Part shown: positions 1-50,524 of the stretch, piece after piece
How the letters are laid out: the number at the start of each line of letters is the position of its first letter
Position numbering within the stretch: position 1 is the stretch's first letter
DNA from: Parcubacteria group bacterium Licking1014_17
GTDB lineage: Bacteria > Patescibacteriota > Minisyncoccia > 2-02-FULL-40-12 > IGHO2-01-FULL-4-A
NCBI GenBank assembly: GCA_007376485.1
Contig: VMGJ01000005.1
Coordinates: 1-50,524, forward strand
Direction of reading: 5' to 3'
DNA: 50,524 nucleotides
Notes under the pieces: model-generated
What the model was told of the DNA's origin: nothing
What the model saw: the letters and a program-made list of their open reading frames with translations, nothing else
Databases searched by the model: none
Program-made: the position numbers and the translations under genes

Positions 1-99
1 CGACGACGTTCGCTCGCCCAGCCCCGCCACAAGCGGGGCTGGGCTCGCATTCGCGGCGGCTTCGCCGCCGCTCTGGGGCAAAATGAAGCGGAATTTAAT
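1..99. repeat. Left arm of a perfect 99-bp GC-rich inverted repeat (partner 1535..1633)
   Basis: The reverse complement of 1..99 matches 1535..1633 base for base by eye, and identity breaks at 100/1534. It holds two internal hairpins (cccagccccgc/gcggggctggg and gcggcggc/gccgccgc). It abuts the window edge, so its true length is unknown. Confidence 0.9.
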
Positions 100-280
100 C
101 ATTTCGGACGAGTAATTTTTTCTTTTTCCAAATCTGTGATACAATAAGAAGTGAACCCAATCCAATACGCTTCGCGATTTTTATTACAACCTAATCGTTG
201 TAATCTCGAAGGGGCAACTTCTGTCAATTTCGCGCAAGCGGGATTGGGTTCGCAGGGTTGTCCCTTTGAGTTATAAAAAC

Positions 281-1678
281 ATGAATTACAAAAATTGCGC
301 AATTTATACTCGTGTTTCAACAGACATGCAAGCGGAAAAAGAATTTTCCTCTTGCGAAGCCCAAGAGCAAAAAATTCGCTCGTTTATTGCGAGCCAAAAT
401 GATTGGCAAGTTTTTAAAATTTACAATGATGCTGGATTTTCCGGGGCAACCCTGCAACGACCGAAAATTCAGGAATTGCTTTTAGATTTGAAAAAAGAAA
501 AAATTGACGTGGTTTTGGTTTACAAAATTGATCGGCTCACTCGTTCGCCGAAAGATTTTTACCAACTGATAGAATTTTTTGAGCAAGCAAAAATTGATTT
601 TATTTCCATTACGGAAAGATTTGATACTTCTACGCCAGCAGGAAGATTGCTTCGCAATATAATGCTTACTTTTTCGCAGTTTGAACGAGAACTAACCAGC
701 GAGAGAACCAAAGACAAAATGTTAGAGCGAGCCAGAAAAGGTTTGTGCAATGGCGGTTTTACTCCTTATGGATATTCACGACAAAATAAAAAACTTGTTG
801 TAAATTCGAAAGAAGCAGAGGAAATAAAATCAATTTTTGAAACTTATATTGAAACTGGTTCATTGGCGAAAACTTATAGTATGTTGAAAGGACGAAACAT
901 AAAAAGCAAGTTTGGCAAAAATTTCTCAAAAACGGTCTTGGCTTATCTTTTGCGAAACATTGTTTACATTGGAAGGATTAAACACCGAAATGAAATTTAC
1001 CAAGGCGTTCATGAGCCAATAATTTCAGAAGAAATTTTTGCCCTTGCTCAAAAAATCCATAAAGAAAAACTGAAAAATTTTAGAGTATACAAAAATTTTC
1101 TTTTCGGCGGACTGATAAAATGCGAGAAGTGCGGTTCAAATATGAGTGGCAGTTTTAGCAATAAGCACAGAGATGGAAAATTTGACCGCCGATATTATTA
1201 CTATCGTTGCACTTCCACCACAAAATTTGATTGGCAAAGTTGTCCGGTAAAACAAGTTTCCGCCGAAAGATTAGAAAATTTTTGTTTAGAAAATTTAGAG
1301 CGAATTTTGCTGGATAAAAACTATATTGAAAATCTTGTTTTTCGTCTAAACAACGACTCAGAAGCCCGACACCAAAATGGGTGCGAACTAACGAAGTCAT
1401 GCTCTAAATTTTCCGCCGAAAACATCACGAACACTTTAAAATTTTTCGTTGACGGAATCAAAAAAACTAAGGGAATTGAAAGAAATCTTTTTGCCAAAAA
1501 ATTTCTTTCAAACATTTTTTACTCGCCCGAAACAATTAAATTCCGCTTCATTTTGCCCCAGAGCGGCGGCGAAGCCGCCGCGAATGCGAGCCCAGCCCCG
1601 CTTGTGGCGGGGCTGGGCGAGCGAACGTCGTCGCAACCCATCCACTTATTTGTCTTGTTACAATTATACTGCCATTAA
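281..1678 (+). CDS. Large serine recombinase (resolvase N-terminal domain, recombinase domain, zinc ribbon)
   Basis: The ORF runs 266..1678. The first ATG at 281 gives MNYKNCAIYTRVSTDMQ, the catalytic-Ser resolvase N-terminus. Also present are YKIDRLTRS and a Cys-rich ribbon (CEKCGS...YYYYRC). The last ~48 codons are encoded by the GC-rich repeat arm, so the native C-terminus may be displaced. Confidence 0.8.
   Translation: MNYKNCAIYTRVSTDMQAEKEFSSCEAQEQKIRSFIASQNDWQVFKIYNDAGFSGATLQRPKIQELLLDLKKEKIDVVLVYKIDRLTRSPKDFYQLIEFFEQAKIDFISITERFDTSTPAGRLLRNIMLTFSQFERELTSERTKDKMLERARKGLCNGGFTPYGYSRQNKKLVVNSKEAEEIKSIFETYIETGSLAKTYSMLKGRNIKSKFGKNFSKTVLAYLLRNIVYIGRIKHRNEIYQGVHEPIISEEIFALAQKIHKEKLKNFRVYKNFLFGGLIKCEKCGSNMSGSFSNKHRDGKFDRRYYYYRCTSTTKFDWQSCPVKQVSAERLENFCLENLERILLDKNYIENLVFRLNNDSEARHQNGCELTKSCSKFSAENITNTLKFFVDGIKKTKGIERNLFAKKFLSNIFYSPETIKFRFILPQSGGEAAANASPAPLVAGLGERTSSQPIHLFVLLQLYCH
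1535..1633. repeat. Right arm of the perfect 99-bp inverted repeat
   Basis: Exact reverse complement of 1..99. It lies between the convergent recombinase and LAGLIDADG-like ORFs, and both ORFs read into it. Confidence 0.9.
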
Positions 1679-2288
1679 CACTAATTCTGATTAATCCATT
1701 ATAATTTTCATTGATATTTTTTCGTTTTGGTTTCAAGTTGGCAGGTTTAAAATATATTCGTAATTCGTCGGGGTTGATATTCAATTTATTTGTCCAAAAA
1801 TTTGATGCCCTTTTCAAGTTGGCGTGTTTATGGATATACAACTCATATTTTATTTTCTCATCTGGTACTTTCGTAAATTCCTTCAGCCAGTTTCTGAAGA
1901 CTAAAATCATTAATGGATCAGAATTGGAGAACTTCACATTCGTGGCGGACCCATATTCCTTCTCCTTAACCCCCTCCGACCAGTATAATCCGATCCCTAT
2001 AAGCCATCGTTCTCGCGTAGAAAGATGTGTTATTTCCTTTGAAGCATGGTTTCTTATTTCGGCCCAACGTTTCATTCTTATCTCATGTGTCTTTTTCCAT
2101 CCTCGCTGCATAGCAAGTATCCGTTTTTCGGTAATCCTTTGTTTTTGATGCTCAGCCAAATCCACGCTCCGTAGCCATAATGAAAGTGTTGATTTTGATA
2201 TCGGGACTTTTTTCAATATCTCGCTGTAAGTTAGCCCACTCTTCCTAAGTTTTATCGCTTTCTGTTTTTCAAGTATTTTGATTATCAT
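1548..2288 (-). CDS. HTH plus LAGLIDADG-like homing-endonuclease-family protein, with its C-terminal tail encoded by the repeat arm
   Basis: N-terminal HTH-like region (SGLTYSEILKKVPISKSTLSLWL) and a LAGLIDADG-like motif (WLIGIGLYWSEGVK). The last ~28 codons (ATTFARPAPPQAGLG...) lie inside 1548..1633. Confidence 0.5.
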   Translation of the reverse strand: MIIKILEKQKAIKLRKSGLTYSEILKKVPISKSTLSLWLRSVDLAEHQKQRITEKRILAMQRGWKKTHEIRMKRWAEIRNHASKEITHLSTRERWLIGIGLYWSEGVKEKEYGSATNVKFSNSDPLMILVFRNWLKEFTKVPDEKIKYELYIHKHANLKRASNFWTNKLNINPDELRIYFKPANLKPKRKNINENYNGLIRISVNGSIIVTRQISGWVATTFARPAPPQAGLGSHSRRLRRRSGAK

Positions 2289-2406
2289 TGGACAACGGTT
2301 TATATATTATTATAATAGCATCGTTGTACAAATTTTCAAGGATCCCCTATCCACAGGTGCAATACGGTTATAAATTATCACAAAAAAACGAGGTTGTCAT
2401 CGCGGA

Positions 2407-2432
2407 TAAAAAAAGCCCTCGGGTTGGAGGGC
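2407..2432 (-). terminator. Rho-independent terminator downstream of the 2521..3612 gene
   Basis: Hairpin gccctc-gggttg-gagggc at 2415..2432, followed on the minus strand by a run of 7-8 U (A-run 2407..2414 on plus). Confidence 0.7.
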
Positions 2433-2520
2433 GAAAAAGAGGAGGTATTAGATCAATTGTTCCCGTAGGCACATTATAGCACACCCAATAATCTCTGCAA
2501 TAGTTATCGACACAGGCGAT

Positions 2521-3612
2521 TTAATCCGGCTGTTTGTTCATTCCGGAATAAAGCAGCCAGCCTATGGGCATGGGCAGCCAGAAGGTAAAGGCGCGGAATA
2601 AAATGGTTATTGAAAACGCGGCCCCGAGCGGAACTCCGAAAGTCGCCAGCGCGAAAGTCATCGCCCCTTCCGATATTCCCAATGCTCCCGGGACAACTGA
2701 AGTGAGGATAACAAACCGCGTCAGCATGTAGGCTATAAATGAAACTACCAGCGGCAGCCGATACCCCAGCGCCAAAGCCAGGAAATGCAGAGTCAGGGCG
2801 TTGGCTACCAATATCAGCGCCTGCCAGGCCGTAGCCCACCAAAAAGGAGCGGCGTGTCTGCGCAATTCTTCGATATTCATGGTCGCCCGAAGTTCATTCA
2901 TAACGGGAGAGATGTGTTTTTTATAATCCACGAAATTTTTTAGAAAAGGAATTTTCGCCCATGACGGTTCATCTATAAAGAAACGGTAAAGTTTGAATAC
3001 GGTTTTTTCCAGCCAGCGAACCCTGCTTTTTTTCTGGGCGGCAAAAAAGACGCCGAAAGCCAGAATGGCGACAAAGATAAACGCGTAAATAAAAAGCCAA
3101 ATTGTCGGGTGGCTGACGATAATATGCTCCCTGAAAATTAAAGCGATTGTGGCGAGGAAAAAGACGCCGAAAGCCAGATAAAGGGTAAGCATTTCAAGAA
3201 TCGCCCGCCCGATGCCTTCGGCGAGGGTGAAGCCTTTTTTATAAAGGTAGTTTATGAAAAAAACCTGGCCGGCGATGCCGCCGCTCGGAAGAGTTTGATT
3301 GAAAAATTGAATTATGAAGGTCAGCGGGAATAATTCGCCCGTGGGGACTTCCGTTTTTTTTATGCGCAGAACTTCCCTGTAGTTCAACGCCAAAAGAAAA
3401 TAAGCCGCCAACTGCGAAACTACCACCCAGAAAAGCCATTCGGAGTTTGATTCTTTAAATAAATTTTTAACGGTTGTGAATTCGGTCTGGTGAGTGAATA
3501 TCAAGAATACGGCGACGAAGGTGATAAGATAGAAAATTAATTTCTTTTTCGGCAGTTTAATCCGGGCGTCAATACTGGGATTTTCGGAATCCGTTTTTTT
3601 GCCGTTGCTCAT
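2521..3612 (-). CDS. Multi-pass membrane protein, flippase-like / lysyl-phosphatidylglycerol-synthase TM-domain family (UPF0104-like)
   Basis: 363 aa with about 8 hydrophobic segments. The overall pattern resembles the LPG_synthase_TM family from memory. No catalytic motif was verified. Confidence 0.45.
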   Translation of the reverse strand: MSNGKKTDSENPSIDARIKLPKKKLIFYLITFVAVFLIFTHQTEFTTVKNLFKESNSEWLFWVVVSQLAAYFLLALNYREVLRIKKTEVPTGELFPLTFIIQFFNQTLPSGGIAGQVFFINYLYKKGFTLAEGIGRAILEMLTLYLAFGVFFLATIALIFREHIIVSHPTIWLFIYAFIFVAILAFGVFFAAQKKSRVRWLEKTVFKLYRFFIDEPSWAKIPFLKNFVDYKKHISPVMNELRATMNIEELRRHAAPFWWATAWQALILVANALTLHFLALALGYRLPLVVSFIAYMLTRFVILTSVVPGALGISEGAMTFALATFGVPLGAAFSITILFRAFTFWLPMPIGWLLYSGMNKQPD

Positions 3613-4670
3613 TTGGTTTCGTTTTTTGTTATTTCTATTATGGCGAGTTCCAAAGGCAATTGCGGTATTGGAGAAGATGCCAAATCGTTTTTGGCTTTGG
3701 TGACTGTCTGGATAATTGAGACAATTTTCGCCGGGTCCATCCCCTTTTGCTCGGACGCCGCCGATTTTTCTATCAGATCAATGAGTATTTTTCTCAAGTA
3801 ACGCAGAAATTGAGCGATAAAATTTTCAAGATTAATTCCGGATTCGTGCAGGTCTTTGATTATGTCCAGCGCCTTTTTAGTGTCTTTACTTATCAGGGTC
3901 GAAAGGAGTTTTTCGTGGGTGATCAAAGGAACAATGCCCAAAACTTCCGATGCCAGATCGGCGGTGATGGTCGCGCCCGCGTAAGAAATAAGCTTGGTTA
4001 AAATTGATTCCGCGTCCCGTAACGAGCCGCCGGCGTCTTGAATTATTGAGTTTACGGCCTCGTCGTCGATGGAGATATTTTCAGCTTTGGCGATACGCGT
4101 CAGCTTGCGTTTGATTATTTCGCTGTTCAGTTTTTTGAAATCAAAACGCTGGACCCGCGAAAGAATCGTCTCGGGCAGTTTATGCGGCTCGGTCGTGGCT
4201 AAAATAAACACTATGTGCGGCGGCGGTTCTTCCAATGTTTTGAGAAGCGCGTTAAAAGCCGCCTGTGTAAGCATATGGACTTCGTCCACTATGAAAATCT
4301 TGTAACGGCTGCCGCTTGAAGCCACGCGGGCTGATTCTTTTATATTGCGTATTTCGTCAATTCCACGGTTTGAGGCGGCGTCAATTTCAATAAGGTCCAA
4401 AGAACGCCCCTCACCTATTTCTTGGCAGGATGAGCACAGATTGCATGGCTCGGGCGAACTGCCTGATATTGCTCCGGGCTTCAGTTTCTCGCAATTCAAT
4501 GCTTTGGCGAACAAACGGGCAAGGGTAGTTTTCCCGGTTCCTCTCGGTCCGCAAAACAAATAGGCATGGCCGACATTGCCGCTTATTAGGGAGCCTCTTA
4601 GAGTTTGAACGATATGCTCCTGGCCTTCGACTTCGGAAAATTTTACCGGACGGTATTTCCTGTAGAGCAT
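3609..4670 (-). CDS. dnaX: DNA polymerase III subunit gamma/tau (short form)
   Basis: MLYRKYRPVKFSEVEGQEH, Walker A GPRGTGKTT, a Cys cluster (CNLCSSC), Walker B FIVDEVHML and sensor SRVQRF. Confidence 0.9.
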   Translation of the reverse strand: MLYRKYRPVKFSEVEGQEHIVQTLRGSLISGNVGHAYLFCGPRGTGKTTLARLFAKALNCEKLKPGAISGSSPEPCNLCSSCQEIGEGRSLDLIEIDAASNRGIDEIRNIKESARVASSGSRYKIFIVDEVHMLTQAAFNALLKTLEEPPPHIVFILATTEPHKLPETILSRVQRFDFKKLNSEIIKRKLTRIAKAENISIDDEAVNSIIQDAGGSLRDAESILTKLISYAGATITADLASEVLGIVPLITHEKLLSTLISKDTKKALDIIKDLHESGINLENFIAQFLRYLRKILIDLIEKSAASEQKGMDPAKIVSIIQTVTKAKNDLASSPIPQLPLELAIIEITKNETK

Positions 4671-4674
4671 TGGG

Positions 4675-5313
4675 TTATTTATTTACGTTATCTACAGTAT
4701 CATAGAGTTTTGCGGGTTTGAAGACTATACGCCGATAACCGGTGAAATTCACCAATAAAGCTCCCGCTGAACCCACAACAGCGGCTATATTCGCCCACGC
4801 TTTAGGGTCTAAGCCCCACAAAGGATTCGCGGAAACCACCAGATACGAAAGCACTATATTAGTGAGCATGCCGCTGAATGTGACGGCTAAAAACTTTATA
4901 AATTCACTTCCCTTTTTTGATGTCTTGCCGGCGTTAAACGCCCAATACTTATTCCAGATATAACTGTTAATTATTGCAACTACGATGCCGCCCGCTCTTA
5001 CGAACGGGAAATAAGCTCCTTTTGCCACGCCGGTGAGTACGATTAAGAGTGTTACGATGCTGTTGTCCATGGCGGCGCTCAAAAATCCCACGGCCACGAA
5101 TTTCGAAAAAGAATAAAAAAATTGCCACCGCCGGGACAGATAACCGCCCAGTATGATACCGGCGGTAAAAAGCACGGGAACCAGAGGCAGTAATATCCAC
5201 ACAGGGAAAATTAGCAATCGCTTAGTGCCCAAATACGACAGCAAAATTGAGAGAAGCAAACCAACAAGCGTCCCTGAAACAAGGGCTAAATAAATATCTT
5301 TTTTCTTAGTCAT
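4675..5313 (-). CDS. GtrA-family membrane protein
   Basis: 212 aa with multiple TM segments and a C-terminal half carrying the GtrA-like pattern (YIWNKYWAF ... FTGYRRIVF). Confidence 0.55.
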   Translation of the reverse strand: MTKKKDIYLALVSGTLVGLLLSILLSYLGTKRLLIFPVWILLPLVPVLFTAGIILGGYLSRRWQFFYSFSKFVAVGFLSAAMDNSIVTLLIVLTGVAKGAYFPFVRAGGIVVAIINSYIWNKYWAFNAGKTSKKGSEFIKFLAVTFSGMLTNIVLSYLVVSANPLWGLDPKAWANIAAVVGSAGALLVNFTGYRRIVFKPAKLYDTVDNVNK

Positions 5314-7802
5314 TGGCTGAAATGGGAGCGAATGTCCTCTTCGACCTGCTCGCGGGGCTTTCCGTATTTAAGTTTGGACAGCTCTCTGATTGATTTGGCG
5401 TTTTCCTCGGGACCGTTTTTCTGGATATCTATCCTGATTTTAAACGGACGCGCCGGTTCACCGTTAATTATTAAACTCGCGTAAGCGTTAAGATTTTCGA
5501 TGTTCGCCAAATCTTCAGGGCCTACGGCGGGCGAAAATCTGGCTTTAAGCGGTACGGAATCGGCGTCCTCGCCGCTGACGCGGAACACTATCATTGAACC
5601 CACATTGCCAAAAATAGAATCGCGCACCTTCTCCGGCAATTGTTTTATAAATTGATGGCCGATTATGAGATCCAGCCTGTATTTGCGCGCTTCCGACAAA
5701 ATCGTTGAGATGCTGTCGGTGACGAAATTTTGGAACTCATCTATGTACAGGTAAAAATCTTTTCTCGACCTTTCATCGGCGATATCCACGCGTGAAAGAG
5801 CGGCAATCAGAAGCTTGCCGACAATGATGAGGCCGAGCAGATAAGCGTTGATGTCGCCGATTCTTCCCTTGGACAGGTTAACCACCAGTATTTTCCCCTG
5901 ATCCATCACTTCCCGGAAATTAATGGCGCTCTTCTGCTGGTTGATAATCGGCCTGAGATAATCATTCGACACGAAAGTATCCACTTTGTTCGTTATATAC
6001 GGAGCGAAATTAGCCAAGCTCTGCTCGCCGGTTGTTTTTGTCGCTTCCATTTCCCAGAACTGTTTGACCATGGGATTTATTTCAACCGCCAGCAATCTAT
6101 TCCTGTATTCTTCGTTGACCATAACCCGGGAAATATCCGCCAGTATCGGCATGCTTTTTTCGACATCCTCCCAGCTCAATTCGCCGCCTCTTCCTTCTTT
6201 GTCCAGCTGGAGCTTGAATTTGTACATATATTCGTAGTAATCCATTATCAGAAGGCAGGCATTTTTGAAATACTTTTCAAACATCGGACCGCCGATTTCT
6301 TTCAGATTATAAAGTTTGTCGATTATAACGAAAAGTTCATTGATGACGAGCGTTTTTTGTTCGGGATGGTTCGGGTCAAATTCGAAAATATTCAAACCTA
6401 GCGGGAAATCAAGTTCGCCGGGATTGAAATAAATTATATCTTCGGCTCTTTCTTTGGGCGTGATCGAAAGAACATAATCGGCAAATTCACCGTGAGGGTC
6501 TATCACGCAAACTCCTTTGCCCTCCTGGACGTCTTGGCGCAGCATCAGTTTCATAATCGTGGTTTTACCGGTGCCGGTTTGCCCGAGAATGTACAAGTGG
6601 CGGCGGCGATCTTCGTCGGTCAGCCGGATTTCCCGCTGTTGGCCGCGGAATTCGTTTACGCCGACCATTATTCCGGTAGCCGGCAGATTCGGCGGCGGTT
6701 CCGTCGGTTTTGCTTTCAGGAATTTTACGCTTGGAGCCGTAGTTGTCGCCAGCGGGAAGTGATACAAGCTCACCAGCTCTTCGGTGGAAAGCGTAAGTTT
6801 TTGTTTTTCATTAAAAAGCCGGAAAGAAAAGTCGTAAATTAATTTATTCAGCGAACCGCTTTCAAGAGTGACAAACTTCAGACTGTTCATCCCCGGCGAA
6901 AAGTACTGGTTTATGGAACCCTGGAAGTCGCTTAATATTTGTTTGACCCGATTCGGGTCCAGCGCCGATACCAGAAATCTCACGTTGACTTCAAAATTTA
7001 CCTTGCCCGATTTCGCGACCAAAGCTTTTATAATTTCATCGTCGGTCGGAGTGATGACTCTGGGCTTTTCCGGTTCCGGCGGCTTATTTGGCTCCGGTTT
7101 TTTCGGTTTCGGAGGATTACTTGCTCTTTGAGTCGCTTCGTCGTATTTGTAGCCGGCTTGCATCTCCCTTGCCACTTTATTGGCGCGGGAAATAAGTTTT
7201 TTATTGCGCGCCGCCCTGATGATAACCTGAAAAGCCGCGCCCTCGCCCTCCATGCTAAGTTTGGACATTGAAGTGAGGATTCCGCTCAAAGGATCGGCTT
7301 CGAGTTTTTCGTAAGTCCGGAAAGGAAGAATCGCTTCTTTTTCGTACGACAAAAAACCGCCGCCGACCGCGCCGGTTTGATTGAAAATATTGTAATCTTT
7401 GGCTTGGATTATTTCAGCCGAAGGATAATACGAGTAAATCTGTTTCTCAATCACATCGGCGCTTTTTCTCGGAACTGAAACATAAAAAAGCATTTCTTCT
7501 CCCACGTTGTGGACGCTTATCTCGAGCGCGAGATAAGGGTCGCCGAATATTAATCTGTTCCAGCCTTTGGATTTTAAGTTGGAAAAACTTGAAAAAAGCT
7601 GTTCGGCGATTCCCAGCAATTCTTTGTCCTGCTTGTGCTGGCCGTCTTTCGGAATTTCACGCGGGACCCTTATCTGCAACAGCGTCATGTTGAGCGCTCT
7701 CTGAACCTGCCCCTTGCTCCGAAAGCCCTGGAACACAACCAAAGCGGCAATGGCTATTGCCAGCAAAATGAAAATCAGTAGAACCGCGATAATTGGACTC
7801 AT
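5310..7802 (-). CDS. Membrane-anchored P-loop NTPase of the TraD/TraG/VirD4 (FtsK/HerA superfamily) coupling-protein type
   Basis: N-terminal TM helix, a Pro/Lys-rich linker (PPKPKKPEPNKPPEPEKP), Walker A ILGQTGTGKTT and Walker B FYLYIDEFQNF. The start overlaps the stop of the downstream gtrA-like gene by 4 nt. Confidence 0.5.
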   Translation of the reverse strand: MSPIIAVLLIFILLAIAIAALVVFQGFRSKGQVQRALNMTLLQIRVPREIPKDGQHKQDKELLGIAEQLFSSFSNLKSKGWNRLIFGDPYLALEISVHNVGEEMLFYVSVPRKSADVIEKQIYSYYPSAEIIQAKDYNIFNQTGAVGGGFLSYEKEAILPFRTYEKLEADPLSGILTSMSKLSMEGEGAAFQVIIRAARNKKLISRANKVAREMQAGYKYDEATQRASNPPKPKKPEPNKPPEPEKPRVITPTDDEIIKALVAKSGKVNFEVNVRFLVSALDPNRVKQILSDFQGSINQYFSPGMNSLKFVTLESGSLNKLIYDFSFRLFNEKQKLTLSTEELVSLYHFPLATTTAPSVKFLKAKPTEPPPNLPATGIMVGVNEFRGQQREIRLTDEDRRRHLYILGQTGTGKTTIMKLMLRQDVQEGKGVCVIDPHGEFADYVLSITPKERAEDIIYFNPGELDFPLGLNIFEFDPNHPEQKTLVINELFVIIDKLYNLKEIGGPMFEKYFKNACLLIMDYYEYMYKFKLQLDKEGRGGELSWEDVEKSMPILADISRVMVNEEYRNRLLAVEINPMVKQFWEMEATKTTGEQSLANFAPYITNKVDTFVSNDYLRPIINQQKSAINFREVMDQGKILVVNLSKGRIGDINAYLLGLIIVGKLLIAALSRVDIADERSRKDFYLYIDEFQNFVTDSISTILSEARKYRLDLIIGHQFIKQLPEKVRDSIFGNVGSMIVFRVSGEDADSVPLKARFSPAVGPEDLANIENLNAYASLIINGEPARPFKIRIDIQKNGPEENAKSIRELSKLKYGKPREQVEEDIRSHFSQ

Positions 7803-7809
7803 TTATTTT

Positions 7810-8253
7810 TTATTGAACGTCATTTAATTTTCCTCTTTCTTTCAGCTGTACCCAAAGTTCGTCGGTAATGGCGTCGTGAACGGCGTCAATCAGTGCGGCG
7901 TTATTCGTGGCGCGGACCTCCTTTATCGCCTTGAAAATACTTTCGGTGAAAGCCAGATTGACATATTCCTGCACTTTGTCTTTCAATTCAGGCATTAAGT
8001 AGGAAGGAATATTTACCCCGCCCGATCGGGGCGGCGGCTGAACCGGAATCGGTTGCGGCAGCTGAACCTGCCCTTGCGTTGCCGCTCCCGGAGCTGCCCC
8101 CTCTCTCAATACTTCGCGCAACGTTTCCTTGGGGTGAGGCATTTGATCTGGAGCAATCCCTGCCTGTTGTTCCAACACCGACCTTTTTTCGGCTAATGTT
8201 TTTTCTATTTGGGCAATCTCCTGCTCGAGTGGTGTTTGAGTTATTTCCGCCAT
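7810..8253 (-). CDS. Hypothetical protein (coiled-coil N-terminus, Pro/Gln-rich middle)
   Basis: The ORF is 7810..8271. The ATG at 8253 (MAEITQTPLEQE) is the likely start. It lies 7 nt upstream of the ATPase gene on the same strand. Confidence 0.5.
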   Translation of the reverse strand: MAEITQTPLEQEIAQIEKTLAEKRSVLEQQAGIAPDQMPHPKETLREVLREGAAPGAATQGQVQLPQPIPVQPPPRSGGVNIPSYLMPELKDKVQEYVNLAFTESIFKAIKEVRATNNAALIDAVHDAITDELWVQLKERGKLNDVQ

Positions 8254-8338
8254 GTAAACATTATAAAACACTATTTTTCAAAATGCCACAACAAAAGACC
8301 GCTTATTCCAGCGTGGCTTTTTAAACAAGAAGCAGAAA

Positions 8339-8728
8339 CTACCTATTAACAATAATAGGGATCTTAACCTTGAACCGCCAGCAGTAAAGAAGAAAAACCG
8401 CCGAAAGCGCTATAAGCACATAGAATGTAGCTGGTAATATCAGTACCTGGTAAATTGAGGTCCAGACATATCCCAGAGGCATACTGCTCAATGAAAAGAA
8501 ATCATGACGGATAACCTTGCACCACAACAAGTGACACAATGCCGGAGATACCGCTAAAAAGCCGGCTATAATCAATGATCTTCTCCAGAAACGATTTTCG
8601 GCTTTTATCGCCCGGAGCATCGTATTTTCCACAAAATCCGAAGACGGCTCCGCCACGCTTCCTTGGATTTTAAGCGTCTGCACCCTGTCTCTTATATATT
8701 GATCTATTGTTCCTATATCGCTACTCAT
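8339..8728 (-). CDS. Putative membrane anti-sigma factor
   Basis: 129 aa with 3 TM segments. It starts 3 nt after the stop of the ECF sigma gene. The assignment rests on position only. Confidence 0.4.
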   Translation of the reverse strand: MSSDIGTIDQYIRDRVQTLKIQGSVAEPSSDFVENTMLRAIKAENRFWRRSLIIAGFLAVSPALCHLLWCKVIRHDFFSLSSMPLGYVWTSIYQVLILPATFYVLIALSAVFLLYCWRFKVKIPIIVNR

Positions 8729-8731
8729 TAT

Positions 8732-9310
8732 TTAATGTGTTTCTTCGGATAATACGTTGTCCATGATTCCCCGCGCCTCAATTTCTTTTAATAATATACG
8801 CCGCGCTCTGCGTAATTGGCTCTTTAATGTGTTTTTATTTACATGCAAAATGCCGCAGATCTCTTCGTATGAGAATCCTTCATAATACAGCAACTTAATA
8901 ATCATCCGGTCTCTGCTATTTAGGTTGTCTACTATATTATCTACTGAATGAGCAATATGCTTTCGAACAACTTGGTCTATATATTCGTTTCCAGTTACGG
9001 TGGACAGATTTTTCAACACATCGGTGTCGACCGCGACCTCTCTGTTCTTATTTTTTCTAAAGAAATCTATCGCCGTGTTTTTGGCAATACTAAACAGCCA
9101 ACTCCTAACCTTGTTGACATCCTTCAGGGTGTCGAATTTGAGGTAGGCTTTTACGAACGCATTTTGGGCTTGATCTTCCGCCTCAAACCTGTTGCCGAGC
9201 AGTCGGTAGAAGAAATTGATTATGTCCTTATGATATCGTTCTGCAATATCCTCGAATAAGAATGTCTTTTGAGAGCCGCCGATTTTTTCCTGCATGGATT
9301 CCATATTCAT
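8732..9310 (-). CDS. RNA polymerase sigma-70 family (ECF-type) sigma factor
   Basis: Region 2-like EDQAQNAFVKAY...SWLFSIAKNTAIDFFR and region 4 HTH FSYEEICGILHVNKNTLKSQLRRAR. Confidence 0.8.
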   Translation of the reverse strand: MNMESMQEKIGGSQKTFLFEDIAERYHKDIINFFYRLLGNRFEAEDQAQNAFVKAYLKFDTLKDVNKVRSWLFSIAKNTAIDFFRKNKNREVAVDTDVLKNLSTVTGNEYIDQVVRKHIAHSVDNIVDNLNSRDRMIIKLLYYEGFSYEEICGILHVNKNTLKSQLRRARRILLKEIEARGIMDNVLSEETH

Positions 9311-9622
9311 TGGCTACATCGTAGCACATGTAGCCTTTATAGTTAAGAACACATAAGACCCAAAACATCAGACAACCCTACCTTTAGTAGGACGACATAT
9401 ATTGTGTTTTGGTTGCGCCACAATTAAACAAGCAACCCTGTTCCCAGAAGGGTCGTCTTACATATTGTTATGACAAGATCTTTTTACCCAACAACGACGG
9501 GTCCGCCTGTTGTGGATACATAAAATATCTACGGCAGAACGCTCATACCTGCCCCTATGTGCCCCCCTGTTCAGTAAGTTATTCGCTTATTTTACAGGGG
9601 GATGCATGGGGGCAGGCTCGTT

Positions 9623-12532
9623 TTATAGGACGAAATTCACCAGTTTATTTTTGACGAAAATTGTTTTTTTAGGGGGAGTAGGCAGATATTTCTGCACATT
9701 CGGGTCAGCTTTCGCTTTTTCTACGACTTCTTCCTCGCTTGAGTCAAAATCCATTTCGATAACCGCCCGCAATTTTCCGTTAACCTGAACGGGTATTTTT
9801 GCTGTTTTATCTTTAATTAAAGACGGGTCATATTCCGGCCACGGTTCAATATGCACCGATTTTTCGTGTTTCGAAATGTTCCGCCAGATTTCTTCGGTGA
9901 TGAACGGCGCGAAGGGCGCCAGTAGTTTTATAAATGCCTCAAAATCACTCCGCGTAATTTCATTGGCTTTTTCCATCTCATTAAGGAATATCATCAGAGC
10001 GCTGATTGCCGTATTATACCGAAGATTTTCAATATCCTCAGTCACTTTTTTAATTGTTTTGTTAGTTATTACTGGCAAACCACCCCCTCCATCACCGATT
10101 TTTTTATTTGCCGCCGCCCAAACCTTACCGAGAAATCTGGCAATGCCGATAATACTATCATCCCTAAAATCCCCCCCCTGTTCAAACGGCCCAATAAACA
10201 TTAAATACATTCTCAAAACATCCGCGCCGTATTTTTCAATGTATTCGTCGGGATTTACGATATTCCCCTTTGACTTTGACATTTTCGCATCTTCTTTTAT
10301 TAAAAGCCCGTGGGCGCGGAATTTATGGAACGGCTCTTCAAAATCTATCAGTCCCCAATCTTTAAATGCCATTGTCACAAATCTGGTGTAGAACAAATGC
10401 AGAACCGAGTGCTCGGCCCCTCCGATGTACATATCCACCGGCAGCCATTTTTTTGTGAGTTCCGGGTCAAAAGGGATTTGCCCTGAGCTTGTCGAATGGG
10501 CGGAGTGAGTCGAAGGAACCTGTCCTGAGCGAGCGGAGTGAGCCGAAGGATAGCGGAAATAGTACCAAGCCGAATCAAAGAAGTTATCCGAAACATCCGT
10601 CTCGCGTTTAGCCGGTCCCCCGCATTTTGGGCATTTGGTTTCGTAAAATTCTTTAACCGTGGTAAGCGGAGAGGCATCGGTCCCGGTCGGCTTAAAGTCT
10701 TTTACGTAAGGCAAAACAACTGGCAAATCTTCTTCCGGTACCGGCTGCCAACTGCATTTGTCGCAATGAATCATCGGAATCGGCGGTCCCCAATAACGTT
10801 GCCGTGAAATCAGCCAATCGCGCAGGCGGTAAGTGGTTTTAAATTCTCCACCGACCTTTTTGGTTATTTCTTTTGCATCAACAAGCGGTGCGTCGCTGAC
10901 CGGCAAATCAAACTTTTTCGCAAACTCCCTATCTCTTTCATCGTGCGCCGGCACAGCCATAATCGCACCAGTGCCGTAATCTCTCAGGACATAATCAGCA
11001 ATCCAAATCGGAATTTCCTGATTGTTTGCCGGATTAATCGCCTTAACGCCTTTCAATTCAACACCAGTTTTGCCTAGTCCTGAGCCCGTCGAAGGGTCTT
11101 TACCTTCGGTGATTCTTTCTTCGTTTGATTTGTTTTTTGCCCGTTCAATGTATTTCTGCACCTCTTCCCAATTCTCTATTTTCGATTCAAGATTTTCGAT
11201 TTCTTCATATTCTGGTGCCAACACCATGTAAGTTGTCCCAAACAATGTATCCGGGCGGGTCGTGAAAACGCGAATAGAATCGATGCAGTGGTGGAGCACT
11301 TCTGGCTCGGTATTACCGCTGAAATGAGGTTTACTGGCATTGTAATCAAAAAGTTCTCCACCGATCAACTTATACAGAGAATATGTGTTGTCTTGCGGTA
11401 CAGTATCATCAGATAAATCCCTGAGAATAGAAATTTCTCCAGCGTTGCACTTAATTTTTTCAGGATTAAATTTCCAATCGAATGTGTGCAGCGGGAAGTT
11501 TTCATCTATGAATCGATTTTCTGAATAACACCCGACCAGAACTGTTTTTCGAACTGGGGTTGAAAGTTTTTCAAGAATTTTAAGTACTACAACACCTCCA
11601 AGACTATGGCCCACAATGATCGTATTTCCATCAAAAGGTACATTTTTTAATACCGCCTCAACTTGATCCCTAACAATCGGGTCTTTTGTGTTCGGAAGTT
11701 CAGGAACATAAACCCTGGCCCCTCTTTTTTCAAGTTCTTTTTTTAGCCATGGAAAAAAATTGTTTTCTGGAGAACCGGTATAACCGTGTAGCAAAACATA
11801 TGATGGAGCAATAGCCCCAGCAATTTCAAAATCAATCCCCGCTCCTTCAGATTTTCCTATCCAGTTTCTCTGGGCGATTTTAACCCGCTCAGACCAATTA
11901 ATCCAGTCCAGATTTTTCAGAAGTTTTTCGGCATAATCCGTAATTTTGAAAAACCACTGCTCCAGTTCTTTCCTTATAACTTCTGTTCCGCATCTTTCAC
12001 ACTTGCCGGCTATTACCTGCTCGTCAGCTAGCACTGTTTTGCACGACGGGCACCAGTTGACCGGCGCTTTTTTGCGGTAGGCTAAACCATGCTTGAACAT
12101 TTGGACAAAAATCCACTGGGTCCATTTGTAATATTCGGGGTCGTAGGTTTCCAGTTTTTCGTCCCAGGCGAAACCATTGCCTATTGCTTTCACCTGCTCG
12201 TAATATCTTTTTTCGCTTTTTTTCAGCAAATCAACCGGATGCGTGCCGATTTTAATGGCGTAATTTTCGGAATGGATGCCGAATCCGTCCAGCCCGAACG
12301 GCTCAAAAACATCATAACCCTGCATTCTCTTGAATCGTCCGTAAATGTCTGAACCCGTGAAGGCGTACATATTGCCGACATGCAGCCCCTCCGCCGAAGG
12401 ATACGGAAACATCATCAGATTATAAAACTTGCCCTTGCCTTTTGGGTGCGCCAAATCCGGCTGGTATATTTTCTCCTCCAGCCACTTCTTGAGCCACTTC
12501 TTTTCGGTTTTTTGATGGTCGTAGGATTTCAT
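9623..12532 (-). CDS. leuS: Leucyl-tRNA synthetase with an inserted alpha/beta serine-hydrolase domain
   Basis: PYPSAEGLHVGN (HIGH variant), the CP1 hallmarks VFTTRPDTLFGTTYMVLAPE and GTGAIMAVPAHDERD, and KMSKSKGN. The likely start is the ATG at 12532 (MKSYDHQK), which removes the overlap with the upstream gene. The inserted domain is at 11276..11812. Confidence 0.92.
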   Translation of the reverse strand: MKSYDHQKTEKKWLKKWLEEKIYQPDLAHPKGKGKFYNLMMFPYPSAEGLHVGNMYAFTGSDIYGRFKRMQGYDVFEPFGLDGFGIHSENYAIKIGTHPVDLLKKSEKRYYEQVKAIGNGFAWDEKLETYDPEYYKWTQWIFVQMFKHGLAYRKKAPVNWCPSCKTVLADEQVIAGKCERCGTEVIRKELEQWFFKITDYAEKLLKNLDWINWSERVKIAQRNWIGKSEGAGIDFEIAGAIAPSYVLLHGYTGSPENNFFPWLKKELEKRGARVYVPELPNTKDPIVRDQVEAVLKNVPFDGNTIIVGHSLGGVVVLKILEKLSTPVRKTVLVGCYSENRFIDENFPLHTFDWKFNPEKIKCNAGEISILRDLSDDTVPQDNTYSLYKLIGGELFDYNASKPHFSGNTEPEVLHHCIDSIRVFTTRPDTLFGTTYMVLAPEYEEIENLESKIENWEEVQKYIERAKNKSNEERITEGKDPSTGSGLGKTGVELKGVKAINPANNQEIPIWIADYVLRDYGTGAIMAVPAHDERDREFAKKFDLPVSDAPLVDAKEITKKVGGEFKTTYRLRDWLISRQRYWGPPIPMIHCDKCSWQPVPEEDLPVVLPYVKDFKPTGTDASPLTTVKEFYETKCPKCGGPAKRETDVSDNFFDSAWYYFRYPSAHSARSGQVPSTHSAHSTSSGQIPFDPELTKKWLPVDMYIGGAEHSVLHLFYTRFVTMAFKDWGLIDFEEPFHKFRAHGLLIKEDAKMSKSKGNIVNPDEYIEKYGADVLRMYLMFIGPFEQGGDFRDDSIIGIARFLGKVWAAANKKIGDGGGGLPVITNKTIKKVTEDIENLRYNTAISALMIFLNEMEKANEITRSDFEAFIKLLAPFAPFITEEIWRNISKHEKSVHIEPWPEYDPSLIKDKTAKIPVQVNGKLRAVIEMDFDSSEEEVVEKAKADPNVQKYLPTPPKKTIFVKNKLVNFVL

Positions 12533-12534
12533 TT

Positions 12535-13311
12535 TCAAATTTTCTCGTTCGGTAGCACGTCCCACATGAAATCAAACCATTGTTTATAGTCGCGAGCCAG
12601 AGTTTTATCCTTCAAAATGAAGATAGTTATATCCTGGTCAAGGGCATTAACATTAATTCCGGAATATATTGCTACATATTCGCCAAATATATCTATAGAT
12701 GAATCATTGGAATATTTTTGCGGCAAAAACTTATAGGGTTTGCCAACTGCCTTGATTACTTCGGGATGTTCTTTTATTTGCCAGTCGTAAATCAAATGGC
12801 TTTTGATTTTTTTCTTTACTACTTCCTGCCCGGCTCTGACGGCAAAAGTTTTTATTCTCGGGTCAAACCATGTTCCCTTGCTGTTAATGCCATAGATATC
12901 TTCGCTGGTTTCCAGAATCAGGTTGATGTAATTTTTTAATCCCCCAACGCCTTTAAAAATATAAACCGACTGCGAGGCGCTTTTTTCAGAAAATTTACTT
13001 TTCAAACTGGGTAGGATATCTTCAACGTCTTTAATGCGGTCATTTGCTAATTCCTGGAGCTTGTCTGGGTGGGATGGCGCGAAAGTTAACACCTTTTTCG
13101 GCAATACCTGATAAACCAATCCCTTGGCGATCAGGCACTGTAAAGCGTCGTAGGCATTGCGCCTGTGTACGCCCGATTTATTCGTGATTGCTTCAATGGA
13201 ACTTTCCTTCAGTTCCACCAAAGCCAAATAAATCTTCGCCTCGCTGGGCGTGAGCAAGTTACTGGAAACCAAAACCTCCGTTGCCAATAATTCATTGTAA
13301 GCCATAAGCAA
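12535..13311 (-). CDS. TrmB-family transcriptional regulator
   Basis: N-terminal winged HTH (LTPSEAKIYLALVELKESSIEAITNKSGVHRRNAYDALQCLIAKGLV) and a C-terminal domain of TrmB length. Confidence 0.65.
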   Translation of the reverse strand: MLMAYNELLATEVLVSSNLLTPSEAKIYLALVELKESSIEAITNKSGVHRRNAYDALQCLIAKGLVYQVLPKKVLTFAPSHPDKLQELANDRIKDVEDILPSLKSKFSEKSASQSVYIFKGVGGLKNYINLILETSEDIYGINSKGTWFDPRIKTFAVRAGQEVVKKKIKSHLIYDWQIKEHPEVIKAVGKPYKFLPQKYSNDSSIDIFGEYVAIYSGINVNALDQDITIFILKDKTLARDYKQWFDFMWDVLPNEKI

Positions 13312-13385
13312 ATACTACAAATAATAGGAAAGTTTTGCAAAAAGCCCCCAAGGATAGGGAGCTAAAATCCTCAAAATGTGGTGGT

Positions 13386-13415
13386 ATTGAACACCACTAA
13401 TCCTAAATGATATAA
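13386..13415 (+). promoter_or_regulatory. Near-consensus sigma-70 promoter with an extended -10
   Basis: TTGAAC at 13386-13391, an 18-nt spacer ending in TGA, and TATAAT at 13410-13415. It faces the 13693 ORF and leaves a leader of about 270 nt. Confidence 0.6.
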
Positions 13416-13692
13416 TGCCAGTGTAAGCTTGAATTGTCAAGTTTACCCGCACCGAGCGGAACTCGGAAGATCTTTGAAAAGGAGGTGGTTCATATGATTG
13501 TCCTTAAGTAGTACCTCGCTGGCAGGAGAGTCATCAGGTAGGCGCTCGCGCGGACGGCTCGCACTCTTATACCAAGAGAAGGAGACGCCCAGAATAGCGA
13601 GAAATGCCCCGATGCTCCTGCCATTTATCGAGCTCACGACATGGTGTCGCGGGCTCGTAAATGAAAGCTCTTTAACCTAGAAGGAGAAAGAA

Positions 13693-14268
13693 ATGAAAAT
13701 CCTGGTCATTGACGATTCGGAAGGGAACCAGAAATCAGCCCGGAAAACCCTGAAAGGACACGAGGTAACCATTGCCAAATCGTTTGACGAGGCAGTGGTA
13801 TTAATGGGGGGACGGGTAGAAAAGCACCAGGGCTCCGGCGGGGAAGAATATGAACAACTGGATGGCATCGCCGCCGCCAGCGGAGTTTCCTTCCCCTACA
13901 AAGTCGTTCTGACGGACATGAACCTGCCCTTCAGTCGGTTCCGGTTGTCGTTTGAAGCCAGAACAAAGGCTGAAAATGTCCACGCTGAACCGCCCTACGG
14001 TTTCATACTGGCTCTTCGGGCAGTTCAGTTGGGAGCCAAGTTCGTCGCTATGGCGACGAACATAAACCACCACCAGGACCCGTTGAGCGCTGCCATTGAG
14101 GTCCTTGGTGGTGCCGCCTACTGGTCAGAGGTGGAGAAAGGAAAGGGGCATGCTTTCAGGATTGACGGTGCGAAGGTGATGTTTGTCCACGCACCGCTTC
14201 TCGAGGAAGAAAGCGAAAGCCCGGCAAAGGACTGGGGTAGGATCCTGAAAAAGCTGATTGCTGATTGA
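13693..14268 (+). CDS. Orphan CheY-like receiver-domain protein (divergent, with an insertion)
   Basis: Strong RBS (agaaggag). MKILVIDDSEGN carries the acidic pair and VVLTDMNLP a candidate phospho-acceptor Asp. About 30 aa are inserted between them, and no output domain is present. The region is visibly more GC-rich than its flanks. Confidence 0.4.
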   Translation: MKILVIDDSEGNQKSARKTLKGHEVTIAKSFDEAVVLMGGRVEKHQGSGGEEYEQLDGIAAASGVSFPYKVVLTDMNLPFSRFRLSFEARTKAENVHAEPPYGFILALRAVQLGAKFVAMATNINHHQDPLSAAIEVLGGAAYWSEVEKGKGHAFRIDGAKVMFVHAPLLEEESESPAKDWGRILKKLIAD

Positions 14269-14283
14269 AAAGCTTGGGTTTAT

Positions 14284-14325
14284 CACCCCGAACACAGATT
14301 CGTCTGGTTCGGGGTGTTTCTTTTT
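14284..14325 (+). terminator. Rho-independent terminator
   Basis: 10-bp stem caccccgaac/gttcggggtg (14284-14293 and 14307-14316) followed by tttcttttt. Confidence 0.8.
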
Positions 14326-14420
14326 ATAATTTAAATAGGGTTCTTGAATTTTCTGTTGTTTTACCACTCATTTCTTCCAGAGACATATTTTTTATTTTCG
14401 CGATTTTTTCGGCGGCATTT
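14324..14420 (-). pseudogene. Orphaned 3'-end fragment of tatD
   Basis: 14348..14420 is about 93% identical (68/73) to 15071..15143 inside intact tatD. The fragment still reads AAEKIAKIKNMSLEEMSGKTTENSRTLFKL*, a typical TatD C-terminus. Confidence 0.75.
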
Positions 14421-14426
14421 GGTCTT

Positions 14427-14663
14427 TTAATCATCGTTGAGCCATATTTCTTTCGGAATGCCCGATTGCAGAATGATCGCTTTAAGAGTTCTTGGTTTTA
14501 ATGATCTTTGACCATGAAAAGGAATACATACTTGCTGAAATTGTTTCCCGTAATGCCCGACGTAATAATAATGGCTCCCATGCGTGTGATTTAAAGAAAA
14601 GCCATGCTTTTTCAAAAAACGCATGACCTCTTCGGCTGTCCAATTGAAATAATTCCTCGGCAT
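14427..14663 (-). CDS. hicA: HicA-family toxin (type II TA)
   Basis: 78 aa with FLKKHGFSLNHTHGSHYYY, the HicA/YcfA signature. It overlaps the upstream hicB stop by 1 nt. Confidence 0.8.
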   Translation of the reverse strand: MPRNYFNWTAEEVMRFLKKHGFSLNHTHGSHYYYVGHYGKQFQQVCIPFHGQRSLKPRTLKAIILQSGIPKEIWLNDD

Positions 14664-14992
14664 TATGCCGGAATATAATTTAACGGATTAATACTTCCAA
14701 ATGTATATACCAGTGGGAATTCTTTTTCGTTCTCCTTCATCTCGCAAAGCGCCTTCCAGAGTGATTCATATTCCGAATCGGGTTTTTGATTCAATATATA
14801 TGGTCGCGCTTTAATTTTTTGTGCTGATTCCACGTAGCCGCGTAAAGCTTCAAATAAAAGCAACATTGCCTCCTCGGGCGTGCTTCCTGATTCCACGATA
14901 TTAAATTCTAATCCTGCCGCATACCAATCCTCGCCTTCCTTGAAGACGATATAACGGACAGAGCCCTTTTGTAGGGTATTTTTGCATTTCAT
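14663..14992 (-). CDS. hicB: HicB-family antitoxin (UPF0150-like fold)
   Basis: 109 aa with YIVFKEGEDWYAAGLEFNIVESGSTPEEAMLLLFEAL, typical of the HicB N-terminal domain. It is paired with hicA. Confidence 0.7.
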   Translation of the reverse strand: MKCKNTLQKGSVRYIVFKEGEDWYAAGLEFNIVESGSTPEEAMLLLFEALRGYVESAQKIKARPYILNQKPDSEYESLWKALCEMKENEKEFPLVYTFGSINPLNYIPA

Positions 14993-15034
14993 AGTGTATA
15001 TAAAGGATAGCTTAACTTAACCACAAAAGCAACT

Positions 15035-15793
15035 TTAATTACATGAAGAAAGTGATAATAATTCTACCGCATTTTCTGTTGTTTTACCACTTATTTCTTC
15101 CAGCGGCATATTTTTTATTTTCGCGATTTTTTCGGCGACATATTTTGCATAAGCCGGTTCATTTCTTTTTCCCCTGAATGGCGGCGGAGCCAGAAACGGG
15201 GCATCGGTTTCAATCAGGATTTTTTCTATCGGTGTGTTTTTAATAATTTCATCATATTGATTTGAAAATGTAATAATTCCGTTGAAACCCAGATAATAGC
15301 CAAGTGAAAGATACTCTTCGGCGTCTTTTTGGTTGCCTGTAAAACTATGCACTACCGCCCTGCTCACATTTTTCTCTTTTAAAATCTTTTTCGTGTCATC
15401 ATGAGAATCGCGGCAATGAATTATTAATGGCAGGTTTAATTCCTTGGCCAAATCAATTTGTCGGATAAATAATGCCTTCTGTCTCTCTTTGTCTTCCGGA
15501 GGCATTCTGTAATAATCCAATCCCGCCTCGCCTATCGCCACCACTTTTTTATTTTTTGCCAGTTCTTTGTATTTTTCGGGTTCAAATTTTTCACGGTCAT
15601 TCGGGTGTAAACCTATTGCCACCCAGATATTTTCATATTTTTCGGCAAGCTCAATGGTTTTTTTTGACGATTCCAATCCCAGCCCGACAGATACCATCCC
15701 CACGCCCTCTTCCTGTGCACGCTTAATTACCGATTCGCAATCAGCGTCATATTGCTTCATTGCCAAATGGCAGTGAGTATCAATCAGTTTCAT
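15035..15793 (-). CDS. tatD: TatD-family metal-dependent DNase/hydrolase
   Basis: MKLIDTHCHL, AIGEAGLDY, PLIIHCRD, VVHSF and ETDAPFL. The C-terminal tail after TTEN differs from the orphaned fragment at 14324..14420. Confidence 0.9.
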   Translation of the reverse strand: MKLIDTHCHLAMKQYDADCESVIKRAQEEGVGMVSVGLGLESSKKTIELAEKYENIWVAIGLHPNDREKFEPEKYKELAKNKKVVAIGEAGLDYYRMPPEDKERQKALFIRQIDLAKELNLPLIIHCRDSHDDTKKILKEKNVSRAVVHSFTGNQKDAEEYLSLGYYLGFNGIITFSNQYDEIIKNTPIEKILIETDAPFLAPPPFRGKRNEPAYAKYVAEKIAKIKNMPLEEISGKTTENAVELLSLSSCN

Positions 15794-15794
15794 T

Positions 15795-17297
15795 TTATTG
15801 GAGTTTCGGGAACAGCGGCTTGATTTCTGAAATAATAATTTTATCCTCTTTTGCGCCTACGCCTGGTTCAAATCCGAAAGTTTTGTAGATTTTTTCGAAT
15901 GTTTCCGGGAGAAAAGGTTTCAGCAATTTTGCAGATTCTAAAATTATCGTCGTGGAGGTGGTAATTGTTTTGAGAAATTTTTCGGGGCTTTCTTTGGCAT
16001 CAACCCACGGCTTTTTTCCGTCAATATAAACATTGGCGTAATCCAGAAGTTCCCAAATATGCGACAGCGCCGTATGAAGCTGAAATTCTTCCACCGCTTT
16101 TTCATATTTCTGTTTCGCGGCTTCAATCCGTTTTTCCGCCTCCTTGTCCAGAAATTCCGGATTAAATATCAGCTCCCCCTCCAGATTTGTTTCAATAAGT
16201 TTCGCTACCCGGCTGACCAGATTGCCGAGATTATTCGCCAGGTCGCCGTTATAACGCGCCTCCAATCTTTCATAAGAAAAATCCCCATCCTTGCCGGAAG
16301 GTATCTCACGGAGCAAAAAATAACGTGTCGGGTCAACGCCGTATTTTTTGACGACGCTAAACGGGTCAATCACATTACCGATAGATTTAGATATTTTTTG
16401 GCCGTTGATTGTAAAATATCCGTGAACGATTATCTCGCTTGGCAAAGGCAATCCGGCAGAAAGAAGCATTATGGGCCAGTAGACGGTATGAAATCTGGCA
16501 ATACCCTTACCGACCAAATGAATTTTGCGTTTGTTGTTTACCCACCAATCCTGAAATCTTTTTTCATCGTTCGCGTAGCCGATTACGTTTATGTAATTGG
16601 AAAGCGCGTCAAACCAAACGTACTCAACCTGCGAGGAGTCGCCCGGCACGGGAATGCCCCAGCCGTGAGCCCTTGCCTGGCTTCGGGAAATGCTCAAATC
16701 TTCCAGTCCCTTGTTTATGAATTCCAGCGTTTCGTTTTTACGCGAAGCAGGCGTGATTTTAAGCTCATCATTTTCAATCAGTTTTTTCAGCTTATCCTGG
16801 TATTTGCCCAGCTTGAGAAAATAATTTTCCTCTTTGACTACTTCCGGCTTTGTTTGGTGTTCCGGGCACAATCCGTTTACCAAATCTTTTTCCGTATAAA
16901 ACGACTCACAGCCGACGCAATAAAGCCCCTCATATTTTTTCTTATAAATATCTCCAGCTTTGTCGCAAGCATTCCAGAGTTTTTGGGCGCCGGCGATATG
17001 GCGTTCCTCGGTGGTACGAATGAAATCGTCATTGGATATGTCCAAAACTTTGGTTAACTTTTCAAATATGTCCGAATTCTCTTTTACGTGGACTTTCACG
17101 TCAATCCCTCTTTTTTCAGCGGCTAAAACATTTTTCAGCGAGTTTTCGTCGGTGCCGGTAAGAAAAAAAACGTCAAATCCTTTTTCGCGGTAATAGCGCG
17201 CCAGAACATCGCCCTGGACAAATTCCAAAGCATGGCCGATATGCGGGGCGGCGTTGACGTAGGGTATGGAAGTAGAAATGAATAATTTTTCAGGCAT
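15795..17297 (-). CDS. metG: Methionyl-tRNA synthetase
   Basis: The likely start is MPEKLFISTSIPYVNAAPHIGH (HIGH motif). Also present are the Zn knuckle CVGCESF...CPEH and KISKSIGN (KMSKS). Confidence 0.92.
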   Translation of the reverse strand: MPEKLFISTSIPYVNAAPHIGHALEFVQGDVLARYYREKGFDVFFLTGTDENSLKNVLAAEKRGIDVKVHVKENSDIFEKLTKVLDISNDDFIRTTEERHIAGAQKLWNACDKAGDIYKKKYEGLYCVGCESFYTEKDLVNGLCPEHQTKPEVVKEENYFLKLGKYQDKLKKLIENDELKITPASRKNETLEFINKGLEDLSISRSQARAHGWGIPVPGDSSQVEYVWFDALSNYINVIGYANDEKRFQDWWVNNKRKIHLVGKGIARFHTVYWPIMLLSAGLPLPSEIIVHGYFTINGQKISKSIGNVIDPFSVVKKYGVDPTRYFLLREIPSGKDGDFSYERLEARYNGDLANNLGNLVSRVAKLIETNLEGELIFNPEFLDKEAEKRIEAAKQKYEKAVEEFQLHTALSHIWELLDYANVYIDGKKPWVDAKESPEKFLKTITTSTTIILESAKLLKPFLPETFEKIYKTFGFEPGVGAKEDKIIISEIKPLFPKLQ

Positions 17298-17391
17298 AGA
17301 TACAAAATACCGCAGAAATGGCGAAAAAGCCAATCTTTAGGCTTTGTTTGTATTTTTGCCCGCCAGCCATTAAGATAGTAAGATACACCCC

Positions 17392-19239
17392 ATGGAAAAA
17401 CACTCTCTACATATTAAGAATCCGGAACTTCAAACTTCATCCGAAGTTGAGCGGGCGGTGAAGCGCAAAGAACGGCACACCGGCGAGAAAATACCCAACA
17501 ATCCAAGGGAACGAATTGAGGCGTATATGGGCCGCCTGGGTAATATTTTCCTCAATCCGGATAAACGGAAGCATGAACGTAATATGGAAATGTTCCGTGA
17601 TAAGATATACGACGCTTTAATAATCAAGCCAGAACAAGTGCCCGAGTCATATTTTGAACTTCAAAAACGGGCGGCCAGGGAAAGAGGTCAAACCGTAGAA
17701 GAAATACCGCAAAATATCAGAGATCAAATGATTGAGACCGTAATTGCCGACCAGAAGCACTCCTTGGATCAATGGGTTGATTATCTAACATCGGATGATG
17801 TCGCGTATCCGGCGTGGTTTAAATATTTTGTATGGAGAAACGTTATTAAGCTTAGCCAGTTTGATAAGACGCTTGGAAAATTCAAAACAAGAACAGAATC
17901 CACGGTCGCTCCCTATCCGGATATATATCGTGCACCGCTCGCGAAAATCCTTGATATATATGAAAGAGCCGTTGAGGACAAGACTAAGCTGAAAGACCCT
18001 ACCGTTCAAGCGGATTTTTCCAAGCGGTTCTCAAAACTCTACGCGGAACTTATATCAGAATCTTTGGCTGTTAAAATTGAAAGCAGAGAGCAAATCGGGG
18101 GGAAGTGGGTCAAATACGACAAAGGCAACCAAGAAGAAGCCGATAAACTTTTTGATTCCGTGCAAGCCAAAGGCACCGGCTGGTGTATAGAAGGCCAAAC
18201 CACTGCCCGGAATTATATAAAACAGGGGGACTTTTATGTTTACTACACATACGACAAAGACAATAATCCCATTCAACCCCGCATCGCCATTCAAATGAAC
18301 GGTTCGCAGATTGGCCAGATTCGGGGGATTCAGGAGCATCAAGAATTAGAACCGATTATGTCCGAAGTTTTGGAAGATAAACTGGAGGAATTCGGTCCCG
18401 AAGCTGACAGTTACAAAAAGAAAAATGCCGATATGAAAAAAATGACTGAAATTGAAAAGAAAACCAAGTCGGACAAGATACTCGCCAAAGACGACCTTAC
18501 ATTCCTCTATGAGATTGACTCTCCCATCAAAGGTTTTGGCTACGAAAAAGACCCCCGCATCGCCGAATTGAAAAAAAACAGAAACCCTGAAGAAGATATA
18601 CTCGTGATCTTTGACTGTGCCCGCGAACAAATCGCGCATACTTCGCGAGACATTAATGAAAATACAAAAGTGTTTGTGGGCAAACTTGAGCCAGGCATTT
18701 TTGACGCCATCCAGCAATACAACATCGAACACGTCTATACCTCCTTCCCTGAAGGCGAGATAAGAAAAGAGACCATCACAATCGGCGGTAAAACATGGCA
18801 AGAACTTGAAAAAGAAATGAGAGCAAGGAATATTAAAATTGGCGACTACGCTCTCGACATGATGAAAAGTAAAGAATTCAAAACTCTTGAGCAAGCCGAG
18901 GTTGGCGATTATGTTCGCCTCAAAGTTGATAGTCTTGGCTTACAGGGTACTCCTACCACTGATCAGATTTATGCGAGGGCAAATGAATTGGGCTTAGATC
19001 TTTGTCCTACCGAGGTTGGCCCTCATTACAGATTGCAATACATGAATCAGCCGTTGGGCGAATATTTCTGTATTGCAATGAAACAGATAGCGGCTCGCGA
19101 CGGCTACCCGTACGTCTTCAGCGTCTACCGCGGTGTGGACGGCCTGTGGCTCAGCTACGATTGGGCCGAGCCGGCCTACCAGTGGCGTCAGGGCAACGGG
19201 TTTGTCTTCCGTCTTCGCAAGAAAAACTTAAAATCTTAG
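17392..19239 (+). CDS. DGR target (variable) protein: large uncharacterised N-terminal region plus a C-terminal VR-bearing domain
   Basis: 615 aa with no obvious signal peptide or TM segment. The last ~45 codons form the VR (DGYPYVFSVYRGVDGLWLSYDWAEPAYQWRQGNGFVFRLR). Confidence 0.85.
   Translation: MEKHSLHIKNPELQTSSEVERAVKRKERHTGEKIPNNPRERIEAYMGRLGNIFLNPDKRKHERNMEMFRDKIYDALIIKPEQVPESYFELQKRAARERGQTVEEIPQNIRDQMIETVIADQKHSLDQWVDYLTSDDVAYPAWFKYFVWRNVIKLSQFDKTLGKFKTRTESTVAPYPDIYRAPLAKILDIYERAVEDKTKLKDPTVQADFSKRFSKLYAELISESLAVKIESREQIGGKWVKYDKGNQEEADKLFDSVQAKGTGWCIEGQTTARNYIKQGDFYVYYTYDKDNNPIQPRIAIQMNGSQIGQIRGIQEHQELEPIMSEVLEDKLEEFGPEADSYKKKNADMKKMTEIEKKTKSDKILAKDDLTFLYEIDSPIKGFGYEKDPRIAELKKNRNPEEDILVIFDCAREQIAHTSRDINENTKVFVGKLEPGIFDAIQQYNIEHVYTSFPEGEIRKETITIGGKTWQELEKEMRARNIKIGDYALDMMKSKEFKTLEQAEVGDYVRLKVDSLGLQGTPTTDQIYARANELGLDLCPTEVGPHYRLQYMNQPLGEYFCIAMKQIAARDGYPYVFSVYRGVDGLWLSYDWAEPAYQWRQGNGFVFRLRKKNLKS
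19086..19220 (+). repeat. DGR variable region (VR)
   Basis: Gapless alignment to 19553..19687 (offset +467). There are 19 internal substitutions, all at TR adenines. The invariant 3' block is gtttgtcttccgtcttcg. Confidence 0.9.
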
Positions 19240-19552
19240 TTGCTTTTCCGTTCTTGCTTGCGCTTTAAATCTTTTTCTCTTTGATACTTTGGTTTCTCCG
19301 GCACAAATTTTTTGCTATGCTGGTTTTGGATTGGTTGTATCGAACGGGTGCGCCTTTTCGAAACCATTCTGGCGAATGCAGGTTGAGAGTCCGCCCGGCT
19401 ACGGCTTGGCGGAGAGGACTTGCTTTTCGTCATTCAAAAAAGAAACACTTGGTATGATGCACTGGCGGATTTTCGATCCCAAGTAATATACAGCCTGAAA
19501 TCTTCCGCCAGAGGCGGATTATGCAGGCAGTGCCACGGATGGTGCTCCATAC

Positions 19553-19687
19553 AATAACGGATCGCGACGGCAACCCGAACGTCTTCAACGTCAACCGCAA
19601 TGAGGACGGCCTGTGGCTCAACAACGATTGGGCCAAGCCGGACAACCAGTGGAATCAGGACAACGAGTTTGTCTTCCGTCTTCGAAA
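19553..19687 (+). repeat. DGR template region (TR)
   Basis: This is the A-rich cognate of the VR, with AAC/AAT codons where the VR varies (NPN, NVN, NN, DN, NQDN). It is non-coding in context; the 19521..19916 ORF is a by-product. Confidence 0.9.
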
Positions 19688-19704
19688 TTATTTCTTTTCC
19701 GCAC

Positions 19705-20028
19705 TCATAGGGTGCGGTTTTTCTTCCCCGGGTTGTCCAGGCTACCCTTCCAGCCACCGAACATTTTGCCGATTTCTTCCAGCTTTATGGCGACTTCTTC
19801 ATAGTGTTGGTTGGATATTAATTTACCGCTCCATGCGACTGAAATTAAAAAAGTTAGTGTATCGCGAACGAAAATACACTCCGATATTTTTAAGACTTTC
19901 TGTTCCTTTGGGGTAAAATATGCGGTATATGTTAGTTCTAAGAGGTCAAGAAATTTATTTTCAATTCGTGCGCCGATTGTACGGCGGGCGCCCTTGGCTA
20001 TATGCGGAATAATACTCATCCACAACAA
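19705..20028 (-). CDS. avd: Avd-like DGR accessory variability determinant (four-helix-bundle type)
   Basis: About 105 aa, basic. The pattern IPHIAKGARRTIGARIENKFLDLL...LISVAW...AIKLEEIGKMFGGW parallels Bordetella phage Avd (…IAEVGRILGSW). It starts at TTG 20028 or ATG 20019. It is on the opposite strand to the TR and RT. Confidence 0.7.
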   Translation of the reverse strand: MLWMSIIPHIAKGARRTIGARIENKFLDLLELTYTAYFTPKEQKVLKISECIFVRDTLTFLISVAWSGKLISNQHYEEVAIKLEEIGKMFGGWKGSLDNPGKKNRTL

Positions 20029-20069
20029 ATATCCCTCTTTAACTCGCTGAAGAATCGAGGTTTGATTAC

Positions 20070-20090
20070 GAGAGAGAGAGAGAGAGAGAG
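20070..20090. repeat. (GA)10 dinucleotide microsatellite
   Basis: gagagagagagagagagagag lies in the 109-nt divergent spacer between the avd and RT starts. Confidence 0.95.
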
Positions 20091-20137
20091 TAAGGGGAAC
20101 TATTCATAAGTACCAGCATATCATATCGCTAGAAAAT

Positions 20138-21079
20138 TTGCTTGAATCTTGGCGAGAATTTTTTAGGGCTAAAAAGAGGCGGGAAGATGTGGCCGCCTTC
20201 TCTTTTGCGTTTATGGATAATATTCTTTCTTTACACCATGAGCTTGTCGAGAAAACATATAAGCACGGCGGCTACCACACATTTAAAATCAACGACCCAA
20301 AGCCGAGAGAAATTCACAAAGCAAGTGTCCGTGATCGCCTTGTACACCATGCCGTTTTTAGAATTTTATCCCCTTATTTTGAGCGACAATTTATTTTCGA
20401 TTCATATTCCTCACGCTTAGGTAAGGGCACCCACAAGGCCATAAATCGCCTACGTAGCTTCATCGGAAAAGTTTCCAAAAATCACACAAAAACAGCATGG
20501 ATCTTAAAATGCGACATTAAAAAATTTTTTGCAAGCATTGATCATGGCATACTTAAGACAATTTTGGCTGAATATATTTGCGACAAAAATATATTATGGT
20601 TATTGGCGCAAATCATTGATAGTTTCCATACCAAAGAAAAGCCCGGGACTGGATTACCACTTGGGAATCTCACGAGTCAATTGTTCGTGAACGTATATAT
20701 GAACATATTTGATCAATTCGCGAAACGAAAACTGAGAGCACGGCACTATATCCGTTTTGCCGACGATTTTGTGATTGTGCACAGAAATAAAAAACACCTA
20801 GAAAATTTTATTACTAAAATATCTGAATTTTTAGGGAATCGTTTGAAACTCTCGCCTCATCCAAATAAGGTTTCCATAAGGACCATTACTTCAGGAGTTG
20901 ATTTTCTTGGCTGGGTACATTTTCCAAAATATCGGGTATTACGGACATCTACAAAACGGCGTATATTTAAGCGGCTCAAGAAAAATCGGAATAATGCCAG
21001 TGTGCAATCATACCTTGGACTAATGCGGCACGGGAATACTTATAAATTAAGGAAGAAAACGCAAATCACTAATAGCTAA
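20138..21079 (+). CDS. DGR reverse transcriptase
   Basis: 313 aa with PREIHKASVRDRLVHHA (motifs 1-2), DIKKFFASIDH (motif 3), GLPLGNLTSQLFVNVYMN (the DGR-typical [I/L]GxxxSQ motif 4) and IRFADDFVIV (catalytic xADD box). TTG start. Confidence 0.9.
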   Translation: MLESWREFFRAKKRREDVAAFSFAFMDNILSLHHELVEKTYKHGGYHTFKINDPKPREIHKASVRDRLVHHAVFRILSPYFERQFIFDSYSSRLGKGTHKAINRLRSFIGKVSKNHTKTAWILKCDIKKFFASIDHGILKTILAEYICDKNILWLLAQIIDSFHTKEKPGTGLPLGNLTSQLFVNVYMNIFDQFAKRKLRARHYIRFADDFVIVHRNKKHLENFITKISEFLGNRLKLSPHPNKVSIRTITSGVDFLGWVHFPKYRVLRTSTKRRIFKRLKKNRNNASVQSYLGLMRHGNTYKLRKKTQITNS

Positions 21080-21150
21080 AGGTCTATACATTTTATTAGA
21101 CACTTCGCGGTTTTTGATTTATACTTCGTTAATTCACGCTTATTAATATC

Positions 21151-22701
21151 ATGGCTGAAAATAAAACCGCCTTTGCCGATAGCTCCGGCGAGTCAAGGCA
21201 AAAAAATCAAATGATCCGTCCCCCCATTGTGGTTATATTGGGCCATGTTGACCATGGCAAAACCACGATTTTGGATGCAATCAGAAAAACCAAAGTAGCG
21301 GAAAAAGAAGCCGGCGGGATTACCCAGCACGTGGGAGCGTATCAGGCGGAGTGCCGCGGAAAGAAAATTACTTTTCTGGATACACCCGGGCATGAAGCGT
21401 TCAGCGCCATCAGGTCGCGGGGGGCGAAAGTGGCGGACGTTGCCGTTCTGGTTGTCGCCGCCGATGAAGGCGTGAAGCCGCAGACAAAGGAAGCGATTGA
21501 AATTATCAAAGAAGCGAAAATCCCGGTTGTGGTTACCATTAACAAAATAGACAAAGAAGGCGCCAATCCGGCGCAGGCACGCCAGCAATTAGCGGAACAG
21601 GAGGTTTTTGTGGAGGACTATGGAGGCAAAGTGCCGGTGGTTGAGATTTCAGCCAGAAACGGCGAAGGAATAGACCGCCTCCTTGAAATGATTCTGCTCG
21701 TCGCCGAAATGGAAGAATTGCCGCTGAAGCTGGGTATGCCGGCGGAGGGCTATGTGATTGAATCGCATTTAGATAACCGCCGCGGCGTCGTGGCGACGCT
21801 GATAATCCTTCAGGGTGAATTGAATGTTTCGGATTGGATTGTCGCCGGCAACGCCATCGCCAGAGCGAAATTAATTGAAGATTTTACCGGCAAAGCGATA
21901 AAATCCACAAATCCGTCACAGCCGTGCGTTGTGCTTGGCTGGGAATCAGCGCCGGATATCGGGCAAAAGTTTCTTGTTGTTGCCAGCCGGGACGAAGCGG
22001 CAAAAATACTGGAATCCCAGAAAGGAAACGGGCACACGGCTTTATTTATTGAAGATGCTCAGCCGACAGGCAAGAAAATCGCCAACCTCGTGGTTAAAAG
22101 CGACGTCCAAAGTTCGTTAGAAGCCATAGACAAATCTTTAAGAACCATAAAATCCGAAGAAGTGGCTTACAAAGTTGTCGACTATGGCGTCGGGAAAATC
22201 ACGGATAACGACATCCGAAACGCTAGGTCAATGGGCGCGGCGATAATCGGCTTTCATGTGCCGGTTGAAAAATCAACACTGCAGCTGGCGGAACGCGAAA
22301 AAGTGAAAATCCAGACCTTTGATATTATTTATGAATTAATTGAAGCGGTGCGGGATGTAATGTCCGATTTGCTTGAGCCGGAAATCAAACGGGAAGATAT
22401 CGGCAAAATGAAAGTTTTGGCGACTTTCGGCGGAACTCCCAAATCGCAAATCGTCGGCGGGAAAATAATCCAAGGAAAGATTGCGCGCGGAGCGCAAGTA
22501 TCAGCCATAAGAAACGGCCAGCTTCTCGTTCAGGGCAAAGTCGGACAGCTGCAAACGGGCAAACAGGATGTCGCGGAGGCGGCGGAAGGGTTGGAAGCCG
22601 GCATCCGGTTTGACATCCAGAACGGCGCGGATACTCCCCTCGTCAAGGAAGGAGACCTGCTGGAAATATTTATCGAAGAAAAAATTAAGAGGAAAGTTTA
22701 G
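21151..22701 (+). CDS. infB: Translation initiation factor IF-2 (short form)
   Basis: [24 protein letters not shown] and NKIDK, with C-terminal beta-barrel domains. Only ~20 aa precede the G domain. Confidence 0.92.
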
Positions 22702-22703
22702 TT

Positions 22704-23033
22704 ATGACGGAAAGATTGCCAAAAGTGAATGAGCTCTTGCGAAAAGAAGTCGGGGCGGCTTTGAAGTCCGAAATCAGCACGGACGCGGTCGTGACCGTCA
22801 CCCGGGCTGAAGTTTCAAGAACTATGGAACACGCGACCGTCTGGGTGTCGGTGTTTCCGGAAGATAAAGCCGAAGAGGTTTTGAATAAAATAAAAGCCGA
22901 TATTTATCAGATTCAGCAGATAATCAACAAGCGGCTTTTTATGAGAATCGTGCCCAAGATAAGATTTGAGATTGATAAATCTATGGAGAAAGTTACCAAG
23001 GTAGAAGAAGTTTTAGAAAAGACTCAAAAATAA
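22704..23033 (+). CDS. rbfA: Ribosome-binding factor A
   Basis: 109 aa with RLPKVNELLRKEVG...VTVTRAEVSRTMEHATVWVS. It sits in the conserved position after infB. Confidence 0.85.
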   Translation: MTERLPKVNELLRKEVGAALKSEISTDAVVTVTRAEVSRTMEHATVWVSVFPEDKAEEVLNKIKADIYQIQQIINKRLFMRIVPKIRFEIDKSMEKVTKVEEVLEKTQK

Positions 23034-23070
23034 ATTTGCAGTGCAAAGCATTACCACTTATAATTAGGTA

Positions 23071-23778
23071 ATGGGTGTCAAATATAAGGTAAATGAAGCC
23101 TTTTTTAATCGGTGGGATCCTACAATGGCCTATGTTCTTGGCTATCTTTATGCCGACGGAAGTCTCGAAGATGCTTCTTATTTGCGGGGTAAATATTTGC
23201 GAGTAACAAGCGTAGATAGGGACTCTATTGTGAGGATTCGAAAGTGGTTAGAATCAGAGCATACCATAGTAGTTTCAAAACCGCCGATTGGGAGAATTAG
23301 GTACCTTTTAAGAATAGGTAGCCATAAAATTTACGACTCCCTTACGAAACTTGGTCTTTATCCAAATAAATCATTGACTATTAAATTTCCTGCGATACCG
23401 GATAAATATTTAAGTGATTTTGTACGCGGATATATGGATGGGGATGGCTGTGTTTCGTTATATACAAAAAAGGGTAAGAAAAAAGACGTAATTGTGAAAA
23501 AACTTAGTGTCATCTTTACGTCAGGAAGTTTTGATTTTCTTAGTTCTTTATGCGAGATATTGCGGAGAAAACTTCAACTAGATCAGGGGAACGTGTACAA
23601 ATGTCAAAGATGCTTCCAACTTCGGTATTCTACAAATGATAGCATCAAATTATTTCCTTTCTTATACCGCAAAAATCTTAAAGATTTATTTTTCAAGAGG
23701 AAATTTGTAGTTTTCAGTAAGTATTTTAAATTAAGACCGCAGCGTATTGAACCCTGTATGCGTTCCCTGTTAAGATGA
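23071..23778 (+). CDS. Double-motif LAGLIDADG homing-endonuclease-family protein
   Basis: MAYVLGYLYADGSL and FVRGYMDGDGCVS. It is a paralogue of 48496..49185. Its stop lies 7 nt before tRNA-Cys. Confidence 0.8.
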   Translation: MGVKYKVNEAFFNRWDPTMAYVLGYLYADGSLEDASYLRGKYLRVTSVDRDSIVRIRKWLESEHTIVVSKPPIGRIRYLLRIGSHKIYDSLTKLGLYPNKSLTIKFPAIPDKYLSDFVRGYMDGDGCVSLYTKKGKKKDVIVKKLSVIFTSGSFDFLSSLCEILRRKLQLDQGNVYKCQRCFQLRYSTNDSIKLFPFLYRKNLKDLFFKRKFVVFSKYFKLRPQRIEPCMRSLLR

Positions 23779-23785
23779 CAATCGT

Positions 23786-23857
23786 GGCGCCGTAGCCAAG
23801 TGGAAAGGCGTTTCTCTGCAAAAGAAATATACGGGAGTTCGATTCTCCCCGGCGCCT
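23786..23857 (+). tRNA. tRNA-Cys (GCA)
   Basis: Manual cloverleaf: acceptor GGCGCCG/CGGCGCC, anticodon arm TTTCT-CTGCAAA-AGAAA, T arm GGGAG-TTCGATT-CTCCC. Confidence 0.9.
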
Positions 23858-24039
23858 CAGGTTTAAAAATTTGCAGAAATATAGTTTTTCGCAGACGTTA
23901 GATTTCCCAGCGTGAAATCTAACTTGATGCTCGGCGGTTTTTAGTTTTTGTTTTCGGGGATATTTTAACAAAAACTAACCGTGCAAAATCGCCTCGCAAC
24001 ACTGCTCAAAACTATATTTCTTCCGAGTTTAAGCACTAT

Positions 24040-24122
24040 GCCTGGGTGGCGGAATGGTATACGCGAAGGACTTAAAATCCTTTGCCCGCAAGGGCTTGTG
24101 GGTCCGAGTCCCACCCCAGGCA
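24040..24122 (+). tRNA. tRNA-Leu (UAA), class II
   Basis: Acceptor GCCTGGG/CCCAGGC, D arm GCG/CGC, anticodon arm AAGGA-CTTAAAA-TCCTT, a long variable arm, and T arm GTGGG-TCCGAGT-CCCAC (unusual C at position 55). Confidence 0.85.
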
Positions 24123-24124
24123 CA

Positions 24125-25099
24125 ATGAACGCCGCAGATATTAAAATTCCACGAGACGTCAAAGCATATAGTGAAGACGGCCGGCCGGCCATCGGTGAGC
24201 TTTACGCTGCCTATCTTGAACTTGGCAATTCGCCGGGTTTTGTTGTTGAAAAAATTTACGACCGAATATATAGCGAGCCGGAAAAAACTTTGCCGGTAAT
24301 CGCCGTAAAAACCTTAGAAGCCGGAAAATCTATTTGGGTGATTTCTGGAATTCATGGTGAAGAGCCGGCGGGGCCAGTTGCCATCGCCCGGAACATAAAA
24401 ATATTCATTGAACTGGCTAAAAAAGGAATCCCCCTGATTGTTTTGCCCTTGTGCAATCCGGCGGGTTACGCCAGAAATTGGCGTTATTTATTTGATAAAA
24501 AAAATTACGATAAGGGCAGGAGCATCGGTGACAGCGACCATTTAATACCAGACGAGAAAAATTCATCAATGCCGCATCTGCCGGAACCATCCAATCATGA
24601 CTCGGAGATTTTTACGGAGTGGATTGTTAAAACAGCTTCGGTTTATCCACCGCTCATAGTGATTGATTTACACGAAGATGACCCGGAAACAATTTTGGAT
24701 CCTACCGAATCACTCAGATTTCCCCACTCAACATATGTTTATTCCCATGGCGAACTCGGCGCCGGTGACCCGATTGCCAAGGAAATAGTGAAAATACTCA
24801 AAAAAAATAATCACAAACTGGCGCCGGATGGCGCAGAAACCAGGTTTGGAGAAAAGATTGTCGGTGGCATTATATCAGGCGCCAAAGATTATTCAGTTGA
24901 CCATCTGTTGTCGTCAAGGGAAATTTTCTATAAGGGCAAAAAAATTGCCGGGCCGTCGGCTAAAAGCGTGGTAGTGGTTGAAACACTGACCGAAGGTCCC
25001 GGCATGAGCTTTGAAAATAGAATCAAAACCCATGGAGAGATTTTAGACTCCTTGGAGAGGTTTTGGGGGATGGCAGGGGGTCAAGCTATTAAACCATAA
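24125..25099 (+). CDS. M14-like zinc carboxypeptidase / succinylglutamate-desuccinylase-aspartoacylase-like hydrolase
   Basis: The ORF 23981..25099 is trimmed to the ATG at 24125 because its upstream part overlaps tRNA-Leu. Zn-ligand-like motifs VISGIHGEEPAG and DLHEDD are present. Confidence 0.55.
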   Translation: MNAADIKIPRDVKAYSEDGRPAIGELYAAYLELGNSPGFVVEKIYDRIYSEPEKTLPVIAVKTLEAGKSIWVISGIHGEEPAGPVAIARNIKIFIELAKKGIPLIVLPLCNPAGYARNWRYLFDKKNYDKGRSIGDSDHLIPDEKNSSMPHLPEPSNHDSEIFTEWIVKTASVYPPLIVIDLHEDDPETILDPTESLRFPHSTYVYSHGELGAGDPIAKEIVKILKKNNHKLAPDGAETRFGEKIVGGIISGAKDYSVDHLLSSREIFYKGKKIAGPSAKSVVVVETLTEGPGMSFENRIKTHGEILDSLERFWGMAGGQAIKP

Positions 25100-25184
25100 T
25101 AATTTTTGACTTATAACCTTCTTTATGGTATTAGTTTAATGGGATAGGTATGGTTAGTATTTGACTCGAAGGGGGGGTGAAAAC

Positions 25185-25451
25185 GTGGAGGCGGTGCATA
25201 CAATAATAAGTTGTTGCACTTGTACCTTGAAGTGTTGCGCACTTGCTGGTACCGCGGGGGTCTTTTTGTACATCGTTGTGGAGGCAGCTGTAAATGCCAT
25301 AACAAAAAGAAACACAGAAACACTTTCCACGGTCGGCAGGTGTGGGTTAGCTATAATTGTGGGGACGGCGATATGCGCGATATTTGTTGCCACGTTTTAT
25401 CTCGTATTCTCACAGCTGACCTACACGAGAGTCATCTTTGTGATGAGCTAA
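25185..25451 (+). CDS. Possible small Cys-rich two-TM membrane protein
   Basis: GTG at 25185 is preceded by the G-rich SD ggggggg (25171-25177). The sequence reads MEAVHTIISCCTCTLKCCALAGTAG..., followed by two hydrophobic helices. No homology was recognised. Confidence 0.3.
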   Translation: MEAVHTIISCCTCTLKCCALAGTAGVFLYIVVEAAVNAITKRNTETLSTVGRCGLAIIVGTAICAIFVATFYLVFSQLTYTRVIFVMS

Positions 25452-25502
25452 TGGTGCATCATGACACGCGACACCAGGCCTGGTTATGCCAGGCCGCTTT
25501 TA

Positions 25503-25529
25503 TTGAAATTGAATGCTAAGAGGTATAAT
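25503..25529 (+). promoter_or_regulatory. Candidate promoter for the tRNA-Ser transcript
   Basis: TTGAAA at 25503-25508, a 15-nt spacer and TATAAT at 25524-25529. The predicted start lies just before the tRNA-like fragment at 25539. Confidence 0.4.
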
Positions 25530-25587
25530 TTAATTACTGGAAGCGTGCCAGAGTGGTTGAATGGGCATGACTCGTCCCGAATAAGGC

Positions 25588-25674
25588 GGAGGGTTGGCAG
25601 AGTGGTCTATCGCGCCGCACTCGAAATGCGGTTGGGGAGAAATCCCCTCGCAGGTTCAAATCCTGCACCCTCCG
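25588..25674 (+). tRNA. tRNA-Ser (CGA), class II
   Basis: Acceptor GGAGGGT/ACCCTCC, anticodon arm CCGCA-CTCGAAA-TGCGG, a long variable arm, T arm GCAGG-TTCAAAT-CCTGC and discriminator G. Confidence 0.88.
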
Positions 25675-25756
25675 CCTTGAACGGGATTGGAAAAATGCGG
25701 TATATCCGAAGGGGCACCGCATTTATTGTTTCCCCTCTTTTTGTTATCATAATCCT

Positions 25757-26833
25757 ATGTCCCACTCCCATCTCCAAACCTATTTTTTCATAGTCCTACT
25801 TTCGGCGGTCTTGGTGTTAAGTTTTTTCGTGTTTCTTCCCTATCTTAATCCGCTTATAGTTGCGGCGGTGATGGCGGTGCTTTTCAGGCCGCTTTACAGA
25901 TTGATTCAAAAATTAGTCGGCAAACATGATTCAATCGCGACGATTCTGACGGTAATTATTGTTCTGATAGTGATTATTACCCCGCTTGCGTTAATCGGCG
26001 GTAAAATAGTGAGCGACGTTACCGATTTGTATAATTCGCTGGCGACGGACAGGCAATCGCTTAATATCGTGGACTCGGCGACAAAAGCGGTTTTGAACGT
26101 TTTGCACAAGATTGACCCGGATATTACAGCCAAATCTTTTGACATCAACCTTAAGCAATATATCGGCAACACCTTGAGCTGGATTGCCGGAAATCTGGTT
26201 TCTTTGTTCACCGGCGCGGCGCAGTTTATGATGAGCGGCATAGTCGCCCTGATTGCTTTTTATTTCTTACTTAAAGACGGTGCCAAGTTTAAAGAAAGGC
26301 TGATTGAATTAAGCCCGCTTTCCGACAAATACGACAGGGATATTTTTAAGCGCATTCAGATTACGATCACGTCGGTCATCCGCGGGACGCTGGTGGTGGC
26401 GGTCCTGCAGGGCTTGCTTTCGGGAGCCGGCTTCGCGATTTTTAAAATACCCAATCCGGCTTTGTGGGGCATGGTCGCGATTTTGGCGTCATTAATTCCG
26501 GGAATCGGCACGGCATTGGTATTGATTCCGGCTATAATCTATTCCGTTTTCGCGGGCGGTTTACTGAATGCCGTCGGTCTTGCCGCCTGGAGTCTTTTTA
26601 TTGTCGGTTTGGTGGATAATTTCCTCAAACCGCGGCTTATCAGCAAGAGCGTGCACATTCACGATGTCTTTGTTTTGCTTTCGGTCCTCGGCGGGTTAAG
26701 CTTATTCGGTCCTATCGGATTTCTGATAGGTCCCATAGTTTTAAGCCTCCTTTTCGCCCTTTTGGATATTTATAAAAATCTTATTCTAAGGGATGGGCGG
26801 ATCGCGGAGACTCCCCGCATTGAACATGGATAA
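25757..26833 (+). CDS. AI-2E family transporter (PerM/UPF0118)
   Basis: 358 aa with about 8 TM segments. The characteristic C-terminal half reads PALWGMVAILASLIPGIGTALVLIPA ... DNFLKPRLISK. Confidence 0.7.
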   Translation: MSHSHLQTYFFIVLLSAVLVLSFFVFLPYLNPLIVAAVMAVLFRPLYRLIQKLVGKHDSIATILTVIIVLIVIITPLALIGGKIVSDVTDLYNSLATDRQSLNIVDSATKAVLNVLHKIDPDITAKSFDINLKQYIGNTLSWIAGNLVSLFTGAAQFMMSGIVALIAFYFLLKDGAKFKERLIELSPLSDKYDRDIFKRIQITITSVIRGTLVVAVLQGLLSGAGFAIFKIPNPALWGMVAILASLIPGIGTALVLIPAIIYSVFAGGLLNAVGLAAWSLFIVGLVDNFLKPRLISKSVHIHDVFVLLSVLGGLSLFGPIGFLIGPIVLSLLFALLDIYKNLILRDGRIAETPRIEHG

Positions 26834-28586
26834 AGAAGAACAACTGCACAATTTGAGGCATTCGCTCGCGCACCTTTTGGCGGCGGCGGTTTCGGATTTA
26901 TATCCCAAAACCAAACTGACTATCGGCCCCGTCATTGAAAACGGTTTTTATTACGATTTTGATTTTGCCGAACCGATCAGCGACGAGGATTTGCCGAAAA
27001 TCGAAAAGAAAATGAAGGAAATTATGAAGGGCTGGAACGGGTTTGAGAGAATTGAGATGGACGAAAAAGAAGCCAAGAAATTTTACAAAGATAATCCGTA
27101 CAAATACGAACTGGTTGAAGAATTGGCGGGCAAAGGCGAGCAGATAACTTTTTATAAAGTCGGTGAATTCAGCGATCTTTGCCGCGGCGGGCACGTTGAA
27201 GATGTCGGTAAAATTGACCCGCACGCTTTTAAGCTCACTCATATCGCCGGCGCTTACTGGCGCGGCGACGAAAAAAACAAAATGCTTACGCGGATTTACG
27301 GAGCGGCATTTGAAACCAAAAAAGAACTGGACGATTATCTGAAAATGCTCGAAGAAGCCGAAAAACGCGACCATCGCAAACTCGGCAAAGAACTGGAACT
27401 TTTTACTTTTTCCGAAATCGTCGGCAAGGGGCTCCCCCTGTGGTTGCCCAAGGGCGCTACCATCCGGCGGGTTTTGGAAAGATTTATCGTTGATGAAGAA
27501 TTAAAACGCGGTTACCAGCATGTTTACACGCCCGACATCGCCAAGCTGGATTTGTATAAAAAGTCCGGCCATTACCCCTATTACAAGGATTCAATGTACG
27601 CGCCGATAAAAATTGACGATGAAGAGTTTATGCTAAGGCCGATGACCTGCCCCCACCATTTTGAACTTTATCTAAGCCGGCCCCGGAGCTACCGCGAATT
27701 GCCGATGCGCATTGCCGAACTTGCCAAACAATACCGCTATGAACAGTCCGGAGAGCTTAGCGGTTTGATTCGTGTTAGGGGTTTTTGTCTTGCTGATGCG
27801 CATATTATCTGCAAAGACAAAGACCAGGCGATGGACGAGGTTAGCGGGGTGCTTGATTTGATTGAATTCGTTGCCGAAAAATTTGGACTGAAGATGGGCG
27901 AGGACTTCCGGTACCGGCTGTCTCTGGGCGATCGGAAGGATGAGAAAAAATATTACAAGGACGATAAATCATGGGATGAAGGAGAAGAGGCTCTGCGGGA
28001 ACTCCTAAAAAAACGCGGTTCGGAATTCACGGAAGCGCCGAACGAAGCCGCTTTTTACGGACCTAAGATTGATATTCAAATGCGCAATGTCCGCGGCAAA
28101 GAAGACACCGCCTTTACTGTCCAGTATGATTTTGTGATGCCCAAGAGATTTAATCTTATTTATACCGATGCCGATGGTCAGGAAAAGCAAACAATCGTAG
28201 TCCATCGCTCGTCCATTGGTGCCATTGAGCGCATAATTGCCTTTTTGATTGAACATTTTGCCGGCGCCTTGCCTTTGTGGCTTTCTCCCATACAGGTTGC
28301 CGTGCTGACAATTTCCGAGAAGCAGATAGCTTACGCCGAGAAAGTGGTTGAGGAATTGAAGAAGAATGGAATTAGAGTTGAATTGAGCAAAGAAAACGAA
28401 ACCATCGGCAAAAAAATCCGCGAAGCCGAAATGCAAAAAATTCCTTATCTGGCAATTATTGGCGATAAGGAAGTCGATACCAATAAAATCGCCGTCCGTG
28501 AGCGCGGAAAAGGAGATGTGGGGCAAATGAAGACAGAGGAATTTATTGAAAAGATTTTGGAGGAAATTAATAGGAAGTCATTATAA
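26826..28586 (+). CDS. thrS: Threonyl-tRNA synthetase lacking the N-terminal TGS region
   Basis: The likely ATG at 26826 overlaps the upstream stop by 8 nt. Present are the SAD motif LRHSLAHLLAAAV, the class II core (RVRGFCLADAHI, FYGPKID, VVHRSSIGAIER) and the anticodon-binding domain. Confidence 0.9.
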   Translation: MDKEEQLHNLRHSLAHLLAAAVSDLYPKTKLTIGPVIENGFYYDFDFAEPISDEDLPKIEKKMKEIMKGWNGFERIEMDEKEAKKFYKDNPYKYELVEELAGKGEQITFYKVGEFSDLCRGGHVEDVGKIDPHAFKLTHIAGAYWRGDEKNKMLTRIYGAAFETKKELDDYLKMLEEAEKRDHRKLGKELELFTFSEIVGKGLPLWLPKGATIRRVLERFIVDEELKRGYQHVYTPDIAKLDLYKKSGHYPYYKDSMYAPIKIDDEEFMLRPMTCPHHFELYLSRPRSYRELPMRIAELAKQYRYEQSGELSGLIRVRGFCLADAHIICKDKDQAMDEVSGVLDLIEFVAEKFGLKMGEDFRYRLSLGDRKDEKKYYKDDKSWDEGEEALRELLKKRGSEFTEAPNEAAFYGPKIDIQMRNVRGKEDTAFTVQYDFVMPKRFNLIYTDADGQEKQTIVVHRSSIGAIERIIAFLIEHFAGALPLWLSPIQVAVLTISEKQIAYAEKVVEELKKNGIRVELSKENETIGKKIREAEMQKIPYLAIIGDKEVDTNKIAVRERGKGDVGQMKTEEFIEKILEEINRKSL

Positions 28587-28604
28587 TTTGTTATAAATTA
28601 AAAG

Positions 28605-29303
28605 ATGACGATCGAACAAAGAGTCCCGGGGCAAGAAAGCATGCCCCAAAAAATTGAGAGGGCGATATGCGACGTTGTGGAGATAGATGCCTATATAAAA
28701 AGTTGTGCGGAAAAAGTGAAAAAAATAGAACAAGGGCAGGATATCACACGGTTTTTGGATTTTGATGAAGTCATCAATTGTTTTGAAAAAGAATTCGACA
28801 AAAATAGATTAAGCACGAGCAAGAACATATTTGAATTTATGTTTTATAATTTTAGTAGTGACTATTTTCATAAGCTTTTGAGAATCCAGGTACTTATTGA
28901 ATCTTACTTCGGCGAATCGCCAAAAGAAGATGTGGCCGATATAAAAGACGCATTCGCATCTTTAAAAACATTGAGTATAAAAATATTGCGTTTCAAGGAG
29001 TTTTTAGATAGTCCAAATTTAAGAATTGAACTGCCTAAGCTGTTTGTGGACAAAGAGGAATCACTTAAAGATCCTCTATTTAGGAGATGGTTAAAAATAG
29101 AATATCGTCCCCGTGAAGAATGTTTTAAGATAAAACAAATTAGGGAAAAAGTTAAAGAATTGTTACTTGATCCTGGTCATAGGGATTTTATAGCTGATGT
29201 TATACAAATTCCATTTGAGTATAAAGAGGGGGGTCAGAGTAAAGGAGCGTGCAGTCCTTTATTAATTGGACTCAGTCCTGCATGGTGGGAAGGACATTTA
29301 TAA
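28605..29303 (+). CDS. Hypothetical protein
   Basis: 232-aa ORF, very AT-rich, with no recognisable motif. Confidence 0.45.
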   Translation: MTIEQRVPGQESMPQKIERAICDVVEIDAYIKSCAEKVKKIEQGQDITRFLDFDEVINCFEKEFDKNRLSTSKNIFEFMFYNFSSDYFHKLLRIQVLIESYFGESPKEDVADIKDAFASLKTLSIKILRFKEFLDSPNLRIELPKLFVDKEESLKDPLFRRWLKIEYRPREECFKIKQIREKVKELLLDPGHRDFIADVIQIPFEYKEGGQSKGACSPLLIGLSPAWWEGHL

Positions 29304-29495
29304 ATCAAATTGTTTCTGAAGTAAAAAACAAGAGCTTATAAAAAATCCCCAGGAGGCGGCGAGCTCCTCATGCCTCCTGGGGTAGTTCCGTAGGGTCCTG
29401 ATGGCGCAACAGCGCCACGCCCATTCTCTGCAGTGAGGATGGGCCAACCCCTTCCTTAAGATAATTTGATTATATTCTAGTAATTCAAATAGTCA

Positions 29496-30452
29496 ATGAA
29501 ATATCACACACTGCCCAAACTCCTCGTCCTCCTTGGTCCCACGGCTTCAGGAAAGTCGGGATTGGCGATGGAGATTGCGAGAAAATTCAATGGCGAAATT
29601 ATTTCCGCCGATTCTCGGCAGGTTTATCGCGGGATGGATATCGGCACGGGAAAAATCACCAAAAAAGAAATGCGCGGTGTCCTCCACCATTTACTGGATG
29701 TCGCTTCGCCTAAAACCGACTTCAATGTTTCAAAATTTGTGCCGCTTGCCGAAAAAGCAATAGAAAAAATTATAGCCCTTCGACTCGCTCCGCCCCTTCG
29801 ACATGCTCAGGGCGGGCTCGCTCAGGGCAAACAATTGGCACCAAAGGTGCCAATTGTTTGTGGGGGCACGGGATTTTGGATTGACACCTTGGTTTTCGGT
29901 TTGAAAATCCCGGAAGTAAAACCCGACTTGAAACTGCGGGCAAAACTGGAAAATTTAAACGCCGAGAAACTTTTTGAAAAACTTCAAAGGCTTGACCCAC
30001 GTCGGGCAAAAACAATAGATAAAAATAATAAACGCCGGCTGATACGAGCATTAGAAATTATTATTAAATCCGGCAAAAAAGTTCCTGTCATCAGTTATAA
30101 ACCGAAATATAATTGCCTGTTTATAGGAATAAAAAAGTCCCGCGTGGAGTTGGATAAATTAATTGAAAGAAGGCTTTATAGGAGGTTGAACCAGGGAATG
30201 GTTGCTGAAGTGAAAAAACTCCACAAGTCCGGGATATCATGGAAAAAAATGGACAACTTCGGGCTGGAATACAGATATATTTCGCGGTATCTTGCGGGCA
30301 AAATCAGCCGCCAAGAAATGATAAAGCGATTGGCTACTGAAATAAAAAAATACGCCAAAAGACAGATGACGTGGTTTAAGAGGAACAAAGATATACACTG
30401 GATAAAAAACAAAACCGAAGCATCAAAAATTATTCGGTTCTTTCTCGGATAA
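29496..30452 (+). CDS. miaA: tRNA dimethylallyltransferase with a ~24-aa in-frame GC-rich insertion
   Basis: P-loop LLGPTASGKS, SADSRQVYRGMDIGT, VCGGTGFWIDTL and RRLIRALE. The insertion ALRLAPPLRHAQGGLAQGKQLAPK lies just before the conserved PIVCGGTG. Confidence 0.9.
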   Translation: MKYHTLPKLLVLLGPTASGKSGLAMEIARKFNGEIISADSRQVYRGMDIGTGKITKKEMRGVLHHLLDVASPKTDFNVSKFVPLAEKAIEKIIALRLAPPLRHAQGGLAQGKQLAPKVPIVCGGTGFWIDTLVFGLKIPEVKPDLKLRAKLENLNAEKLFEKLQRLDPRRAKTIDKNNKRRLIRALEIIIKSGKKVPVISYKPKYNCLFIGIKKSRVELDKLIERRLYRRLNQGMVAEVKKLHKSGISWKKMDNFGLEYRYISRYLAGKISRQEMIKRLATEIKKYAKRQMTWFKRNKDIHWIKNKTEASKIIRFFLG

Positions 30453-30453
30453 T

Positions 30454-30801
30454 TTAAATTTTTCTGATTAATTTTTTCTGAAGTTCGGCTATTTTTCTTT
30501 CAATTTCCGGAGTCCTACCCCTAAAAGTCATTTCTTTTTTTAATTGTGCTATTTCTTGCTGAATGGGTCTATTTTCCTCACTAATGCCCTGATTAATCAG
30601 TCCCCTTTGCTGGAACGGCATTTCATCTAACGGAGTTGGTTTTCTCAAAGGCTCTAAAACACGGGCTTTATTGTAATCTACGGGCAGTTTTTGAGCTGGG
30701 GGCTTAGCAGGAATTACCGGTAGATTTTCAAACCAATTAATTAATCTTGCAATCAATCCTTTCCTGCCCGGTTCTTTTATAACATTTTTTTCGTCTGTCA
30801 T
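30454..30801 (-). CDS. Hypothetical protein
   Basis: 115-aa ORF immediately downstream of gatB. No motif was recognised. Confidence 0.4.
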   Translation of the reverse strand: MTDEKNVIKEPGRKGLIARLINWFENLPVIPAKPPAQKLPVDYNKARVLEPLRKPTPLDEMPFQQRGLINQGISEENRPIQQEIAQLKKEMTFRGRTPEIERKIAELQKKLIRKI

Positions 30802-30805
30802 ATTT

Positions 30806-32320
30806 TTATTGTTTTAATTTTTTCTCAATTATTTTTTCAACAATTTGGGGATTGGCTTTGCCGTGGGTTTCCGCCATAATTTTACCTATCAAAAACTTTA
30901 TCGTTTCAACCTTGCCCTTTTTATAATCTTCCGTCGCTTTTTCGTTATTTGCAAGCACCCTGTCCACAGCCAGTTCAAGCTCGGATTCGTCGGAAACCTG
31001 GCCAAGATTTTTCTCCCTAATAATCGTCTCTGGCTCGGCGCCGGTCTCGAACATTATTTTCATCACCCCCACCGCGCCGGTAGAAGATATTTCATTGTGA
31101 TGGATTTTTGCCACCAGTTCGGCAAAATTTTCAGGAGTCATTTTTAAACCCTCAATTTCGTTTATTTCCATGCCGGCGGCGTTCATCAATGCTGGTAGCT
31201 GGGTGATTAAATAGTTGGCAGCTAAAACATAGAGCTGTTTTTTATGCTCCTCACTGATTTCTTCATCGCCCTTAATTTTATCCCACTCGCTGATTTCGCT
31301 TGCCACATTCTCAAAATAATCACCTAATTTCTTGGCAGTGGTGAAAATCTCTATCTGTGAGGAATTCAAGCCGTATTCTTCGGCAAAACGCTTTCTCCTT
31401 CGTAACGGCAACTCCGGCAATCTTGAGCGCAATTCTTCAATGTAGGTTTTTGTGAATGTAAGCGGCGGCAGATCCGGTTCCGGGAAATAGCGGTAATCAG
31501 CCGAACCTTCTTTCGTCCTCTGGCTGAAAGTCTCGCCTTTATTTTCATTCCAGCCCCGAGTTTCCTGCGTAATTTTCCCGCCGGCTTCCAATATTTCCGC
31601 CTGCCTTTCTATTTCATAATTAACCGCCCGCGCCGCCGCGCTTATTGAGTTGATATTTTTAATTTCCACCTTCGTGCCGAGCTTTTCCTCCCCCGCTTTT
31701 TTGATGGATATATTCACTTCCACGCGCATCTGCCCTTTTTCCATGTCGGCGTCGGAACAATCCAGATAACGGACTATCAGTTGGAGTTCTTTTACGAACT
31801 TAATCAGCTCGTCGCCCGAAACCAAATCAGGCATGGTCACAAGCTCCATAAGTGGCACACCGGCGCGATTGTAATCAACTAAACTATGCGAGCCATCGCC
31901 GGTATGCAAAAGTTTCCCTGTATCCTCCTCGAGATGGATTCTCTGGATTCTTATTTTTTTTACTTGGCTCGCCGAAGCTTTTAGCGAAGGCGGCTCGATT
32001 TTCAGCCAGCCCTCGCGGCATAACGGCATGTCATATTGGGAAATCTGGTAGCCCTTGGGCAAGTCGGGGTAAAAATAATTTTTGCGGTCGAATTTTGAAT
32101 GCTCGGCTATCACACAATTCAAAGCCATGCCGGTTCTGATTGATTTTTCGACAGCTTCCTTGTTAATAACCGGCAAGGTCCCCGGATGTCCCATGCACAC
32201 CGGGCAGACATTCACATTGGGGTGAGTTTCATTCGGGTCATTCGCCGAATCGCAAAACATTTTTGTTTTTGTCTTGAGTTCCGTGTGGATTTCCAAACCT
32301 ATCGCGGGTTCGTAGTTCAT
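30806..32320 (-). CDS. gatB: Asp/Glu-tRNA amidotransferase subunit B
   Basis: MNYEPAIGLEIHTELKT, VCPVCMGHPGTLPV, FDRKNYFYPDLPKGYQISQ and a C-terminal YqeY-like domain. The start was chosen at the conserved M-x-YE. Confidence 0.9.
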   Translation of the reverse strand: MNYEPAIGLEIHTELKTKTKMFCDSANDPNETHPNVNVCPVCMGHPGTLPVINKEAVEKSIRTGMALNCVIAEHSKFDRKNYFYPDLPKGYQISQYDMPLCREGWLKIEPPSLKASASQVKKIRIQRIHLEEDTGKLLHTGDGSHSLVDYNRAGVPLMELVTMPDLVSGDELIKFVKELQLIVRYLDCSDADMEKGQMRVEVNISIKKAGEEKLGTKVEIKNINSISAAARAVNYEIERQAEILEAGGKITQETRGWNENKGETFSQRTKEGSADYRYFPEPDLPPLTFTKTYIEELRSRLPELPLRRRKRFAEEYGLNSSQIEIFTTAKKLGDYFENVASEISEWDKIKGDEEISEEHKKQLYVLAANYLITQLPALMNAAGMEINEIEGLKMTPENFAELVAKIHHNEISSTGAVGVMKIMFETGAEPETIIREKNLGQVSDESELELAVDRVLANNEKATEDYKKGKVETIKFLIGKIMAETHGKANPQIVEKIIEKKLKQ

Positions 32321-32382
32321 AAACATATTTATAACAATAAAATCCGGCTTTATCAACCGGGTTGGATTCATATCGGGCAGAT

Positions 32383-33507
32383 TTATTTAAGACGTTCTTT
32401 CCAGAAACATCCGGATTTGGGGGCTAATGTCGCAGTCATTAAGTTACCTGAACTGCCGCAGTCGCTTGTTTTGCCGGCGTAATTCCAGCTTCCGTCCGGC
32501 ACCTTGTCGCTGAAGCAACCGATGCTGTAAGTATTCAGATCTTCTTTATTTATTCTTTTTGCCAATGTCGCGCAGGTTGGGTAAACGCACTTACTTTCCA
32601 AAAAATTACATAGCGGTTTTTTATTATTCAAACAGGTTTGCTCGTCCGTTATTTTGCCGCAATCGATTGACTCGCCCGCGGAACTGTTTGATTCTTCGTT
32701 CTGGATTTGAGGAATTTCCTGCTGTTGAGCCTGTCCTTGCGCCACCGTGAAATTTACGGGATTGCTTATGTTGCCGTTGACAGTAACTGAAACTTTGTAA
32801 TTTCCCGGCGTTACGTCAATGGTCCTTAGTAATGTGCCGCAACTCTCTCCTCCTGCCGACTTATTCGGAGTCATGGAGGTCTTGTCATAAACAGCGATAC
32901 TACCCTTGGAGAAAAGGCAGTGCTTGTATTTATCGGGCACGGTGAAGACAACCCCTGTTCCTTTATTCTGCGAAACGGCCGGTACCGAAATTTCCCCGAA
33001 ATTGACTTTCTCCGAATTAAAAAGTCCGCTGCCGGTTAAGGTAACCGCCTCGCCAACTCGACCGCTTTCCGGGATTATTCCGGTGATTACCGGCAACTGG
33101 CACATGCCGCTGATTTTTTGCCTCGTTGCCTCGTCAATTTTGCCTGACTGGTTTATTCCCTGCTCTTTTTGGAACGCTTTCAGTAAATCTTTTGTTTTGT
33201 AGGACGTTGGGGCGCCAGTTTCGAGCCCGAAGTAATTCAATAAAAATTGATACAATCCCTTTGAAGCCACCAGATTCGTAACATCGCCGGAAAAAATACC
33301 CAAGCCTTCGGGAGCGCCTGGGCAAGCAATGGGCAGGCGAATCTGCCGCGAATAAATTGAAGCCGGCAAGTATTGTCCTCTCAACGCGCCGACCTTGGCA
33401 TTTAATAAATCCAATCCCGGCTTTTCTCTCGCGTACTTAACAACCGCGTAAGAGACGGGGGCTAAAACCAGTATCAACACAGCGAGAAACAGGAGTTTTA
33501 ATTTCAT
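32383..33507 (-). CDS. Secreted protein with a peptidoglycan-binding-like repeat, an IPT/TIG-like domain and a Cys-rich C-terminus
   Basis: Signal/anchor MKLKLLFLAVLILVLAP. LLKAFQKEQGINQSGKIDEATRQKI is PG_binding_1-like, and PVITGIIPESGRVGEAVTLTGSGL is IPT-like. Confidence 0.5.
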   Translation of the reverse strand: MKLKLLFLAVLILVLAPVSYAVVKYAREKPGLDLLNAKVGALRGQYLPASIYSRQIRLPIACPGAPEGLGIFSGDVTNLVASKGLYQFLLNYFGLETGAPTSYKTKDLLKAFQKEQGINQSGKIDEATRQKISGMCQLPVITGIIPESGRVGEAVTLTGSGLFNSEKVNFGEISVPAVSQNKGTGVVFTVPDKYKHCLFSKGSIAVYDKTSMTPNKSAGGESCGTLLRTIDVTPGNYKVSVTVNGNISNPVNFTVAQGQAQQQEIPQIQNEESNSSAGESIDCGKITDEQTCLNNKKPLCNFLESKCVYPTCATLAKRINKEDLNTYSIGCFSDKVPDGSWNYAGKTSDCGSSGNLMTATLAPKSGCFWKERLK

Positions 33508-33508
33508 T

Positions 33509-34513
33509 CTAATTCTTGTTTAGTATCCGAATATTGCTTAGCCAGAGATTTGATAACAGCGATTTATTGCTGTCGTTTCCGTATGTCCCGATGCCGAAGG
33601 TCGCGGCGCTGGTAACCGCCGTTTTCCAGTCGCCGATTGGCGGAGTTATGAGATTCCTTTCTATCAAAATATTAATAATATATTTCCACGGAATTGAAAT
33701 TTGCCTTTCGGTTTCTTTGGGGGTGGCAACGCCTATCGCTTTGCCGTCAATGACGATTGATTCCTGGGTGGGTGTTTTCTTGTACTGAAGTATAAGCGGA
33801 TCGCTGGGATATTCGTCGGTCCAGTCTTTTTCGTTAAGCGCGATTTCAATTGATTTAGTCACGCCGTCCCAGAAGCCATTCCAACCGGCGAAAACCATAG
33901 CCCCGCCGTTATTGCCGGCTATTGCGTAATTAAGCGTGGCTTCCGTCTGGAGATTCTGCGGTCTCGGCAACGGTCCCCCGCCCCAAATGGCGCTGTCCAT
34001 GAAAATCATCTTTATGGAACTATTCTGTCCGCAGGGATTTTTAACATTGAGTAGGTCGGTCGTCATATTAACCATCCATCGATTATTGTCATCCGCCGGT
34101 AGCCACCTGATTGATAACGGACTTTTGGGAGCGTTCAAGGTCAGCAGTTTTGACTTACAGAGGTTACCCAGGGCATCAATGGCATCAACATAAAAGCTCC
34201 AGTTTCCTTCCTTGCCGCATTGAGCCTCATCCCTGTAAGTCGGCAGATTTCCGTCGGCGCTTCGGATACAGCGTTTTGTAATTCCCGGGTCCCAGCCGCC
34301 CAGCGACTCTGTGCCGCTACCCATATTATTATCAATCTGGTTTTTTTGCAGGAAAGCCATTTTTTCTGAAAGATTGCCGGCGTCAAAAATCGTGCGGTTG
34401 AAAGACAATTGCAGGTCCTCCAAGGTCTTGGTGGAAAAAATTACCGGCAGAGTTATCAGCGCCAAAAAAACGATCAACAGAATATTCTGCTTGAGGAATT
34501 TTAGGATTTTCAT
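33509..34513 (-). CDS. Secreted or membrane-anchored hypothetical protein
   Basis: N-terminal hydrophobic anchor (ILLIVFLALITLPVIF). No motif was recognised. Confidence 0.45.
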   Translation of the reverse strand: MKILKFLKQNILLIVFLALITLPVIFSTKTLEDLQLSFNRTIFDAGNLSEKMAFLQKNQIDNNMGSGTESLGGWDPGITKRCIRSADGNLPTYRDEAQCGKEGNWSFYVDAIDALGNLCKSKLLTLNAPKSPLSIRWLPADDNNRWMVNMTTDLLNVKNPCGQNSSIKMIFMDSAIWGGGPLPRPQNLQTEATLNYAIAGNNGGAMVFAGWNGFWDGVTKSIEIALNEKDWTDEYPSDPLILQYKKTPTQESIVIDGKAIGVATPKETERQISIPWKYIINILIERNLITPPIGDWKTAVTSAATFGIGTYGNDSNKSLLSNLWLSNIRILNKN

Positions 34514-34572
34514 GTTTATACATTAATTATCGTTCAGGAGAACGTTATTGGCAAATAGTTTATGCACAATAA

Positions 34573-34601
34573 GCAAAAACCGCCCTGGAATGGCGGTTTT
34601 T
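34573..34601 (-). terminator. Rho-independent (bidirectional-looking) terminator after rplK
   Basis: aaaaaccgcc-ctggaat-ggcggttttt: a 5-bp GC core flanked by A and T runs that extend the stem. Confidence 0.7.
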
Positions 34602-34616
34602 GTCGGTTGTGATTGA

Positions 34617-35042
34617 TTATTTTTTCACGTCTATTCCCATTGAGCGGGCGGTGCCTTCAATGATTTTTTCCGCCGCTTCCTCGTCTCTGGCATTCAAGTC
34701 AGGCATTTTTATTTTGGCGATTTCTTTCACTTGAGCTTTGGTGACGCTACCCACTTTATTGGTGTTGGGCTTGTTGGAACCCTTTTCTACTTTTGCCGCT
34801 TTGCGCAGAAGATAAGCCGCCGGCGGAGTTTTGAGAATAAAAGAAAAACTTCTGTCTTCAAAAATCGTGATTTCACAGGGGATCACCTCGCCCATTTTTT
34901 CGCGGGTGGCTTCATTGAATTTCGACACGAATTCCTGGATGTTTACTCCGTGAGGGCCAAGCATCGTTCCAACCGGCGGTGCGGGAGTAGCTTTGCCGCC
35001 CTCAATCTGCAATTTTAGTTTTGTTTTTATTTTCTTTGCCAT
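34617..35042 (-). CDS. rplK: 50S ribosomal protein L11
   Basis: [29 protein letters not shown]... Confidence 0.95.
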
Positions 35043-35044
35043 AT

Positions 35045-35590
35045 TTATATTTTTCTGACCTGCAGGAAATCCAGTTCCACGGGCGTTTCACGTCCGAACA
35101 TGGATATGAAAACCTTGATTTTGCCCCTTTCTTCGTCTATTTCGGACACCCTGCCGTCAAAATCTTTGAAGGGGCCGTCCACTATCTTTACACTATTGCC
35201 GGCCGCTACGTCAAGCTTAAATTTCGGCTCTTCGACGCCCATGCGCTTGAAAAGTATGTCAATTTCTTCCTTTGAAAGCGGTGTTGGAACGACGCCGGCG
35301 CCGATAAAGCCGGTAACGTTCGGCGTATTCCTGACCACGTACCACGACTGGTCGGTAACCATCATCTCAACCAAAACATAGCCGGGATAGATTTTTTCCT
35401 CAACCACCTCGCGCCTGCCGCCCTTAATTTTTATTTTCTTTTCTTTCGGGACGATAACACTAAAAATCTTGTCCTCGTAACCGAGGGATTCTATCCTTTG
35501 TTTTAAGTTTTTAGCGACGTTGTCTTCGTAGCCAGAATAGGTATGGATTGCGTACCACTGGCGTTTGCCGTCGGAAATTTGTTTTGCCAC
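35045..35590 (-). CDS. nusG: Transcription termination/antitermination factor NusG
   Basis: [14 protein letters not shown] (NGN domain) and the KOW motif [15 protein letters not shown]. Confidence 0.92.
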
Positions 35591-35775
35591 TATTTCAAAA
35601 GCAGGCTTCTTAGAGCACCGCCGAATACGATATCGAAGATACCCAGAAAAACCGCTACTGCCAGACTCATAATTATAACCGCCAAAGTATATCTGAAAGT
35701 CTGCCGGCGCGTCGGCCAGGCGACCTTGGCAAGTTCGATTTTTACATCCTTAAGAAACGCGATAATTTTACCCAT
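35590..35775 (-). CDS. secE: Preprotein translocase subunit SecE
   Basis: 61 aa with ELAKVAWPTRRQT followed by a single TM. The secE-nusG-rplK order is conserved. Confidence 0.85.
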   Translation of the reverse strand: MGKIIAFLKDVKIELAKVAWPTRRQTFRYTLAVIIMSLAVAVFLGIFDIVFGGALRSLLLK

Positions 35776-35847
35776 TTTGATGTTTTATTGAAACGGCTCC
35801 GAATGCAGATTTAACTATATCATACTTTTCTGATAACGCAATGGACT

Positions 35848-37962
<2,115 letters not shown>

Positions 37963-38523
37963 TTAGAAAGAGCTACCCGCCCATGCGGGAAGCTTTCCTT
38001 CTCCTCAATTGTATCATTTTACCGATTAGGATTCAATGCCTTTTTTTATCTATTTTTCTGTCCGTCCAGTCGAGTGTTTTCTTGTCATGTTTTAGATTTC
38101 TCACTTGCCAACCCTAAGCTGGCTGGGAAATATGCCTTTTCGCAGATGTTCGGGCTTTCCAGCGAAGCCCTCACTTATACCTCACCAGTTTTCACTCATC
38201 GGGTACCGATGAGTGACCAAGCAAAACTGGCTCGCTGTACTGCTCAAAGATATATCCCCCAGCTAATTTTCTGCTCGGCCTGCGGGTCAATTCCACCATT
38301 TGACCCGCTCGCCCTCCCCGATTAATTAATGTAGATAAGAGATATTATAACCTCTGAATGAGATTGCACTGTTTCTATTGTTAGAAGCAATCTTATGTGG
38401 TGATTTTGGGAAACAGGCCATTCTGCAACCTGTGGATATTTACTTTCGCCGTAGTATATGCTAACCTGTTAGCATCACCACGAAAGAGACCCTTGCGGGG
38501 TTTTGTCCCTGCCGGGGGCTTTT

Positions 38524-39027
38524 TCATTTTAAACGCTTTAACATTGACCTTTGGTCATCCAAATACGCTATCTTTGCGCCAGTTCTTTTCAATAAAATCG
38601 AACATTTCGGTGGTAATGCGGGCGATAAAATAGCCATCAGCGATTTTCTATCACTAAGAAATTTTACTAAGCCGGCATAATCCCCATCGCTGGCCACTAA
38701 AACGGCTTTATTAAATCTTTTTTCATAATAATCAACCGTCGCTTTTAAAACAAGATCGGCGTCACAGTTGCCCTTTACTTTTCCCGAACCATCATAAGTA
38801 ATTTCCTTATATACAAGTACATACCCCGACTCTTGAAGGTAAGTATAAAGATTTTTATTTTTCAGAACGAGACCTATGAAAAGATACGCGGTTTTAACGA
38901 AATATTTTTCCTCAAGCCAAATTCTAAATTTTTTAAAATCCAGCTCCCAACCTAAACTTTTAATGCCCTTGTGTAAATTGGCTCCATCAATATACGCGAA
39001 ATTATTTTCTGCAATTTTATTCTCCAT
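38524..39027 (-). CDS. NYN (LabA/DUF88-like, PIN-related) domain protein
   Basis: AYIDGANLHKG, GNCDADLV and VLVASDGDYAGLVKFL match the NYN acidic-residue pattern. The start overlaps the upstream RM gene stop by 11 nt. Confidence 0.7.
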   Translation of the reverse strand: MENKIAENNFAYIDGANLHKGIKSLGWELDFKKFRIWLEEKYFVKTAYLFIGLVLKNKNLYTYLQESGYVLVYKEITYDGSGKVKGNCDADLVLKATVDYYEKRFNKAVLVASDGDYAGLVKFLSDRKSLMAILSPALPPKCSILLKRTGAKIAYLDDQRSMLKRLK

Positions 39028-41854
39028 TTATTTGTCTATTTTCTATTATTTTTATCTCCTCTGGTGTGAGGTTGTAAAGTTTATAAACTTCTTCGTCAAT
39101 TCGGTGGTCGGTTTTGTCAATTTCGGATTTTAGGCTTTGCCATTTTTCAGAGTTTTCGGGCAATTTATGAAATTCTTTATTAAGGGATAGGATTTTATCT
39201 ACTAAGTTTTCAATATTATTTTGTTGATCTGCCGTAGCTCTATAAATCGGAAATTGCCGAAAAACCAAAACCCCTATGTCTACGCCTACGCCTCTTTTTT
39301 TACCATTAACATTGAACCAATTTCCCGCAAATTTTGAATTTAGAACTCCTAATAAATATTTCAAACTATAGTTTTTATCTTTCTGTACAATGACAGAAAA
39401 AGAAAAACCTACGTAATATTTATCTTCGTCGTAATAAAATCCCGGCGACAAAAACATGCCCTCACATATTAATTTTGGATTTTCAAAATATTTGCTTTCT
39501 CTCGGACGGTGTAGCCCGTACGGCTTATTCGATGAAGTTATAAACCTCTTCATTTTATCCAAATGATTTTTAATATTCGGATATAATCCATCAGTTATCT
39601 TTGATTTAGCTTCTTTATCTGCGTAAATAAGATACTCATTATTAAACAATATGAAGTATTTTCCGACATCACTGACGTCTAGATATTTTTTTACTAGTTT
39701 CTTTTCTTCGGCACTCAAATGTAAATCATTGACTTCTTTTTTAGATAAAACGAAAACGCCATCACCTGTTTTAAAATTATTGGTGGCATCTGCTTGTTTC
39801 TTGCTAATTTTGTCAGTGGCTTCTACAACTCCCTGAGAAACGTCATAAATATCACCAAGAGAGGTACAGTTTTTTAAATTAGCATCACTCGATACTTCAA
39901 AATTAATTTTATCGCCTACTATTATTTTTTGATAAGGAATCACCTTTTTATTCTTTTCATCTATAAAATCGGCAAAATTATCTTTCGAAATTTTGATTAA
40001 AATAGTCTTGTCGGCTTTATCCGCTTGGCGTTTTTGATAAATGTGGATTATATGCTTTCCGCTGACATCACCAAAAACCTTAATGTCGTCTAAATCAACG
40101 GCTTTTATTAAAATCAATTCATTTTTTATCCTCCTGATCAACTTTGAGGCGCCTGCGCTTTTTAGAAAATAACTATTGGTAATAAATCCAATGAGTCCGC
40201 TTTCTTTTACTACATCTATCGCACGATGTAGAAAAAAATACCAAAAATCCATTTTGCCCTGATAATATTCTCTATAACCGCTACTCTTTATTGGCTCAAA
40301 AACGTCTTTGTTATCCATTTCCTTTAAGTACGGCGGATTTCCTATAACTACATCAAACCCACCCTGCTCGAAAACTTCTCGAAATTCTTCCTGCCAGTTG
40401 AATGGTTTCTTGTCGCGGAAATTAGGACCAAAGTACTTCTTTAGTTCCTCGTCACTTCCTGAAATAAGTGAATTACCAACATGAATAGTGTGCTCCAACG
40501 CCGGTAGCTTCATTCGGCTATCTAGTGAATTAAGCAAGAGGTTCAATCTTGCAATTTCAACCGCTTGCGGGTCGAGGTCAACGCCGTAAATGTTTTGCTC
40601 TAAAATCTGAATTTTTGTAAATACATTGGCGGGTTTTTTATCAAACTCCTTATACTTCTCCGCGATAACATCAAGAGCTTTTATTAAAAAAGAACCAGAG
40701 CCACAAGCGGGGTCCAGCACTCTGATTTTTTTCAAATCGAATAAAGAATGGCATTTATCGAGAACCGGCTTCAAAGTTTGGGAAACAATATAGTCAACGA
40801 TATATTTGGGCGTGTAATAAATACCTTGCGATTTGCGCTTGGATTTACTCTTTTCCTCGGATTTCTTGCCCTGAACATAGCTTAAATACTGTTCGTAAAT
40901 ACCGCCGAGAACGTCGGCGGAAATCGCCGAGAAATCATAGCGATAGCCGTCTTCGGTGTTATATAAGCCCCCAAGGACAGCAATCATAGGGGTATCTTCA
41001 AGTTTCCACGTTTCGCAGTCGTGTTTTTCAAATAATTTTGAATCGTATTCTTTGTCAAAGTATCTAAACACCTCAATTAATAATTTATAAACATCAGCTG
41101 TTTCAGCACTCTTTTTATAACTGTGAAGTATACCTTCTAAATGTCTGGATTCCAGCCCTCTATCTTCGGCGGTTCGGATAAAGATAAGCCGGTCCAGTAT
41201 TTTTTGAACACCCTCGTCTATAATTTCCTGGTCAACTGTCCATCTGTTGTTTTTTCTGAAACTTTTTTCTATTATCACCCTCCATTTCATTAAGTCCTCA
41301 AAAAGTTTTTCGCCGACCTGTTTTCTCTTGGCCAACTTTCCCCATTCTTCGGCTTTCTCGTGCAATAATTTCTTCTCAAAACTTTCTTTTGATAACAACC
41401 ACAACTGGTCGAACTTTTCTAGATATTCCCCACACTTAATTTCAAAAAACTGATTTACAGCAACATTTCTTGGCGGAACTTCTGCGTTAAAAACCTTAAT
41501 GGATTCAAAATCTGTAAGTATTGCCCAAGTAACTCCCTTGTTCCAGCTGTAATTTATGGCTTGTTCCGCCCACTTCCATTCATCTAAATCAACTTTCATC
41601 GCCTTGGCCTCCAAAAACATCACGGGAATGTGATTTATCTGAAAAGCAAAATCTACCCGACCTTTCGACGAGCTTTCTTGCGGGATAACCTCGTCTAAAT
41701 TGCTCTGATTCCACCCCAAAGACTCAAAAAGCGGCATTATGAATCCACTTATGGTCTGGGCTTCATTGTACTTTTTATCTTGCCCGGAAGCGTGGGCTTG
41801 TTGATACTTTTCGAGAAGTCTTTTAATTCTATCTTTCGCCTCTTGTTGGGTCAT
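39017..41854 (-). CDS. Type IIG restriction-modification enzyme (fused PD-(D/E)xK nuclease, N6-adenine methyltransferase and specificity domain)
   Basis: N-terminal GRVDFAF...FLEAKAMK (D...ExK), methyltransferase motif I VLDPACGSGSFL, motif IV VVIGNPPY, and a TaqI-like C-terminal target-recognition region. Confidence 0.8.
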   Translation of the reverse strand: MTQQEAKDRIKRLLEKYQQAHASGQDKKYNEAQTISGFIMPLFESLGWNQSNLDEVIPQESSSKGRVDFAFQINHIPVMFLEAKAMKVDLDEWKWAEQAINYSWNKGVTWAILTDFESIKVFNAEVPPRNVAVNQFFEIKCGEYLEKFDQLWLLSKESFEKKLLHEKAEEWGKLAKRKQVGEKLFEDLMKWRVIIEKSFRKNNRWTVDQEIIDEGVQKILDRLIFIRTAEDRGLESRHLEGILHSYKKSAETADVYKLLIEVFRYFDKEYDSKLFEKHDCETWKLEDTPMIAVLGGLYNTEDGYRYDFSAISADVLGGIYEQYLSYVQGKKSEEKSKSKRKSQGIYYTPKYIVDYIVSQTLKPVLDKCHSLFDLKKIRVLDPACGSGSFLIKALDVIAEKYKEFDKKPANVFTKIQILEQNIYGVDLDPQAVEIARLNLLLNSLDSRMKLPALEHTIHVGNSLISGSDEELKKYFGPNFRDKKPFNWQEEFREVFEQGGFDVVIGNPPYLKEMDNKDVFEPIKSSGYREYYQGKMDFWYFFLHRAIDVVKESGLIGFITNSYFLKSAGASKLIRRIKNELILIKAVDLDDIKVFGDVSGKHIIHIYQKRQADKADKTILIKISKDNFADFIDEKNKKVIPYQKIIVGDKINFEVSSDANLKNCTSLGDIYDVSQGVVEATDKISKKQADATNNFKTGDGVFVLSKKEVNDLHLSAEEKKLVKKYLDVSDVGKYFILFNNEYLIYADKEAKSKITDGLYPNIKNHLDKMKRFITSSNKPYGLHRPRESKYFENPKLICEGMFLSPGFYYDEDKYYVGFSFSVIVQKDKNYSLKYLLGVLNSKFAGNWFNVNGKKRGVGVDIGVLVFRQFPIYRATADQQNNIENLVDKILSLNKEFHKLPENSEKWQSLKSEIDKTDHRIDEEVYKLYNLTPEEIKIIENRQINGE

Positions 41855-41897
41855 TTCGCCACTATTCTACCTCATTTCTAGATTTTTTCAATCCTTG

Positions 41898-43928
41898 TCA
41901 GCGTATTGAGGCCTCCAAATGCTCAATCAGAGCCCTCTTTAATCTTCCCTCAATTTCGTTAACTTCTTTATCCGTCAATGTTCTGTCGTCAGCCCGATAG
42001 ATAACGTGAAAAGCTATGGATTTTGTAAGCTGGTTATCGCTCTTTTCGTAAATATCAAACACGTCAACGTCTTTGATAAGTTTTTCTTTATTACAGGATT
42101 CTATCACACTAAGGATTTTGGCGATTGGCACATCGTTGCCGACGACTACGGATAAATCCCTGATTACGGAAGGATATTTTGGTATGGGTTCATATTCAAG
42201 CTCGCCCTCCATAACGTTCAGAAGTTTCATAAAATCTATCTGGCATATTGAAATTTCACCCTTGTTGTTTAATTTAAGGGATGAGGCGATTTCCGGGTGC
42301 AAGCCACCTATTATTCCTATTTCTTCTTCATCGGCTAAAATAGCGGCTGATTTATTTGCGTAGAAAGCCGGCTCCTGGTTTCTTAATTCCTTAAACATAT
42401 ATTCCTGGATTCCAAGCTGGGCCAGAAACGACTCAACCGCGCCTTTTAATTCCCAGAATGAACGCGGCGAAAACATGGCAACCGCCATTTTTTCTCCTTC
42501 CTCAATTTCATCGCCCTTTTGCAGAAATACGTTGCCGAATTCATACAGGCGGACCGTGTCGCGGAAACGTAAATTGCGCGCGACAGCCAAGCAAAGATTC
42601 GGGATAAGGCTCGTGCGCATGTATTGGTATTCCGCGGAAGCCGGATTTAACAGCTTTGGTGCGTTTCTAACTTTAAATTTATCATGGGCTTCTTTACCCA
42701 GAAAACTATAGTTGTAGCACTCGCTGAAACCCAGTCCGATCAATATATTTCTTGTCAGCCGCCGTGCCGAACGCGATTCCGTGGAATTGTGCACGTCTTC
42801 GCTTTCGCTTATAGACCCCGTGTAGGCGTAAATCAAGGGTTCTTTAGGCGGTATGGAGTCATATCCTTTCATGCGCCCTATTTCTTCAATAATATCTTCC
42901 TGTGTTACAATGTCGCGGCGGTGCGAAGGCACTGTCACGGTAAAGTCCCTAGCGGCAAAAGATGCCTCGATTTCCAGGCGGTCAAGTATTTCGTTAATTT
43001 CCTTTTTGGAAATTTCCATCCCGATAAGTGATGAAACGTAATCGTATGAAGTTTTTATTTTCCAGGATTTGAATTCGGATTTTTTGACATCGGCGACTTC
43101 GGGCGCTAATGTCGCTCCGCAATGTTCCTGTATTAATCCGGCGGCTCTGGCTAATGCCACGAGGGGCAAATTTGGGTCTACGCCGAATGTAAAACGGACG
43201 GACGCATCTGTTTTTAAACCGACTGATTGCGATGTTTTTCTGATTCTTGGAGATGAAAAAATAGCTGCCTCCAGAAGCACGGTATCGGTTTTGGGGGTTA
43301 TTTCCGAACCAACTCCACCTTTGATTCCCGCCAAAGCCAGCGGTTTCTTGTCGTCGGCGATAACCAGCATTGAAGGGTCCAGTTCCAAAGTTTGCCGCTC
43401 CTCATCCAATAATTTAATCTTCTCCCCTTTTTTCGCATTCCTGATAGTGATTCCGCCTGAAATTTTTTCAAAATCAAAAGCATGTATCGGCTGGCCCATC
43501 TCAAGCATCACGTAATTGGTTATATCCACGACATTATTAATCGGGCGCAAGCCGAGCGATTCCAAATGCTTTATGAGCCACTCCGGCGATTTTCCGACTT
43601 TTACGTTCGTCAGTAAAACAGCGCAGTACCGAGGGCAGGCATCAAAATCTTTTATGGTAACCTTGACTGGCTTTTCTTTGCTCGGCTTTAGGGGTGTTAC
43701 ATGAGGCGCAAGTTCTTTGCCGGTCAATGCCGCGATTTCACGCGCCATCCCGTAATGCAAAAGCAGGTCTCCGCGATTGGGAAGGACTTTCACGTCCAAA
43801 ATTGCGTCATCGCCGGCTTTTATTATTTTTTCCGTTTCCGCCGTATGTAATGTAAGCAATTCCGCCAAACTTTCCGGCGAAAGTTTTATTTTTACGAACT
43901 CTTTTATTTTATTCAATGAAAAACGCAT
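41898..43928 (-). CDS. pheT: Phenylalanyl-tRNA synthetase beta subunit (short form)
   Basis: B3/B4 (LPNRGDLL, HAFDFEK), B5, and a C-terminal FDX-ACB-like end (VDVFDIYE...IAFHVIYR). Confidence 0.88.
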   Translation of the reverse strand: MRFSLNKIKEFVKIKLSPESLAELLTLHTAETEKIIKAGDDAILDVKVLPNRGDLLLHYGMAREIAALTGKELAPHVTPLKPSKEKPVKVTIKDFDACPRYCAVLLTNVKVGKSPEWLIKHLESLGLRPINNVVDITNYVMLEMGQPIHAFDFEKISGGITIRNAKKGEKIKLLDEERQTLELDPSMLVIADDKKPLALAGIKGGVGSEITPKTDTVLLEAAIFSSPRIRKTSQSVGLKTDASVRFTFGVDPNLPLVALARAAGLIQEHCGATLAPEVADVKKSEFKSWKIKTSYDYVSSLIGMEISKKEINEILDRLEIEASFAARDFTVTVPSHRRDIVTQEDIIEEIGRMKGYDSIPPKEPLIYAYTGSISESEDVHNSTESRSARRLTRNILIGLGFSECYNYSFLGKEAHDKFKVRNAPKLLNPASAEYQYMRTSLIPNLCLAVARNLRFRDTVRLYEFGNVFLQKGDEIEEGEKMAVAMFSPRSFWELKGAVESFLAQLGIQEYMFKELRNQEPAFYANKSAAILADEEEIGIIGGLHPEIASSLKLNNKGEISICQIDFMKLLNVMEGELEYEPIPKYPSVIRDLSVVVGNDVPIAKILSVIESCNKEKLIKDVDVFDIYEKSDNQLTKSIAFHVIYRADDRTLTDKEVNEIEGRLKRALIEHLEASIR

Positions 43929-43936
43929 AATCGGTT

Positions 43937-44968
43937 TTAAAATTGTTCCAAAAATCTTATGTCGCTTCCGTAAAGAAGCCGGATGTCGTCAATCTTGTAT
44001 TTAAGCATCACCAACCGGTCAATGCACATGCCGAAAGCGAACCCTTGCCACTCGCGGGGCGTATAGCCGGCAGCTTTAAAAACATTCTGGTGAAGCATGC
44101 CCGCGCCGGCGACTTCAATCCATCTGCCTCTCAACGCTCCCCTTTTGCCTTTGATTTGGATTTCCACGCTCGGTTCGGTGAATGGGAAATAACTGGAAAC
44201 AAACTTTACTTCTATATCTTCTTTGAAAAACTGCCTGAAGAAATGGACAACGATGCCCTTGAGATTTGCCAGCGAGATATGCCTGTCAACCATTAAGCTG
44301 TCAAACTGGTAAAATTGCATCTCGTGGGTGAAATCCGTGGCTTCGTTGCGGAAAACCCTGCCGGGAATAAGTATCCGGAACGGCGGTTCGTGTTTTTCAA
44401 GAAAACGGACATCGTGAGCTGTGGTTTGAGTCCGCAGCACCAGATGTTTTCTGTGGTCTTTTAGAGCGGTAACCGATTGTTCGAGCCAAAAAGTATCCTG
44501 CATATCGCGTGCCGGATGGTCATCGGGCATATTCAGCGAGTCAAAATTATACCATTCGCTCTCGATTTCCCTGCTGTCCAGAATGGCAAATCCCATAGAC
44601 GAAAACACGTCCTCAACCTGGTCGCGCACTATAGTCAGCGGGTGACGGTGCCCAAGCTGGAATTTCACCCCCGGCGCCGTAATGTCTATTTTTTCGGAAG
44701 AAAGTTTCTTTTTGATTTCAATTTTGCCCAGCTCCGCGCGCTTGTCATCCATCATTTTCTGCAAATTCCGGCGCGTTTCGTTGGCAATCTGCCCGGCTTT
44801 AGCGCGCTCGGCTTCGGGCAAGTTTTTGATATTGCTTAAAAATTCCGACAATTCTGACTTTCGGCCAAGATATTTGACGCGCAGAGACTCAAACTCGGAG
44901 AGAGTTTTTGCCGCCGATATTTCCGACTGCGCCGCCTTTTCTATTTTATTTAGGGTTTCTTTGTCCAT
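43937..44968 (-). CDS. pheS: Phenylalanyl-tRNA synthetase alpha subunit
   Basis: The likely start is MDKETLNKIE. Present are HPLT, DDHPARDMQDTFW, FRNE, GAGMLHQNV and FAFGMCIDRL. Confidence 0.92.
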   Translation of the reverse strand: MDKETLNKIEKAAQSEISAAKTLSEFESLRVKYLGRKSELSEFLSNIKNLPEAERAKAGQIANETRRNLQKMMDDKRAELGKIEIKKKLSSEKIDITAPGVKFQLGHRHPLTIVRDQVEDVFSSMGFAILDSREIESEWYNFDSLNMPDDHPARDMQDTFWLEQSVTALKDHRKHLVLRTQTTAHDVRFLEKHEPPFRILIPGRVFRNEATDFTHEMQFYQFDSLMVDRHISLANLKGIVVHFFRQFFKEDIEVKFVSSYFPFTEPSVEIQIKGKRGALRGRWIEVAGAGMLHQNVFKAAGYTPREWQGFAFGMCIDRLVMLKYKIDDIRLLYGSDIRFLEQF

Positions 44969-45054
44969 TTTTGTTGGCGAGCTTACGTCTGTAATCCATT
45001 TAGTTAGATTATAACAAAAAAAGGATTTTTTCAAACCCGATATGTTTGCGACCC

Positions 45055-45849
45055 CTAGAGATTCGGGCTCGTGAATATCACCGTCGGCAGGCCATCGGCT
45101 TTGCCGTCGGCATAGTTGAAGTCATGAAGGGTGCTCATAAAGAGATCGTAGTCGTAGCGGTGTTCCGCGCCGGCTTTGGTGTCGCCGTCGTCATTTACGA
45201 TAAACTGCTGTTTTGAATCGTCGTAGCCGATAATCACCATCGTGTGATAGGACGAGCCGGTGCGCAGAAACGGAATATTCGGATTATTAAGTTCAAAGCC
45301 GTAATGGAGCGATATAACTGGGTGGCCATGGTCAATCTGTTGTTTGATTTGGTCTATTGTTGGGTTGGTTACGATTGTGGCTTTATAGGTCGTGTGGTTG
45401 TCTATTAGATTTTTAAACTGGGCGGCGTCGGAATTGACGTTATTTCCGTAAAGCGCATTTTCTTTGCCGAAAAGCATAGTCATAAAACTTTCGGCTTCGC
45501 TGGCGCTTACAGCCTTTTCGCCCTGATAAAATTTTTCAACCATAGTAATGCTGGCTTCCTCGCAAGCATTTTTCCACGGACCGGTCCAGTTATTTGATGG
45601 CGCCTCGTTGATATATGGCACGGGTAATTCAACAAGGTCCGTTGAAGCGGAAATTGTCGGTGTTGATGTTGGGGTAATTATTGTTGAAGTCGAGGTCGGG
45701 ATAGGCGTAATCATCTCGGTTTGAGTCGGCGTCGGTGAAGGCAATCCAATTTTATTGGCTGGCGTGTTTTGGGCAACAACAAACCACGCCACGGCCAAAA
45801 CAGCCCCTAAAACAAGCAGAAGTACAACAAAATAACCGATTATTTTCAT
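45055..45849 (-). CDS. Membrane-anchored C39-like (Peptidase_C39_2-type) cysteine peptidase-domain protein
   Basis: N-terminal TM, a Thr/Pro-rich linker, GPWKNACEEASITMV (candidate Cys) and SYHTMVIIGYDD (candidate His). Confidence 0.5.
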   Translation of the reverse strand: MKIIGYFVVLLLVLGAVLAVAWFVVAQNTPANKIGLPSPTPTQTEMITPIPTSTSTIITPTSTPTISASTDLVELPVPYINEAPSNNWTGPWKNACEEASITMVEKFYQGEKAVSASEAESFMTMLFGKENALYGNNVNSDAAQFKNLIDNHTTYKATIVTNPTIDQIKQQIDHGHPVISLHYGFELNNPNIPFLRTGSSYHTMVIIGYDDSKQQFIVNDDGDTKAGAEHRYDYDLFMSTLHDFNYADGKADGLPTVIFTSPNL

Positions 45850-45903
45850 GTATAATAATACGAATTTAAAATCCAAATAGTTGTGGGGTATTATAAAATT
45901 AGA

Positions 45904-46506
45904 CTATGAATTTTCTTTTTCCCAACCGTTGCCTAAACGGGGCAAATCGCCAAACGGCCAGTCGGCAAGGGATACTTCTAAATCAGTTTGGACAGGAATA
46001 TTGTCATAAGCCGCCATCGCTAGAGCGCAACAGCGATGCATACCCTCAGCTACAAAAATATCGCCGTTTTTATCGCGGATAGCCATGATTGAAGTTTCCT
46101 TAGGAAAATTATGAGCGAGTTCGCGGATGAGCCAATTATTATGCACTCCTGGATGTGCCAGAAGGTCGCGCAGACAGGGTGGCTGTTCCGGAAATACCGG
46201 ATAAAACCATTTTGCCCAACCATGAAACATCCCGCCACGCCAATTGGGCACTTCTTCCAAAGGATTAAGCACTCCATATAACGCCCATTTAAGTTCGGGT
46301 CCGCGCAAATTAACATGGGTTTTCTCCCGCCACTCCCGCCATGATTTAAATCTCCTTGCCGCCCAAAAATCCTTCCAATGCTCTACGTTCTCCTCGTCCG
46401 TCCGCCAAATCTCAAAAACCTCTTTCCAGAGTAGGTCTTTAATTTTTTGAAGATTGTTCGAATTGTCCATGGGGTTTTTGAGGATTAAATAGAACATTTT
46501 CAGCAT
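45904..46506 (-). CDS. Trp-rich hypothetical protein with a ParB/Srx-like C-terminal motif
   Basis: IMAIRDKNGDIFVAEGMHRCCALAMA resembles the ParB N-terminal domain pattern (..v.dG.HR..A). The start could instead be the ATG at 46470. Confidence 0.35.
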   Translation of the reverse strand: MLKMFYLILKNPMDNSNNLQKIKDLLWKEVFEIWRTDEENVEHWKDFWAARRFKSWREWREKTHVNLRGPELKWALYGVLNPLEEVPNWRGGMFHGWAKWFYPVFPEQPPCLRDLLAHPGVHNNWLIRELAHNFPKETSIMAIRDKNGDIFVAEGMHRCCALAMAAYDNIPVQTDLEVSLADWPFGDLPRLGNGWEKENS

Positions 46507-46525
46507 CGCATCATATGCCTTTTTA

Positions 46526-47095
46526 TTACCGCATTTTCAATTCCGGAAATTCTGGATCTGGCCAACCCCAGGTGGTTTCGTCCCATCGAAATTGGCCCCG
46601 ATTAAATACGTAGGATTTAGTAAAAGTAATTTGACCAGGGGCTTTATCAATTGCTGGAACTATACTGAGGTCTAGTTTAAGTGTTGCCTCAGCTAGAGCT
46701 GGCGGGTCATCTTCTAAAAAATTAAAGGATGAAGCGGTTCTTTTGTAGTGAGGTAAATTGTTAGGGGCTATTCGATAAGTATCCTGGTAGATTTTCTCTC
46801 CCTGGTTTTTTCTATTTACAGTGGCCCGCCACGAAACGAGAGCTGGTATATTTGAGGCGTTTGAAAACCAAAAATAAGTATTATTATTATTTTTATCAAA
46901 AATCATATTAACATCCACGGCTGGCAACATTTGGTTTTCCACCATTCTTTCTGTAGCGCGAGTATATTTCTTCAGCCAATTTAAAGTTACAGCCAGAACA
47001 ATAACACTGGCTACTGTGGCTCCAAACTGAAACCAACCAGCCCAATTAATAGAGGGGTTCTGAGTAAGAAAATGATGATAGGGGTATACTGGCAT
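46526..47095 (-). CDS. Single-pass membrane protein, unknown function
   Basis: One TM (WFQFGATVASVIVLAVTL). The start lies 2 nt after the HNH gene stop. Confidence 0.45.
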   Translation of the reverse strand: MPVYPYHHFLTQNPSINWAGWFQFGATVASVIVLAVTLNWLKKYTRATERMVENQMLPAVDVNMIFDKNNNNTYFWFSNASNIPALVSWRATVNRKNQGEKIYQDTYRIAPNNLPHYKRTASSFNFLEDDPPALAEATLKLDLSIVPAIDKAPGQITFTKSYVFNRGQFRWDETTWGWPDPEFPELKMR

Positions 47096-47097
47096 GG

Positions 47098-47847
47098 TTA
47101 AATTTTAATATCTTCTTTATTGCTCTTGCCGAGATTACACTCTTGGCATAAGGTCTGTAAGTTATCAAGTGTGGTTTTTCCGCCTTTTGAAAAAGGCACT
47201 ATGTGATCTATGTGTAGTTTGATACCTAAATCTGTCGCGGGGCTTCTGCCGCAGAAAACACAACGGAAACTATCCCTATCTAAAACACGAATTCGCATAC
47301 TCATCGGGATATTTCTCGAATAACTGATTTTTATATGTTGTGTTTTTCCTTCAGTAATAATGCGTGTATCAGTCTCCGCTGTTTTTTCAGCCATTGGTTC
47401 AACAACTATGCTCCCGCCCATTTTATGCTCAATAAATTTAAGACAAGCATTCGACCAGCCACTAAATTTATAACGATATGTTCCGAGGCTAAAAGCTGGG
47501 TTTGAGTTTTTCCATTCTGTGCAAGATGGGCGATGGCCTAATTTTTTCCATATCCTATCCATTTCTTCAAAAAGCTGTTCTTCTGTTCGATCCAATAAAT
47601 TACTTCTCGATTTTCGAGGTAATAAATCTGTGCCGTTTTCACAGAGTTTGTCTTTGAGGGCAGTTAGAGCTTTATACCAAGAACCAAACTCATTTTTTAC
47701 TGTTCCAGAACTGATTTTGGAGACCTTGTTGAATTCGTCAGAACTAAATTCCCGATATCCGAAATTTACTGCCACTTTTTCAAGTTCGGCAAGAATTTTT
47801 TCTCGAGAGATTTTATCCGATCTTTGTCTCTGAAATTGATAGTCCAT
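47098..47847 (-). CDS. HNH endonuclease with two N-terminal homing-endonuclease-associated repeats
   Basis: Two ~50-aa repeats (…FNKVSKISSGTVKNEFGSWYKAL… and …WKNSNPAFSLGTYRYKFSGWSNAC…) and a C-terminal HNH domain: CVFCG...HIDHIVPFSKGGKTTLDNLQTLCQECNLGK. Confidence 0.8.
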   Translation of the reverse strand: MDYQFQRQRSDKISREKILAELEKVAVNFGYREFSSDEFNKVSKISSGTVKNEFGSWYKALTALKDKLCENGTDLLPRKSRSNLLDRTEEQLFEEMDRIWKKLGHRPSCTEWKNSNPAFSLGTYRYKFSGWSNACLKFIEHKMGGSIVVEPMAEKTAETDTRIITEGKTQHIKISYSRNIPMSMRIRVLDRDSFRCVFCGRSPATDLGIKLHIDHIVPFSKGGKTTLDNLQTLCQECNLGKSNKEDIKI

Positions 47848-48220
47848 AGCTATTATTTTAATAAATCCTCAATGGAAGCACAGGAGGCTTTAGGGCTTCT
47901 CCACTCCATGACTGATAGGGACGACGGCCTGCCTGCGCAGGTAGGGACTCGGCTTCGACTAAAATTTTGCCGTCGCAAAACTTTGTCTGGCCACCGCCTC
48001 GCGGTCTCGCCTACTGGCTCGACATCGCTCCAGCGTTCTTGTCCTATCTCATCTCATAAATTAATTAAACAGAGACTGCGCTAAAGGCAATTTCTATTTA
48101 ATTATTGCGGGGACGACCCTACTATGCCCAGCAAGCCGGTGGGGCTACGGGAGGGCAAGGCAAGGACTCACCATAGCCTCTCGCCCCAACACAAGCCGAA
48201 ACAAACTTCAATCAATAATG

Positions 48221-48510
48221 CGCGGGTGACGGGATTCGAACCCGTGATCTCCGCCGTGCACGCAATCCACTATTTTCATAATGGCGTGGACTATATCTTC
48301 GCCGTATCCGCTAATCGGCGGATTTAGGTGCCTCGGTATCTAGTCTCTACGGCGCCCCGCCTAAGTTTTGCTCTGCAAAATTTAGGCAGGTTCCCACGGT
48401 ATTGCCCTCTATGGGTTTCACCGTTATCCCGAAGTGTTCACCCAGCGGTTTCCCACTGGGGCTGCAATTTCTTACAGGGCGGCGCTTTAAACCAGCTAAG
48501 CTACACCCGC
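48221..48510 (-). tRNA. tRNA-Asp (GUC) interrupted by a group I intron
   Basis: The 5' exon is 48510..48474: GCGGGTG-TA-GCTT-AGCTGGTTTA-AAGC-G-CCGCC-CTGT. The 3' exon is 48258..48221: CAC-GGCGG-AGATC-ACGGG-TTCGAAT-CCCGT-CACCCGC-G. Joined, they give a 75-nt cloverleaf with the loop CUGUCAC. Confidence 0.85.
48259..48473 (-). ncRNA. Group I intron (215 nt, no ORF) in the tRNA-Asp anticodon loop
   Basis: The 5' exon ends in U, which can wobble-pair with the G of intron GCAG (P1: CUGU/GCAG). The intron ends in G. The core-like strings GTAGAGACTAGATACC and GAAGATATAGTCC match my recollection of the Azoarcus and Tetrahymena cores. Confidence 0.8.
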
Positions 48511-49185
48511 ACTATTCATAATTTTCAAAGCACTCACGAATTTATTATACTTCCTTTTTAAATATGTTTCAGCCGTTGTATTATTATACATTAAATTAAA
48601 CAAGGCAAGGGAGTCTTTTAATGAAAATACCAAGTCAAATCCTCTATTTTTTTGGTTTATGTATCCTCCCTTGACGCAATTCTTTAAAGATTTTTTTAGT
48701 CCTTCAAGAAATTCCCTGCTGCCTGAGGTAAAAAGTGAAGTCACCCGCCATCTAAATTTCTGCCTATCCTTATTCCAGTATTTTCCGAAACTGATACAGC
48801 CATCCCCATCAAAATAACCCCTAACGAAATGACTCATGTATTTAGCCGGCACACTCGGAAACTTTACGGACAGGCTTTTATTCTGTTTTATTCCGAAATT
48901 GGATAATTTTGCTATTATTTCTTTTCCGCCTATCTGTAAACGGTATCGGTTTTTCCAGTTTGAATTTAATCTATTTTTCTCATATTTAGATATTTTATGT
49001 TCGGATTTTAATAATTTTCTAATATTTTCTATTATTTCTTTATCTGTTGATGTAAACTCTAAAAACCAGCTTCCCCTTGGATTTTTATAGACTGCGCCAT
49101 CGGCGAAGATATAACCCAAAACATATGCCATTTCCGGCGACCATTTATCAAAAAATTTCTTATTGTAATTTTTAAATATTGGCAT
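48496..49185 (-). CDS. Double-motif LAGLIDADG homing-endonuclease-family protein
   Basis: MAYVLGYIFADGAV and FVRGYFDGDGCIS. The last four codons plus the stop (gcg ggt gta gct tag) are the first 15 nt of tRNA-Asp. Confidence 0.8.
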   Translation of the reverse strand: MPIFKNYNKKFFDKWSPEMAYVLGYIFADGAVYKNPRGSWFLEFTSTDKEIIENIRKLLKSEHKISKYEKNRLNSNWKNRYRLQIGGKEIIAKLSNFGIKQNKSLSVKFPSVPAKYMSHFVRGYFDGDGCISFGKYWNKDRQKFRWRVTSLFTSGSREFLEGLKKSLKNCVKGGYINQKNRGFDLVFSLKDSLALFNLMYNNTTAETYLKRKYNKFVSALKIMNSAGVA

Positions 49186-49207
49186 TAAGATTTTAGGGAT
49201 TAAATTG

Positions 49208-49281
49208 TGACAGGGGCGGGAGTCGAACCCGCGACCTACGGCTTATGAGTCCGTCGCTCTAACCAGCTGAGCTACCCTGTC
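49208..49281 (-). tRNA. tRNA with CAU anticodon (elongator Met or Ile2)
   Basis: Minus strand reads GACAGGG-TA-GCTC-AGCTGGTTA-GAGC-G-ACGGA-CTCATAA-GCCGT-AGGTC-GCGGG-TTCGACT-CCCGC-CCCTGTC-A. It lacks the initiator 3xG-C anticodon stem. Confidence 0.85.
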
Positions 49282-49407
49282 AATACGGCAATGCTACCGC
49301 AGAATATAGTTTTTTTCAACGTTTATTTTCTAAATGAGATTTGTGTTTGATAGAAAAATAAAACACCCAGGAGCGCCGAGTGCTTATCGCATAGCAGCGA
49401 TGTATTA

Positions 49408-50460
49408 TTATTTGAAAGACAAATAAACCGTTTGGGATATTTCTTTTATGACCGCCGCTAAATCGGTGAAATTATCGCCTTTTGTCATGACACACAAAAA
49501 ATAAGAGTTGTCGGGATAATACACGATGCCGCAGTCGTGAAGTTCTCTCGCGATTGACCCATCCTGAAATCTTACCGACCGCTCACCAAATTTATGGGCT
49601 ACATTAATTTCCCTTGGAATGTCTCCAACCAAGCCGTCATTAAAATCTGCTTGCGAAAGTATTTCTAATGCTTTTTGTGATAATTCCCGAGTTAGATAAG
49701 TCGCGTTATAAAGCACCCTGTAAAAATTTGAATAATCCTTGGCAGACATATAATCAATGCCCTCATCCAGCGTTCTCGCTGGCAGTCCCAAATCCGTGTA
49801 GGCGTCGTTATAGGTTCTTATATCGAATGAATTATTGTTTACCAGATAATACATTGCCGTGTTGTCAGAATATTCTATCATTCGTCCGATGAGGTCTTCT
49901 ATTGTGTACCAGCTGCCTGCTTGCAGGTTATGCGAAGGCTTAAAGAATTCGCCAGTGTTCATGTCTGTCGAGCCGTCATATTTAATTTTATAATTAAGTA
50001 TATTCGGGTTGGATTCGGCGGCTTTCAAATAGGTTATCATAATCACCACCTTGGACATGCTTGCCGGAGAAAATTTTTCATTCTCATTTATACCCACCCA
50101 TTCTCCGCCGTTCAATTTCCTGACATACATCGCGGCTTTGCTGATTTTCTTTTGAGCTTTTTTATTATTTACGAGAGCCGTAAGCACTCCTTCGAGTTGT
50201 TTACCGTTTTTAAAACCTTCCGTTTCGGGGATATCGAATCCAAGAAGCGGGTTTATCAATCCGTAATGCGCCGGCTCTCTTAAAAGCGTGATTTTGTCGT
50301 TTGATTTTCCGCCCAGATAATAACCGAAAAGGATTCCTATCAGAAGAATAAAAATGATCGCGGTAAGCAAAATAATTTTTTTATATCGAAGATTTTCGAG
50401 AAAGGACGGCCACATGTATGTATGTTGTGTCTCCTGAACAAAATCCGAACTTTTTTCCAA
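49408..50460 (-). CDS. Membrane-anchored serine hydrolase of the class A beta-lactamase / D-Ala-D-Ala carboxypeptidase type
   Basis: N-terminal TM, SMSK (SxxK), YSDN (SxN-like) and HKFG (KTG-like). The start is uncertain: TTG at 50460 or ATG at 50415. Confidence 0.55.
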   Translation of the reverse strand: MEKSSDFVQETQHTYMWPSFLENLRYKKIILLTAIIFILLIGILFGYYLGGKSNDKITLLREPAHYGLINPLLGFDIPETEGFKNGKQLEGVLTALVNNKKAQKKISKAAMYVRKLNGGEWVGINENEKFSPASMSKVVIMITYLKAAESNPNILNYKIKYDGSTDMNTGEFFKPSHNLQAGSWYTIEDLIGRMIEYSDNTAMYYLVNNNSFDIRTYNDAYTDLGLPARTLDEGIDYMSAKDYSNFYRVLYNATYLTRELSQKALEILSQADFNDGLVGDIPREINVAHKFGERSVRFQDGSIARELHDCGIVYYPDNSYFLCVMTKGDNFTDLAAVIKEISQTVYLSFK

Positions 50461-50524
50461 AGCAATCCGACTGACGACTAATCGCGCGCCTCGTCCGCTC
50501 CCTGCGGTCGCGGGAGCAAAAACC

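Follow-up and report, generated by a model that had tools for sequence, protein, structure and literature searches.

The leucyl-tRNA synthetase (LeuRS) of Parcubacteria group bacterium Licking1014_17 carries a complete and predicted catalytically competent serine hydrolase of the YdeN/RBBP9 family, which interrupts the first beta-hairpin of the CP1 editing domain without a break in the reading frame. The insert probably adds a second hydrolytic quality-control step. In the reading preferred here, to which a probability of roughly 0.55 is given, it is a putative additional hydrolase of aminoacyl type that is coupled to LeuRS quality control and carried as an exchangeable cassette in an intact LeuRS. 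The window, i.e. the whole stretch of DNA analysed, comprises positions 1 to 50,524 of contig VMGJ01000005.1 (assembly GCA_007376485.1; 50,524 nucleotides). Residues are numbered from the GTG at window position 12565, to which the open frame of leuS reaches back (ORF 9623..12565, (-), 980 aa); numbers in P0023, the protein of the gene caller with start M12 at window position 12532, are lower by 11. The features are as follows.

9623..12532, (-): leuS, bacterial-type leucyl-tRNA synthetase, 969 aa from M12 (protein P0023)
12371..12382, (-): HVGN, HIGH-like signature of the synthetic site, residues 62-65
11822..11866, (-): NWIGKSEGAGIDFEI, segment conserved in LeuRS that bounds the cassette on the left, residues 234-248
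11276..11812, (-): inserted alpha/beta serine hydrolase domain of YdeN/RBBP9 type, ORF residues 252-430 (exact mapping)
11783..11788, (-): His260-Gly261, HG motif, with His in 91/94 and Gly in 86/94 inserts
11603..11605, (-): codon of Ser321, predicted catalytic nucleophile in GHSLG, Ser in 94/94 orthologous inserts
11408..11410, (-): codon of Asp386, predicted catalytic acid, 83 Asp and 11 Glu in 94 inserts
11324..11326, (-): codon of His414, predicted catalytic His, present in 94/94 inserts as well as in 22/22 free-standing homologues
11237..11275, (-): IRVFTTRPDTLFG, return strand of the hairpin with the CP1 Thr-rich peptide, right boundary of the cassette, residues 431-443
10931..10948, (-): AHDERD, CP1 editing-site motif including Asp545, residues 540-545
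10271..10285, (-): KMSKS signature, residues 761-765

The host gene was identified as bacterial-type leuS by profile TIGR00396 (leuS_bact; 823.4 bits, cut-off 548.4). The AF2 model of the full LeuRS (pLDDT 86.6, pTM 0.79) had LeuRS structures as its top Foldseek matches, the best being T. thermophilus LeuRS (2bte). The first beta-hairpin of the editing domain has NWIGKSEGAGIDFEI as its first strand; this segment aligns with residues 224-238 of T. thermophilus LeuRS and carries a strand in the AF2 model (E227-237 in M12 numbering), and IRVFTTRPDTLFG aligns with residues 243-255 of the same enzyme. Relative to insert-free LeuRS, the extra segment spans approximately residues 249-432. The spacing from GIDFEI to VFTTRPDT is 184 residues in the window LeuRS and 182-203 residues in 94 of the 120 nearest LeuRS, all with the identical insertion point, vs. 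8-15 residues in the 26 insert-free LeuRS of that set. This alignment bears out the insertion point proposed in an earlier, sequence-only reading of the window, and the survey extends the insertion to both CPR and DPANN. The flanking motifs HVGN, TTRPDT, AHDERD and KMSKS are intact, as had also been proposed. TTRPDT (residues 435-440), which is equally conserved in LeuRS with and without the insert, and GTGAIMAVPAHDERD are both present in the window LeuRS and conserved across its relatives, and the CP1 editing domain profile PF13603 scores 152 bits. Asp545, which we take from published LeuRS work to be the editing-site aspartate, was found in 94/94 insert-bearing and 26/26 insert-free LeuRS of the 120 nearest relatives; Thr-rich peptide and HDxRD aspartate are as conserved in the one group as in the other. 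Since synthetic and CP1 editing motifs are intact, the hydrolase is, to judge from the sequences, an addition to LeuRS and no replacement of CP1 editing. Of the "added or replacement" activity suggested by the sequence-only reading, only the added one is tenable.

Sequence, fold and triad agree on the YdeN/RBBP9 (PF06821) family call of that reading. Residues 252-430 alone matched Pfam profile PF06821 (Ser_hydrolase) with 34.3 bits (cut-off 22, E=2.9e-8) in a HMMER alignment to the N-terminal half of the profile only, and the full LeuRS protein with 30.3 bits. In a phmmer search of the PDB, YdeN (1uxo) was matched with E=1.2e-11 and RBBP9 with E=1.5e-5. The AF2 model of the domain (pLDDT 93.1, pTM 0.91) has a TM-score of 0.90 to YdeN (1uxo, E=2.3e-13) and of 0.85 to RBBP9. 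Foldseek ranks 1-7 were taken by 1uxo, 7oex, 2qs9 and 9fcr (TM 0.85-0.90 on both lengths), and after the YdeN/RBBP9 structures the target-normalised TM drops to 0.45-0.63. Like YdeN (B. subtilis, 1uxo) and RBBP9 (human, 2qs9 and 7oex), the insert is predicted to be a lid-less alpha/beta hydrolase of about 180 aa with a GHSxG elbow, the same order and spacing of Ser, Asp and His, an HG motif and the conserved FPWLKKELE helix. Unlike them, it is nested in another enzyme, shares 22-24% identity with the solved structures and belongs to a distinct subfamily (signature residues Gln301, Asp383, Ala410 and Glu420) that is mostly embedded in class Ia synthetases of CPR and DPANN.

The strings YVLLHGYTGSP (residues 256-266), GHSLGG (319-324), LRDLSDDTVP (381-390) and SKPHFSG (411-417), quoted in the sequence-only reading, were all located where it had placed them. 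The predicted Ser-Asp-His triad is conserved among the orthologues (Ser and His in 94/94, Asp or Glu in 94/94) and preserved across all insertion sites and hosts examined. Ser321 also occurs in 129/129 entrance-site (type-A) inserts; across the 22 free-standing homologues aligned with the insert it never varies, and neither does Asp386, which aligns with Asp138 of RBBP9. In the same alignment the His of the HG motif is invariant and the Gly near-invariant (His9/Gly10); as in other alpha/beta hydrolases, this motif presumably precedes the oxyanion hole. Unlike in RBBP9, the aligned position of the alpha-amine anchor Glu108 holds a Phe (Phe357), which counts against the preferred reading, and the hydrophobic-cage residues are not conserved. 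The neighbouring acidic residues Asp354 and Glu355 are conserved, the adjacent D-E-N is identical to D105-E106-N107 of RBBP9, Tyr347 aligns with Tyr99, and Leu322 occupies the position of Ser76. The loop of the RBBP9-type alpha-amine residues has a low pLDDT (59) in the domain model. Free-standing copies, and those nested in SecA, TsaD and UvrA, share the subfamily signature, so that no LeuRS-specific interface is apparent, a further point against that reading.

The same in-frame architecture recurs in well over a hundred LeuRS of CPR and DPANN, and the assemblies and species genomes that show it independently number more than 100. Both CPR bacteria and those DPANN archaea that have a bacterial-type leuS carry it widely, and the fused gene has been retained after transfer into the latter. 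The insert is therefore a genuine in-frame fusion, as initially proposed, and neither a frameshift nor a one-off chimera. An intein was ruled out by the absence of any Hint/intein Pfam match in the window LeuRS and by the junction positions (249-255 and 429-432), which vary among the 94 orthologues and show no Cys/Ser/Thr or His-Asn signatures of splicing. LeuRS harbours the domain at no fewer than five different sites; the searches exposing the other sites were seeded with LeuRS flanks, and the apparent bias towards LeuRS is thus inflated. In a Nanosynbacter IleRS, which also carries a GNAT domain, the hydrolase lies in the homologous hairpin, directly before WTTTPWTLP, and in ValRS it is present at another site. 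Hydrolases of the same subfamily are nested in TsaD (P0208), SecA (P0203) and a UvrA-like protein (P0268). The LeuRS hairpin itself is also taken by an IS200 Y1 transposase (P0182), a DUF559 nuclease-like domain (L037), GNAT and NUDIX.

On sequence comparison the insert behaves as an exchangeable cassette: the site is steadily occupied, and its content is repeatedly swapped. The "stable fusion" of the sequence-only reading thus applies to the site and not to the cassette. The history of the insert is decoupled from that of the host (Mantel r=0.03), whereas the N-terminal and the C-terminal part of the LeuRS core agree with each other (r=0.92). Of the 131 pairs whose cores are at least 80% identical, 70 have inserts that are less than 50% identical, and pairwise identity of closely related LeuRS collapses right after NWIGKSEGAGIDFEI. 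On the LeuRS core tree, presence of the hydrolase shows about five state changes over 120 tips, and NUDIX is gained and lost patchily (18 changes). A mosaic leuS was seen in one pair of metagenome contigs. The insert has a GC of 0.391 and a GC3 of 0.307, as compared with 0.451 and 0.485 for the rest of leuS, contrary to the earlier statement that its base composition matches the host gene. Exchange of the cassette would proceed by recombination at its highly conserved flanks, NWIGKSEGA and VFTTRPDTLFG. Like inteins and in-frame homing elements, the cassette sits in-frame at a conserved position within an essential gene, has a decoupled history, is replaced between highly conserved flanks, and occasionally has nuclease- or transposase-like domains as co-residents of the site. 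Unlike inteins, it lacks a Hint fold and splice-junction residues, is predicted to be retained in the mature protein, and has conserved residues that are those of a hydrolase for an external substrate.

A putative deacylase function is backed by gene-neighbourhood and fusion evidence. Of the 94 LeuRS with the insert in the set of 120 nearest relatives, 38-39 (about 40%) contain a NUDIX domain, and a NUDIX gene abuts or lies within two genes at about 8 of 42 loci of free-standing hydrolases. The closest free-standing homologue (P0001, 46% identity) is encoded in a tightly overlapping archaeal operon of hydrolase, hydrolase, YbaK-type tRNA_edit deacylase (PF04073, separate from the hydrolase), Ham1 NTP pyrophosphatase and archaeal-type LeuRS. 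The second-closest (P0173) lies 25 nt upstream of an insert-free, NUDIX-bearing leuS, and another directly 3' of the peptidyl-tRNA hydrolase PTH2. Several free-standing copies reside in unrelated housekeeping contexts (recA-recX, secA, nucS), which weighs against a coupling to LeuRS. Like the editing modules of synthetases (CP1 in cis; YbaK/ProX, AlaX and Dtd in trans), the hydrolase is attached to or adjoins a synthetase, in the window directly before the Thr-rich editing peptide and alongside an intact CP1, and in the archaeal operon next to a YbaK-type deacylase and LeuRS. Unlike CP1 and YbaK, whose sites use a non-covalent, substrate-assisted mechanism, it has an unrelated fold and a predicted covalent serine-hydrolase triad. 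No Pfam or NCBIfam match to the trans-editing families YbaK/ProX (PF04073), AlaX or Dtd was found in the insert. The known editing domains of synthetases have few folds (CP1, INS/YbaK, ThrRS N2/AlaX type, PheRS B3/B4, Dtd); to our knowledge none has an alpha/beta-hydrolase fold, and none was found in the searched literature.

In the proposed mechanism, Ser321 would attack the carbonyl of an aminoacyl group with a free alpha-amine; an aminoacyl-enzyme would form, from which water would then free the amino acid. Likely substrates would be aminoacyl esters or anhydrides that the synthetase makes or handles, either mischarged tRNA-Leu 3' ends poorly cleared by CP1 or misactivated aminoacyl-adenylates let go from the synthetic site, and the NUDIX partner in relatives would handle the nucleotide part. 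We infer the chemistry of Ser321 and its substrate from the human homologue RBBP9 (22-24% identity). A trap mutant of RBBP9 (Ser75 to diaminopropionate) captures single Leu, Ile, Phe, Tyr and Trp, and the enzyme, which requires a free alpha-amine, is an aminopeptidase for hydrophobic and aromatic residues (PMC8866121). RBBP9 also appears as the valacyclovir (valyl-ester) activating enzyme in the reference list of PMC7730578.

The hydrolase, often with NUDIX and sometimes with GNAT, might instead be an autonomous house-cleaning or salvage module of gene-poor CPR and DPANN with a substrate unrelated to LeuRS, lodged in permissive surface loops of, or beside, highly expressed essential genes and spread among leuS alleles by recombination via conserved flanks, with LeuRS merely a safe harbour. 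This is rather unlikely, even though it would fit the copies nested in TsaD, SecA and the UvrA-like protein, the hydrolase-NUDIX pairs between recA and recX and after secA, the signature common to embedded and free-standing copies, the decoupled history with swapped cassettes, the foreign-looking GC3 of the insert and the sharing of the hairpin with transposase, nuclease-like, GNAT and NUDIX domains. It is opposed by the strong over-representation of class Ia synthetases as hosts (at least five LeuRS sites, the homologous IleRS hairpin, ValRS) and by the two closest free-standing copies, which adjoin leuS genes of two evolutionary types, one of them with a YbaK deacylase, an adjacency that would be difficult to account for if no functional link existed. 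A non-functional insert, be it an assembly chimera, a selfish insertion in decay, a spacer of purely structural role or an intein-like element excised post-translationally, is hardly credible and already largely refuted: the GC3 discontinuity within leuS and the mosaic contig pair, which could in principle be a chimeric assembly, face the recurrence of the architecture in independent assemblies, an invariant triad, confident AF2 folds of domain and host, and the lack of intein characters, and the concordant LeuRS cores indicate that chimeras are uncommon.

Doubtful, too, is a defence embedded in its target, in which the cassette, with GNAT and NUDIX in relatives, would detoxify natural inhibitors or toxins of class Ia synthetases, such as aminoacyl-adenylate mimics (agrocin-84 type, aminoacyl-sulfamoyl or -sulfonamide antibiotics) or aminoacyl-tRNA modified by GNAT toxins. 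The three inserted enzyme classes have parallels among the enzymes known to detoxify aminoacyl-nucleotide antibiotics (MccF-type serine hydrolases, MccE/RimL GNATs), and the hosts of many CPR are antibiotic producers. Diversification and exchange, as in the fixed-site turnover in otherwise near-identical genes (70/131 pairs) and the patchy NUDIX history, would then result from an arms race, but neutral recombination could equally bring about the diversification; the surroundings of these loci showed neither an inhibitor nor an immunity gene context nor a toxin gene, and embedding in the target offers no obvious advantage against a diffusible small molecule. A supply of amino acids is very improbable. 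Here an RBBP9-like aminopeptidase would clip N-terminal Leu, Ile and Val from scavenged peptides and feed the adjacent synthetic site in organisms unable to make amino acids. CPR and DPANN do lack amino-acid biosynthesis, the host synthetases are precisely those for Leu, Ile and Val, and RBBP9 is an aminopeptidase of matching type whose trap mutant captures Leu and Ile. The partnership with NUDIX or Ham1, YbaK deacylase and PTH2 would be left unexplained, the hydrophobic cage is not conserved, and a free amino acid would diffuse, so that nesting brings little benefit.

If true, the preferred reading, an added hydrolase coupled to LeuRS quality control, would establish synthetase-associated hydrolases of a new, covalently catalysing class and provide the first functional lead for the orphan prokaryotic YdeN/RBBP9 family. 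It suggests how genome-reduced episymbionts with scavenged, imbalanced amino-acid pools may gain translational fidelity or protection. More tentatively, and with low confidence, the hydrolase, NUDIX and GNAT cassettes in fixed hairpins of the three branched-chain amino-acid synthetases (LeuRS, IleRS and ValRS) might form an unrecognised modular system of CPR and DPANN, swapped horizontally, possibly with the aid of nuclease or transposase domains resident at the same sites, for tunable second proofreading or protection from synthetase-targeting toxins; synthetase editing would thereby gain both a new fold and a new, covalent mechanism, and in-frame mobile domains a new kind. Cassette exchange in an essential gene is a case of protein evolution through domain insertion by recombination at conserved flanks, and calls for caution with leuS as a phylogenetic marker in CPR and DPANN. 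A related arrangement is modelled in NCBIfam NF040702 (ileS_w_GNAT), a class Ia synthetase of Patescibacteria that likewise contains an extra nested enzyme domain; unlike the window protein, a LeuRS without GNAT, that model names GNAT only, and it matches the window LeuRS weakly (65 bits, cut-off 1999). The view that the architecture was undescribed holds for the searchable literature, in which no description was found, but not for the public databases, where it is abundant and partly auto-annotated, e.g. by JGI as 'leucyl-tRNA synthetase/predicted alpha/beta hydrolase family esterase'.

The synthetase gene of the window is placed as follows:

9623-12565, minus strand: leuS, bacterial-type leucyl-tRNA synthetase (LeuRS), 980-aa open frame from the GTG at 12565, start M12 at 12532 (ORF and profiles)

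Residues are numbered from the GTG at 12565; M12 numbering is obtained by subtracting 11. M12 (window 12532) is the real start, judging from the 969-aa protein of the gene caller (P0023, the LeuRS of the window) and from alignment to T. thermophilus LeuRS. The protein matches TIGR00396 with 823 bits (cut-off 548) and contains the Pfam domains tRNA-synt_1, PF13603 (LeuRS editing domain) and Anticodon_1. In pairwise alignment, T. thermophilus residues 1-238 correspond to query 12-250 and residues 243-359 to query 431-557, so that about 180 residues stand in place of a four-residue turn. Among the 120 nearest LeuRS relatives the spacing from ...F-x-[IVL] to VFTTRPDT is 182-203 residues in 94 and 8-15 residues in 26. 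The sequence-only reading had described a hydrolase domain inserted at the entrance of CP1, the editing domain of LeuRS. The profile score, the alignment and the 94/120 relatives uphold both the host and the insertion point; all peptide strings quoted there were found at the residues given, and residues 252-430 are exactly window 11276-11812.

The LeuRS fold is kept in the full-length AF2 model (pLDDT 86.6, pTM 0.79; best match 2bte, T. thermophilus LeuRS with tRNA), which the insert exits and re-enters via two paired strands, 227-237 and 419-424 (M12 numbering). HVGN (HIGH-like), KMSKS, TTRPDT and GTGAIMAVPAHDxRD are equally conserved in LeuRS with the insert (94) and without it (26). The earlier suggestion of an added or replacement activity is tenable in its first half, the domain being an addition; replacement of a degenerate CP1 was rejected, because the editing motifs are intact with and without the insert.

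The window LeuRS, like most CPR relatives, has HVGN as its HIGH motif. Two stretches of the T. thermophilus enzyme have no equivalent in it: residues 360-407, in the C-terminal part of CP1, and residues 579-631, the leucine-specific domain. A Ser/His/Ala-rich low-complexity insert, SAHSARSGQVPSTHSAHSTSSGQ, occupies residues 674-696 (window 10478-10546, minus strand; local GC about 0.50, AF2 pLDDT below 50) and is not present in T. thermophilus LeuRS; this loop is homologous to the hydrolase site in CPR ValRS (locus L029, protein P0195).

The insert alone scores 34.3 bits against PF06821 (Ser_hydrolase, Pfam gathering score 22), and three generic alpha/beta-hydrolase Pfam families are likewise above their gathering score. 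By sequence, its best relatives of solved structure are B. subtilis YdeN (1uxo, E=1.2e-11) and human RBBP9 (E=1.5e-5). The AF2 model of the domain (pLDDT 93.1, pTM 0.91) has YdeN and RBBP9 chains as its top seven Foldseek matches (TM 0.85-0.90 by both lengths, rmsd 2.1-2.8 Å); the remaining alpha/beta hydrolases reach target-normalised TM values of 0.45-0.63. When the insert is aligned with 22 free-standing homologues, Ser321 (GHSLG), Asp386 and His414 do not vary. In the orthologous LeuRS inserts the serine and the histidine are present in 94/94 and the acidic position is Asp in 83 and Glu in 11. Ser and His are kept in all insertion classes and hosts examined, the Asp/Glu position being slightly less complete. 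The family assignment proposed from the sequence alone is thereby confirmed. An intein or other self-splicing element was rejected because of the absent Hint match and the variable junction residues. One free-standing relative of alpha-type, P0185, has GFDLG instead of GHSLG (nucleophile Ser to Asp, preceding His to Phe), which probably makes it an inactive subfamily member.

The architecture is a common one; its nearest LeuRS carriers bear the labels Liptonbacteria, Sungbacteria, Paceibacterota, Levybacteria or those of similar groups. With the insert alone as query, a word-indexed protein database yielded free-standing proteins and none of the fusions; these surfaced only with the full-length query and an exhaustive representative search. 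One conserved peptide, searched against one genome per species, gave at least 573 loci that code for relatives of the hydrolase domain. The best 80 of these comprise 45 LeuRS with the domain in the hairpin used in the window, one LeuRS with the domain after CP1 (L042), one ValRS, one IleRS and 32 free-standing genes. Twelve LeuRS loci (L006, L008-L013, L015, L018, L021, L030 and L041) belong to genomes with the labels Woese-, Pace- or Nanoarchaeota; the LeuRS cores of these twelve group with one another, which implies inter-domain transfer of a bacterial-type leuS with its insert into DPANN archaea, followed by vertical inheritance.

Further LeuRS sites of the hydrolase were found by the representative search and Pfam: before NWIGKS, after CP1, after CP1 plus NUDIX, and after KMSKS; some LeuRS carry it as a tandem pair. 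In the same LeuRS hairpin the hydrolase also occurs with NUDIX, GNAT, DUF559 nuclease-like or IS200-type Y1 transposase domains. A Nomurabacteria LeuRS (L037:977-4369) has a DUF559/REase-like domain (458-573) beside the hydrolase, and P0182, another relative, has an in-frame IS200-type Y1 transposase domain (269-374) in the hairpin; such nuclease or transposase-type domains could be agents of cassette mobility. In the 1368-aa IleRS of Nanosynbacter sp. (L071:2256-6359), a GNAT domain lies at 144-273 and the hydrolase at 416-593, between ...VYVKFKL and ...ISVLAWTTTPWTLP. This site is the hairpin homologous to the LeuRS site, directly before the Thr-rich editing peptide WTTTPWTLP. The NCBIfam model ileS_w_GNAT ('IleRS, N-acetyltransferase domain-containing') has the GNAT domain in its name and leaves the hydrolase unnamed. 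In ValRS the hydrolase is at a site other than the LeuRS/IleRS hairpin.

Of the 94 insert-bearing LeuRS, 38-39 additionally have a canonical NUDIX domain, about 160 residues long, after residue 560, which corresponds to about window 10886 and to the C-terminal end of CP1. Its state is labile, with 18 changes on the LeuRS core tree; hydrolase presence or absence accounts for about five changes over the 120 tips (NJ tree, LeuRS core). Carriers include P0026, P0029, P0030 and P0046, P0121 has NUDIX without hydrolase, and no NUDIX domain is present in the window LeuRS. The LeuRS NUDIX insert gave weak matches only, to YtkD/RppH/MutT and to a PDB structure of DIPP (diphosphoinositol polyphosphate phosphohydrolase). 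At about 8 of the 42 free-standing loci a NUDIX gene abuts the hydrolase or lies within two genes of it; two neighbouring NUDIX genes were detected by a strict NUDIX-box regular expression, and five by an HMM made from the NUDIX inserts of LeuRS. These genes fall in heterogeneous NUDIX subfamilies, which weakens the hydrolase-NUDIX association without removing it.

The closest free-standing homologue, P0001 from Pacearchaeota, is 46% identical to the insert and is encoded in a run that ends in an archaeal-type LeuRS (TIGR00395, 784 bits):

L083:6001-10882: hydrolase P0001, second hydrolase, YbaK/EbsC-type tRNA_edit deacylase, Ham1 NTP pyrophosphatase, archaeal-type LeuRS, with overlapping stops and starts

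This operon could represent a supermodule of free-standing proteins for editing or house-cleaning. The gene of the next closest free-standing homologue, P0173, lies 25 nt upstream of a bacterial-type leuS in which the hairpin is short and empty and a NUDIX insert is present. A metagenome scan with P0001 alone gave no matches; an alignment of eight sequences had no usable conserved stretch, and one of three sequences gave results. Other free-standing copies have the following surroundings, found among L089:2958-5678, L087:2140-4768, L086:1-4588, L088:2091-6242 and L084:3645-4543:

same strand: PTH2 (peptidyl-tRNA hydrolase), hydrolase directly after
same-strand cluster: recA, hydrolase, NUDIX, recX
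same-strand cluster: secA, NUDIX, gene without assigned function, GNAT, hydrolase
same-strand cluster: class II aaRS, thymidine kinase, hydrolase, uncharacterized gene, NUDIX, HAD

Adjacency to leuS is limited to the closest (alpha-type) free-standing homologues; none was found for the generic free-standing homologues L048-L080, and some more distant copies lie between recA and recX or after secA. That the embedded subfamily works with LeuRS is argued most strongly by its fusion in many genomes together with adjacency in others, to two evolutionarily different types of LeuRS.

An NJ tree of the hydrolase domains, computed from identities, was poorly resolved; the comparisons therefore use correlation of matrices, ranks of nearest neighbours and alignments of pairs instead of topology. 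In 131 full-length insert-bearing LeuRS the identity matrices of N-terminal core, CP1 and C-terminal core intercorrelate (r = 0.59-0.92), whereas the insert matrix is uncorrelated with all three (r near 0; Mantel r=0.03, p=0.23). Ordered by core, the insert's nearest neighbour comes 11th (median), against a median rank of 1 for the control, N-terminal versus C-terminal core. In 70 of 131 pairs with cores at least 80% identical the inserts are less than 50% identical, CP1 averaging 83%. Pairwise identity (P0054/P0070, P0085/P0083, P0051/P0137, P0052/P0067) is 84-93% up to NWIGKSEGA, 26-40% across the insert and 63-83% over the next 60 residues, VFTTRPDTLFGATY itself being conserved. By these comparisons the insert is an exchangeable cassette. 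The DNA of P0054/P0070 is a mosaic, with a 30-65% identical cassette and 100% identity in the 3' third of leuS and one internal stretch; the leuS genes L081:2854-5898 and L082:3001-5976, from different samples, show the same 100% and 30-65% values, with 80-90% identity in the 5' part and 84% in the upstream metG. Such a mosaic reflects either intense recombination of leuS or strain-chimeric assembly. Chimeras are unlikely to be the general cause of the cassette mismatch, given the general concordance of N-terminal and C-terminal cores.

The base composition of the insert, previously thought to match the host gene, differs from it: GC 0.391 and GC3 0.307 in the insert, 0.451 and 0.485 in the rest of leuS. 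GC3 in the window is 0.47-0.56 in housekeeping and 0.32-0.38 in obvious accessory genes. A search for transposon-like DNA signatures around the insert gave only short imperfect repeats (11-19 nt, 74-100% identical), none of them flanking.

In an aminoacyl-tRNA, the 3'-terminal ribose carries the amino acid as an ester, its amine being free. RBBP9 needs a free alpha-amine and, in the authors' conclusion, cleaves bonds of amide, ester or thioester type to hydrophobic amino acids (PMC8866121); its acyl-enzyme has been trapped with a diaminopropionate substitution. The reference list of PMC7730578 cites it as a valacyclovir-activating enzyme, which hydrolyses the valyl ester of a nucleoside analogue. 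By analogy, this chemistry may carry over to the embedded subfamily. Glu108, the alpha-amine anchor of RBBP9, aligns with Phe357 of the insert; the neighbouring D-E-N is identical in both, and an acidic residue at 354 or 355 is common. The best-supported reading, with a probability of roughly 0.55, is that of a putative added, active aminoacyl-type hydrolase coupled to LeuRS. It would give LeuRS extra proofreading, or clear aminoacyl esters or adenylates, and would be delivered as a swappable module, often with a nucleotide pyrophosphatase as partner. If active on aminoacyl-tRNA or adenylate, the hydrolase would represent a new class of editing domain.

The main rival, clearly less probable, is an autonomous house-cleaning module harboured in permissive loops of essential proteins. 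The subfamily is also nested in mid-protein, with intact triad, in TsaD (P0208), a SecA fragment (P0203) and a UvrA-like protein (P0268), each host being one cluster representative. Gln301, Asp383, Ala410, Glu420 and Trp364 are shared by the embedded copies, those in other hosts and the closest free-standing proteins, and mark a subfamily, not an interface specific to LeuRS; the fusions and adjacencies favour coupling to LeuRS. Defence against synthetase-directed inhibitors or toxins would account for the turnover of cassettes and is the more doubtful of these two alternatives. It is improbable that the domain is an aminopeptidase for amino-acid supply, and an artefact or inactive insert, set beside a triad kept across the orthologues, is more improbable still.

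The architecture had been thought undescribed, and no description was found in the searchable literature; database annotations partly name it. Searchable full texts gave no description of a CPR synthetase with a YdeN/RBBP9 or other alpha/beta-hydrolase domain, and a literature search for LeuRS or aaRS combined with NUDIX, GNAT or PF06821 found no account. In a survey of domain insertions from 2026, the LeuRS editing domain figures only as a module that has been inserted, and the 'CP1 hairpin' of the LeuRS literature is the zinc-binding neck, a different hairpin (PMC4138327). Annotators have partly noticed the architecture, as JGI 'leucyl-tRNA synthetase/predicted alpha/beta hydrolase family esterase', NCBI 'alpha/beta fold hydrolase' and NCBIfam ileS_w_GNAT. 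The window LeuRS can be classed with synthetases that have an accessory hydrolytic module.

Elsewhere the window has a high density of translation genes (MetRS, ThrRS, PheT, IF-2, GatB). Genes of low GC3 (0.32-0.36), unlike the housekeeping genes, are located at 266-1678 (plus), 39017-41854 (minus) and 46526-49185 (minus); the low-GC3 set includes a large serine recombinase, an Eco57I/MmeI-like restriction-modification fusion and several small ORFs, and was probably acquired horizontally. The 372-aa mechanical ORF from GTG at 23981-25099 (plus) overlaps tRNA-Leu(taa) at 24040-24123, so the real protein start, if any, is downstream of the tRNA.

Follow-up and report, generated by a model that had tools for sequence, protein, structure and literature searches.

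The window, a stretch of 50,524 nucleotides, carries a genuine and complete diversity-generating retroelement (DGR) of a type that is common in the ultra-small CPR/Patescibacteria. The cassette is ordered as a target gene with its variable region (VR), a DGR RNA consisting of a leader and the template region (TR), an inverted avd gene and a reverse transcriptase (RT) gene, and its position between metG (15795–17333, minus strand) and infB (21151–22701, plus strand) agrees with the initial annotation. The annotation as a DGR is itself borne out, as an A-only TR/VR pair, a VR at the 3' end of an ORF, a DGR-like RT and an Avd gene all occur in the cassette. Rewriting of the VR has taken place at positions where the TR has adenine. 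Comparison with about 100 relatives shows two further features, a conserved structured RNA immediately before the TR and a simple-sequence tract at the avd/RT junction; from these we infer roles in cDNA synthesis and in regulation. Taken as a whole, the locus is very probably best explained as a chromosomal DGR of the Patescibacteria (CPR) clade that would operate through the RNA, priming, retrohoming and switch mechanism proposed here. The same cassette, with A-specific TR/VR pairs, is found in more than 50 of 80 related Patescibacteria loci, and the junction tract, the head-to-head overlap of the two genes and the structured RNA 5' of the TR are clade-level traits.

Template and variable regions

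The VR (19086–19220, plus strand) forms the last ~45 codons of the 615-residue target ORF given in the ORF list (17392–19239, plus strand), and aligns without gaps to the TR (19553–19687, plus strand) at an offset of +467. Realignment returned exactly the mismatches listed in the initial annotation, including that at the boundary position 19218, giving 20 in total, and the TR base is A at all 20. The TR contains 39 A among its 135 bases, and the probability that 20 random mismatches would all land on a TR A is 1.8e-13. An independent repeat finder recovered the same pair (19087–19220 and 19554–19687, 86% identity), and BLAST detected no further VR/TR copy in the window. The TR adenines fall at codon positions 1 or 2 in 36 of 39 cases, and nine of the ten AAC/AAT codons in the TR are recoded in the VR.

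The block near the 3' end of the VR that had been described as invariant and IMH-like is indeed invariant over 18 nt (19200–19217), but the TR has no A there, so that invariance is expected and provides no independent evidence. The stem-loop suggested to lie just after the VR did not survive folding against 200 shuffled sequences: its inverted repeat has a free energy of −6.8 kcal/mol (z = −1.14), 30 of the shuffles fold as well, and no hairpin or cruciform above chance was detected in this position.

Reverse transcriptase

The RT (20102–21079, plus strand; PF00078) lies in a frame that is open from 20066. Its best solved relative is the DGR RT of Bordetella phage BPP-1 (8ub7_A, E 1.9e-40, 142 bits), compared with 72 bits or less for group II intron and retron-type RTs; the clustering with such RTs that had been named as a check on the assignment is thus not seen. 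It also matches phrog_1423 at 360 bits, contains the LGNLTSQ motif and, as its xADD box, FADD, as initially reported, and its relatives at 58–66% identity come from Patescibacteria genomes.

The repeat could in principle be an ordinary duplication or gene-conversion tract, with the RT an unrelated enzyme of a group II intron, retron or defence system. The top NCBIfam match of the RT is a group II intron maturase model, although its 145 bits lie far under the 300-bit cutoff, and there is no DGR-RT model among the NCBIfam matches. This explanation is refuted by the restriction of mismatches to TR adenines, a bRT score twice that of any group II or retron-type structure, the adjoining Avd gene and the lack in Rfam of any match to an intron RNA or a retron msr/msd, and can be given practically no weight.

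Target protein

The C-terminal ~220 residues of the target protein form a compact domain that ends with the VR, whilst the N-terminal ~390 residues belong to no recognisable family, and searches of Pfam, NCBIfam, PHROG and PDB yielded no sequence match for the target. Homologues are nevertheless numerous (more than 3,600, about 613 residues long and about 60% identical) and occur across Patescibacteria. In the AlphaFold2 (AF2) model of the C-terminal domain (pLDDT 95.2), the best PDB matches found by Foldseek are C-type lectin CRDs, all of them weak (E 0.12 or worse, TM 0.41–0.45), and the model weakly suggests a C-type-lectin-like fold.

When homologous targets are clustered at 90% identity, hypervariable columns gather in the last ~45 residues, a sign of activity in the family; in one such cluster variation affects 22 of the last 54 columns, and as many as 6 alleles are seen in 7 sequences. 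The cluster of the window's own target has a single member from one contig, and the protein collection holds no second sample of the window's population.

A structured RNA upstream of the template region

The TR is preceded by a structured 5' domain of the DGR RNA of ~225 nt (19328–19552, plus strand), defined by covariation and a covariance model. It consists of P1 (19340–19348 with 19353–19361, UGCG loop), P2 (19390–19398 with 19405–19413, UACG-type loop), a primer-like strand AAAAGAAA (19438–19445), the 12-bp helix P3 (19452–19463 with 19541–19552), P4 (19467–19470 with 19476–19479), which is followed by an A-rich single strand, and P5 (19493–19497 with 19524–19528). The TR begins one base past the 3' strand of P3, and across 52 loci the TR/VR homology starts at a median of 2.5 nt after P3 (range −2 to 11).

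In the alignment of these 52 loci, RNAalifold predicted 38 pairs, and compensatory changes are seen in 34 of these; 93% of cells were paired compared with 40–48% when partners were slid. The covariation score was 0.806 against 0.21 or less, and none of 500 shuffles reached the observed values. Covariance model R1 has one match in the window (19420–19557, 90.2 bits, E 1.8e-15), and across 884 kb the model finds one match per cassette, including loci outside its building set. These matches always lie on the RT strand, even where the target gene is inverted; the structured RNA is linked to avd-RT and not to the target gene. Rfam 15 contains no match to it, even at E<=10.

The probable boundaries of the RNA can be placed on either side. 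An extended −10 promoter-like element (TGc TATGCT; 19313–19321, plus strand) is proposed from a conserved motif, TTnTGnTAnAnT, which is found at that spacer position in alignments of the 52 loci; a sigma-70 scan in which a −35 match was required did not list it. Downstream, a terminator scan located an intrinsic-terminator-like hairpin (CCGCAC...GUGCGG, then UUUUU; 19699–19722, plus strand), and related loci have equivalent GC-rich hairpins with U runs after the TR. Between the TR and this hairpin lies UUUCUUUU (19691–19698, plus strand), the partner of 19438–19445 in a proposed template:primer duplex. In RNAduplex calculations for the 52 loci, a locus's own linker and own flank pair with a mean of −6.6 kcal/mol compared with −4.6 kcal/mol for mismatched combinations (permutation p<=5e-5).

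These features suggest the following mechanism. A discrete RNA of ~395 nt would be transcribed from the promoter near 19313–19321 to the terminator, and its 5' domain would perform the role of the 'spacer' (Sp) RNA of phage BPP-1. The strand at 19438–19445 would pair with 19691–19698 just 3' of the TR, placing a priming adenosine, although by analogy only can the leader strand be assigned to priming. The RT-Avd complex would then copy the TR into cDNA, misincorporating opposite A, and synthesis would halt at P3, which abuts the 5' end of the TR. In retrohoming, the cDNA would replace the VR, recoding up to ~20 codons for the C-terminal domain of the target protein.

The order of elements in the BPP-1 RNA is taken from the RNP structure (8ub7 series; bioRxiv 10.1101/2023.10.23.563531). 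The helices in the window's RNA follow the order of the phage spacer but in circularly permuted form, the Sp-like module being on the 5' side of the TR where the phage has it on the 3' side. This placement on opposite sides of the TR can also be read as favouring a cis-regulatory leader (riboswitch or attenuator), or an element that stabilises the TR transcript, in place of a spacer counterpart; moreover, the priming and stopping role is a predicted one and P1 and P2 fall outside it. Such a function is unlikely, however, given that the order of elements matches Sp 47–81 (first a strand that pairs with the 3' flank of the TR, next a short unpaired stretch, then one strand of a 12-bp duplex, a short stem-loop and an A-rich strand), that in 52 loci the partner strand of P3 directly borders the 5' end of the TR, as the avd strand does in the stop duplex of the phage, and that the RNA travels with avd-RT and not with the target gene. 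A counterpart of the phage spacer remains the preferred reading.

Proposed overlap of the avd and RT 5' ends

The accessory variability determinant, avd, occupies 19705–20107 with a conserved body at 19705–20064, and its product matches PF22296 (1.5e-10), NF033474 (2e-12) and phrog_3206, 'Avd protein of DGR' (2.9e-13). The Avd-like gene initially noted between the TR and the RT is therefore real in three libraries, but its orientation had to be corrected, as it lies on the minus strand. Its stop codon (19705–19707) is overlapped by the terminator-like hairpin. Its earliest canonical start in frame is TTG 20028, yet homology reaches 12 codons further upstream; the phrog_3206 alignment starts at the residue encoded by 20064–20062, two codons from a (GA)10G simple-sequence tract (20070–20090) that lies between and inside the avd and RT 5' ends, and no canonical start exists between the edge of avd homology and this tract.

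Avd is proposed, on sequence grounds, to begin at ATG 20107–20105, which is antisense to a conserved His codon near the N-terminus of the RT. All 62 loci examined use CAT here, whereas CAT and CAC occur 565:378 elsewhere (60% CAT; p 7e-14), and such conservation points to the antisense ATG as the Avd start, in which case Avd would read through the tract. Avd gene calls in relatives run from the antisense ATG through the tract (132–136 residues), and in the three loci that have no tract Avd is in frame with this ATG in all three. In the window as assembled the ATG is out of frame (distance 79 nt, remainder 1).

For the RT, the start at 20138 given in the initial annotation is ruled out: TTG 20138 is the only canonical in-frame start and sits within a conserved N-terminal motif, with homology to DGR RTs beginning 8–10 codons upstream. 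The 8ub7_A alignment opens at residue 17 of the translation from 20066, and bRT homology begins by 20114. Candidate starts are the non-canonical ATT 20102 or, after a +2-nt change in the tract, ATG 20002 or TTG 20062. RT ORFs of relatives begin at the homologous upstream ATG and continue through the tract, and in the window's subfamily ATG 20002, which is antisense to an Avd His codon, may serve as the RT start. An ordinary SD and ATG (MKIQL.H) for the RT stand on the RT side of the tract in about 30 loci, where the RT does not depend on the tract.

A length-variable tract as a putative switch

Such tracts occur in 69 of 74 avd-RT gaps of relatives, at a density of 11.4 per kb compared with 0.013 per kb elsewhere in the loci (~860-fold). 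They comprise poly-G of 7–12 nt, GA of 10–37 nt, one TC and one GT, and this variation in repeat type suggests that mutability, and not any given sequence, is what is selected. Tract length differs between contigs with identical flanks in one Microgenomates population (15 and 17 nt) and in another (G11 and G14), and a further within-population difference is G9 and G12; two populations with 9–10 contigs show no variation. Homopolymer lengths are error-prone in short-read assemblies, and the tracts of two loci, L083 and L085, appear to be artefactual.

As divergent genes, avd and RT would overlap head to head at their 5' coding ends across the (GA)n tract, and with each start antisense to a His codon of the other gene, both could be in frame only where the two triplets are separated by a distance divisible by 3. 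In the window as assembled, neither avd nor RT is in frame with its ATG, no canonical start in frame precedes the conserved N-terminus of either, and the distance is 103 nt, which would make both genes OFF in the assembled sequence; one extra GA unit, or two fewer, puts both in frame. Slipped-strand changes in tract length would in this way switch the mutagenesis machinery on and off. Among 62 species-level loci, Avd is in frame with the proposed ATG in 10, below the one third expected (P 0.002). This excess of out-of-frame loci fits a 'mostly OFF' state, but would also fit a different start or RNA-level recoding.

Rather than switching the genes ON and OFF at the DNA level, the tract might cause slippage during transcription or frameshifting by the ribosome (+1 at poly-C proline codons, −2 at (UC)n, with constitutive low Avd), or it might be a 5'-UTR or promoter element shared by avd and RT; we consider this a less probable but still serious possibility. 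Poly-C and (UC)n permit tRNA re-pairing after slippage, out-of-frame states prevail (52 of the 62 loci), the divergent start regions of avd and RT are about 60–100 nt apart, and in the loci where an SD and ATG stand to the right of the tract, the tract is upstream of the RT coding sequence. Against it, the two out-of-frame classes are equal (26 and 26), and no single direction of recoding is therefore favoured; the 10 to 37 nt span of GA tracts is a misfit with a promoter spacer of fixed length; the length differences within populations exist in DNA with identical flanks; and the CAT/ATG conservation puts the tract within the Avd reading frame.

It is improbable, more so than either a leader function for the RNA or recoding at the tract, that the cassette no longer works and is a relic, silenced or in decay, whose VR differences record past activity. 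The only canonical RT start within a conserved motif, Avd homology beginning upstream of its first canonical start and the out-of-frame position of both upstream ATGs are what decay could produce. However, apart from this frame defect the reading frames of the RT (about 325 codons) and of avd are undamaged and retain their catalytic and signature motifs. The defect falls precisely within the repeat tract and can be undone by one unit, conservation of the RNA domain is complete, and most relatives are likewise out of frame, with in-frame variants in the same populations. A DNA-level switch is the reading we retain.

Relationship to known systems

The window's cassette corresponds to the 'CPR set' with architecture B3, TR-(avd)-RT, an arrangement that Wu et al. 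(2018, PMC5758913) reported for 90% of CPR DGRs, and its clade is DGR clade 2 (Roux et al. 2021, PMC8144416). The window's element shares with these sets the gene order, the inverted avd and the Patescibacteria host, as well as targets lacking a recognisable domain and adenine-specific mutagenesis, and no difference from them was found at the level of the cassette. What we could not find described for the clade is a slippage-prone tract at the overlapping avd and RT starts and a structured RNA before, not after, the TR: a term search of the two papers found no mention of the junction tract, the head-to-head ORF overlap or the 5' structured RNA, and no paper linking DGRs to simple-sequence tracts was found in the literature searched.

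Resemblance to BPP-1 (mtd-avd-TR-brt) extends from the RT, with its LGxxxSQ motif and a residue equivalent to R74, and its Avd partner to a duplex of the template:primer type at the 3' end of the TR, UNCG-capped stem-loops and a duplex of ~12 bp against the TR 5' end that is followed by a short stem-loop and adenosines. The two systems differ in that the window's host is a cell and BPP-1 a phage, the window's avd is inverted and transcribed separately, the Sp-like module is 5' of the TR, the RNA terminator stands about 35 nt past the TR, there is no significant cruciform or hairpin after the VR and the target is not Mtd-like.

Contingency loci that vary by slipped-strand mispairing are represented by poly-G tracts in Neisseria and Campylobacter genes and by TA repeats in the divergent hifA/hifB promoters of Haemophilus influenzae. 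Like these, the DGRs of the clade have a long mono- or dinucleotide tract at a gene 5' end, and length polymorphism between sequences that are otherwise identical affects the reading frame. They differ from contingency loci in that one tract is common to two divergent genes with overlapping 5' ends, in that the tract would control a mutagenesis machine and not a surface structure, and in that the hosts are CPR bacteria.

A complete retroelement of the CPR clade

The cassette is a real and complete diversity-generating retroelement (DGR), another member of a known CPR clade, and lies where the initial annotation had placed it, with metG on the minus strand and infB on the plus strand as its neighbours. 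Its variable region (VR, 19086–19220) makes up the last ~45 codons of a 615-aa open reading frame (17392–19239), as the ORF list confirms, and aligns without gaps to the template region (TR, 19553–19687) at an offset of +467. VR and TR differ at 20 positions, precisely those counted initially, and the TR base is adenine at 20/20 of them (P = 1.8e-13 by chance, with 39 adenines in the 135-nt TR). A repeat finder independently recovered the same pair, and neither BLAST nor an A-masked pattern scan found a third copy, a second VR or a remote target in the window. The TR adenines sit at codon positions 1 or 2 in 36 of 39 cases, and nine of the ten AAC/AAT codons in the TR are recoded in the VR. 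The homology is closed by an A-free 18-nt block, beyond which (19220/19687) the flanks diverge; this IMH-like 18-mer is indeed identical in VR and TR, but its invariance is automatic because the TR copy contains no A.

The reverse transcriptase (RT), whose frame is open from 20066, matches RVT_1. Among solved structures its best relative is bRT, the DGR RT of Bordetella phage BPP-1 (8ub7_A, E 1.9e-40, 142 bits), compared with at most 72 bits for group II and retron-type RTs, so that the structure-chain scores place it closer to the DGR enzymes. The DGR-type motifs that had been noticed are borne out by the alignment with bRT, which pairs LGNLTSQ with IGSLTSQ and FADD with YMDD and also shows the PKPR fingers arginine. 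The phage family phrog_1423 matches the RT at 360 bits; the top NCBIfam match, to a group II maturase model, scores 145 bits, far under the 300-bit cutoff of that model, and no DGR-RT model is among the NCBIfam matches.

An Avd (accessory variability determinant) gene does lie between TR and RT, although its strand has to be corrected to minus (19705–20028 and beyond). It is recognised by PF22296 (42 bits, over the 40-bit cutoff), by phrog_3206 ‘Avd protein of DGR’ (2.9e-13) and by NF033474 (2e-12, but under its cutoff). The order of TR (plus), avd (minus) and RT (plus, from about 20102) corresponds to architecture B3 of CPR DGRs, TR-(avd)-RT with avd inverted (PMC5758913); in Roux et al. (PMC8144416) the CPR DGRs are clade 2. 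With A-only mismatches, an RT nearest to bRT and an adjacent Avd, the parts test positive and the DGR interpretation is therefore supported, avd strand aside. Taken alone, the initial observation is correct but ordinary, the cassette being one more CPR DGR beside the thousands known and of modest interest.

An RT-based scan of species-representative genomes confirmed at least 557 relatives; of the best 80 (58–66% RT identity), nearly all are labelled Patescibacteria, and a few carry another or no phylum label. The avd gene is divergent from RT, in the order TR-avd-RT, in every one of the 80 loci with a detectable avd. A plus-strand TR was located in more than 50 related loci, ending 20–45 nt from the avd stop codon, with the VR 250–430 nt upstream of it and A-specific mismatches in all pairs. 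The metG/infB synteny is absent in the relatives examined, and the insertion site is thus not conserved.

Some related loci have a different layout. One, L074, carries duplicated, identical leader and TR units (2209–2481 and 5315–5587) with VRs at 1857–1995 and 4963–5101. In two populations, represented by L081 (254–1597) and L114–L123 (about 5066–6575), a large serine recombinase (Resolvase, Recombinase and Zn_ribbon_recom domains) adjoins the cassette, with the target gene in inverted orientation to avd-RT; near-identical contigs differ in how the recombinase ORF is called. Cassettes beside such a recombinase may be invertible or mobile.

A hypermutable repeat where avd and RT meet

Between avd and the conserved N-terminus of the RT lies a simple-sequence repeat, (GA)10G (20070–20090). 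Of 74 avd-RT gaps, 69 contain a tract of this kind, defined for the density count as G≥8 or (GA)≥5; the density there is 11.4 per kb, against 0.013 per kb elsewhere in the loci. Their composition varies: poly-G of 7–12 nt, GA of 10–37 nt, one TC and one GT tract. Such diversity of repeat type from locus to locus suggests that mutability, and not a particular sequence, is under selection.

Length polymorphism was observed in relatives of the window element, within single populations and between contigs that are otherwise identical. In the Microgenomates GW2011_GWC1_38_12 lineage the tract measures 15 nt in six contigs and 17 nt in three, and in a JGI sample series G11 and G14 were found as alternatives twice. 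A further pair, L038 and L065, differs by G9 against G12. Two other populations have a uniform tract, save for a 2-nt indel beside it, and some variants (L083, L085) look like assembly artefacts. That the junction tract is a conserved and polymorphic feature of the clade is firmly supported.

In related populations, many contigs stop at the tract or close to it (L082–L086, L024 and L021). The tract breaks short-read assemblies, and surveys of CPR DGRs may therefore systematically lose or truncate cassettes. Only one other long G/C or GA/TC tract is found in the 50-kb window, a C8 run (10171–10178) within a 980-aa minus-strand ORF (9623–12565), possibly a second phase-variable gene.

Start codons and reading frames across the tract

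In the window, neither avd nor RT has a canonical start codon ahead of its conserved N-terminus on its own side of the tract. Homology of Avd to phrog_3206 begins at codon 20064–20062, two codons off the tract, and this is 12 codons upstream of TTG 20028, the first canonical in-frame avd start. On the RT side, the start proposed in the initial annotation, TTG 20138, does not hold, as homology to bRT already begins by 20114, upstream of it.

A candidate Avd start is found on the far side of the tract. The conserved N-terminal histidine codon of the RT is CAT in 62 of 62 loci, whereas elsewhere the same RT genes use CAT 565 times and CAC 378 times (p 7e-14), a bias that makes sense if the antisense ATG is the start of Avd. 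It supports ATG 20107 as the window's Avd start, and the tract would then lie inside the Avd reading frame. In relatives whose tract is in frame, gene callers indeed give an Avd of 132–136 aa from the antisense ATG, which crosses the tract as poly-Pro or (Ser-Leu)n into the conserved helix; the three loci without a tract all have Avd in frame (3/3).

The arrangement is reciprocal in the window's subfamily, in which the plus-strand ATG 20002 is antisense to a histidine codon of Avd, and the homologous ATG in relatives begins an RT ORF that continues across the tract. Since each start is antisense to an in-frame codon of the other gene, both genes can be in frame only when the distance between the two triplets is divisible by 3. 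In the window this distance is 103 (20105 minus 20002), which leaves both avd and RT out of frame; one added GA unit, or two fewer, would restore both. The window copy, as assembled, thus looks switched off. The RT could possibly also start at the non-canonical ATT 20102, which follows AAGGGG, and some 30 loci provide the RT with a Shine–Dalgarno sequence and ATG of its own, in which case only Avd would be tract-gated.

That the tract serves as an ON/OFF switch is the best-supported reading of these sequences, though unproven. In this reading the avd and RT coding regions overlap head to head at their 5' ends and the slippage-prone tract lies in the overlap; a change in tract length would switch Avd between ON and OFF, together with RT in the window's subfamily, and such a contingency switch would keep the mutagenesis machinery mostly OFF. 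Of the 62 loci that have the ATG, 10 keep Avd in frame, a deficit at P 0.002, and the other 52 divide evenly (26 + 26) between the two out-of-frame classes. Slippage at the RNA level, or frameshifting by the ribosome, is a live alternative; a single programmed direction (+1) as the sole explanation is rejected because these two classes are equally frequent. A role for the tract as a promoter spacer is unlikely given that the GA tracts span 10–37 nt.

A contingency tract gating Avd and RT would bear on how DGR mutagenesis is controlled and would amount to a simple ‘mutator of the mutator’. Such gating would suit organisms with very few regulators and would account for the patchy appearance of DGR activity in natural populations. 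No link between DGRs and simple-sequence repeats or phase variation was found in the literature searched, outside which Paul et al. 2017 falls.

A structured RNA upstream of the TR

In 52 loci the spacer between VR and TR (250–430 nt) carries an extended −10 motif, TTnTGnTAnAnT (TGc-TATGCT at 19313–19321 in the window), downstream of which lie ~225 nt of strongly covarying RNA. In the window this leader occupies 19328–19552, immediately 5' of the TR. Of the 38 pairs that RNAalifold predicts, 34 show compensatory changes; 93% of cells pair, compared with 40–48% when the partners are slid by 1–3 columns, and the covariation score is 0.806 against at most 0.21 in the control, with 0/500 shuffles reaching the observed values. 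As a structure, the clade-wide leader RNA is firmly supported, and we infer a role for it in the DGR.

The leader contains five helices. P1 (19340–19348 with 19353–19361) and P2 (19390–19398 with 19405–19413) each carry a UNCG-type loop and are separated by an A-rich linker from P3 (19452–19463 with 19541–19552), a 12-bp helix that closes a junction holding P4 (19467–19470 with 19476–19479) and P5 (19493–19497 with 19524–19528). The 5' strand of P3 is followed by P4 and then by an A-rich strand. Compensatory changes are seen in 10 of the 12 base pairs of P3, 95.7% of its cells pair, and the TR/VR homology starts a median of 2.5 nt past its 3' strand. P1 (19340–19361) and P2 (19390–19413) share one design, in which a variable 5–6-bp stem presents a conserved loop unit of the type GG(U/C)-UACG (consensus CGGYUAMGGCUU). 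The two hairpins could represent duplicated sites for protein binding, one candidate binder being the Avd pentamer.

The linker also reaches across the TR. Its segment 19438–19445 (AAAAGAAA) pairs with the 3' flank of the TR at 19691–19698 (UUUCUUUU), and a duplex of 7–11 bp co-varies at this place across 52 loci, with the linker pairing at −6.6 kcal/mol with its own flank versus −4.6 kcal/mol with that of another locus (permutation p≤5e-5, 52 loci). The paired flank is followed by a terminator-like hairpin and U run (19699–19722). Folded as a single sequence, 19328–19724 gives a z score of −3.09.

A covariance model of the 3' half of the leader finds exactly one match per cassette in 884 kb, about 30 of the loci searched being outside the model-building set, and the match is always on the RT strand, also where the target gene is inverted. 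The single match in the window is at 19420–19557 (90.2 bits). Such a model could sharpen the calling of DGRs and of TR boundaries in CPR genomes. A search of the leader RNA against Rfam 15 gave no match even at E≤10.

Comparison with the phage BPP-1 RNA

In BPP-1, the RNA comprises in order the avd strand of the stop duplex, the TR, an Avd-binding stem-loop and the primer strand, which ends in the priming A56; two nucleotides later follow the strand of the stop duplex from the spacer RNA (Sp), a short UNCG stem-loop, the A-minor adenosines, the thumb ring and the bRT-binding stem-loop (bioRxiv 10.1101/2023.10.23.563531). The window RNA begins with P1 and P2 and continues through the partner strand of the TR 3' flank, ACUUG, the 5' strand of P3, P4, the A-rich strand, P5, the 3' strand of P3, the TR, the paired flank and the terminal hairpin.

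Judged by anatomy, the two appear alike in two respects. As in the phage, a predicted duplex (P3) abuts the 5' end of the TR, and its other strand leads into a short stem-loop followed by adenosines; similarly, the second duplex would join the TR 3' flank to a strand just upstream of the stop-duplex-like strand. By this likeness P3 would be the stop duplex for cDNA synthesis, and 19438–19445:19691–19698 the template:primer duplex. The difference lies in the position of the module, which in BPP-1 is 3' of the TR, before the RT gene, whereas in the window it is 5' of the TR, after which only the terminator hairpin precedes the antisense avd.

The cyclic orders of the two RNAs agree while their ends differ, and we therefore propose, from anatomy and covariation, that the CPR RNA is related to the phage DGR RNA by circular permutation. 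The window module appears to act like the phage RNA as a permuted variant rather than as the same RNA family; Rfam holds no family for either. The phage study's survey of other DGRs took in just 40 nt on the 5' side of the TR and 100 nt on its 3' side (bioRxiv 10.1101/2023.10.23.563531), a span in which a 5' leader module would go undetected. A term search of the surveys PMC5758913 and PMC8144416 found no mention of the tract, the ORF overlap or the leader RNA, and no description of a permuted DGR RNA was found in the literature searched, which did not extend to Paul et al. 2017, the primary CPR DGR paper.

A permuted RNA puts the phage RNP model to the test, as an experiment of nature that asks which of the RNA elements are essential and which connections are permissible, and the RNA, compact at about 395 nt, could serve for reconstitution or engineering. 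For the Patescibacteria DGR clade that includes the window, we hold it an even chance that both proposals are true together, that is, that stochastic, tract-gated control of hypermutation is combined with a free-standing, terminator-ended, 5'-permuted DGR RNA.

The target protein and its 3' flank

The target's family numbers over 3,600 proteins (about 613 aa, about 60% identity), all annotated as ‘hypothetical’ and none with a Pfam domain; some related loci share only the C-terminal ~150 residues. Searches of the window protein against Pfam (also at E≤10), NCBIfam, PHROGs, and PDB sequences and profiles assigned no family, KorB_C and NESP55 being Pfam noise at E≤10, and its N-terminal ~390 residues went unrecognised by these sequence libraries. 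Within the family's 90%-identity clusters, hypervariable columns concentrate in the last ~45 residues, which shows ongoing diversification in nature at the level of the family, the window protein being the sole member of its own cluster and known from one contig.

A full-length AF2 model has a mean pLDDT of 78.6, and the C-terminal domain alone reaches 95.2. Whole-protein Foldseek returned nothing significant and a BFVD fold search no match; the top Foldseek PDB matches of the C-terminal domain are the C-type lectin CRDs of mincle, MCL, DCIR and BDCA2, all weak (E 0.12–1.8, TM 0.41–0.45). On these models, a C-type-lectin-like display domain at the C-terminus is plausible. A homologue of 616 aa, P0073 (L097–L103), has efp and mnmA as its neighbours, and neither RT, avd nor TR lies within 3.5 kb of it; the target family therefore also exists away from a cassette, and P0073 is either a remote target or a non-diversified paralogue.

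A GC-rich inverted repeat downstream of the VR is present in 34% of DGRs by survey count (PMC5758913). The inverted repeat after the window VR, to which a stem-loop had been attributed, folds at −6.8 kcal/mol with a z score of −1.14, and 30 of 200 shuffles fold equally well. Strong post-VR hairpins occur in half of the relatives, at varying positions and terminator-like in form. With the window copy not significant and those of relatives variably placed, the hairpin is not supported as a conserved DGR element.

In the stretch after the target stop codon (19226–19300 in the window, with equivalents in 52 related loci), CTTTG, CTTAG and CTTGG are enriched 13–16-fold, most often spaced by 8 nt (41 cases) or by 7 nt (14 cases), and form an array of short 8-nt repeats. 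The array, of which the window copy is degenerate, ends ahead of the putative DGR-RNA promoter and may be a protein-binding or target-recognition element.

Follow-up and report, generated by a model that had tools for sequence, protein, structure and literature searches.

The DNA analyzed here, a stretch of 50,524 nucleotides that we refer to in its entirety as the window, has a G+C content of 43.6% and encodes a GyrB that is at most 68% identical to Patescibacteria proteins, the group from which all of its top matches come. Near its end, on the minus strand, lies a tRNA-Asp(GUC) gene in an exon-intron-exon arrangement (48221..48510). Upstream of it are a free-standing gene for a double-motif LAGLIDADG endonuclease of 229 amino acids (49185..48496, minus strand) and an intron-less tRNA-Met(CAU) gene (49207..49281, minus strand), with the endonuclease ORF occupying the interval between the two tRNA genes. 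On the other side, 373 nt downstream of tRNA-Asp, starts a gene for an HNH endonuclease with homing-associated repeats (47098..47847, minus strand; Pfam HNH_repeat 6.4e-17, HNH 2.9e-13), a homologue of which is absent from the 119 related loci among the matches listed; two ORFs without a Pfam match come after it (46526..47095 and 45904..46506). The window also holds, adjoining pheS/pheT and gyrB, a gene for a 945-aa Eco57I/MmeI-like restriction-modification fusion (39017..41854, minus strand; Pfam Eco57I 4.3e-38, N6_Mtase, TaqI_C).

The two exons of the tRNA-Asp gene, 37 nt and 38 nt in length, join to give a 75-nt tRNA. The 5′ exon (GCGGGTGTAGCTTAGCTGGTTTAAAGCGCCGCCCTGT) runs from 48510 to 48474 and comprises tRNA positions 1-35, its last base being U35 (48474), while the 3′ exon (CACGGCGGAGATCACGGGTTCGAATCCCGTCACCCGCG, 48258..48221) supplies positions 36-73, from C36 to the discriminator G73; the expected spliced junction is CCGCCCUGU|CACGGCGG. 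With introns allowed, ARAGORN reports the gene as c[48220,48510] (gtc) i(38,215), and it folds the joined exons into a canonical tRNA-Asp(gtc) cloverleaf with the loop CUGUCAC, G10, and G73. A sequence-only reading of the window had put forward exactly this 75-nt tRNA, with the same loop and a discriminator G, split by 215 nt, and had proposed an intron-aware tRNA call as a check; the ARAGORN result bears it out on each count. Only one choice of splice sites restores a tRNA, and the alternatives give none. In E. coli, the identity elements of tRNA-Asp are G73, G34, U35, C36, C38, and G10, and the joined exons present these elements within the cloverleaf, along with the GUC anticodon. When ARAGORN is run without intron detection it misses the gene and calls four other tRNAs in the window. 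The tRNA-Leu(UAA) gene of the window (24040..24122) is indeed intron-less, as had also been pointed out, though this is uninformative. A promoter-like element, CTGAAA-17-TATAAT (48544..48572, minus strand), identified by consensus match only, falls 34 nt before the tRNA-Asp +1, where the endonuclease ORF is coming to its 3′ end.

The intron (48473..48259, minus strand) is 215 nt long, starts with AAGAAATTGCAG, and ends with TTGCGTG; it contains no ORF, and an endonuclease gene would not fit into this length. P1 is formed at the 5′ splice site by the sequence CUGU|AA GAAA UUGCAG (48462..48477), in which U35 makes a U·G wobble with the internal guide UUGCAG. RNAfold predicts a P2 hairpin (CCCAGUGG GAAA CCGCUGGG, 48441..48460), the pairing of which is kept in homologues despite differing sequences. 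The 5′ strand of P3, P4, a short P5, P6, and a P6a extension follow (48351..48434; RNAfold and covariation). The P3 strand CUUCGG (48434..48429) pairs with CCGAGG (48331..48336; RNAfold and covariation), P4 consists of ACGGU/ACCGU (48424..48420 / 48400..48396; RNAfold and alignment), and P5 is minimal relative to homologues. By alignment to the RF00028 core, GUAGAGACUAGA (48339..48350) corresponds to J6/7 and the 5′ strand of P7 (GACUA, 48345..48341), and AAGAUAUAGUCC (48288..48299) to J8/7 and the 3′ strand of P7 (UAGUC, 48293..48289). The stretch between them (48300..48330) is assigned to P8 (CACC/GGCG, which includes a single A·C mismatch) and P8a (AUCCGC/GCGGAU), and the one beyond them (48260..48287) to P9.0, ACG/CGU, and P9, CCAUUAU GAAA AUAGUGG. 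The intron ends in the terminal G, or omega G (48259), an invariant column in the 60-sequence alignment described below. The features on which the sequence-only reading had based its assignment to group I are all in place, namely the exon-end U opposite a G in P1 (CUGUAA/UUGCAG closed by GAAA), the terminal G, and the two core strands GTAGAGACTAGA (48350..48339) and AAGATATAGTCC (48299..48288).

That reading had also named a search with the Rfam group I model and a folding of P1-P9 as checks. The first stands in part: a 551-nt local scan matches the intron to RF00028 end to end (model positions 1-253, E 4.1e-9), and the score of 41.1 bits falls below the gathering score of 50 bits. A default Rfam run at gathering thresholds does not find the intron, nor does an E-value scan of the whole window. 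Among 18 tRNA-Asp introns of relatives, only 2 reach the gathering score and 16 fall below it; therefore, the low score reflects the model rather than decay. None of the 12 seeds of RF00028 is bacterial (Williams 2020, bioRxiv, doi 10.1101/2020.01.27.920355). As for the folding, the 290-nt precursor has a predicted energy of -117.4 kcal/mol versus -91.5 ± 5.2 for shuffled sequences (z -4.97), and RNAfold recovers P1, P2, P3, P4, P5, P6/P6a, the inner part of P8, and P9, as well as the acceptor, anticodon, and T stems of the tRNA.

Covariation was assessed in an alignment of the window sequence with 59 loci that ARAGORN calls as tRNA-Asp (n = 60, 63% mean column identity). In the combined P1-P9 and tRNA structure, 91.0% of cells are paired, compared with 81.5% in shuffles and 37-48% when the partners are slid, and changes on both sides are seen in 42 of the 70 pairs; none of 500 shuffles attains any of the covariation measures. 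P3 is 99.7% paired, with both-side changes in 5/6 pairs. One pair of P4 (columns 96/153) swaps between UA and AU in a ratio of 32:28, and the other four are constant. P8 is 98.8% paired, and P9 is 85.8% paired with both-side changes in 4/6 pairs. The splice-site U·G (columns 40/53) is kept in 60/60 homologues, GUAGAGACUAGA is likewise invariant in 60/60, and P7, J8/7 (AAGAUAUAGUCC), and the terminal G are invariant in the homologues aligned. The exons tell the same story: they are intact in all 60 homologues aligned, drawn from the matches listed, in which pairing in the acceptor, D, and anticodon stems amounts to 99.7-100%, and the 5-bp anticodon stem, at 99.7%, covaries in four of its five pairs. 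The covariation, the invariant core, and the covarying exon stems argue strongly that the RNA fold is conserved and functional and that the tRNA is intact. The sequence thus displays the P1 U·G, the omega G, the P3-P9 core with its P3/P7 pseudoknot, J6/7, J8/7, and the guanosine site in P7, and together with the RF00028 match and the RNAfold result the covariation confirms that 48473..48259 is a group I intron located between U35 and C36 of tRNA-Asp(GUC).

To place the intron among its relatives, one genome per species (species representatives) was scanned with a pattern made of the two core strands. At least 119 loci match, almost all in metagenome-assembled genomes of Patescibacteria (CPR), and among the matches listed 99 fall inside an intron-containing tRNA. 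ARAGORN assigns at least 59 loci to tRNA-Asp(gtc), interrupted where the window gene is by an intron of ~200-250 nt, and 4 further listed loci (L016, L044, L056, L108) are tRNA-Asp genes in which it misplaces the splice site. The same intron is present at the same site in at least ~60 species-representative Patescibacteria genomes. The sequence-only reading had implied that tRNA-Asp is a novel host, which these genes and the seed alignment of Williams 2020 (doi 10.1101/2020.01.27.920355) contradict, as the latter includes Wba81.Asp.4Ug, an intron of tRNA-Asp. The window intron shares the defining features of this catalogued Asp.4Ug class, with its tRNA-Asp host, its insertion after the fourth base of the anticodon loop, a U at -1, and a 3′ G, so tRNA-Asp is already known as an intron host. 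The preprint is a catalogue without splicing assays, and in the literature we did not find a splicing assay for any tRNA-Asp intron; the window intron is a further instance of a widespread class that has been characterized so far by computation alone.

The scan also returned loci that lie outside this class. Introns with the same core interrupt tRNA-Asn(GUU) at CUGU|UAA in at least nine loci (L026, L028, L036, L054, L072, L080, L081, L092, L103), and at least ~19 tRNA-Thr(UGU) loci contain introns, some of them 500-560 nt long, which may hold ORFs. Further group I introns are found in tRNA-Met/fMet(CAU) genes near the tRNA-Asp of relatives, at L071:2081-2382 (-) and L020:4738-5059 (+), with RF00028 scores of 69.3 and 62.4 bits, respectively. 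The ARAGORN -i splice site is off by a few bases in L016/L205, L213, L108, L044, L056, L080, L081, and L103. Apparent introns in tRNA-His, tRNA-Tyr, or tRNA-Ala of relatives were rejected, since their junctions are those of tRNA-Asp or tRNA-Asn with the splice site misplaced by ARAGORN. Mohanta 2017 describes "group I introns" in cyanobacterial tRNAs, but at 22-49 nt these are too short for group I and were set aside as irrelevant.

Considering these data, we think it very probable that this is the tRNA-Asp(GUC) gene of an uncultured Patescibacteria (CPR) bacterium, split at U35/C36 by a group I intron of 215 nt that lacks an ORF and would be spliced out. Sequence, fold, conservation, covariation, and occurrence across a widespread lineage are all directly observed; catalysis and splicing in vivo are what we infer from them by analogy with characterized group I introns. 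In the pathway that we propose, the pre-tRNA-Asp would be transcribed and its intron would fold into P1-P9. The guide UUGCAG would pair with the exon end CUGU and the first two intron bases, placing U35 in the U·G wobble, and an external guanosine bound at P7 would attack after U35. The terminal intron G would then replace the guanosine in the P7 site, and the freed 3′ OH of U35 would attack after the terminal G, joining the exons with the loop CUGUCAC and restoring the GUC anticodon. The 5-bp anticodon stem formed by the exons probably helps the splice sites to meet, as in the Anabaena tRNA-Leu intron, for which exon pairing is needed for splicing (Zaug et al. 1993, as cited in PMC3984707).

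In the 229-aa ORF next to the tRNA, Pfam finds two domains (LAGLIDADG_3 1.1e-15, LAGLIDADG_1 6.9e-6), and the AlphaFold2 model of the protein (pLDDT 94.5) has its best fold match in I-Tsp061I (E 3.6e-10, Foldseek vs PDB), while a sequence search of the PDB gives marginal matches only (E 0.02-0.04). The protein has two motifs, the catalytic acidic residues Asp29 and Asp128, both invariant in 45 LAGLIDADG homologues, and the predicted alpha-beta-beta-alpha-beta-beta-alpha double-domain fold that are expected of a LAGLIDADG endonuclease. Its TAG stop codon (48498..48496) lies inside the 5′ exon of tRNA-Asp, in the D arm, and in at least ~27 loci the stop is the tRNA's own U8-A9-G10. The family comprises at least 1,729 protein clusters at E ≤ 1e-10. 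In a search starting from the protein, the ORF is directly 5′ of tRNA-Asp in at least 74 of 79 related loci, which belong to Patescibacteria, plus Omnitrophota with tRNA-Val upstream; relatives repeat the gene order tRNA-Met, endonuclease gene, tRNA-Asp. In the literature on LAGLIDADG proteins with tRNA-Asp or CPR, we did not find this linkage between endonuclease and tRNA-Asp described.

Among the 77 ORF loci that can be scored for intron state, the adjacent tRNA-Asp lacks the intron in 55. Conversely, among 55 intron-bearing tRNA-Asp loci with enough upstream sequence (listed matches), 38 have a full ORF, 5 a decayed one, and 12 none, and at least 9 of these 12 retain the last ~100 nt of the ORF. 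The decayed copies adjoin intact intron-bearing tRNA-Asp genes and either have an in-frame stop (L043, L101) or are fragments (L010, L024, L039). The retained ORF end, in the spacer between tRNA-Met and tRNA-Asp of L011, L012, L021, L049, L050, L057, L058, L077, and L118, reads TTGAAA-N15-TATAAT, ~68-80 nt upstream of tRNA-Asp, and to judge from its sequence this 3′ end of the ORF may serve as the tRNA-Asp promoter. Duplicates of 10-17 nt of the tRNA-Asp 5′ end occur ~80-95 nt upstream in L216 (~2180-2270) and L343 (~95 nt), and may be scars left when the endonuclease gene was acquired or lost. The patchy presence, the fragments, and the in-frame stops seen in these sequences would agree with the gain-decay-loss cycle of a selfish element.

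These observations leave room for the idea that ORF and intron form a composite mobile unit, in which the LAGLIDADG enzyme would cut tRNA-Asp genes that lack it and repair would copy the intron, 37 nt away, along with the ORF. We regard this as possible but unlikely, and hold the same view of its corollary, that the ORF-less intron spreads by hitch-hiking, in the manner of the trans or collaborative homing known from phages; in this scenario the intron might also shield its host tRNA-Asp gene from cleavage by the endonuclease. The arrangement itself speaks for the composite unit, as the ORF adjoins the tRNA and overlaps its 5′ exon, and a full or decayed ORF is present at 43/55 intron-bearing tRNA-Asp loci (listed matches), with an ORF remnant at most of the "empty" ones. 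The invariant catalytic Asp residues and the predicted fold are those of an endonuclease, and the concept is established in phages (PMC3984707). In addition, a general sample of tRNA-Asp genes had the ORF in 0/102 and the intron in 0/116, although this sample was drawn with a generic 5′-half pattern and consists mainly of non-CPR bacteria, leaving the association within Patescibacteria undecided. Against it, the intron-less state of 55/77 ORF-adjacent tRNA-Asp genes shows that the endonuclease can be maintained where the intron is absent. On the endonuclease tree, intron state is distributed near randomly, with at least 15 changes compared with 19 in shuffles, on a neighbor-joining tree whose resolution is too poor to separate transfer from loss. 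The ORF is absent from the 32 listed loci at which introns with the same core interrupt six other tRNAs (tRNA-Asn, Thr, Leu, Met, Phe, and Ser). Finally, the co-occurrence of ORF and intron is confounded by phylogeny, because Patescibacteria contain most of the known cases of each element. In the loci sampled, no mature tRNA-Asp sequence was found in identical form both with and without the intron; the closest approach is L340, whose intron-less tRNA-Asp almost matches the joined exons of the intron-bearing L118.

Somewhat more doubtful still, in our judgment, is the broader proposal that the tRNA-Asp of Patescibacteria and some Omnitrophota is a landing site shared by two interacting selfish elements, an endonuclease parked at the 5′ side and a co-converted Asp.4Ug intron. 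The frequent ending of the ORF at the tRNA's U8-A9-G10 and the surviving TTGAAA-N15-TATAAT, which may be the tRNA promoter, would belong to the same tentative picture. If true, this would amount to collaborative homing in a cellular tRNA gene.

A role for the LAGLIDADG protein as a maturase, needed for folding and splicing of the intron as with I-AniI or the bI3 maturase, is very improbable. The ORF adjoins tRNA-Asp, co-transcription is probable, and the fold search also recovers I-AniI (1p8k) and the bI3 maturase (2ab5); against this, most copies of the ORF (the 55/77 noted above) adjoin an intron-less tRNA-Asp, introns are intact at the 12 listed loci without the ORF and at the 5 with broken copies, the catalytic residues are conserved as for a nuclease, and the intron core is complete. 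Because the endonuclease gene is found 5′ of tRNA-Asp whether an intron is present or not, its linkage is to tRNA-Asp and not to the intron, which disfavors a maturase. The adjacent LAGLIDADG gene is a separate, tRNA-Asp-tied element that the intron does not require. We give the least credence to a dead gene, a tRNA-Asp broken by a relic that no longer splices and backed by a functional copy elsewhere in the genome, since the sub-threshold RF00028 score, the A·C mismatch in P8, the minimal P5, and a view limited to 50 kb of the genome are outweighed by core elements that are all intact and match the invariant columns of 59 relatives, by perfect and covarying exons, by the 16/18 relatives that likewise score below the Rfam threshold, and by the reported finding that the tRNA sets of CPR genomes are complete only when genes of this kind are counted (PMC8172020).

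The intron has consequences for annotation. Complete CPR genomes show tRNAs for all amino acids only once group I introns are allowed, and CPR tRNAs with these introns are hard to detect (Lui et al. 2021, PMC8172020); tRNAscan-SE 2.0 is, according to its own paper, not designed to detect group I introns. At this locus, both the intron and the tRNA-Asp gene escape the standard tools, namely ARAGORN without introns and Rfam when its gathering threshold is applied. Because they miss such genes, genomes appear to be without tRNA-Asp, and with only 2/18 related introns at the Rfam threshold the class is systematically under-annotated. Given a CPR genome of ~1 Mb, of which 50 kb was viewed, 48221..48510 is likely the sole tRNA-Asp gene. 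If so, the whole of aspartate decoding would hinge on a ribozyme, and the compact, conserved intron would be a good candidate for testing splicing for the first time in the Asp class. The intron itself is one more case of a catalogued class and brings little scientific surprise; further study could be more rewarding for the large LAGLIDADG family anchored 5′ of tRNA-Asp.

Among known systems, free-standing homing endonucleases beside ORF-less introns, with collaborative or trans homing, have been described for two phage pairs: T4 mobE and the I-TevIII intron, and F-CphI and the psbA intron, which is carried by cyanophage S-PM2 (PMC3984707, PMC6083498, PMC2790892). The window differs from both in having a cellular tRNA gene as the host and a LAGLIDADG enzyme as the endonuclease, and in that the endonuclease family is mostly found without the intron. 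The window protein is predicted to fold like the monomeric double-motif enzymes I-Tsp061I (2dch), I-OnuI, I-AniI, and I-SceI (TM-score ~0.6; Foldseek E from 3.6e-10 to 1e-7) and has, as they do, two motifs that contain a conserved catalytic Asp, though at a sequence identity of only 12-21%. Unlike these enzymes, it is encoded outside an intron or intein, by a gene whose stop lies in a tRNA gene.

As for the intron, it has in common with Wba81.Asp.4Ug the tRNA, the insertion at CUGU/CAC, the U at -1, the terminal G, and the core strands GUAGAGACUA and GAUAGUCC. The P1-P2 and J3/4-P4 regions of that seed differ (CUAAUUCGGGGAAA against GAUAACGGUGAAA), and in this region the window intron is nearer to the seeds Mba143.Tyr.4Ug and Pgr210.Thr.2Ug. 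The tRNA-Asn(GUU) introns (at least nine loci) share the core, the guide GCAG, and an insertion after U35 (CUGU|UAA), but reside in another tRNA and never have the LAGLIDADG gene alongside (9 listed loci). The introns of Azoarcus tRNA-Ile(CAU) and of Anabaena and other cyanobacterial tRNA-Leu(UAA) belong to subgroup IC3 and are experimentally self-splicing. Compared on the basis of general knowledge and of the Aol6.Ile2.5Ug and Leu.3Ug seed rows, these and the window intron all have a length of ~200-250 nt, no ORF, a site in the anticodon loop, a P1 with a short loop, P2, P9.0/P9, the GUAGAGACUAGA core, and exons that form the anticodon stem. The tRNA is a different one, the insertion is after 36 or 34 in theirs and after 35 in the window, and J8/7 reads AAGAUAUAGUCC in the window where theirs reads AAGGCAUAGUCC. 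With its compact P2, P5, P6a, P8, and P9.0/P9 and a core like that of Azoarcus, the window intron resembles, by analogy of layout, the compact IC3-type introns of bacterial tRNAs.
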